DNA of 31,946 bases from positions 1-31,946 of the forward strand of contig JBHLRS010000034.1 of the NCBI GenBank assembly GCA_048882325.1. Direction: 5' to 3'. Shown here piece by piece: positions 1 through 31,946 of this stretch; position 1 is the first letter of the stretch; the number at the start of each line of letters is the position of its first letter. The notes under the pieces were generated by a model, which saw only the letters and a program-made list of their open reading frames with translations, ran no database searches and was not told the origin of the DNA. Position numbers and translations under genes: made by a program. Source of the stretch: Candidatus Thorarchaeota archaeon (GTDB taxonomy: Archaea; Asgardarchaeota; Thorarchaeia; Thorarchaeales; Thorarchaeaceae).

Positions 1-633
1 GGTTTGGCAATCGCAAACACGAATGTTTTGAGGACACCGGACCCATCCTATACAGTGCTCACTGAACAACTCCTCCTATTTGCCAAAGATGCTGAAGATG
101 GTCTCAGTTTGACAGTTGATCAACTCAAGAGAGGTAGAAGCTATCAATGGGGGAACCTCGTGCTTGCTGATGAAGACAGCATGCTGGTCATCGAAATCGC
201 GGGTAATGACCATTCTATAGAGTGGTCGGAGCGCAGGGCACTTCGAACAGGTCATCATATAATGTTAGATACAGAACCGACTTTGCGCGCTGAAGAAAGT
301 GGATATGATAGTTCTGTCAAACGTGTTGAACGAGGATATGATCTCATTCGTCAGGCATCATCATTAAAGGATGTCTTCGCATTATTGAGGGATCACAATG
401 AAACAGCAGGTCAAGAGAGTCTCTGCTGTCATGCTGTGAAAGAAGGTGGTTATGCAACATTCATGAGCTACCTAATCGAAATAGACCACAGTACAGATTC
501 AGGAAAACCAAGGATCGTTTTTCATGTTGCAAAGGGAAACCCATGTCAATCTGAGTTCACTGCAATTCCGATTCTATTCCCAGCTGATGAAGACATTATG
601 AATCGTGCCATTCAGCTCTATCCGAAAGGCTAG
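1..633 (+). CDS. Partial (5'-truncated) C45 peptidase / acyl-CoA:6-APA acyltransferase-like Ntn-hydrolase
   Basis: Frame is open from base 1 (GLAIANTN). The GLAI-x-N, 'N-L-V-L-A-D...IE', 'R-T-G-H', 'S-x-x-R', 'L-R-D-H...L-C-x-H' and 'G-N-P-C' segments follow the order seen in C45/AAT proteins. The catalytic Cys would lie outside the window. Confidence 0.7.
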   Translation, partial: GLAIANTNVLRTPDPSYTVLTEQLLLFAKDAEDGLSLTVDQLKRGRSYQWGNLVLADEDSMLVIEIAGNDHSIEWSERRALRTGHHIMLDTEPTLRAEESGYDSSVKRVERGYDLIRQASSLKDVFALLRDHNETAGQESLCCHAVKEGGYATFMSYLIEIDHSTDSGKPRIVFHVAKGNPCQSEFTAIPILFPADEDIMNRAIQLYPKG

Positions 634-1073
634 AGCAGGATCCATGCTCGGAGGAACCAGTAGAACCCGAGAACGAATGCAATTATCCATACTCCGATTG
701 TGAGAAACATGAGAGGACGGGTCCTCTTCAGAAGCTTCAGTGGCATACCACGACGAATCAAGAATAGAGTTACTAATATTGCACCAAGTACAATTGCTAA
801 AATACCCACGATATCATGAGCAATTTGATACCAGAACACAACTGGATTGTTTAGCATAAGAGAAAGTCGTCCTATCGCACTAGGTATCATCCAGAAGCCG
901 ACTGTAAGAATATGAATCAATACCACAAGATAGACAGCTTGATGATGGAGTCTAAAATTCATCCTGCTTGCGCCATATCGCCAACCAATTAGCAGAGTAA
1001 TTAGGACTATTATCTCTAAGATAAGTACCAGATAAGGAATTGGAATACCCAGTATTTCTTGCATTATTTTCAT
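630..1073 (-). CDS. 4-TM membrane protein, DUF420-like, with His residues at or within the helices
   Basis: Four hydrophobic segments; His in LHHQAV, LIHIL and AHDIVG. AAGGAG lies directly after the upstream stop, and its spacing favours an alternative ATG at 1064. Confidence 0.6.
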   Translation of the reverse strand: MKIMQEILGIPIPYLVLILEIIVLITLLIGWRYGASRMNFRLHHQAVYLVVLIHILTVGFWMIPSAIGRLSLMLNNPVVFWYQIAHDIVGILAIVLGAILVTLFLIRRGMPLKLLKRTRPLMFLTIGVWIIAFVLGFYWFLRAWILL

Positions 1074-1079
1074 CTCCTT

Positions 1080-1808
1080 TCATTGGGTTTCTATCTCACT
1101 CACACTCCCTCTGGTGGTGAATAGACTAGACTTGAGAGTCGTTCCTCTACCTTCATGAGCAGAAACGATGGCAGACCCAATCATGCCCCAAGGGCAGAAT
1201 CGAACATTCAGATTTTGGTAAGCATCGGAGTCATGAATTCGCGAGAACGCGCATCCATTAGCGGCTACAGTAATCTGACCGTCCTTTGCCTTAGCACTGG
1301 CGAATCTCACAAATCCATGATCATGAATGTAATCGGCATATCCCTTGAGCTTCTCGGCAAGTGACACTTTCGGGTCGAGCAGGTATTCAGGCAGGTAAGC
1401 AGCTAAAATGTCTGATATTCGAATAAACACGTAGTCTTTGATAGCCGCATCACCCAAAATATCTATGAAAACACTCTCATACCCAAAGATTGCGGCACGA
1501 AGTTTCCAGATTTCCTCCATTGTCAAGCCCTTCGTTGACCCAGTGGCTTGCGCTTCATCGACTTTCTCATGGAACTCAGTCAGGAATTCCTTGAGCTCAA
1601 CAACAAGTGCGTCTGAGGATTGTTGCTCAGAAAAAATCTCAGGTAGGAACTCTTGAACATAGTAAACCATCCGAGGCAAAACATGTTCATCCAGAACATT
1701 GGGACCAATGAGTTCAGTTCCCACAGCTTCGTAGGCATCGAGAATCCCCATGTAGAGAAACACTGCCTCGAGCTGCTGACCATCTTGAGATTGCATTTCT
1801 GTGCTCAT
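1080..1808 (-). CDS. V4R/MetOD1/Bet3-fold-like protein with a duplicated N-terminal helical unit
   Basis: C-terminal 'ITVAANGCAFSRIH...FCPWGMIGSAIV...RGSVSEI' fits the C-x-F...C-P pattern of V4R-like domains. The internal repeat is visible. Start chosen at ATG 1808 (the ORF extends to 1826). Confidence 0.55.
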   Translation of the reverse strand: MSTEMQSQDGQQLEAVFLYMGILDAYEAVGTELIGPNVLDEHVLPRMVYYVQEFLPEIFSEQQSSDALVVELKEFLTEFHEKVDEAQATGSTKGLTMEEIWKLRAAIFGYESVFIDILGDAAIKDYVFIRISDILAAYLPEYLLDPKVSLAEKLKGYADYIHDHGFVRFASAKAKDGQITVAANGCAFSRIHDSDAYQNLNVRFCPWGMIGSAIVSAHEGRGTTLKSSLFTTRGSVSEIETQ

Positions 1809-1852
1809 GATAGAACCAGCCTGCATAGGTCATCGTTGCTTATAATTCTCGT

Positions 1853-2878
1853 CTATGACGACATCTCGTGTAACTGGAACATAGTCAATTCACTTGTACT
1901 CTTCAGAGTAATACTAGAAGTTCCAGGACCTGAAGTTTTTGCAAAGAAACGGGTGTAAGGTCTCCGCGTGAGTGACTTGAACATGGAATCAATGTTCTTG
2001 ATGAGTGAAGAGATAAAAATCACTGCTTTCTGCGAAATCTCCTTTCCGATCTTCTCACTTACACGACCATTCGTTGCAAAGATGACCTTTCCAACCATGG
2101 TGTCATCAGATGTCAGTGCAATCTCTGTTGCAAACCCCTCAGCATAGCAGATTGTCGTCGCAGCTTCGTATACATTCTCTTTTGGAATTCTCATAGCTCC
2201 GCTAGCAAGGCTAAGAAGACGACCTCCATTACAAGCAACAACAGTATAGTCATCTGACTCGACTACAAAGTATGAGTAATCATGACCAATCCCTAGACTC
2301 TCAAAGGTCTTTTGTAGCGTCGAATGAACCAATAAGAACTCACGAATTTGATTCTTTTTGAACAACGGTTTGGGTCTTGAGAAACTAGCGATGAGTGAAT
2401 TATTTGTTGCATCCACAACGAATGCTAGAGGAATATCATGTCGGTTCTCAAGTGTCTGGATGACAATTGATGATAGTTTTTCGTTACTGAATAACTGAGT
2501 GTTGATTCGGTCAATCTGATCCCTAATCTTCTCTTTCTCATCTGGTGGGAGTTGCATTCCATCAACCTCAGGAAACTTAACTCTGAGAAGATGGTTCATG
2601 ATTCTCTCCATACCATCTCGAGCAAGATTTTCAGGAGCTTTCCGATCAAAAACACCCACCAGTATTTTTTCTGAGTTGGGAAGACGTAGGTATAGGAAGT
2701 ACTCAGTTTCTGTAGAAAATGAATCGAGAGCATCTGAACGTGCGTGAGTACTGAAGTCCTGTATTGCTGAGAAGAATCCAGATGAAAGGACTGCTTTATC
2801 ATCATCACTAGTTGATTGATCACTGCTATAGTGGAACTGCATTACACCTCTGTCAATCAGAAATATCTCTCTAATCAT
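1853..2878 (-). CDS. Longin + roadblock/LC7 + roadblock-like multidomain protein (Asgard eukaryotic-signature-type)
   Basis: N-terminus MIREIFLIDRG...AVLSSGFFSAIQDFS is the typical Asgard longin-like signature. The second domain starts 'DIPLAFVVDATNNSLIASF' and the third 'VGKVIFATNGRV'. ATG 2878 is preceded by GTGAG; an alternative ATG is at 2905. Confidence 0.65.
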   Translation of the reverse strand: MIREIFLIDRGVMQFHYSSDQSTSDDDKAVLSSGFFSAIQDFSTHARSDALDSFSTETEYFLYLRLPNSEKILVGVFDRKAPENLARDGMERIMNHLLRVKFPEVDGMQLPPDEKEKIRDQIDRINTQLFSNEKLSSIVIQTLENRHDIPLAFVVDATNNSLIASFSRPKPLFKKNQIREFLLVHSTLQKTFESLGIGHDYSYFVVESDDYTVVACNGGRLLSLASGAMRIPKENVYEAATTICYAEGFATEIALTSDDTMVGKVIFATNGRVSEKIGKEISQKAVIFISSLIKNIDSMFKSLTRRPYTRFFAKTSGPGTSSITLKSTSELTMFQLHEMSS

Positions 2879-2998
2879 CTCACTGTCGGAATACAATTTT
2901 GCCATAAGAAGAAAACGGTGGTAAAATGGACATGAAAAAGGGTGTGAAAAGACTATTAACATGGGAATGACTCGATATAGCCTTTGGAGGAAATCTCA

Positions 2999-3496
2999 GT
3001 GAAACCAAGGAAAGTCTGTTTCATCACTTTCATGATATTCGCGTTGATATTAATATGTCAGCCTACAAAGGTTTCAGCACATAACCCAACATCGGTAACA
3101 CTCGAATATGATTCTGGAACTGAAATATTGACTGTGGTAGTAAATCATGGTGTACCAGCAGGTAGTCTACCGAGTCATTACATCTACAATGTCGTGGTCG
3201 AAAAGAACTCAGTTCAAGTGGTATCGAGGGATTATGTCAGCGAAAACAACACAGTTTCTGGCTTGACTGATACGTTTTCTGTGTCAGCTGTTGATGGTGA
3301 TGTTCTCAAGGCTACAGCCCGTTGCACTCAGGCAGGGATAAAGTCAGGTGAGATAACATTGACTACCACCACTACAACTACAGATACTGGTACCACAACT
3401 CCACCTCCCGGTGCACCTACAACACTATACATTGCGATTGCAGTTGTGGCCATTGGAATTGTAGGAGTTATTGTTGCGATCTTAAGGCGACGATAA
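2999..3496 (+). CDS. Secreted, C-terminally anchored desulfoferrodoxin/superoxide-reductase-like metal-binding protein
   Basis: GGAGG RBS 8 nt before GTG 2999. Signal peptide ends VSA|H. Motifs HNP, NHG, HYI and ARCTQAG, then a Thr/Pro linker, a TM helix and an RRR tail. Confidence 0.6.
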   Translation: MKPRKVCFITFMIFALILICQPTKVSAHNPTSVTLEYDSGTEILTVVVNHGVPAGSLPSHYIYNVVVEKNSVQVVSRDYVSENNTVSGLTDTFSVSAVDGDVLKATARCTQAGIKSGEITLTTTTTTTDTGTTTPPPGAPTTLYIAIAVVAIGIVGVIVAILRRR

Positions 3497-4792
3497 TCAA
3501 GTAACATCGATTGCACTTTCGGGCTCTTCCTCAAGTGAGAGTGAAACTTCTTTCCTCCACTCGATATCACGCTCTTTGTTTCTGAAGAATCCGTAGAATA
3601 GCGTGATTCCAAGCACGTATAGACCTGAAACTAGCACATAGGGGAGCCGGTAGAGTCCAAGTGCTAGCAACCAGCCACCGATAATGGCTGCAATGGCTCT
3701 CACAAACGAGTCAGCTGATCGAACGACGCCAACAGCTGTTGCTCGCTCCTCCTTCGTGAGTCCCTCCATGAAGAAAGCATTGGAGATGGGTCCAGCCATA
3801 TTCATCAATACATTTCGTGTCACATATCCAATGATTGCTAGTTGTAGTGTGTCGGCGTAAGCTAAAGTTAGCAAGAAGGGTACCGAAAGCGCTTCCGTGA
3901 GTACTACAGTTCGTACTTTCCCGATTTTATCAGCCAAAGCTGGGGCTAGAAAATTACCAGCTGAGAGGATCAATGTATTAGCACCAAATATGAGACCTAC
4001 AATTTGGGAATCGATAGGAAACTCGTGTGTGAAGAACAGATTGAAGAACATCACAATCATACCTGCACCTAGTCCGACACTGGCTATAGTTAGTGTGTAC
4101 TTGCCAATGAATCCCCAGTTCTTCACATTTCGGATTGCTAACCGGTCATTTGAGGGAGTAGGTGTATCTGTTGTCATTTGAGTGATGAGGAGAATTGCAA
4201 ACGCTGTCGGAATTAGACTAAGCCAAAGAGTATAACGATAGGGAATCACAAAGGATTGTGTGGGAGAGAAACTAAGCCAGTCCACAAAAATCTGGGGCAT
4301 GATACCTCCGACCAAGCTTCCTGCAAACACACCCAACAGCGATACACCTCCACCCACTGCAAAGAGATGAGCACGCTCTTGGTCTGTTGAGATATCTGAA
4401 ACATAGGGAGACAATGCAACATCACGAAAGGCAACGGAGATCCCAAGAAAGACCTGAGATACAAGAAGGCCAACCGGATCGAGAGTTGTATATTGGACAA
4501 CTAGCACACCAAAGGTGACAATGTTTGCGATGAGAATTATCTTCTTCCTACTCGCCCTGTCCGTCATAATACCAGCAATGAATGCAATACCAGCAGACGC
4601 GAACATCGAAATTGAAAGGAAGAAACCAATAAAGTCCTCCATACGACCGGCTTCTTGAAGATAGAGATTGAAGATTACACCACTTATACCCCAGGAAAAT
4701 GTGATCAGAAAGGAGATCGTGATGTACAGTTTTGCATCTCTTCCAAAGAGTTGCAGCTTACCAATGTAGCTAAGCCTCTCCCCTTCGGTCAT
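3497..4792 (-). CDS. MFS transporter
   Basis: About 12 TM; MFS motif A variants GIMTDRASRKK and ALADKIGKVR. Start reassigned to ATG 4792 (GGAGA RBS) because the longer ORF overlaps ltaE. Confidence 0.9.
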   Translation of the reverse strand: MTEGERLSYIGKLQLFGRDAKLYITISFLITFSWGISGVIFNLYLQEAGRMEDFIGFFLSISMFASAGIAFIAGIMTDRASRKKIILIANIVTFGVLVVQYTTLDPVGLLVSQVFLGISVAFRDVALSPYVSDISTDQERAHLFAVGGGVSLLGVFAGSLVGGIMPQIFVDWLSFSPTQSFVIPYRYTLWLSLIPTAFAILLITQMTTDTPTPSNDRLAIRNVKNWGFIGKYTLTIASVGLGAGMIVMFFNLFFTHEFPIDSQIVGLIFGANTLILSAGNFLAPALADKIGKVRTVVLTEALSVPFLLTLAYADTLQLAIIGYVTRNVLMNMAGPISNAFFMEGLTKEERATAVGVVRSADSFVRAIAAIIGGWLLALGLYRLPYVLVSGLYVLGITLFYGFFRNKERDIEWRKEVSLSLEEEPESAIDVT

Positions 4793-4907
4793 GAAATGAT
4801 CTCCAGAATGAATCTTCAGATGTCGGAGGCCTCGTGACTTCCCTATATGCATTGTCAATTGAGCACAAGCACTAAGGCTAAATCGGAGTACTGAGGATTT
4901 CAGAGTT

Positions 4908-5945
4908 ATGAAGACCATTGACCTACGGAGCGACACAATCACCCAACCAACTGATGAGATGATTGAGGCGATAGTTACTGCACACAAAGCTGGAAGATTC
5001 GGGGATGATGTTATTGGTGAAGATGAAGTGGTGAATGAGTTACAGGAGAAAGCTGCAAAGATTCTCGGCAAAGAGGCAGCACTTCTTGTCACCTCTGGTA
5101 CTCAAGGGAATCTCATCTCTCTTTTGGCTCAGACAAAGAGGGGTGACGAGGTGGTTGTAGAGGACAGATCACACACCTTTGTCTTTGAAGGAGGTGCAAT
5201 GGCTTCAATGGGAGGACTCTATCCGAAACCTGTGAAGGGTGAGCGAGGATATATTCTCCCAGAAACCCTCGAATCTGTTATCAGTCCGGATAATGCCCAT
5301 TATGCAAAGACAGCACTTGTGGTGGTTGAGAATACCCACAACTATGCGGGAGGTGCAATAATCCGACCTGAGCAGGTTAAAGCACTCGCAGCAGTGGCAC
5401 ACGACAATGGTCTCAGAGTTCATTGCGATGGAGCAAGATTGTTCAACGCAGCTGTCGCACTGGACATTCCAGCTAAGGAACTAGTTGAGGAAGCGGATTC
5501 TGTTCAAATCTGCCTGAGCAAGGGGCTCTCAGCGCCAGTTGGTTCCATAATCGCAGGAACAGAGGAGTTCATCCACGAGTCTCACCGGACGCGGAAGAAG
5601 CTGGGTGGGGGAATGAGGCAGGCAGGTATCATAGCGGCTCCAGGAATTGTGGCACTTGAGAAGATGGTCAACAGACTCAAGGATGACCATGACAATGCAA
5701 AACTGCTCTACAGCAAAATCAAGGACATTCCTAGCCTGCATATCGAAGAGCCTGAAACAAACATACTGTTTCTTGGCCTCCAAGACCTTACGATTAGTCA
5801 GATGGATCTGTCAGAGGAACTAGCAAAAGAAAACATCAAGGTCTATGGAGGATATGGTGTAAGGACTAGAATGGTAATGAACAGAATGGTAGACCGTGAA
5901 GACGTTGATAGGATATCAACAGCTCTTGAACGGTTGTTGAAGTAA
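4908..5945 (+). CDS. ltaE: Low-specificity L-threonine aldolase (PLP-dependent)
   Basis: IDLRSDT, SGTQGN, ENTHN, HCDGARLFNA, CLSKGL (PLP Lys), RKKLGGGMRQAG. Confidence 0.95.
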   Translation: MKTIDLRSDTITQPTDEMIEAIVTAHKAGRFGDDVIGEDEVVNELQEKAAKILGKEAALLVTSGTQGNLISLLAQTKRGDEVVVEDRSHTFVFEGGAMASMGGLYPKPVKGERGYILPETLESVISPDNAHYAKTALVVVENTHNYAGGAIIRPEQVKALAAVAHDNGLRVHCDGARLFNAAVALDIPAKELVEEADSVQICLSKGLSAPVGSIIAGTEEFIHESHRTRKKLGGGMRQAGIIAAPGIVALEKMVNRLKDDHDNAKLLYSKIKDIPSLHIEEPETNILFLGLQDLTISQMDLSEELAKENIKVYGGYGVRTRMVMNRMVDREDVDRISTALERLLK

Positions 5946-5951
5946 AGTCCT

Positions 5952-6227
5952 CTATAACCTGCTTTTTGCGTCTTCAATCATCTTTGTGATATGATCACTC
6001 CATGTTGGTTCCAACTGGCGGGCTTTCTCAGCACACCCGATACATTCACCATATTTTTCCATACGATACAGGAGTCGACTCTTGTAGAACCACGCATGAG
6101 CGTATGTTTCACTCATCTCAATTGCCTTGTCATAAGCCTCTAGGGCGTTATCAAACTGACCATTTTCCTCGTAACTCCTGGCTTTTCTATAATAACCATA
6201 GCGTGTCTCTGGACTCTTCTTGGACAC
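5952..6227 (-). CDS. Small TPR protein (about 91 aa)
   Basis: Two TPR units (ALEAYDKAIE; YAHAWFYK...LEP). GTG 6227 is preceded by AGGAGGTG. The longer ORF overlaps mce. Confidence 0.85.
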   Translation of the reverse strand: MSKKSPETRYGYYRKARSYEENGQFDNALEAYDKAIEMSETYAHAWFYKSRLLYRMEKYGECIGCAEKARQLEPTWSDHITKMIEDAKSRL

Positions 6228-6309
6228 TTTCCACGCACCTCCTAAGTGCAATACTAGTAGGAAAAAACTCAGATAAGGTTTGCATATTTCAAATAGAGAT
6301 TTAATTAAA

Positions 6310-6717
6310 TCATGGGTGGCTTTCACATAGCTCGAGAAGTACACCACCTGAGGCTTTGGGATGGACGAAGGCCATGCGCATATTATGGGCACCAATTCTA
6401 GGCTCATTGTCAATAAGCTGTGCTCCAGCCTTGCGGTGTCTTGCTAGTGCCACTTCAATGTCATCCACCTCGACAGCAATATGATGGATGCCGCCTCCAC
6501 GTTTTTTCAGGAACTTGGCTATCGGGCTGTCATCTGATGTTGGCTCAAGAAGCTCAATCTGACTTTCCCCAATCTTGAGAAAAGCTACACGAACCTTCTG
6601 TTCTTTCACCTTTTCCGAACCTCCGAATTCAAGACCGAGTACATCCTTATAGAATCCCAACCATTTCTCTATACTCTCAACCGCAATTCCGATGTGGGAA
6701 ATCTTCTCTACAGACAT
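6310..6717 (-). CDS. mce: Methylmalonyl-CoA epimerase
   Basis: VOC fold motifs HIGIAV, EQKVRVAF, IELLEP, GIHHIA, FVHPK, GVLLELCE; adjacent to the mutase. Confidence 0.95.
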   Translation of the reverse strand: MSVEKISHIGIAVESIEKWLGFYKDVLGLEFGGSEKVKEQKVRVAFLKIGESQIELLEPTSDDSPIAKFLKKRGGGIHHIAVEVDDIEVALARHRKAGAQLIDNEPRIGAHNMRMAFVHPKASGGVLLELCESHP

Positions 6718-6730
6718 TTAATGTCACTCC

Positions 6731-8410
6731 TCAAAGTATGTCAGGTGCTTTGTATTCCCCAAACACCTCTCTTAAAACGCCGCATATTTCGCCCAATGTT
6801 GCGTAAACTTTCACTGCATCGATAATTGGGAGCATTAGGTTCGTATCTTTTTCTGCAGCATCACGTAGACCTTCTAATGCCTGCTTAACCAGCTTATCAT
6901 CCCTTTGTGCTCTAACATTTTTGAGATCCTTAAGCTGCTCTCGTTCTGCTTCTGGATTAATCCGGAGGTAGTCAAACTGAGGTTCTTCGTCCACAGTGAA
7001 CTTGTTCACACCCACCACGATTCTCTTTGATTCATCAACCCTTCGTTGGAACTGGTATGCAGCTTCGTGAATCTCACGTTGAATGTATCCCTTCTCAATC
7101 GCAACCGGAGCCCCACCCATGCTGTCGATTTTTTCGATGTATTCCATGGCTTTTGATTCAATCTCATTTGTTAGGTTCTCTATATAGTACGACCCTGCAA
7201 GTGGGTCAATGGTGTCACCGACTCCGGATTCATGAGCAATGATCTGTTGTGTGCGCAGTGCTATTTGTACTGACTCTTCGGTGGGCAGAGAGAGCGCTTC
7301 ATCTCGAGAATTCGTGTGAAGTGACTGTGTTCCCCCTAGGACTGCTTGCAGTGCTTGAAGTGTCACACGAACAACATTGTTGTCAGGTTGTTGCGCAGTT
7401 AAGGTACAACCAGCTGTTTGAGTGTGAAAGCGCATTCTACAAGAACTGTCACTCATTGCCTTGAACCGTTCCCGCATGATTCTGGCCCAGAGCCTCCGAG
7501 CGGCTCGGAATTTGGATACCTCCTCGAGGAAATCACTGTGAGAACCAAAGAAGAATGAGAGACGCGATGCAAAGTCATCAACATCCAGTCCTGCATCTAT
7601 TGCAGCCTGCACATAGGCGATGCCATCCGCCAGAGTGAATGCGACCTCTTGTACCGCTGTAGAACCTGCCTCCCGGATATGATACCCGGAGATCGAGATT
7701 GTGTTCCAGAGTGGCATCTTCTCGCTGCAGAACTTGAATATGTCAGTGATGAGCCGCATTGAAGGTTTTGGTGGAAATATGTATGTACCTCTAGCAACAT
7801 ACTCCTTCAGTATATCATTCTGGATTGTACCCCGCAGCTTATCCATGGGAACTTCCTGCTTTTCAGCCACAGTGATGTACATGGCTAGGAGGACAGAGGC
7901 AGGTGCATTAATGGTCATGGATGTGCTTACCTTGTCTAGAGGAATTCCCTCGAACAACACTTCCATGTCTGCAAGTGAATCAATGGCAACTCCCACTTTC
8001 CCCACTTCTCCCTGAGCTAATATGTCATCAGAGTCATAACCGATCTGGGTAGGGAGGTCAAAAGCTATTGAGAGACCTGTCTGTCCTTGTTCCAGGAGGA
8101 AGTGGAATCGTTTGTTGGTCTCTCTGGCAGTAGCAAAACCACTATACTGCCTCATTGTCCAGAAACGACCACGATATCCAGTTGGTTGAACTCCACGCGT
8201 GAAGGGATACTGACCAGGAAATCCCAAGTCATTCTCGTAGTTCAAGTCTTCTAGGTCTAGCGGTGTGTAAAGACGTTTCACTTGTAGACCAGAGATAGTA
8301 TTGAAATTCTCTTCGCGCTCGGGGAATCTTTTGACAGTCTTTGCAACAGTCTCATCCTCCCACTTCTTTGTAGAGTCACGGAGCTTTGAGTTGTCTCCCA
8401 TAACACTCAC
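6731..8410 (-). CDS. Methylmalonyl-CoA mutase, large (substrate-binding) subunit
   Basis: [59 protein letters not shown] overlaps the meaB stop; alternative ATG at 8401. Confidence 0.95.
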
Positions 8411-9366
8411 CTACTCTCACTAAACAGGAAATCAGCAATCAACCTTTCAGCAACACTATATGGATCGTCTTTTCTAGATGCAATCTTCTTGATGGCGGCT
8501 TCATATTCGGGCTGTCCTTCCAGTTTCTGCCATAACTCCTGCGTTAGCTTGTACTTCATTATTTCCTGCAATTCGTCGCGACTTCGTTTTAGTCCCTTTT
8601 GCTCAAGCTGTCCACTATCTTTCAGGAATTGAAGATGTTCTAGAATTTTGTCCGCAAGCTCTGGAACTCCTTCACCGGATCTAGAATTTGTAAGCAAGAC
8701 TGGAGGACGCCAATCTCTTTCTCGAGGATCTATGTCCAACATCGCATTGATTTCTGTAACCTTTCTCTCAGCTCCAGGAAGGTCCATCTTGTTCACAACG
8801 AAGATGTCTGCAATCTCCATGATGCCAGCCTTGATAGCTTGGATATCGTCACCACTCCCAGGCATGTCAGTGACAATGACAGTATGTGCAATGTCAATGA
8901 CCTCGACTTCAGATTGGCCTGCACCAACAGTCTCAACGAAGATGATGTCTTTGCCAAATGCATCAATAGCACGGACTGCATCAGAGGTTGCTCGAGCCAA
9001 ACCTCCCAGGTGACCACGAGTTCCCATGCTCCGGACATAGACATCCTCATCAAGACTATGCTCTTGCATCCTAATCCTGTCACCGAGTAGCGCACCTCCA
9101 GTGAAGGGACTTGAAGGATCAACGCAGACGATACCAATTGTATTCTGGCGCTCTCGGTACTCAGCTGTTAGTTTAGTGACCAGTGAACTCTTTCCGGATC
9201 CTGGAGGTCCAGTCACACCAATAATGTGGGCATTGCCAGTGTGTTTGTAGAGTTGGATGAGTGCTTCTGTCGCATCACGGTCCTCATCTTCAATAAGAGA
9301 GATGAGTCGGGCTAATTCCCTCCGTTTTCCACTCAATACGCCTTTGACAAGGTCAGCAACGGACAA
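8407..9366 (-). CDS. meaB: Methylmalonyl-CoA mutase-associated GTPase MeaB (ArgK family)
   Basis: GPPGSGKS P-loop, [44 protein letters not shown]. Confidence 0.95.
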
Positions 9367-9389
9367 TGCTAGTTCCTCACATTCAAGAA

Positions 9390-9791
9390 TCAGAGCTTAA
9401 CATTAGCCTTGATGTACTCTACAATCTCATCAAGCGGAGTCCCCGGACCAAAAATGGCTGAAACTCCAGCCTTCTTCAGTTCAGGAATGTCATCTTCAGG
9501 GATGATGCCACCACCCACTACTAGGATGTCATCGATGCCTTCTTTCTTCAGGAGCTCCATGATCTTTGGAAATAATGCATTGTGAGCTCCGCTCAGAATG
9601 CTTAATCCAATGCAGTGCACTCCTTCATCGAGTGCTGCACGGACCACCATTTCTGGTGTCTGTCTCAGACCAGTGTAGATGACCTCCATTCCTGCATCAC
9701 GAAGAGCACGGGCGACAATCTTTGCGCCGCGGTCATGACCGTCAAGGCCTGGTTTTGCAACAAGTACGCGAATCTTCTTGGACGAACTCAA
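9390..9791 (-). CDS. Methylmalonyl-CoA mutase small (cobalamin-binding) subunit
   Basis: [10 protein letters not shown] (DxHxxG B12 motif), SILSGAH, GGIIP, FGPGT. TTG start with GAGGTG upstream. Confidence 0.95.
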
Positions 9792-9863
9792 GAACCCACC
9801 TCAGGTTGATAGTTCGTCTGGTGATGAACTTGGTAGTGATATAAAGGCGTTGATTGTGTGCGC

Positions 9864-10853
9864 TTAGTCTTCCATTATATGCACAACATTCTCGCGACCC
9901 TCACGGAATCTTCGAACAAGACCTCGTTCTTCCAAGTTATTGAGAATTAGACTTACCTTAGCCTGTGACATATCGAATTCAGTGTAGAGGTCCTTTTGTG
10001 GGCATGAACCACCCTTCTGACGTATCACCTCTAGCACCTCTTCCTCCTCAGAGGTGACACCAACAAACTTGACCTGACCAATTCTTTTGATTCGGTGATA
10101 GACCTTTGGACCTCCGATAGTGAGTACAACACCACCAATGACACCAAGAACTGCTATTGCAACAAATAGTAGAAGAGAAGTGCCAAGAGGACCAGATTGC
10201 GTGTTAAAGTATTGATACTTGACGATGAAGACCCGTTCCTGACCAATCTGGAGTGAGTCTGTGAACCAGAGAAAAGCAAGAGAATCTCCATCAGTGTAGT
10301 TTGATTGAGCAGCCGGGAAAAGCGGCACAACTGATTCCCTGGACAGGACAGCATCTTGGGGGAGTACAGCTGTGAATGTGAAATTCGCAATCTCTGTCAA
10401 AGGCCGAACATAGAAACTGAAATCAACATAGTATTTTGTAGAGTCCAAGCTTATTTCAGGATTTGATTGGAGGTCTGACAATTCAAGGTCCAGCTCCACC
10501 CAAACCGATTCGTTTTCTTCGAGTGAAGCAGGAAGAGAAACAATCACTTCTGTATATCTTTGCTGGAGCAATGATGACGAACTTGCATCCGTGTCATCCA
10601 CCTGAACGTCAATTATCTCCACATCAAGCGAATCGATTCTGAAAGAGAGTGATGTTATACTGGAGGATCCTAGATTAGTAGCCTGGGCACGTAGGTTTAG
10701 TGTTGTTATACCATCATATCTCATTGTGGCTGTAATTTCCATGGGATCAAGAATGACATCCTCGAATTGGGCAAGTTGCACATCACCCTGAACTGGAAGG
10801 AATAGCATGGATGCAAGAACAAATGAAGCAATCACCAATACTATTCGTCGCAC
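9864..10853 (-). CDS. Membrane-spanning winged-HTH regulator (signal peptide, extracellular beta domain, TM, MarR-like wHTH; COG2512-like)
   Basis: N-terminal signal, acidic beta-rich domain, TM 'LLLFVAIAVLGVIGGVVLTIG', then EEEVLEVI..GG..QKDL..SQAKVSLILNNLEERGLVRR..GREN. Start GTG 10853 or 10868. Confidence 0.85.
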   Translation of the reverse strand: MRRIVLVIASFVLASMLFLPVQGDVQLAQFEDVILDPMEITATMRYDGITTLNLRAQATNLGSSSITSLSFRIDSLDVEIIDVQVDDTDASSSSLLQQRYTEVIVSLPASLEENESVWVELDLELSDLQSNPEISLDSTKYYVDFSFYVRPLTEIANFTFTAVLPQDAVLSRESVVPLFPAAQSNYTDGDSLAFLWFTDSLQIGQERVFIVKYQYFNTQSGPLGTSLLLFVAIAVLGVIGGVVLTIGGPKVYHRIKRIGQVKFVGVTSEEEEVLEVIRQKGGSCPQKDLYTEFDMSQAKVSLILNNLEERGLVRRFREGRENVVHIMED

Positions 10854-10943
10854 TGTGTCACACCACACTTAGATGATATCATGTTTCTACTATTGTATGA
10901 GTCGCATTTCATCTATTCATAAGACTTCTTGTAGGAATATGGT

Positions 10944-10968
10944 GGGTAGTGGCTAGGAACCACTACCC
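10944..10968 (-). terminator. Perfect 9-bp hairpin downstream of the 10993 gene
   Basis: GGGTAGTGG (10944-10952) and CCACTACCC (10960-10968) with a 7-nt loop, 24 nt after the stop codon. No strong U-tract follows. Confidence 0.5.
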
Positions 10969-10992
10969 TAGGTTTACGTGTTTACGAGAGAG

Positions 10993-12165
10993 CTATTTTT
11001 TCCGGACCAATACGACGAGTATTGCGATTAGCGCGACTCCACCGATACCAGCAATTAAGACTGTGTCAATTGGTGTGCTAACTATTGGAACACCTTCTGG
11101 ATACAGACCTATTGATGGATCGTGCAAGATGCTGCCATCGTCAAAGTAGGGATAAGCAAGATAGACTGCAAGACCATCGCCTCGTGGGACATATGACGCA
11201 TTTACATCCACAGCTTCTGTTTCACCACCAGGCCAAGTAATGACTGCTGTATCAAGCCAACTAAAGTATCCTTGAGTAATCTCTGATTCGTAATCAATGA
11301 AATCCATTTTCTGTAACTCAGTACCGTTCATGCATTCGAAACGACTTTCATTGCCCCAGGTAGTTGTCCAATTCATAGCAGAATCAATACTGACATTTCT
11401 GAAGCTCTCGCGAGTTTCCATCCTGTGATGGTGCATGTTCTGGTTGGCTGTTGCCTCATTTTCCCGCTGGAGAGTTTCGACTGCCACTTTTGAGTTCTCA
11501 CTACTGAATGGAAAATTGCCGATCTCAATATCCATCTTCAATTCTGAACGACCTGTAACGGTGTAGTTGAAATGGACCCCATGATCATCAGTAACCTCGC
11601 CTGTGTAATCCTCGAGGTAGATGTGAGCCCAGATTTGGATTGTCACGTCAGAGAATCTCTGAATGTCACCCATACCCTCCATCGAGGCGAGTGGCATACC
11701 AGGCATCATCGAACTCTTAACACCGGATTTGGTGTACTTCAACCAAACCTCTGTGATAACATCACCGTCTCTAACATCCCCGGTTGTGACTGTCCACTCA
11801 TACGCTGCAAGAGGAGCAAAGTACAGGGTTTCATTTCTCTGATATGCACCATCATCATTCAGGTCCTCAAACTCAGCGAGCATAACATAGCTTGTAGAGA
11901 AGCGAGCACGTGAACCATCCTCATCGACAGTATACCAGAAATGAAACAGTGGTATGTCATCATTAGCCTTGATAGTGATGATGTCAGTATCAATCCAGAT
12001 GGACCCATCACTTCCATGCATATGATCAGGCATACCAGGCATGGATCGGTCCATTGGCCGGTCCATGCCGTACATAGCGGTTGCGGTGGTGGTCATGGTC
12101 CCAATCATGGCGACCACAATGAAAAATCCAAGTAGCGTTCTTTGTAGTGTATTCAGGTTTGTCAC
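10993..12165 (-). CDS. Secreted, C-terminally anchored Met/His-rich surface protein
   Basis: GTG 12165 with GGGGA upstream; signal peptide ends ATA|M. Met/His clusters, a DxNDDG Ca-loop-like motif, several N-x-S/T sequons, HDPSIG, then TM + RKK. Confidence 0.8.
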   Translation of the reverse strand: MTNLNTLQRTLLGFFIVVAMIGTMTTTATAMYGMDRPMDRSMPGMPDHMHGSDGSIWIDTDIITIKANDDIPLFHFWYTVDEDGSRARFSTSYVMLAEFEDLNDDGAYQRNETLYFAPLAAYEWTVTTGDVRDGDVITEVWLKYTKSGVKSSMMPGMPLASMEGMGDIQRFSDVTIQIWAHIYLEDYTGEVTDDHGVHFNYTVTGRSELKMDIEIGNFPFSSENSKVAVETLQRENEATANQNMHHHRMETRESFRNVSIDSAMNWTTTWGNESRFECMNGTELQKMDFIDYESEITQGYFSWLDTAVITWPGGETEAVDVNASYVPRGDGLAVYLAYPYFDDGSILHDPSIGLYPEGVPIVSTPIDTVLIAGIGGVALIAILVVLVRKK

Positions 12166-12187
12166 CCAGTGTCCCCTGCAAAATATG

Positions 12188-12196
12188 TATTTATAA
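12188..12196 (-). promoter_or_regulatory. TATA box for the Met/His-rich surface protein gene
   Basis: TTATAAATA on the minus strand, ending 22 nt upstream of GTG 12165. Confidence 0.6.
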
Positions 12197-12202
12197 TGAC
12201 CA

Positions 12203-12236
12203 TTTCGTGACGAAAGAAAATTCATGATGAAAGAAG
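12203..12236. promoter_or_regulatory. Tandem palindromic operator-like repeat (17-bp period)
   Basis: TTTCGT-G-ACGAAA (12203-12215) and ATTCAT-G-ATGAAA (12220-12232), each followed by GAA; begins 6 nt from the TATA box. Confidence 0.65.
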
Positions 12237-12398
12237 GTAAATGGGGCGCGTTTTGAGATTTTGAAGCTTTATGGATGCTTGCAAGGCTTTGTTTCGTTCC
12301 CAAAGAGGAGTACATTTTTCTGTTGGTTAGTACAGACGCAGTTCAAGGTTATTAGGCTTCAAGTGAAAGTGCACGTGATAAAGGGGCGTAAACTAAGC

Positions 12399-12665
12399 AT
12401 GGCTGCAGAAATACACGAAAGAACTCAGTTCGATTGGTTCAGCATAGCACGTATACACGAAACAAGGGGTGAATATGAGGAAGCTCTGAGGGCATATGAA
12501 GAGTCTATCAGGCTTGATGGCAACTACGCCAAGGCTTGGTTCTACAAAGCAAAACTCCACTATAGGTTGAAGCAGAAAGCAGAGGCAAAGGAATGCATAA
12601 AGAGAGTCCTTGAGCTTGAACCTGATTGGGAGAAATATGTAAAGAAGTATATGCCTGACTTGTAA
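12399..12665 (+). CDS. Small TPR protein (88 aa), paralog of 5952-6227
   Basis: ALRAYEESIRL; YAKAWFYK...LEPDW. Aligns without gaps to the other TPR protein. Confidence 0.85.
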   Translation: MAAEIHERTQFDWFSIARIHETRGEYEEALRAYEESIRLDGNYAKAWFYKAKLHYRLKQKAEAKECIKRVLELEPDWEKYVKKYMPDL

Positions 12666-12666
12666 A

Positions 12667-13116
12667 TTATTGGAGGGCAGTGGACGAGTCTGGATATAGC
12701 AAAACGTAGATAGCCTGATTCAAGGTCAGGATGTTTCGTTCCACCCACTCCATGACCATCTTCACATTGTCCTCAGATGAGATTTGAGTCAATGCTTTGA
12801 TAGTGGTTTCTTTGCATTGGGGCATACCCAGGAGCTCTTCTATGGTCTGAACAAGAATCATCTGACGAATATCAGGGGTGGTTTCAGTCAACCAGTAGAG
12901 CACGTTGTCTCTCGCTCCTTTATCAACATTAGATGATTTTGCAGCCTCACTGATCGCATTAGAAACAGCGTTTCCATCCTTAAGTTCAGCAAGTTCATTC
13001 CTAATGATTGTGACAATGGCCTCCGTGTTGTCAGGGTCGTGGCTCAGAATGTCAATAAGGTCCGAACGGGCTTGTGCTGGGCCACTGGGGTCTTTGTCAT
13101 CACTCAAAGTTCTCAT
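12667..13116 (-). CDS. Hypothetical all-alpha acidic protein
   Basis: AAGGAG RBS; start ATG 13116 or the better-spaced TTG 13107. Amphipathic helical pattern; no family recognised. Confidence 0.7.
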   Translation of the reverse strand: MRTLSDDKDPSGPAQARSDLIDILSHDPDNTEAIVTIIRNELAELKDGNAVSNAISEAAKSSNVDKGARDNVLYWLTETTPDIRQMILVQTIEELLGMPQCKETTIKALTQISSEDNVKMVMEWVERNILTLNQAIYVLLYPDSSTALQ

Positions 13117-13204
13117 ACTCCTTTCTCTGCAAAGATTGTGTGCTGAAAGGGACTCTTTCTGGTGGTTAATATGTTTGTTTCGTTGGTATCTGCAATCTAA
13201 TAAT

Positions 13205-13957
13205 CTAGAGCAACTCAGCAAATTCAATGATTGACTTTAGTACAAAATCAGGAGTTGTAGGAACGCCATACTTGGCAATCAGGTCTTCAAGAGACCTCCC
13301 TCGATGATTTATCCAAACTGTAGTCATACCTACTGATTTAGCACCCACCATGTCGGCGTAATACTCATCGCCAACATAGAGTGCTCTAGAACCCTCTGTG
13401 TTTAAGTCATGCAAAGCCCTCTCGAATATGGCCTTCATTGGTTTGAATGCTCGGACATCTCCACAATCAACAATGGAAGAGAAGAAATCAGCAAGTTCCA
13501 GTTTATTGAGGATGATTTTTGCATGTCCACTAAAGGAGTTGGATATCACCCCAAGCTTGATTTCTTGCGCTTTTAGCTTCTCGAGCATTTCAGCCACGCC
13601 ATCGTGAGCTACCGACAGCTCAAGATGCAGGGTCTTGAATCGTTCTGTTGCCTCATCTATGAGTTTGGGATTATACAGATGGTCAATATCCTCCATGCTG
13701 TTTTTCATTGCAGTGTGGACAATTTCAGATGCAGAACGATAGGGTGCACCTTCAACAATGGTCTGAATTGCTGTTGTATACCTGATGAATAGATTTCGAA
13801 GGAAAGACCCTTTGATTTCCTCAGAGTCTACACCAGATTTGGTGAGCAACCAATCACTGGCAACAACTGGATAGTTATGGGTGTTAGTAAGTGTCGAGTC
13901 CATATCAAAGATGACCGCCTCAAATAGGGTTATGTCAAATTCATTCAAGACAGTCAA
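13205..13957 (-). CDS. HAD-superfamily hydrolase (subfamily IA)
   Basis: Motif I FDMDSTL, motif II VISN, motif III KP, motif IV GDEYYAD. Confidence 0.92.
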   Translation of the reverse strand: MTVLNEFDITLFEAVIFDMDSTLTNTHNYPVVASDWLLTKSGVDSEEIKGSFLRNLFIRYTTAIQTIVEGAPYRSASEIVHTAMKNSMEDIDHLYNPKLIDEATERFKTLHLELSVAHDGVAEMLEKLKAQEIKLGVISNSFSGHAKIILNKLELADFFSSIVDCGDVRAFKPMKAIFERALHDLNTEGSRALYVGDEYYADMVGAKSVGMTTVWINHRGRSLEDLIAKYGVPTTPDFVLKSIIEFAELL

Positions 13958-13969
13958 ATCTCCAGACTG

Positions 13970-14740
13970 CTATCCACCTTTTCCAAGATAGATTCCTTTC
14001 GGATCGAGCTTGTGCATGATATCAAGTTGTTCTTTGGTTGGCTCACTTGTCGTAGAAACTTCATCGGGCACCAACAAATCAAACATCACATTGTCTAATA
14101 TGTCTTGAACTGTGTATCCTGGATGAACGGACTTCAGCCGAATCTTCAGTGTTCCAGGGTCGAAATCCATCTGGCACATATCTGTGATGACAATTTCTGG
14201 ACCGTTTCCAACCATGGACCATTTCTCACGCGACCCAGGGCCTTCGAGATGCCCAGGAGAGGTCATGTAGTCCAGCTCTTTCACAAACTTCCGCTTGTCA
14301 TGGGCCATCATCACAATAAGCCGCTTCGCTGAGGATGCAATGTCGTTGCCACCACCACTCCCCGGGAGCTTCACCTTAGGCTTGTTATAAGGTCCGATGT
14401 AGCTTGTGTTCAAGTTCCCATATTCGTCAATCTGAGCCGCACCGAGAAAACCAACATCGATTCGACCACCTTGAAGTAAGAATCCCAGAGTTTCTATTAG
14501 CCCAATAGAAGCAGAGGAACCATAGTAGTATCGAGTGTCAGCTACAGATAGGGGGACCTCTCTTGGACGTGCGTCAATAAAACCAGCCTCAGAGATGAGG
14601 TTGGAGCGAGGTGCATGGGTTTCCTTTGCGAGCAGTGCAGCTAGCAGCGGCATCCCGGTTCCGCCAAAGACATTCTCGCCGTCACGAACGTGGCTTGAGG
14701 CACAAGCAATCAAAAACTCAGTTTTACTGTACTCAACCAT
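13970..14740 (-). CDS. Family I CoA-transferase beta subunit (GctB-like)
   Basis: GTGMP, LISEAG (catalytic Glu position), GFLGAAQIDEYGNLN, LPGSGGGND. ATG 14740 lies 2 nt after the alpha-subunit stop. Confidence 0.9.
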   Translation of the reverse strand: MVEYSKTEFLIACASSHVRDGENVFGGTGMPLLAALLAKETHAPRSNLISEAGFIDARPREVPLSVADTRYYYGSSASIGLIETLGFLLQGGRIDVGFLGAAQIDEYGNLNTSYIGPYNKPKVKLPGSGGGNDIASSAKRLIVMMAHDKRKFVKELDYMTSPGHLEGPGSREKWSMVGNGPEIVITDMCQMDFDPGTLKIRLKSVHPGYTVQDILDNVMFDLLVPDEVSTTSEPTKEQLDIMHKLDPKGIYLGKGG

Positions 14741-14742
14741 TC

Positions 14743-15657
14743 TTAGTACCCCCATGGCTTTCTTGCCTTCAGCTGATGCAAACGTGGCCAACCAACTAGG
14801 TCGAGATAACCGTAATGATCTTCAACCCCGAGGATGTAGCCATTAAGATATTCCTCCCAGCCCTCCTCAGTACTGGTAAGCTTGTGGAACATCATGAGGT
14901 GTTCCAGATCATAATCGTAGTAATCATGACACATCATGGGATGAGCGGCATATGGTAGGACCACAACATGGTCAACATACATTGCGGGTATCTTTGTCTG
15001 GTCAGGTCGAGAACGGACTTCCTCTTCATCAATGATCTCTTCAGCCAGCACTATGAGCTTCTTTCCACATCGAGACCCCTCAATGTCTTCTCCGACGATG
15101 CCATCAATTTGAGCGTTGCCAGTCTTATCGACACGCTGAACATGAACAATGCTGAAGTCTGGCTGTAGAGATGGAACAACTGTGAGTTTCTGACCAGTGA
15201 AGGGACAGTCAATGACCTTGAGTTTGTCATCTCCCCGATAGCGAGAGAGTCGAACCATATCAGTGCCCATCATACTCCGTAGTGGCATAAATGGTACATT
15301 TAGAGCCCCTCCAAGAAAACGCATCGCCATTGCAAGGTTGGTATAGTCCTCAACTTCCAGAACGCCCTCGGAAACTCGACGTCGGATGTTGTTTGAGAGA
15401 CCCAAGGCTTCAATTGCTGAGAAAGCAATCTCATATCTGTTTACTACTCGTGCTCCCGCCATGATTTCCAAATCCACCTCGGACCCGCAAGTGTACACAG
15501 TAAGATTCCTCTTCTTCTGTCTGACTAGCTCGTGGGAGAATGCAATGGGAGGTCTCTGATATCCAAAACCACCCCAGAACAAACCATCTCCATCTGACAC
15601 CTTCTTCGCTGCTTCTGCAAGTGTGATGCGTTTGTCTTCTACTTCAGCCTCTGTCAA
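14743..15657 (-). CDS. Family I CoA-transferase alpha subunit (GctA-like)
   Basis: GGF..RPP.AF.HELVRQ, VPFMP...GTD, CPFTG, PD...VHVQ..D..GN, AHP...YDYD. TTG start with GGGTGA RBS. Confidence 0.9.
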   Translation of the reverse strand: MTEAEVEDKRITLAEAAKKVSDGDGLFWGGFGYQRPPIAFSHELVRQKKRNLTVYTCGSEVDLEIMAGARVVNRYEIAFSAIEALGLSNNIRRRVSEGVLEVEDYTNLAMAMRFLGGALNVPFMPLRSMMGTDMVRLSRYRGDDKLKVIDCPFTGQKLTVVPSLQPDFSIVHVQRVDKTGNAQIDGIVGEDIEGSRCGKKLIVLAEEIIDEEEVRSRPDQTKIPAMYVDHVVVLPYAAHPMMCHDYYDYDLEHLMMFHKLTSTEEGWEEYLNGYILGVEDHYGYLDLVGWPRLHQLKARKPWGY

Positions 15658-15744
15658 ATGTGCTCACCCGACTTTGATATCCGCTTATTCAGGCGGGTCA
15701 GATGCAAAATGCCTTTTATCTTTGACCATGAGTTAGAAAAATTC

Positions 15745-16074
15745 TCAACCCAAAAAAGCCAATAACAGGGCTACGAGGACCGGAATAATGACCACTATTG
15801 TGCAGCAGCATAAACCACCTACACAGAGTGCGCGTGAGAGTGAGATGTCACCCGTAGATGCTGCTTCACCATCAACCACATGAGGACCAAGGAGCCCTTT
15901 TGCAACCCGGATTCCGAGGTCATCATCCATGGGAAACGATCCTGTACCAGAGATATACTCATACCGTTGTTCACATGACGGGCAACGAATTTTGATTGAA
16001 CCTTCAATCGATTGAGAGACCGGTTCAGTCAGACGATGACCACAGAATGGACATTCTGGATATTCAGACATCAT
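15745..16074 (-). CDS. Zn-ribbon protein with C-terminal Cys-rich TM tail (paralog B)
   Basis: CPFC...CPSC, YEYISGTGSF, tail LCVGGLCCCTIVVIIPVLVALLLAFLG. Start ATG 16074 or 16071 with GGAG upstream. Confidence 0.8.
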   Translation of the reverse strand: MMSEYPECPFCGHRLTEPVSQSIEGSIKIRCPSCEQRYEYISGTGSFPMDDDLGIRVAKGLLGPHVVDGEAASTGDISLSRALCVGGLCCCTIVVIIPVLVALLLAFLG

Positions 16075-16096
16075 GACACTCCGTTCTCTCCTCGCT

Positions 16097-16447
16097 CTAC
16101 CATAACCACCAGAATAAACTAAACCCAAGAAATATGGACAATATTACTAGGAGGATGCAAAAGCAGAAAAACGCACCACAACACCCACAACATCCACCCT
16201 GCGGAGTAGGTGGTTCCTGAGTGTCCCAGGATGAGTCTGCCTCATAGTGATATCTTGGCATAGATCCCTCCTGACGAATAGGCCCGGTTCGTTCCTGTTC
16301 TGGAAGTGTGAATGCTCCAAATCCGGGCATATATTCGAAGACACCATTACAGTTTCTGCATCGGAGCTTTATCTTGCTGTCATAATCAACCACGCGGTCG
16401 ATAAGCACTTCATTTCCGCAATAAGGGCAATCTGCTTTTTCAGACAT
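16097..16447 (-). CDS. Zn-ribbon protein with C-terminal Cys-rich TM tail (paralog A)
   Basis: CPYC...CRNC, FEYMPGFGAF, tail GGCCGCCGAFFCFCILLVILSIFLGFSLFWWLW; GAGGA RBS. Confidence 0.8.
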   Translation of the reverse strand: MSEKADCPYCGNEVLIDRVVDYDSKIKLRCRNCNGVFEYMPGFGAFTLPEQERTGPIRQEGSMPRYHYEADSSWDTQEPPTPQGGCCGCCGAFFCFCILLVILSIFLGFSLFWWLW

Positions 16448-16562
16448 TGTTGTTCCTCTGGTGAGTTATCTCCGAGTGATACAAGTGAGCGATTGGTTTT
16501 AAACTTCATCCGTCATGATGTCTTACCTAGTACTAAAAAGGAGGAGTGCTTCAGCCCAGAGT

Positions 16563-17192
16563 ATGTCAGAGAGCAAGAAGTGCCCTACTAGAAGTTTTCC
16601 CGGAGTCTTGGGTATTATAGGGCCTATTTTCGCACTAGGAGCAATTGCAGTTGCAATCCTCCTATCTCTCTCTTGGTTCACATGGGATGGTAATGCGCTC
16701 AGTGATCTTGGGAACTACAACAATGGTATTACTGCGGCCATTGTATTCAATGTAGGACTGGTGCTAGCGGGTTTACTACTCTTAGCATTCACCTTCTGTT
16801 TTACAAGAGCAATCACAGACCTACCCACAAAAATAGGATTGATACCCTTCTTCATCGCCCTGTGCTTCCTCATTGCCATCGGTGTGTTCTCAGAGAATGC
16901 TGGAGAGATTCACTTCTATGTATCAGTTGGATTCTTTGGTAGTTTCCCCTTCTCCATGTGGTTTGTGGGTATTGTGTTTTTGAGATTTAGGAATTATTGG
17001 TGGTTCTCTTTGATCTCAATTATACTGCCATTTTTCTCAATATACATGTGGACTTCGTGGTTTGGTGGTGTGTTTCCCTTCTGGAGTGGAAATGCCATTC
17101 CGGAAATCACCACGGCATTTACAGGAATCGGCTGGCTCTGGTTAATCTGGCTCCTATATGATAGGGGTGACCTCTCAATAATCACTCAGTAA
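16563..17192 (+). CDS. DUF998-family membrane protein
   Basis: About 6 TM; ALSDLG, FNVGL, H-F-Y-V-S-x-x-F-F and terminal PE motifs. Start at ATG 16563 preferred. Confidence 0.8.
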   Translation: MSESKKCPTRSFPGVLGIIGPIFALGAIAVAILLSLSWFTWDGNALSDLGNYNNGITAAIVFNVGLVLAGLLLLAFTFCFTRAITDLPTKIGLIPFFIALCFLIAIGVFSENAGEIHFYVSVGFFGSFPFSMWFVGIVFLRFRNYWWFSLISIILPFFSIYMWTSWFGGVFPFWSGNAIPEITTAFTGIGWLWLIWLLYDRGDLSIITQ

Positions 17193-17215
17193 AGTAGTAG
17201 ACTAGGAAGTGGATG

Positions 17216-17239
17216 GGACCCAGCCCTCAAGCTGAGCCC
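17216..17239 (-). terminator. Hairpin between the convergent DUF998 and beta-helix genes
   Basis: Minus-strand RNA GGGCUCAGC-UUGAGG-GCUGGGUCC pairs fully with two G-U wobbles; 8 nt after the beta-helix gene stop. Confidence 0.5.
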
Positions 17240-17247
17240 GTTCCAAA

Positions 17248-20046
17248 TCATTCTGCTGGTTGCTTCTTTCGAACCAAGAATATTACAATTATAACAGCAG
17301 CTGCCACTCCTCCTGCTGCAAGTGCCAGGATGACTGGTGTGTTGTCAGGCACAACTGTAACCACAACGGTGTCGGTCGCTGAGTTCCCACTACCATCGAT
17401 AAAGGTCACAACAAATGTATGATCTCCAATGCTGAGACCGTCAGCAGTTATTGTAACGCTCTCAGAGGTGGAATTCCACATTCCGGACATAACCTCAACT
17501 CCATCCAGATTAACACTGTAACTTGCAGGATCATAATCCTCTGCTATCCATGTGATGTTTCTCCCAACCTGACCTACGACATAGTCGAAGTCATCAGGAC
17601 CACCAACACTTGGTGCGAGTGTATCAGACACAGTCAATGTGAAGAAACCTACAAGCTCGAACCCGTAGAGGTTGATTGCAGTCACCTCTAAGTGATACTC
17701 ACCAAGGTTCAGAAAGACTGCATTTCTGATTGTTCCATCGTCAATTGTGAAGTCAGTGTCGTTCACACGCCAGTCTACAATTGGAGCATAGATTGTCAAT
17801 CCAGCATATCCGAACATCCGTTCAAACTCATCCCCCAACTCGGAAAACAGATTGAAGTCATCAGGTGGATCCCAATATGGAAGAGTGGGATGATAGACTA
17901 GCGGCATCGTGTCGTTGTTATTTCCTAAACCAACAATTGGGTGCCATGTGTCTCCGAATCCGTCTGAGTTGGCATCAACACCGGAATAGTTCGACCAGAA
18001 GTTGTACATGAAGACGGTAGTGGAGCTGTCATCAATTGCATTAGCACCATTATCCTCAAAGATGTTCCAAGTCACATTGGGTCCGATGATACCGCTGAGT
18101 TCGATACCAAAGAGCTCGTTCTCCTTGACGATGTTATGAGAAACCACTCCATCACAACCGATGACAGAAATTCCTCCACTACTCAGAGTAAATGAGTTCC
18201 ATAAAGCGTCAGCCTCACAGTCCCCGAGCAATAGGGAAACACCTTCAATCCCGCTTGTGTTAGTACAGGTATTCCTGATCACAGTACAATTAAATGATTC
18301 AAAAACAACGATTGCATAACCCGCCTGAAGATGGCAATAGTTATCCTCAATGATGATGTCATATGAAAAGGCCTCTACAACAATCCCGTTTAGATTTTCG
18401 ATGCAGGTGTTATCAGTTATGTTGTTCTTTGAGGAGTTCTCTACATAGATAGCGTCGCCGCATTTGGTGAGGTGGTTTCCCTCGACTTTTGAATCGTGCA
18501 CATCACTGAGGTGGATACCAGTAAGGCTACCAGTAGAATTCCTAACATTGTTGTCTAGCACGGAGAAATAGGAACAAGCATAGGCAAAAATGCCGACTGA
18601 ACCATTTGTGATTGTGTTGCCTTCGATTAGACAGTTCGCTGAAGAATCAAATCCGATACTGAAATCCCCACTAAGATTACAATCATTGTCTATAATCTCA
18701 CTATAGTTACTATTTAGTCCAAGGATGTTGTAGAGCGATTGGTTGCAAGTGTTTTTCGATACGGTGCAATATAGCGAGTTATCCAAGTAGATATCAACAT
18801 CAGCTATGCCTTGACCTTGACAAGTGTTGTTCGTGATGGTGTTATGATGAGCGTCGTACCAACTCACAACACCCCCAGCATATATCTTACACGTGTTACT
18901 TGAAACCTCATTATATGAGCTGTTATCTTTAAGTTCAATACAGATGAAACTATTCTCCACGTAGTTGCCAGAGATATAAGAGCTGTTAGAGTTGACCAGC
19001 GCTATGGACCCAAACATGTCCCCTATTCCCCATCCACAATTGTTCTGGCTTATCGTGTATGAAGAACAACCTCCAAGCATGATATCTACATCATTGGCAC
19101 GGCAGAAGTTGTTGATGACCTCATTATCGTGACAGTCCTCTGACAAAATTCCAATACTACCCACCGAAAGGTTGTTGTTGCTGATGATATTGTTGTTACA
19201 ATCAAAATTGAATCTAATTCCATAATTATAGCCAAGTGCTGTATTATTGTTGACCGTGACATCTTCGCAATTCAAGTAGACCTCGATTGCACCTACACAT
19301 CCCTCGCAATAGTTGTCTTCGATTGACGTGAAAACGGATTGTTCTATATGTATTCCCACAAAGCAAGCTGTACAGTTGTTGTTTACCAATGTCGAACTAG
19401 AACAGTCCTCAAAATAGACACCTGCCCAATTGAAGTCATAGAACAGGTTGTCGATGACTGTCAAGTCATCTGAATGGAGTGCAACGACACCTCTCTCACT
19501 GTTCAGAATTGTGCTGTTCTTGACTCGAGCATGTGATACCGATTCCAAATAGACAACAGTTGTTGCATTCGCTGTTAACCAACAGTCCTTGATGAAGAAG
19601 TGAACATCTGTGTTTGTAATGTTGATAGCTGGAACACCTACAGTTGTAGAGTTGATATTCAGACCAGATATTAGGTATGGTTGTTCGACACTTCCCTCAC
19701 CAGGCCAACCTTGCGTATCAAAGTCAGTGTTATTTTCAATTACTACGGGTGCATGAGGAGTGCCGAATGGATCTATATCAGCTGCAATTAATTGTCTGGA
19801 GGCTGGCATTTCGGTTTGCCAAGATCTCCATTGGATTCTAGGCATTACATAATCTGCAGGAGACCAAAGTCTATTTCTTAAACGATCTAGATTGAGTACA
19901 GATATGCGTTCATCCTTGATGTCCGATATCTGAATTTGCGAACGTGCATTGGTCACTTCTGGCACTGAGAAGAGTAGTGTCGTCCCCAACAAAAAGAGAA
20001 GAACCACTATCGAACCTCGGTGCATACTGCTGTATCCCTTTCGCAT
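17248..20046 (-). CDS. Large surface protein with right-handed parallel beta-helix (NosD/pectin-lyase-like) repeats, Ig-like domains and C-terminal TM anchor
   Basis: Signal peptide; cap GWPGEGSVEQPYLISGLNI; many ~22-aa 'GI.l..s.n..i.nN.c' turns; NFWSNY...DANSDGFGD; TM + RKK. Confidence 0.9.
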   Translation of the reverse strand: MRKGYSSMHRGSIVVLLFLLGTTLLFSVPEVTNARSQIQISDIKDERISVLNLDRLRNRLWSPADYVMPRIQWRSWQTEMPASRQLIAADIDPFGTPHAPVVIENNTDFDTQGWPGEGSVEQPYLISGLNINSTTVGVPAINITNTDVHFFIKDCWLTANATTVVYLESVSHARVKNSTILNSERGVVALHSDDLTVIDNLFYDFNWAGVYFEDCSSSTLVNNNCTACFVGIHIEQSVFTSIEDNYCEGCVGAIEVYLNCEDVTVNNNTALGYNYGIRFNFDCNNNIISNNNLSVGSIGILSEDCHDNEVINNFCRANDVDIMLGGCSSYTISQNNCGWGIGDMFGSIALVNSNSSYISGNYVENSFICIELKDNSSYNEVSSNTCKIYAGGVVSWYDAHHNTITNNTCQGQGIADVDIYLDNSLYCTVSKNTCNQSLYNILGLNSNYSEIIDNDCNLSGDFSIGFDSSANCLIEGNTITNGSVGIFAYACSYFSVLDNNVRNSTGSLTGIHLSDVHDSKVEGNHLTKCGDAIYVENSSKNNITDNTCIENLNGIVVEAFSYDIIIEDNYCHLQAGYAIVVFESFNCTVIRNTCTNTSGIEGVSLLLGDCEADALWNSFTLSSGGISVIGCDGVVSHNIVKENELFGIELSGIIGPNVTWNIFEDNGANAIDDSSTTVFMYNFWSNYSGVDANSDGFGDTWHPIVGLGNNNDTMPLVYHPTLPYWDPPDDFNLFSELGDEFERMFGYAGLTIYAPIVDWRVNDTDFTIDDGTIRNAVFLNLGEYHLEVTAINLYGFELVGFFTLTVSDTLAPSVGGPDDFDYVVGQVGRNITWIAEDYDPASYSVNLDGVEVMSGMWNSTSESVTITADGLSIGDHTFVVTFIDGSGNSATDTVVVTVVPDNTPVILALAAGGVAAAVIIVIFLVRKKQPAE

Positions 20047-20164
20047 AGTATCAATCTCCTAACCTATCAAGACCATCCTGCATTTTCGATTTATAACTTT
20101 GCAAATTTCATCTAATCAAATGAGTTATGAGTAAATTCTCGTATCAGGGTAATGGTGTTTCAGA

Positions 20165-20827
20165 ATGGGAGTCGCTATCCGATGGTTGGGCCATTCAAGC
20201 TTTCAGATCAAGACCGACAAAGACGTTGTTTATCTCGACCTCTACCGCTCAAAGCAGCTGAGAGAGAGAGTTCCTGACAAACTTGACCCTGCAACTATTG
20301 TCCTTGTCACTCATGCTCACAACGACCACTGTTTTCCAGAAGCCATCAATGAGGTTAGAGAGGATGGTACGACGGTGGTCGCACCCAGGAATTGTGGAGA
20401 GAAACTAAACTACCCCTTCGAATCACTCCAGCCCGAAGAGGAGAAGACAATCAATGACATCAAGATCAAGGCGGTTCATGCTTACAACGTGAAGCGGTTT
20501 CGATCACCAGGAAATCCCTTTCATCCTAAAGGGTATGGAGTCGGGTACCTTGTGACAGTTAAGGGAAAAACTATCTACTTTGCTGGTGACACTGATGTGA
20601 TACCCGAGATGAGTGAACTGGGTCCAATTGATGTTGCTCTGCTTCCATGTGGAGACACATATACAATGGACAACATGGATGCTGCAGAGGCAACGAAATT
20701 GATCAAACCCAAAGTTGTGATTCCAATGCACACATGGGACAAAGGCATTGATGACTTCAAGAATGGTATTGCTGGTACAGACACGAAGTTTGTCCCTCTC
20801 AAAGAGGGAGAAGAGTTCACATTATAA
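20165..20827 (+). CDS. MBL-fold metallo-hydrolase (UlaG/UPF0173-like)
   Basis: WLGHSSF, THAHNDH, IYFAGDT, IPMH. Confidence 0.92.
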   Translation: MGVAIRWLGHSSFQIKTDKDVVYLDLYRSKQLRERVPDKLDPATIVLVTHAHNDHCFPEAINEVREDGTTVVAPRNCGEKLNYPFESLQPEEEKTINDIKIKAVHAYNVKRFRSPGNPFHPKGYGVGYLVTVKGKTIYFAGDTDVIPEMSELGPIDVALLPCGDTYTMDNMDAAEATKLIKPKVVIPMHTWDKGIDDFKNGIAGTDTKFVPLKEGEEFTL

Positions 20828-20830
20828 GAT

Positions 20831-21511
20831 TCAGTCTGAAATCAGATCAAGTCGGAAGGTCCAGCTATAGAAGACATAAGATGGATGATATGAAGAGGAA
20901 GCGGTTACTATAACATGCGGAACTCCATTCGAGCAAGATATGTACCCATGCCACCAAGATCCAGCATCAACATTGTAGTATCTGTGGCCAAAGAAGAAGG
21001 AGTCATTATTCAGCTGAGAGAGATAAGTGTTGCAACCAAACTCAAGCTGACCAGCATCCTCAGGTGAATCCGGGAACAATGAATCAAGGAAATTCCAGTT
21101 TCCTACAGGCATAAAGAATCTTGACACAAGTCCATTCAATGCTGAGCTAATATTGGTGGGGATATCAGAACCATTAGAGAATCTTGTTGACACCTTATTC
21201 TCAAAAACAGCATCAAGAAATTTTTCTTCAGATTTGATGTCGATGGAAGGCAATGAATCAATCGTAACTACTATTGTTGTATTCGCGATAATTGATAGTT
21301 CGATTGACTCGACCAAATAACCGGGCGGATCTTCAATCATCCCATAGGCACTAACGTTGAATTCAAATTCATCACCAATTGCTACAGACCAAGAGAATGT
21401 GAGATTTTCCCTAGGAAGGATGATGACTATACTAACAACAAGTATACAGCCAGCAATGACGCATGCCGCAGGTATCTTGTATTTTGAATTCAATTCGAAT
21501 CTCCCAATCAT
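20831..21511 (-). CDS. Hypothetical protein with N-terminal membrane anchor
   Basis: Single N-terminal hydrophobic helix, then an acidic/aromatic domain with N-x-S/T sequons. Start uncertain (TTG 21535, ATG 21511 or TTG 21493). Confidence 0.7.
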   Translation of the reverse strand: MIGRFELNSKYKIPAACVIAGCILVVSIVIILPRENLTFSWSVAIGDEFEFNVSAYGMIEDPPGYLVESIELSIIANTTIVVTIDSLPSIDIKSEEKFLDAVFENKVSTRFSNGSDIPTNISSALNGLVSRFFMPVGNWNFLDSLFPDSPEDAGQLEFGCNTYLSQLNNDSFFFGHRYYNVDAGSWWHGYISCSNGVPHVIVTASSSYHPSYVFYSWTFRLDLISD

Positions 21512-21535
21512 ATAATTCACAAAGGAGTATTTCAA

Positions 21536-23695
21536 TCAAGAGGTTACCTCAACCCATATTGGACCAATATAGGCAAAACGACCGTTTGCCCCAACAACTC
21601 GAATCAAGTAAAAATCAACCCCAGCAGTATTCAGAGAACTTGGATTGATTGGATTGTCACTATACTTGTTGATGTAGTATTCCCCATTTCTCATAATGCA
21701 ACTTTCTGGACCATAAGTGGTACCGGTGATAGAGTCAGTATCAAGATAAGTGACATTTGCAAGTGGCTGATCCACAGCAATACTCGTGAGTAGTTCTCCG
21801 TTCTTGATTATCTCAATCTGAGCATTCCAGTCAGGGATCCAGTTCTCAGTTACTGATGCAGCATGGTGGAGTGTTCCAGCAGGTGAGCCATCCTGTGCTA
21901 GAATGATTCGTAATTCTCGTGGGGTGGCCACGTCAGCTACGGTGAGTGTTGAATTGTTTCCGACTCCAACACCATTTATCATAAAGCTGAGGAATGGTCG
22001 ACCATGGTCAGAGCTCGCAAAGATCACTTGTTGTTCAAGAGCTGAAAAGATAGAATCACGTGTCAACTCTGAAGCATAGACTGCAGTCAGACCACCCGGA
22101 TAGGGATGTTCATTCCGGGTATGCCAGAGGCTATATGGTCGCTGATGACCGACAAATGCAGGGGTATGGCTAATTGAGTGACCAGGATGACCATCGTGTT
22201 GGTCACTTGATGCATAAAGTGTCATTCGATATCCCATTCGGAAGGCATCAATGATTGATGAACCGTTCTGATACTTTGGAGGCGGCGCAATCATTCCGAC
22301 ATAGTTCAATGAGTGACGTTGTTCGAATAGGCATTCCCCATGTACAGAGGTGACCTCAGCTATCTTCACATACTTTGGATTTAGATAAGTCCAGTCCTGA
22401 ATGTACTGCTTCTGTGTGGTGTGATGCGGAAGGGCAAGTGCGTGGCAACTTGCAGCTGAAGTGAACTCATCCAGTATATTCCAGAGCTCATCGGTTGTCG
22501 GGATTGTCAAATAGGAGAGTACAGGATTCTTCAACAACTCATCCCCACTGAAGATGCAGGTATAGTGACCGGTTCTCGTGTTGGTCCACTCTAGGCCATG
22601 AAATGTTACAAACTGATTGGGATCATTGGCAAGATTAGTGGTTCTCTCTAAGATATTGAAGGAGCGGGAGCCTCCAAACAACATGATCTCGCCATGGTCC
22701 GTGATTGCCATGAAGTCGAGACCAGCTACATAGCGTCCATAGTAGAATGAGTGTGCAGCTGTTCCTGTTCCATCGGATAATTCAGAGTGACCATGAAAAT
22801 CACCCCAATAGATCATCGAGGTAAGATCACTTGCACTCTTGACGATAATTGGGTTACTGTAGTATGTATTCTCAGTGACCGAGTCATCCACTAGAATGTA
22901 GTGAATTCCAGGGGTATCGATTGAAACAGTGAAGACATGAAGTCCATTGTCCTTTCCATCTCGAATCTCATATGCTATATCAGAACCAAAGTTCTGACCC
23001 GTGAAGGTGTAAGACGAGGGAAGACTTGCAGTAACATTACTGAGTTGGTTGAATGTTGAGAGATTGTATGACTCCAACGAGAATTGCACTGTGCCCTTGT
23101 AGGTAGCACTCAACCGTTCGTATGGATCCCAAGCTTCGATTAGGACGTCAAAACTGTCTGTCGCTGCGGCTGTCGTTGGAGCATGCACCCAAAGCAGTTG
23201 GGTTCTGTTATCAAACATCACTCCCAGGTTTATACTCACACTTGACCACATTATTACTGGCGAAAGAATGACAACGAGTATCAAGAGTCTGTGTAGATTT
23301 CTCGGTGCTGATTTGAATGAGGCATTGGCCTTTGAAACCACTGAGGGCAAAGTTCTACCAATTCTTGTCAATATCCAGAGAGTAGTAGAGATCATCACAT
23401 ATACAACTAGGATTGCTATAGAACTCATTACAGCCATAGTGAGCGGTGCAACCGATCTCACGACATGAGCAAGGAGTGTCGCGGTTGCTGAAGCGAAGGC
23501 AAGAACTAGACCATGCCGAGACCAAGAGGACGCTTTGAATGCAAAGAAATACACGATACCTATTAGCATGCCAATGAAACTGAAGAATAACCAAAAGGTT
23601 GTAAAGATGCCAAATGCAAACAGGACAGCTCTACATATACGAAGAAAGAAACTGAGAACAGAACGTGCATTTATTCGAGAGACACCTGATGTCAT
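21536..23695 (-). CDS. Membrane-bound DUF3604 / PHP-like (CehA/McbA-type) metallohydrolase
   Basis: YWGDFHGHSELSDG, AITDH, GLEWT...GH, LPHH, SSDQHDGHPG; 4-5 N-terminal TM helices. Start ATG 23695 (ORF extends to 23719). Confidence 0.85.
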   Translation of the reverse strand: MTSGVSRINARSVLSFFLRICRAVLFAFGIFTTFWLFFSFIGMLIGIVYFFAFKASSWSRHGLVLAFASATATLLAHVVRSVAPLTMAVMSSIAILVVYVMISTTLWILTRIGRTLPSVVSKANASFKSAPRNLHRLLILVVILSPVIMWSSVSINLGVMFDNRTQLLWVHAPTTAAATDSFDVLIEAWDPYERLSATYKGTVQFSLESYNLSTFNQLSNVTASLPSSYTFTGQNFGSDIAYEIRDGKDNGLHVFTVSIDTPGIHYILVDDSVTENTYYSNPIIVKSASDLTSMIYWGDFHGHSELSDGTGTAAHSFYYGRYVAGLDFMAITDHGEIMLFGGSRSFNILERTTNLANDPNQFVTFHGLEWTNTRTGHYTCIFSGDELLKNPVLSYLTIPTTDELWNILDEFTSAASCHALALPHHTTQKQYIQDWTYLNPKYVKIAEVTSVHGECLFEQRHSLNYVGMIAPPPKYQNGSSIIDAFRMGYRMTLYASSDQHDGHPGHSISHTPAFVGHQRPYSLWHTRNEHPYPGGLTAVYASELTRDSIFSALEQQVIFASSDHGRPFLSFMINGVGVGNNSTLTVADVATPRELRIILAQDGSPAGTLHHAASVTENWIPDWNAQIEIIKNGELLTSIAVDQPLANVTYLDTDSITGTTYGPESCIMRNGEYYINKYSDNPINPSSLNTAGVDFYLIRVVGANGRFAYIGPIWVEVTS

Positions 23696-23816
23696 TTCTG
23701 CACATCCAGTAAACCACAAATACCAATCAAATGAAGGTCATAACCAGCATTTAACATCACTCATTCAACCTGATACATTGATATTCATTCAAACTCATAG
23801 AAGAAAATAGTGGAGG

Positions 23817-24545
23817 GTGTCCACAATCGGAGCAGCATTGGATAGTCTGATTCTTTTAGTGACAATCGGAGTGACATCATCTGCCGTTGTTGCAGCGTTA
23901 GCACTCTGGAGAGGGATATTGTCAGGCAATCTAAGGAAGAGTGTCATTTGGAAAAGACCACTTCTACTGCCATCGATAGTCTTTACGATGTCAATCATTA
24001 TTGCTGCGTTCTATGCCCCACTCCCAATGTCAGCATACCATGGCACCAATCAGATACACAGAACCACTCCATATTCGGGAACATACCGAGTGTATGAGCC
24101 TGGTGTCTATGAGGCCAGTGTCCAAGTACGAGTCACCACAGGTCTGCTTCCAAATGAGCGCTTGGAAGTATTTGTCAATTTTTCCCAAGCAGGAACTGAA
24201 ATAGACTCATTGTTCATGAGTTTGACAGAGAATGACCTTGACATGAACCAAGGGGCGACTCGAAGTGTCAGTATAACTCCAGGATTGTATGATGTGGCAA
24301 TCAACTGTACATACTATCTTGATGATGCTCCTCAGGATAATGAGTGGGTAAGTTTCCTCATCAATCAACCAGTCGAGTCAATCTTCATTCGTGAAATCAC
24401 TGATTGGAGTACCTTTCGCTTCTTTCTTGGTTTTGGTTGCTTTTTCCTCTTACTAAGTGGAATCTGTGTTGGAGGGGATAAAGGAAGGCAACGACATAGA
24501 TATGGAGAGAAAGAAGATGTCAGGCCCATTTGGAGAATTGACTAG
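23817..24545 (+). CDS. Hypothetical membrane protein (2 N-terminal TM, beta domain, C-terminal TM)
   Basis: Three hydrophobic segments flank a beta-rich domain; start uncertain. Confidence 0.7.
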   Translation: MSTIGAALDSLILLVTIGVTSSAVVAALALWRGILSGNLRKSVIWKRPLLLPSIVFTMSIIIAAFYAPLPMSAYHGTNQIHRTTPYSGTYRVYEPGVYEASVQVRVTTGLLPNERLEVFVNFSQAGTEIDSLFMSLTENDLDMNQGATRSVSITPGLYDVAINCTYYLDDAPQDNEWVSFLINQPVESIFIREITDWSTFRFFLGFGCFFLLLSGICVGGDKGRQRHRYGEKEDVRPIWRID

Positions 24546-24640
24546 GTTAATGAAGCTCCATCGGCTCAAAGCGGAATTTCTAATAGTTCAAAAGGTTCCA
24601 AGATAAATTAGATTTCGTGGAAAATACAGAGGGGTTAGAA

Positions 24641-26686
24641 ATGAGAAAGCTCGATGTTATTGTCTTGCTGGTGTTATTGACACCACTTCTTATGATGAAT
24701 TTTGAGGGCGTGGATGCAACCTTCATCTCTGCACAAGGGAATCCCAGAGTGACAGGTGAACTGCTATCTGATCCCAATCTCACAACTGAGCCAATTGTTG
24801 AGATAGGATATAGTTCTCCAGAGTTTAGTTACACATACAATATTCCAGATGATAGTATCGATTTGATCTGGACCCATACTCCAGGTTACATGCTTAGTTA
24901 TAGTTATGACCCCTATGTCCCATATCAACAGTGTAACGAATTTGCTCGCATACGACAGGATTTCGATTGGGAATACAATCAGACTCCAGTGACAATGAAG
25001 GTTTCAGCATTTTTCAAGATAGAGTGCACCGGAGAATTTGCAACAAATGAACATGCAAGTGAGATGTATTCAGTTGACTTCTGGCTTGGATCCCCCTGGT
25101 TATCGGCACCGTACAGAATAAAAGCAACCACAGACCTCGTTGATGGCGAGACCTACCATATTGAGTTTCTTATATCGAACTATGAAGCTGAAGGCATTTT
25201 TGGCGGTGCGGGTGTACCAGGTACGTTTATTCTTTATGTAGGGCTAATTCCAACATACCTCTTCTCGGCACCCTATGGCGGAGCCTTATCGGCCTATGAA
25301 GCCTTCGATGGTTCAGTCACAGCAACAATATTCGATATTTCAGTTAACGGCCTGTTGGAGGTTGATTCCATTGTTCCGGAAAAGATTACACCAAGATACA
25401 ACACAACTACGCTTTGGAATGAATCATATCATGGACTTGGGATAGAGTCATTCGGTCAGGATTCTCTAGTTCATCTCAGCGAAGACATGTACTCGTATCC
25501 CTACAATTCAGTGACCATTGGTAAATTGCGATCCGACCATAGTTCAGTATGGAATCACACGCCATCATTCGGTGTAGCACCTACTGCAGCAATTGACCTG
25601 CAAGTTGAAGGGAATAATTTGTACATTCTAGGGTCAAACCAGACGGTGGGTGGCGGAGACATAATGCTGATGAAGATGGGTTCACAAGGAACGGAGTTAT
25701 GGACTAGCTCCTTTTCGGTCTACGGGCTTGATTACCCATTGTACTTTGATGTGGCCCCAACAGGAAGAATATACATCCTCTCTTTGTCTACCAGACAACC
25801 TAGTGTTGGAAACCTGTATTCGTTTGAAATCCTGTACAACCTGATATGCACTGATGCGCAAGGTGATTTCCTCTGGAACCAAACAGTACTTGTCCAAAGC
25901 TATGAGGAATATATCTATGCTGTATTTACTAATGGATTGACACTGGGAGTTGGATGTTCTGGTAGCGACATCTATCTCGGTATTGGTGGCAATCTCTATC
26001 GGTACGGTTCTAGTGGAAATATGGTATGGCATAAAACGTATGATTTCCAGCAGTTTTGCGGTGACCCTGCAGGAGGGTTTTACACAGCCAAGACTGAAAA
26101 TGATGGGATATTTCAGTTGGCAAAATGGACTGCAGCTGGTACAATTGCATGGAGTCGAACCATGGATATTGATTATGGATTTGGTTGGAAAGACTATCCA
26201 CTTATTCAGACGATGAAAGTGGGACCGAATGGATACCTGTATTCTGTTCTAGATTATACACACATCGAATCGATCATGACCATCGCCAAATTGTCACGAA
26301 CTGGCCAAGTTCTCGCACGTGATCCGATTCATTTCTATTTAACAGAATACTGGTACTATAGCAGACCCATTGCGTCAGATTTGGCAGTGACTACCGACGG
26401 TCTAGTGCACGTGGCATTCAGTACACTGTACTCCTACCCATACTACATCTCCAATCCATTCTATCCATATCCAGCAGATACTCTTGTAGCATACGAACTC
26501 TCAGGCGTCCCAATCTTCACTGTACGGCCTGAATCATTGGTTATCACAGGAGCAGCGACGCTCCTGATTGGTGCTATAGCCTGGGACCATTTCATCAGAG
26601 GACGAACAAGACCTGAAGATGTTCTACCTGTGCAAGAAGAGATTGATCCATGGAAGATACTGATGGAAAAAGCAGAGGATGAGTAG
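24641..26686 (+). CDS. Secreted Tyr-rich protein with beta-propeller-like repeats and C-terminal TM
   Basis: GAGGGG RBS before ATG 24641; signal peptide; blades LMKMGSQGTELW, LICTDAQGDFLW, LYRYGSSGNMVW, LAKWTAAGTIAW, IAKLSRTGQVL; TM plus a charged tail. Confidence 0.8.
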   Translation: MRKLDVIVLLVLLTPLLMMNFEGVDATFISAQGNPRVTGELLSDPNLTTEPIVEIGYSSPEFSYTYNIPDDSIDLIWTHTPGYMLSYSYDPYVPYQQCNEFARIRQDFDWEYNQTPVTMKVSAFFKIECTGEFATNEHASEMYSVDFWLGSPWLSAPYRIKATTDLVDGETYHIEFLISNYEAEGIFGGAGVPGTFILYVGLIPTYLFSAPYGGALSAYEAFDGSVTATIFDISVNGLLEVDSIVPEKITPRYNTTTLWNESYHGLGIESFGQDSLVHLSEDMYSYPYNSVTIGKLRSDHSSVWNHTPSFGVAPTAAIDLQVEGNNLYILGSNQTVGGGDIMLMKMGSQGTELWTSSFSVYGLDYPLYFDVAPTGRIYILSLSTRQPSVGNLYSFEILYNLICTDAQGDFLWNQTVLVQSYEEYIYAVFTNGLTLGVGCSGSDIYLGIGGNLYRYGSSGNMVWHKTYDFQQFCGDPAGGFYTAKTENDGIFQLAKWTAAGTIAWSRTMDIDYGFGWKDYPLIQTMKVGPNGYLYSVLDYTHIESIMTIAKLSRTGQVLARDPIHFYLTEYWYYSRPIASDLAVTTDGLVHVAFSTLYSYPYYISNPFYPYPADTLVAYELSGVPIFTVRPESLVITGAATLLIGAIAWDHFIRGRTRPEDVLPVQEEIDPWKILMEKAEDE

Positions 26687-26696
26687 TTTGCTCCAG

Positions 26697-27668
26697 CTAC
26701 TTGGTAATTTGGGCAATCACTAGCTCTGCAAACCTCTTACTCATCTCCAGTTCTTTCCCATATGGAAAGAGCATCTGAAAATGCGTGAAGCCCATCTTGA
26801 TGAGATGGTCATACTGTAAGATTATTTCCTCAGGTGATCCGGCCCAAGCACCTGGCAATGAGGATTGCTTTGCAAGGTACTGCTCCATAGAGATGTCCTG
26901 TTCATTCGCTCTTTTCTGGTTGAACTTCAGTATCTCATCCTCATCGTCTGTTATGTAACAGTAGCCAAGGAAGGACTTGGTGATCTCATCATAGTTTCGA
27001 CCAACATCCTTGCAGTGCTGTTTCAGAGCCATTAACAGGGGCTCCAGCCTATCAGTCCCCCATGGTGAAAAGTTACTCATATTCCCATACTTTGCGACCA
27101 TTCTAAGGGTTCGTTTCTCCCCATGCCCACCTATGAGAATCGGAGGATGTGGTTTCTGGATTGGTTTCGGTGCAAAGACTGCGTCATTCAGCTTATAGTA
27201 CTCACCCTCGAAGGATGCTCGCTCTTGCGTCCATAATGCTAGAATGACTTGGAGTGCCTCCTCCAATCTGTCCATCCTCTCTCTGAGAGGCGGGAATCGA
27301 TACCCATACGCTCTGTATTCTTCCTCTTTCCATCCAGCCCCAATACCTAGAATAAGACGTCCATCAGAAATCATGTCCAAGGTCGCTGCAATCTTAGCAA
27401 GGAGTGCTGGATGACGGTAGGAGTTACCTGTGACAAGAACTCCAAGCTGCATCTTCGAAGTCTTTGTTGCAAGTGCTGTGAGGAGGGTCCAAGCCTCAAG
27501 ACTGTTTGTTGCCACTGCATCTGAATCTTTGAAGAAGTGGTCGCAGGTCCACACCGAGTGATATCCAAGCTTCTCTGCATACAGTGTGATACGTTCTATT
27601 GTCTTGTAGTCGAAACCAAAGAGTGGTTCGAAATGAATACCAAATTTCGGATGCATATTGAAACCCAA
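26697..27668 (-). CDS. LLM-class, probably F420-dependent oxidoreductase
   Basis: VWTCDHF, EAWTLL, YRHPALLAK, GRLILGIGAGW, PPILIGGHGEKRTL. TTG start with AGGTGAG RBS. Confidence 0.92.
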   Translation of the reverse strand: MGFNMHPKFGIHFEPLFGFDYKTIERITLYAEKLGYHSVWTCDHFFKDSDAVATNSLEAWTLLTALATKTSKMQLGVLVTGNSYRHPALLAKIAATLDMISDGRLILGIGAGWKEEEYRAYGYRFPPLRERMDRLEEALQVILALWTQERASFEGEYYKLNDAVFAPKPIQKPHPPILIGGHGEKRTLRMVAKYGNMSNFSPWGTDRLEPLLMALKQHCKDVGRNYDEITKSFLGYCYITDDEDEILKFNQKRANEQDISMEQYLAKQSSLPGAWAGSPEEIILQYDHLIKMGFTHFQMLFPYGKELEMSKRFAELVIAQITK

Positions 27669-27760
27669 CTACACTCACCTGAAAAGGCTTCGGCCGTATG
27701 AATAGGAACAACTAATACTCTGAGTATGATGTCACATTCAACCTATAGGGTGATTTATAG

Positions 27761-28960
27761 ATGACGAGTAATGAACAACTTTCTGACCAATCTGGATATA
27801 GATGGGTCATCCTGGTTCTTGCTTGGCTTGTCTATTTCGCGTTTGGCTTGATTCTTACCTCAATACCACCCCTGGTGAACATCATAGCAGCAGACCTTTC
27901 GCTGACATACTCAGAGATGGGCATTATTCTCGGTAGTGTCATCTTGATGTATATCCCACTTGCGATTCCAATAGGTGTGGGCATTGATCGAATTGGGCTA
28001 AAGAAAATGATAGCACTGGGGCTCTTATTCATATCGTCATCGGCGGTGTTACGTTCTTTTGTTTTCAATTTTGAATCCCTCTTTCTCATGGTGTTTCTTT
28101 TCGGATTTGGTGGTCCTACAATATCCGTTGGTCTTGCGAAGGTTGCAGCGTCATTCTTTGATGGGAGAGAACGGGGTATCGCATCTGGAATTTATATGAC
28201 TGGAGCTGTGGTAGGATCTGCGTCAGCATTTGCTTTGACCAATTCCATATTCCTGCCTTTGGTGGGTACTTGGCGAAATGTTTTCTCACTCTATGGACTC
28301 TTTGGATTTGTCATAGCAATTTGTTGGATTATCCTAGCCCGAGAGCCATCAGAAAAAACTGAACAGATAAGTAGAATGTTTCCAGTTGGAATGATAGCCC
28401 GATCCCTGCTAGGGAATAGACACATCTGGATGGTAGCTCTGATTGGTTCATCATCATTTCTTGTCTTCTATGGTTTTGGAAACTGGCTTCCTACTCTTCT
28501 AGAGAGAAAAGGATTGGATCCGGTGTATGCTGGCTATCTTGCTTCAATACCGACCTGGACTGGTCTCATAGGGAGTGCAGCCATCCCAGGGCTCTCTAAG
28601 GTTGGAAAGAGACGACCAGTGATTGTGGGATTACTGTCGATTGTAGGAATCACCATTTGCCTAGTTGGTATATCCGAGGACGCCTTGCTTCTGGTTTCTT
28701 TAATTTTGCATGGCATCTTTAGTGGTGCTATAATGCCACTCATGCTTGTAGTCATGATGGATTTACCTGCTGTAGGAGCGGATAATACGGGAATAGCTAG
28801 TGGTCTGTTCTTCTCCATAGGTGCTTCGATGGGCTTTATTGGACCAATCATTGTGGGATATCTTACAGACTTGACAAGTAGTTTCATGCCAGCATTGTTA
28901 CTGCTAACAATAGTAGTTCTCATAATGATTGTACCTACAATCGTTCTTAGGGAAGATTAG
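27761..28960 (+). CDS. MFS transporter (CynX/NimT-like)
   Basis: About 12 TM; YRWVIL, GIDRIGLKK, RERGIASG, SKVGKRRP; GGGTGA RBS. Confidence 0.88.
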   Translation: MTSNEQLSDQSGYRWVILVLAWLVYFAFGLILTSIPPLVNIIAADLSLTYSEMGIILGSVILMYIPLAIPIGVGIDRIGLKKMIALGLLFISSSAVLRSFVFNFESLFLMVFLFGFGGPTISVGLAKVAASFFDGRERGIASGIYMTGAVVGSASAFALTNSIFLPLVGTWRNVFSLYGLFGFVIAICWIILAREPSEKTEQISRMFPVGMIARSLLGNRHIWMVALIGSSSFLVFYGFGNWLPTLLERKGLDPVYAGYLASIPTWTGLIGSAAIPGLSKVGKRRPVIVGLLSIVGITICLVGISEDALLLVSLILHGIFSGAIMPLMLVVMMDLPAVGADNTGIASGLFFSIGASMGFIGPIIVGYLTDLTSSFMPALLLLTIVVLIMIVPTIVLRED

Positions 28961-28965
28961 TGTTT

Positions 28966-29009
28966 AAGAAAAGAAGAGGCTTGCCGCAGAGGTTGATCCC
29001 CTGCAGCAA
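28966..29009 (-). terminator. Hairpin plus pyrimidine/U tract after the Fe-S oxidoreductase gene
   Basis: Minus-strand RNA UUGCUGCAGGGG-AUCAA-CCUCUGCGGCAA (12 bp, two G-U pairs) followed by GCCUCUUCUUUUCUU. Confidence 0.65.
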
Positions 29010-29017
29010 ATCGCCGA

Positions 29018-30325
29018 TTATAGTAGATCATCAATTACTTCAAGTAACTCAACGACTTTCAACTTCGAGCCCTGATCCGAGAGGTCCTTACCGGTTTCTT
29101 CCTCCTCAGCCTTCAGAGCCTTCACTGCATCATTGAAGTTTGTCACACAGAAGGGGCATGAAGTCATGATCTCGTCAGCACCAGTGGATGCAGCCTCCTT
29201 CAAGCGCTCCTTTGCAGCGAACATTGCCATGTCTGGATACTGTGCCTTGACTCCACCACCAGCACCACAGCAGAAACTATCGCCCTTGATGCGATACATC
29301 TCTCTGAGCTCTAGACCAGGTATGTTGCCAAGAACAACTCGTGGGAGCTCGTAGTGAGCCTGCTTCGCCTTCTCAGCGTTCCTGCTGTCAAGCAGCCAGT
29401 TCTTGGACCCTTCTAGAATCTCCTTCTCTATGGCTATTCCAACGTGCCTGATACTGTGACAGGGGTCATGCCAGGTTACCTTCCTGTTGTAGGGCTTCTC
29501 AATCTTGATCTTACCCTCTTCAAGGAGGTCATAGATGAACTCCACTGCATGTCGTGTTTTGAATGGCAATGGTTCGCCACTCATGTGTGGGTAGTCGTTT
29601 CTGAACGTCTTGTAGCACCCAGCGCAGCTGAACAGAACCAGGTCAAAGTCCTTGAACATCTCCAGGTTCTCCTTCATGACCATGTTGAAGACATCTCGTT
29701 GACCAGTCCTCAAGATTGGTGAACCACAACAGACCTCATCTGAAAGGACTGTGTACTCGATTCCCAGTTTGTTCAGGATACTCTCAGTGTGAGTGGCAAT
29801 CTGTTGCTGCCTGTAAGCGGCTGTGCAGCCCACAAAGTACGCGATCTTTGCGTCCTTATTGTCCACGATTCCACTGAACCACTTGGTGCGGTCTCCACGG
29901 GGCTCGTTGTAGGGATTCCGAAGCTCTTCATTCCTGACTCGGGTCCCAAAACCCTTGTGTTTGTCAAGTGGTTCAACTCCGGCATCGATCACCGCTGCTC
30001 TGAGTGCCTCGGTCACATGAACTGTGTCTATGTAGTTTGGACACTGGGTCTCACACATTCCACAGGTTGTGCATGCTTCTGCCACCTCTAACAGCTCCTT
30101 GCTTGCAGGAAGTTCATTATTCAGAAAAGCTCGTGCCATCCACTGTTTTCCTGAGTTGAAGTAGCCTTCCCAACCAAAGTAAAGTCCCGCTGGACACCCC
30201 TGTAGCATCCCGGTGTATGTCTCGTCATTGCCCTCTCTATCTGGTTCACCAGAATAGGCATACTGACAAGCACGGCAGTGGATACAGCGCGCGTTGATCT
30301 TGCGGAGCTCTTCTAGACTCGTCAT
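29018..30325 (-). CDS. HdrD/GlpC-like Fe-S oxidoreductase (2x[4Fe-4S] plus two CCG domains)
   Basis: CIHCRAC...CP, CTTCGMCETQCP; CCG1 GC...EVCCG...CAGC; CCG2 HDPCH...FCCGAGG...SCPFC; GGAGG RBS. Confidence 0.93.
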   Translation of the reverse strand: MTSLEELRKINARCIHCRACQYAYSGEPDREGNDETYTGMLQGCPAGLYFGWEGYFNSGKQWMARAFLNNELPASKELLEVAEACTTCGMCETQCPNYIDTVHVTEALRAAVIDAGVEPLDKHKGFGTRVRNEELRNPYNEPRGDRTKWFSGIVDNKDAKIAYFVGCTAAYRQQQIATHTESILNKLGIEYTVLSDEVCCGSPILRTGQRDVFNMVMKENLEMFKDFDLVLFSCAGCYKTFRNDYPHMSGEPLPFKTRHAVEFIYDLLEEGKIKIEKPYNRKVTWHDPCHSIRHVGIAIEKEILEGSKNWLLDSRNAEKAKQAHYELPRVVLGNIPGLELREMYRIKGDSFCCGAGGGVKAQYPDMAMFAAKERLKEAASTGADEIMTSCPFCVTNFNDAVKALKAEEEETGKDLSDQGSKLKVVELLEVIDDLL

Positions 30326-30396
30326 CTCAATCCATCCTCCTTGTAATCTTAGGTATATTTAGTGTTATGTTTTGTAACATATTTCACACCTTGGTT

Positions 30397-31914
30397 TCAA
30401 TCCTTTAGTGGACTGGGAAGGTCCGTTACGCTCTCCCATGGGATTGCGAGACGACCTGGGTGCAGTATTAAGTTCGGGTCTAACACCTTTCGGAATTTGA
30501 CCAGCATCCTGTAGTATTCCTTTGCCTCCTTGAAGGTTTCTGGAGCGTGGACGAATGGGTCAGGACGATAGTTGATCCAGCCCTTCTTCAGGAAGCTCCT
30601 AGTGGTCTCAAGGTTGAACTCTCTGATTTTGTCCGTGATGTTAGGCTCAGTCCAGTCAAAACACAGAATTGGCATGACGATTGCCTGCCTTGCGTGGTCT
30701 ATGGATGCGACCCACATGGTTTCAGGAAAGCCATGGTCAGCCATGGCGGCGCAATACTCCTCCATCATGGCACTGGACTCGAGCCAGGGACAGTACCAGG
30801 TGATGAACAAGAAACCAGCCTGCCAGAGTGAGTACGGTATGGCAATCTTGTTTGGTTTTTTGAGCCGGGATGCCACCTGCTTGGGATGAAGGTCCTGCTT
30901 TGGCAGGGTCCTCTTCTCTCGGACCTCGTAGTCTTTGTAGATCTTGTCGATACCATCGAGGGTCTCATCCAGCTCCTCCTTGCTCCATGCCCAGCACTCG
31001 TAATTCATCCACTTACGATCGATCCCGATTTTTCGATAAAACTCATAATCTAGTGGGACATTCTCCTTGGGCCAGCGCGTCATAACGAGCTCGTAGTTTC
31101 CACCCTGGACCATAACAGTGCGCTCAGCAATGCCCATCTCATGTTTTGAAATCTCCCATGCTGGCCGGACTATGTCGTCCCAAGACTCTCCTCCGTAGGC
31201 TACCACGGTCTTGTAGTGTGGATGGGGAACCATCTTGATAGCACACTTCGTGATGATACCCATAGAGCCCTGAGAGCCCATGAACAGACCATCAGGATTT
31301 GGACCAACGCCCCAGCGATAGAAGGGCTTTGACCCAGGTAGTGCCCATGAACCAGTGTGAAATATCTCACCGGTTGGAAGGACAACTTCCAGACCCATGA
31401 TCATGTCCGCCTGTGGTCCGTAGACACCAGTCACGAGTGAGAATCCTCGCTCAATGGCGTCACCAAGCACAGTGGCTGCAGGGGGTGCACCGTCAGGGAT
31501 TGGCGGGGCCCAGTCGGGGTATTTAGTCTTGAAAATTCTCCATGCATCACCCGATCTGACACCGGGCTCTACAACCATGACTCTGTTCTCAGTATCGACT
31601 TCCAGTTTGTCCATCCGAGTCATGTCCATGTAGATTCCACCAGGTTCGATGGCAGGTAATGCGAAGCCTCCACTGAGGCCTCCAGCTGCGGGGGTTACAG
31701 GGCTCAGGTTCTCGTTTGCTATGATGAGGATCTTTGATACTTCCTCAGCGCTTCCTGGTCTGACAATGACCTCTGGAACGACAGCCTCAAGACCCATAAT
31801 CCCTCGAGCCATATAGCTATGACGAAGTGGTTCACTTGTAGTAACATACTTCTCTCCACATACTGCAGTGAGTTTGTTGACCACTTCATCGGTGACCTTG
31901 TTGTACTCTACCAA
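30397..31914 (-). CDS. FAD-binding oxidoreductase, VAO/PCMH (GlcD-related) superfamily
   Basis: VRP..AEEV, VEPGV, GLEVVLPTGE, GP..DGLFMGSQGSMGIITK, NYR, LDPNLILHPGR. TTG start with GGAGG RBS. Confidence 0.9.
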   Translation of the reverse strand: MVEYNKVTDEVVNKLTAVCGEKYVTTSEPLRHSYMARGIMGLEAVVPEVIVRPGSAEEVSKILIIANENLSPVTPAAGGLSGGFALPAIEPGGIYMDMTRMDKLEVDTENRVMVVEPGVRSGDAWRIFKTKYPDWAPPIPDGAPPAATVLGDAIERGFSLVTGVYGPQADMIMGLEVVLPTGEIFHTGSWALPGSKPFYRWGVGPNPDGLFMGSQGSMGIITKCAIKMVPHPHYKTVVAYGGESWDDIVRPAWEISKHEMGIAERTVMVQGGNYELVMTRWPKENVPLDYEFYRKIGIDRKWMNYECWAWSKEELDETLDGIDKIYKDYEVREKRTLPKQDLHPKQVASRLKKPNKIAIPYSLWQAGFLFITWYCPWLESSAMMEEYCAAMADHGFPETMWVASIDHARQAIVMPILCFDWTEPNITDKIREFNLETTRSFLKKGWINYRPDPFVHAPETFKEAKEYYRMLVKFRKVLDPNLILHPGRLAIPWESVTDLPSPLKD

Positions 31915-31946
31915 ATGACTAATCCTCCAATGTCAGCCCGTGGGCT

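Follow-up and report, generated by a model that had tools for sequence, protein, structure and literature searches.

Among the canonical platforms for small GTPases are longin and roadblock domains, with TRAPP, Mon1-Ccz1, Ragulator and MglB as examples. Both the tri-longin Rab GEFs and TRAPP are regarded as inventions of eukaryotes, made from longin and Bet3/V4R parts and, to our knowledge, solely isolated parts of these kinds have been reported from Asgard archaea to date. A three-gene locus in Candidatus Thorarchaeota archaeon (GCA_048882325.1, contig JBHLRS010000034.1) raises the question of whether both kinds of part can be joined in one archaeal genetic unit, and of what such a unit would do. 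The window analysed is the stretch from 1 to 31,946 of this contig (31,946 nucleotides), for which an initial annotation had proposed a TRAPP-like or signalling module built from a longin/roadblock protein, a V4R/Bet3-like protein and a four-transmembrane (4-TM) protein. No description of the first protein or of the cassette was found in the literature searched, namely that outside subscription journals.

Gene calls and predicted folds

Positions 630-2878 are occupied by three minus-strand open reading frames, as had been proposed, co-directional and in the order A-B-C. Gene A (1853..2878, minus strand) encodes a 341-aa protein with a predicted tri-longin architecture, and its start was set by orthologues, given that MIREIF at 2878 coincides with the orthologue start at an offset of 0 in alignments of 30 loci. 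Gene B (1080..1826, minus strand) encodes a protein of 238-248 aa, depending on whether the start is placed at 1826, 1808 or 1796; the database calls are of 238 aa. The choice of start sets the A-B gap at 26, 44 or 56 nt, and the 44-nt gap given earlier corresponds to the start at 1808. Gene C (630..1064, minus strand) encodes a 144-aa 4-TM protein that resembles DUF420/CtaM. The start at 1064 is more likely than the alternative at 1073 (630-1073), because a GGAG ribosome-binding site lies ~9 nt upstream of the ATG and the database calls are of 144 aa. The B-C gap in the window is 6 or 15 nt according to this choice, and in nearly all loci it is -1 to 18 nt. None of the three proteins has a significant Pfam or NCBIfam match or is named by any model, and scans of their orthologue sets at E <= 10 returned just DUF420 for C and one marginal match to Fuz_longin_1 for A.

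The AF2 model of A (pLDDT 82, pTM 0.76), together with fold searches, gives the domain order canonical longin (LD1), roadblock (LD2) and lamtor-type (LD3). The model bears out the longin/roadblock label, with three such domains present. The corresponding segments of the gene lie at 2486..2878, 2138..2485 and, for LD3, 1865..2098, all on the minus strand, with LD3 drawn from DSSP at pLDDT 82-96. The top whole-chain Foldseek matches are Mon1, Ccz1, HPS1/4, Fuzzy and Inturned (E 1e-9 to 1e-7, probability 1.0), and the best structural match of LD1 is Trs23. The order longin-roadblock-lamtor defines the TLD Rab-GEF subunits (PMC8833172, PMC6864590), which pair as Mon1-Ccz1 for Rab7, Fuzzy-Inturned (CPLANE) for Rab23 and HPS1-HPS4 (BLOC-3) for Rab32/38. 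Judging from the model, these tri-longin Rab-GEFs, with likewise three domains in the same order, are a closer structural analogue of A than is TRAPP.

The likeness has its limits. Protein A has no loops or inserts and is 341 aa long, as against about 400-700 for the TLD subunits, and no separate alphaX-betaX linker is evident in the model. Helices at 92-107, 121-139 and 141-153 lie between the LD1 strands and LD2, with no additional strand, and helix 121-139 aligns as the final LD1 helix (model 8-140 against Fuzzy 8-142). The predicted global arrangement of the domains differs from that in TLD subunits of solved structure and does not superpose on it (TM about 0.25, rmsd about 20 A). TLD complexes are paralogous heterodimers, but A has no paralogous partner; the genome of the window holds a single full-length member of the family, and almost every other carrier genome holds one, so that a heterodimer in the style of Mon1/Ccz1 is not possible. 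The partners of A are instead V4R-fold and 4-TM proteins, which no eukaryotic TLD complex has.

Sequence comparison does not connect A to the eukaryotic GEF families, since no homology to them was found in Pfam, profile or PDB searches. A profile search of 1.84 billion representatives recovered a family of 60, with full-length members of about 340 aa; those with a source name are archaeal, and longer relatives of the eukaryote type were not found there. The protein of the window gave nothing at E <= 1 for the Pfam families Mon1, Fuz_longin_1-3, Intu_longin_1-3 and CCZ1, and one of 24 A orthologues matched Fuz_longin_1 (E 0.079). LD3 resembles dynein roadblock LC7 weakly at the profile level (E 0.02, residues 257-309), and profile searches against the PDB yielded nothing beyond such weak LC7 matches.

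For gene B, structure prediction with AF2 and fold search likewise agree with the V4R/Bet3 label, in that the protein is predicted to adopt the fold of the V4R/Bet3/H-NOX superfamily. The best Z score is to H-NOX (7.2, 163 residues aligned, residues 26-248), H-NOX and YslB are matched as well as Bet3, and the structural matches also include PoxR, MopR, DmpR, MJ1460 and Thor-TRAPPC3. No sequence match to a PDB chain was found, no member of the family among 30 matched the V4R profile PF02830, and ESM Atlas returned unnamed clusters only, with sub-threshold leads to ATC_hydrolase (0.87) and RdxA_C (0.88). Across 30 sequences C192, H198, C211 and H224 are invariant and form a candidate metal or cofactor site (1155..1253, minus strand), as are N190, S200, Y203, R209, P212 and W213. 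The Cys2His2 residues are placed after beta2 and at both ends of the next helix, the region that parallels the Zn site of Thor-TRAPPC3 and PoxR (PMC10933270), and may bind metal. Compared with V4R, H-NOX, YslB and BcsD domains and with Thor-TRAPPC3 (PDB 7yh2; PMC10933270), B has Cys2His2 as its candidate ligands, not Cys4 or Cys3Glu, and its N terminus extends about 90 residues further. The invariant H198, S200, Y203, R209 and H224 are not spaced as the canonical H-NOX Y-x-S-x-R. Unlike the prokaryotic V4R and H-NOX domains and Thor-TRAPPC3, B is obligately paired with a tri-longin gene.

The 4-TM label of gene C also holds, with four TM segments and cytosolic loops rich in Arg and Lys, and the orthologue alignment has H40, H41, M59, H83 and M119 invariant. 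The ESM Atlas look-alikes of C carry DUF420 (score 0.94, 25 of 30 matches), as do 17-28% of the members of its look-alike clusters (scores 0.93-0.94). PF04238 is matched by three of 20 orthologues (best E 4.3e-5); the protein of the window itself does not match PF04238 and does not reach the family threshold. C shares its small 4-TM build and conserved His with the DUF420/CtaM proteins of Bacillus subtilis and Staphylococcus aureus, but its genome has no haem-copper oxidase to serve. COX1 (PF00115) was not found in this genome, which is 93% complete, and control genomes do match, so the known role of CtaM cannot apply to C and a part in oxidase assembly was rejected.

Distribution, neighbours and GTPase linkage

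About 30 of 33 loci, drawn from several Asgard lineages, retain the order and strand of A-B-C, and in the distant lineages the flanks share nothing besides the trio. Because order and strand recur in otherwise unrelated flanks, the adjacency is far beyond chance, which upholds the grouping of the three genes in the initial annotation. A and B occur together in about 35 of the 36 carrier genomes among 301 sampled, and the pairwise distances of A, B and C correlate (r about 0.8). New here is that the cassette is optional: it is carried by 8 of 24 genomes of the same genus and by none of the 68 genomes of the largest sampled family. Also new is an asymmetric dependence of A-B on C, for the A-B pair is missing at least four separate times with C retained. 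C alone does occur, and A-B without C was never seen where sequence was available.

No universal fourth gene of the cassette was found in the flanks of the loci compared. Beside A in the window, outside the core, lies a lineage-specific gene (2984..3496, plus strand) for a secreted, C-terminally anchored SOR-like protein with a His directly after the predicted signal cleavage site. This gene adjoins A solely in loci L001-L007 and L024, where the L024 orthologue matches Desulfoferrodox (E 1.6e-4, over the cut-off), and in G103 and G137, genomes with C only, it still adjoins C. One Thor clade has a Zn-ribbon gene after C, and another has the SOR-like gene before A.

A third new feature is that the cassette has no small GTPase in cis. 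No Ras-family gene was found on the contig, MeaB is the sole GTPase in the window, and a profile built from the genome's own Ras-like proteins picks out one ORF in the flanks of the 33 loci. A link to a GTPase in cis is not supported, at one locus of 33. In MglB-MglA, the Streptomyces conservons and Ragulator-Rag the GTPase usually adjoins or is fused to the roadblock gene, but none is linked to the cassette. A structural study noted that longin, roadblock and TRAPPC3 genes generally lie outside operons with GTPases (PMC10933270). Candidate clients are encoded elsewhere, as the genome of the window has 33 Ras-family matches.

Readings of the cassette

Our best guess, held tentatively, is that the cassette encodes a platform, docked at the membrane and gated by a ligand, that serves a small GTPase whose gene lies elsewhere. 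It would be an optional regulatory complex, in which A and B would form an obligate pair in the cytosol, their genes always lying immediately upstream of C. A, probably a homodimer, would be a tri-longin platform on which one of the genome's roughly 30 Ras-like small GTPases docks or undergoes exchange. B would be the V4R/Bet3/H-NOX-fold subunit that binds a ligand or metal, and C, which can exist alone, has one His/Met cluster near each membrane face and probably binds metal or haem. The ligand state of B and C may then set the activity of A or its recruitment to the membrane. The reading is favoured by the TLD domain order and the Foldseek matches to TLD subunits, by the fold of B, by the A-B-C linkage and by the 33 Ras-family matches. 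It is weakened by the absence of a GTPase in cis and of GEF sequence homology, by the TM of about 0.25 and by the single TLD-like gene. It is weakened further by the dispensability of the cassette and by features that suit a metal or redox role with no need of a GTPase, namely the invariant His, Met and Cys residues, the DUF420 link and the SOR-like neighbour.

Such a role makes for a close rival, a realistic possibility if not the first choice, in which the cassette senses or handles metal or haem, most plausibly copper, without any GTPase. C would be a CtaM-like metal or haem protein, B a cytosolic Cys2His2 metal or tetrapyrrole sensor or chaperone, and A, through its longin/roadblock domains, no more than a scaffold that tethers B to C. 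The ligand-sensing relay that the initial annotation gave as its alternative is likewise a plausible candidate. Copper export or reduction has been proposed for CtaM (PMC13344008), which C resembles, and C has five invariant His and Met residues. The Cys2His2 of B falls where Thor-TRAPPC3 and PoxR hold Zn, and its V4R and H-NOX relatives bind small ligands or haem. The secreted SOR-like neighbour, with its N-terminal His, stays with C after loss of A-B, and the lack of a GTPase in cis is as this rival would have it. However, it is chiefly as partners of GTPases that tri-longin and roadblock platforms are known, and no metal-responsive regulator, transporter or oxidase is conserved beside the trio. 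The missing haem-copper oxidase, the restriction of the SOR-like neighbour to one clade and the weak support for DUF420 membership of the window's own C also count against it. If metal or redox sensing were the true function, the closest relatives of eukaryotes would be using trafficking-type folds outside trafficking, which would temper the reading of 'eukaryotic signature' domains.

The platform reading can be extended to a common origin with the eukaryotic complexes, although we consider this joint proposal unlikely as it stands. A would descend from an archaeal TLD-GEF ancestor, that of Mon1/Ccz1, Fuzzy/Inturned and HPS1/4, and would act, as a homodimer recruited to the membrane, as the exchange factor of an Asgard Rab-like GTPase. 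B would mark a common origin of TLD complexes and TRAPP, a shared design that would predate duplication into heterodimers and separate complexes, and C would be the membrane recruiter, in place of the lipid and Rab5 recruitment of eukaryotes. In the cassette the TLD domain order is reproduced exactly within one compact chain, the gene for this tri-longin protein is obligately paired with one for a Bet3/V4R-fold protein, and a small membrane partner is present. With small proteins and natural presence/absence variants to guide comparisons, the question of how GEF platforms arose ahead of eukaryotes becomes open to direct test.

A more literal TRAPP reading, in which the longin domain of A, together with B as a homologue of Bet3, makes up a catalytic core of the TRAPP type that acts on a Rab1-like GTPase, is improbable. 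The cassette does join, in one genetic unit, the longin and Bet3/V4R folds that the TRAPP core (Bet5/Trs23/Trs20 with Bet3/Trs31/Trs33) combines, and the longin gene and the Bet3-fold gene are obligately paired. However, the longin part is a single three-domain chain and not separate subunits of the Bet5/Trs23/Trs20 type, B has an additional N-terminal helical half and is H-NOX-like overall, matching H-NOX and YslB equally well as Bet3, and the cassette includes a membrane subunit. In addition, the TRAPP Pfam families (Bet3, Sedlin, Sybindin) are unmatched, and the genome encodes a separate, classical V4R gene. Of the TRAPP-like module first proposed, the folds and the synteny stand, but membership of TRAPP does not, given the tri-domain chain of A and the lack of Bet3, Sedlin or Sybindin matches.

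It is scarcely credible that the three genes sit side by side without relation or ride on a mobile or defence islet, their adjacency without functional meaning. The region does mark a hot spot where gene content varies within the genus, but order and strand persist in distant lineages whose flanks are unrelated, the co-occurrence of A and B is tight, and no integrase, transposase or flanking repeat was found in the flanks examined. The cassette was also considered as a defence system and rejected, as PADLOC returned no matches.

Spacers and candidate promoters

The initial annotation had cautioned that the last two genes might have a promoter of their own, and comparison of loci gives this caveat substance. 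The A-B spacer holds a TTATAA box (1840..1845, minus strand, coding-strand sequence), a candidate internal promoter for B-C, and most Thor loci have a matching box (AAATATAAG or ATTTTAG) some 35-50 nt before the B start. The A/T-rich, TATA-like box is conserved in the spacer of most Thor loci and may function as a promoter. Upstream of A, the divergent intergenic region (2879..2983) contains a TTAATA box at 2954-2959 and is a second putative promoter region. In G137 and G103, which have C only, this box and its surroundings are partly kept ahead of C.

Gene layout and predicted folds

The three co-directional genes at 630-2878 were seen as three minus-strand open reading frames. Gene A (1853-2878) begins with MIREIF at 2878, a start that agrees with that of every orthologue in the alignments (offset 0 in 30 loci). 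Gene B (1080-1826) has candidate starts at 1826, 1808 and 1796 and a database call of 238 aa. Gene C spans 630-1073 or, more likely, 630-1064, with a database call of 144 aa and a GGAG about 9 nt before the start codon at 1064. The 44-nt and 6-nt gaps in the initial annotation are obtained with the B start at 1808 and the C start at 1073, and the TTATAA at 1840-1845 is present in the sequence. The named homologues of all three proteins come from Asgard MAGs, Thorarchaeota for the most part.

A, B and C are all without a match among the Pfam and NCBIfam models. Therefore, orthologue alignments were built and AlphaFold2 was run on them, and all fold assignments for the three proteins are those of predicted models. 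The model of A (pLDDT 82, pTM 0.76) has three domains, the matches of which were computed with VIA-align. Its best whole-chain Foldseek matches are Rab-GEF subunits of tri-longin domain (TLD) type, namely Mon1, Ccz1, HPS1/4, Fuzzy and Inturned (E 1e-9 to 1e-7, probability 1.0), which favors the longin/roadblock fold first suggested for A, and the third domain has a weak profile match to dynein roadblock LC7 (E 0.02). The predicted domain order is exactly that of the published family definition, with LD1 a canonical longin, LD2 of roadblock type and LD3 of lamtor type (PMC8833172, PMC6864590). The whole-chain comparison with TLD Rab-GEF subunits gives a TM-score of only about 0.25 and an rmsd of about 20 Å, suggesting that the domains match and their mutual arrangement does not. 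Gene A has the layout of a TLD Rab-GEF subunit and by analogy may work like one, yet does not qualify as a member, as it lacks both the heterodimeric paralogues and the Pfam membership of that family. At the place of the family's alphaX-betaX linker, between the LD1 strands and LD2, the model shows helices at residues 92-107, 121-139 and 141-153 and no additional strand. In one genome of the same genus, the A orthologue (G120, contig C101, 4520-5539) carries an in-frame TAG, which could be decay or sequencing error.

The predicted B fold is that of the V4R/Bet3/H-NOX superfamily, and its look-alikes include BcsD, VirS and PoxR. B is strikingly conserved: its mean pairwise identity across lineages is 61%, whereas A reaches 40% and C 43%. 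Residues C192, H198, C211 and H224 are invariant in the orthologue alignment and fall in the part of the fold that carries the structural Zn of Thor-TRAPPC3 and PoxR (PMC10933270).

Four hydrophobic segments were found in C, as anticipated for a 4-TM protein, and H40, H41, M59, H83 and M119 are invariant in the alignment. The positive-inside rule would put H40/H41 and M119 close to the cytoplasmic side of the membrane, with M59 and H83 close to the outer side. Look-alikes in the ESM Atlas are DUF420 proteins (score 0.94, 25 of 30 matches), and PF04238 matches 3 of 20 C orthologues (best E 4.3e-5). DUF420 includes CtaM, which is required for haem-copper oxidase assembly and for which copper export or reduction was recently proposed (PMC13344008). 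COX1 was not found in the window's genome, which is 93% complete, so a CtaM-type role in oxidase assembly is ruled out for C.

The divergent SOR-like gene upstream of A (2984-3496, plus strand) encodes a secreted product that has a Thr/Pro stalk and is anchored by a C-terminal TM segment, and predicted cleavage at VSA/H leaves an N-terminal His. The orthologue at locus L024 narrowly misses the cut-off for Pfam Desulfoferrodox (E 1.6e-4). One Thor clade has this gene next to A in divergent orientation, and in the C-only genomes G103 and G137 it keeps its place immediately next to C; its product may bind metal and act as a partner of C.

The remaining genes of the window belong to ordinary metabolism, including threonine aldolase, methylmalonyl-CoA mutase with MeaB and a B12-binding subunit, and CoA transferases. 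The mutase large subunit, the G3E GTPase MeaB and the B12-binding subunit stand in a row at 6731-9791 (minus strand), an ordinary operon, and MeaB is the sole GTPase within the window. No Ras-family gene was found anywhere on the contig, in line with the initial report of no small GTPase in the window. The repeats of a 932-aa protein at 17248-20046 (minus strand) are NosD-like and of the right-handed beta-helix kind (Pfam NosD, 3.8e-38), from a family whose name refers to periplasmic copper binding.

Linkage and occurrence of the A-B-C cassette

One genome per prokaryote species was scanned for B. Of 33 B-encoding loci, about 30 have A, B and C in the same order and strand, and the adjacency is thus kept across Asgard lineages. 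By record name, the loci are from Thor-, Frey-, Hod-, Heimdall-, Hermod-, Kari- and 'Prometh'-archaeota. Loci L027 and L028 are near-identical across all three genes, yet their records say Thorarchaeota and Heimdallarchaeota; therefore, the taxon labels of these MAG records are unreliable for the distribution of the cassette. In distant lineages each flanking ORF was found at one locus only, which leaves the trio as the conserved unit. B and C stand -1 to 18 nt apart, mostly with a GGAG, and the A-B spacers are 25-140 nt, except at L022, where about 790 nt (5178-5968) separate the genes. A TATA-like box is conserved about 35-50 nt upstream of B in most Thor loci, suggesting that A may be transcribed apart from B-C and giving substance to the earlier caveat of a possible internal promoter for the last two genes.

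In a second Thorarchaeota clade (L008-L022), a gene for a Zn-ribbon protein of about 120 aa (CPVC...CLDC; no Pfam match) follows C on the same strand after about 70 nt. Examples of this gene are at L013:7237-7602 (plus strand), L045:4038-4394 and L046:4041-4358, and it stays beside C in genomes without A-B.

Co-occurrence was sampled in 301 genomes of the phylum, where absence from a MAG means that the search of that assembly gave no match. Of these, 36 have a B orthologue, with full-length A in the same genomes and contigs, assembly-edge cases aside. The carriers fall in four GTDB families (f1, 28/76; f14, 4/11; f19, 1/6; f22, 3/21), and the cassette was found in none of the 68 genomes of f9, listed as the largest sampled family. 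Within the window's own genus, A-B is present in only 8 of 24 genomes.

The stretch from a C45-type acyltransferase gene (1-633) to the threonine aldolase gene (4908-5945), at 1-4900 of the window, is a gene-content hot spot, also observed at L036, L038, L042, L043 and L044. Within one genus this site holds four different gene sets: in the window, the full set; in G103, C with the SOR-like gene and an MFS gene but no A or B; in G093, the MFS gene alone; and in G197, none of the five genes. G137 likewise lacks A and B, and its C gene immediately adjoins the SOR-like gene. Another Thor clade, with other flanks, includes G167 and G149, which show DinB/C/Zn-ribbon at the place where relatives show DinB/A/B/C/Zn-ribbon. 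In a maximum-likelihood tree of C, the C-only genes nest within clades of cassette-linked C, and well-supported branches force at least four state changes. Therefore, A-B was either lost as a pair several times or, on a less parsimonious account, gained, while C was retained. The C family is wider (60 of 301 genomes, divergent paralogues included), and A-B without C was never seen wherever sequence was available. In short, A-B is an obligate pair dependent on C, and C is independent of A-B.

Readings of the cassette

The asymmetric dependence agrees with a cytosolic module docking on a membrane protein, reading it out or serving it. The standard platforms for small GTPases are longin and roadblock domains, and a GTPase platform that includes sensing is ranked first, although tentatively. 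GTPase control is favored by the predicted TLD layout of A and by 33 Ras-family matches in the window's genome. However, a profile from 20 of the genome's GTPases matched a single ORF across the flanks of all 33 loci, no sequence-level tie of A to eukaryotic GEFs and no second TLD paralogue in the genome were found, and the cassette is dispensable.

A metal or haem role without a GTPase is a possible and only slightly less favored explanation. A metal, haem or redox role draws on the DUF420 link and invariant His/Met of C, the Cys2His2 set of B, the ligand-binding nature of B's superfamily, and this clade's secreted SOR-like protein, which has a His right after the predicted signal cleavage and remains by C after A-B loss. 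The two readings are compatible, as sensing could be coupled to a GTPase.

The TRAPP-like module of the initial annotation did not hold, given that single-domain longin subunits are lacking and TRAPP membership fails on this point; a strict proto-TRAPP is improbable. As to a Bet3 subunit, the predicted fold of B matches H-NOX and YslB equally well. Adjacency without meaning is scarcely credible for a trio conserved across Asgard lineages.

Neither this tri-longin protein nor the cassette was found described in the open-access papers and bioRxiv preprints searched, the main texts of recent structure-based Asgard proteome surveys included. The closest paper describes isolated Asgard roadblock, longin and TRAPPC3 proteins, with such genes generally outside GTPase operons (PMC10933270). 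Elsewhere in the window's genome (G000:C66:3334-3483 and C66:4997-5473), a 435-aa open frame with a weak match to LD1 of A (E 9.5e-4) stands some 1.5 kb away from a gene for a Ras-like GTPase, and the two may be a longin-GTPase pair.
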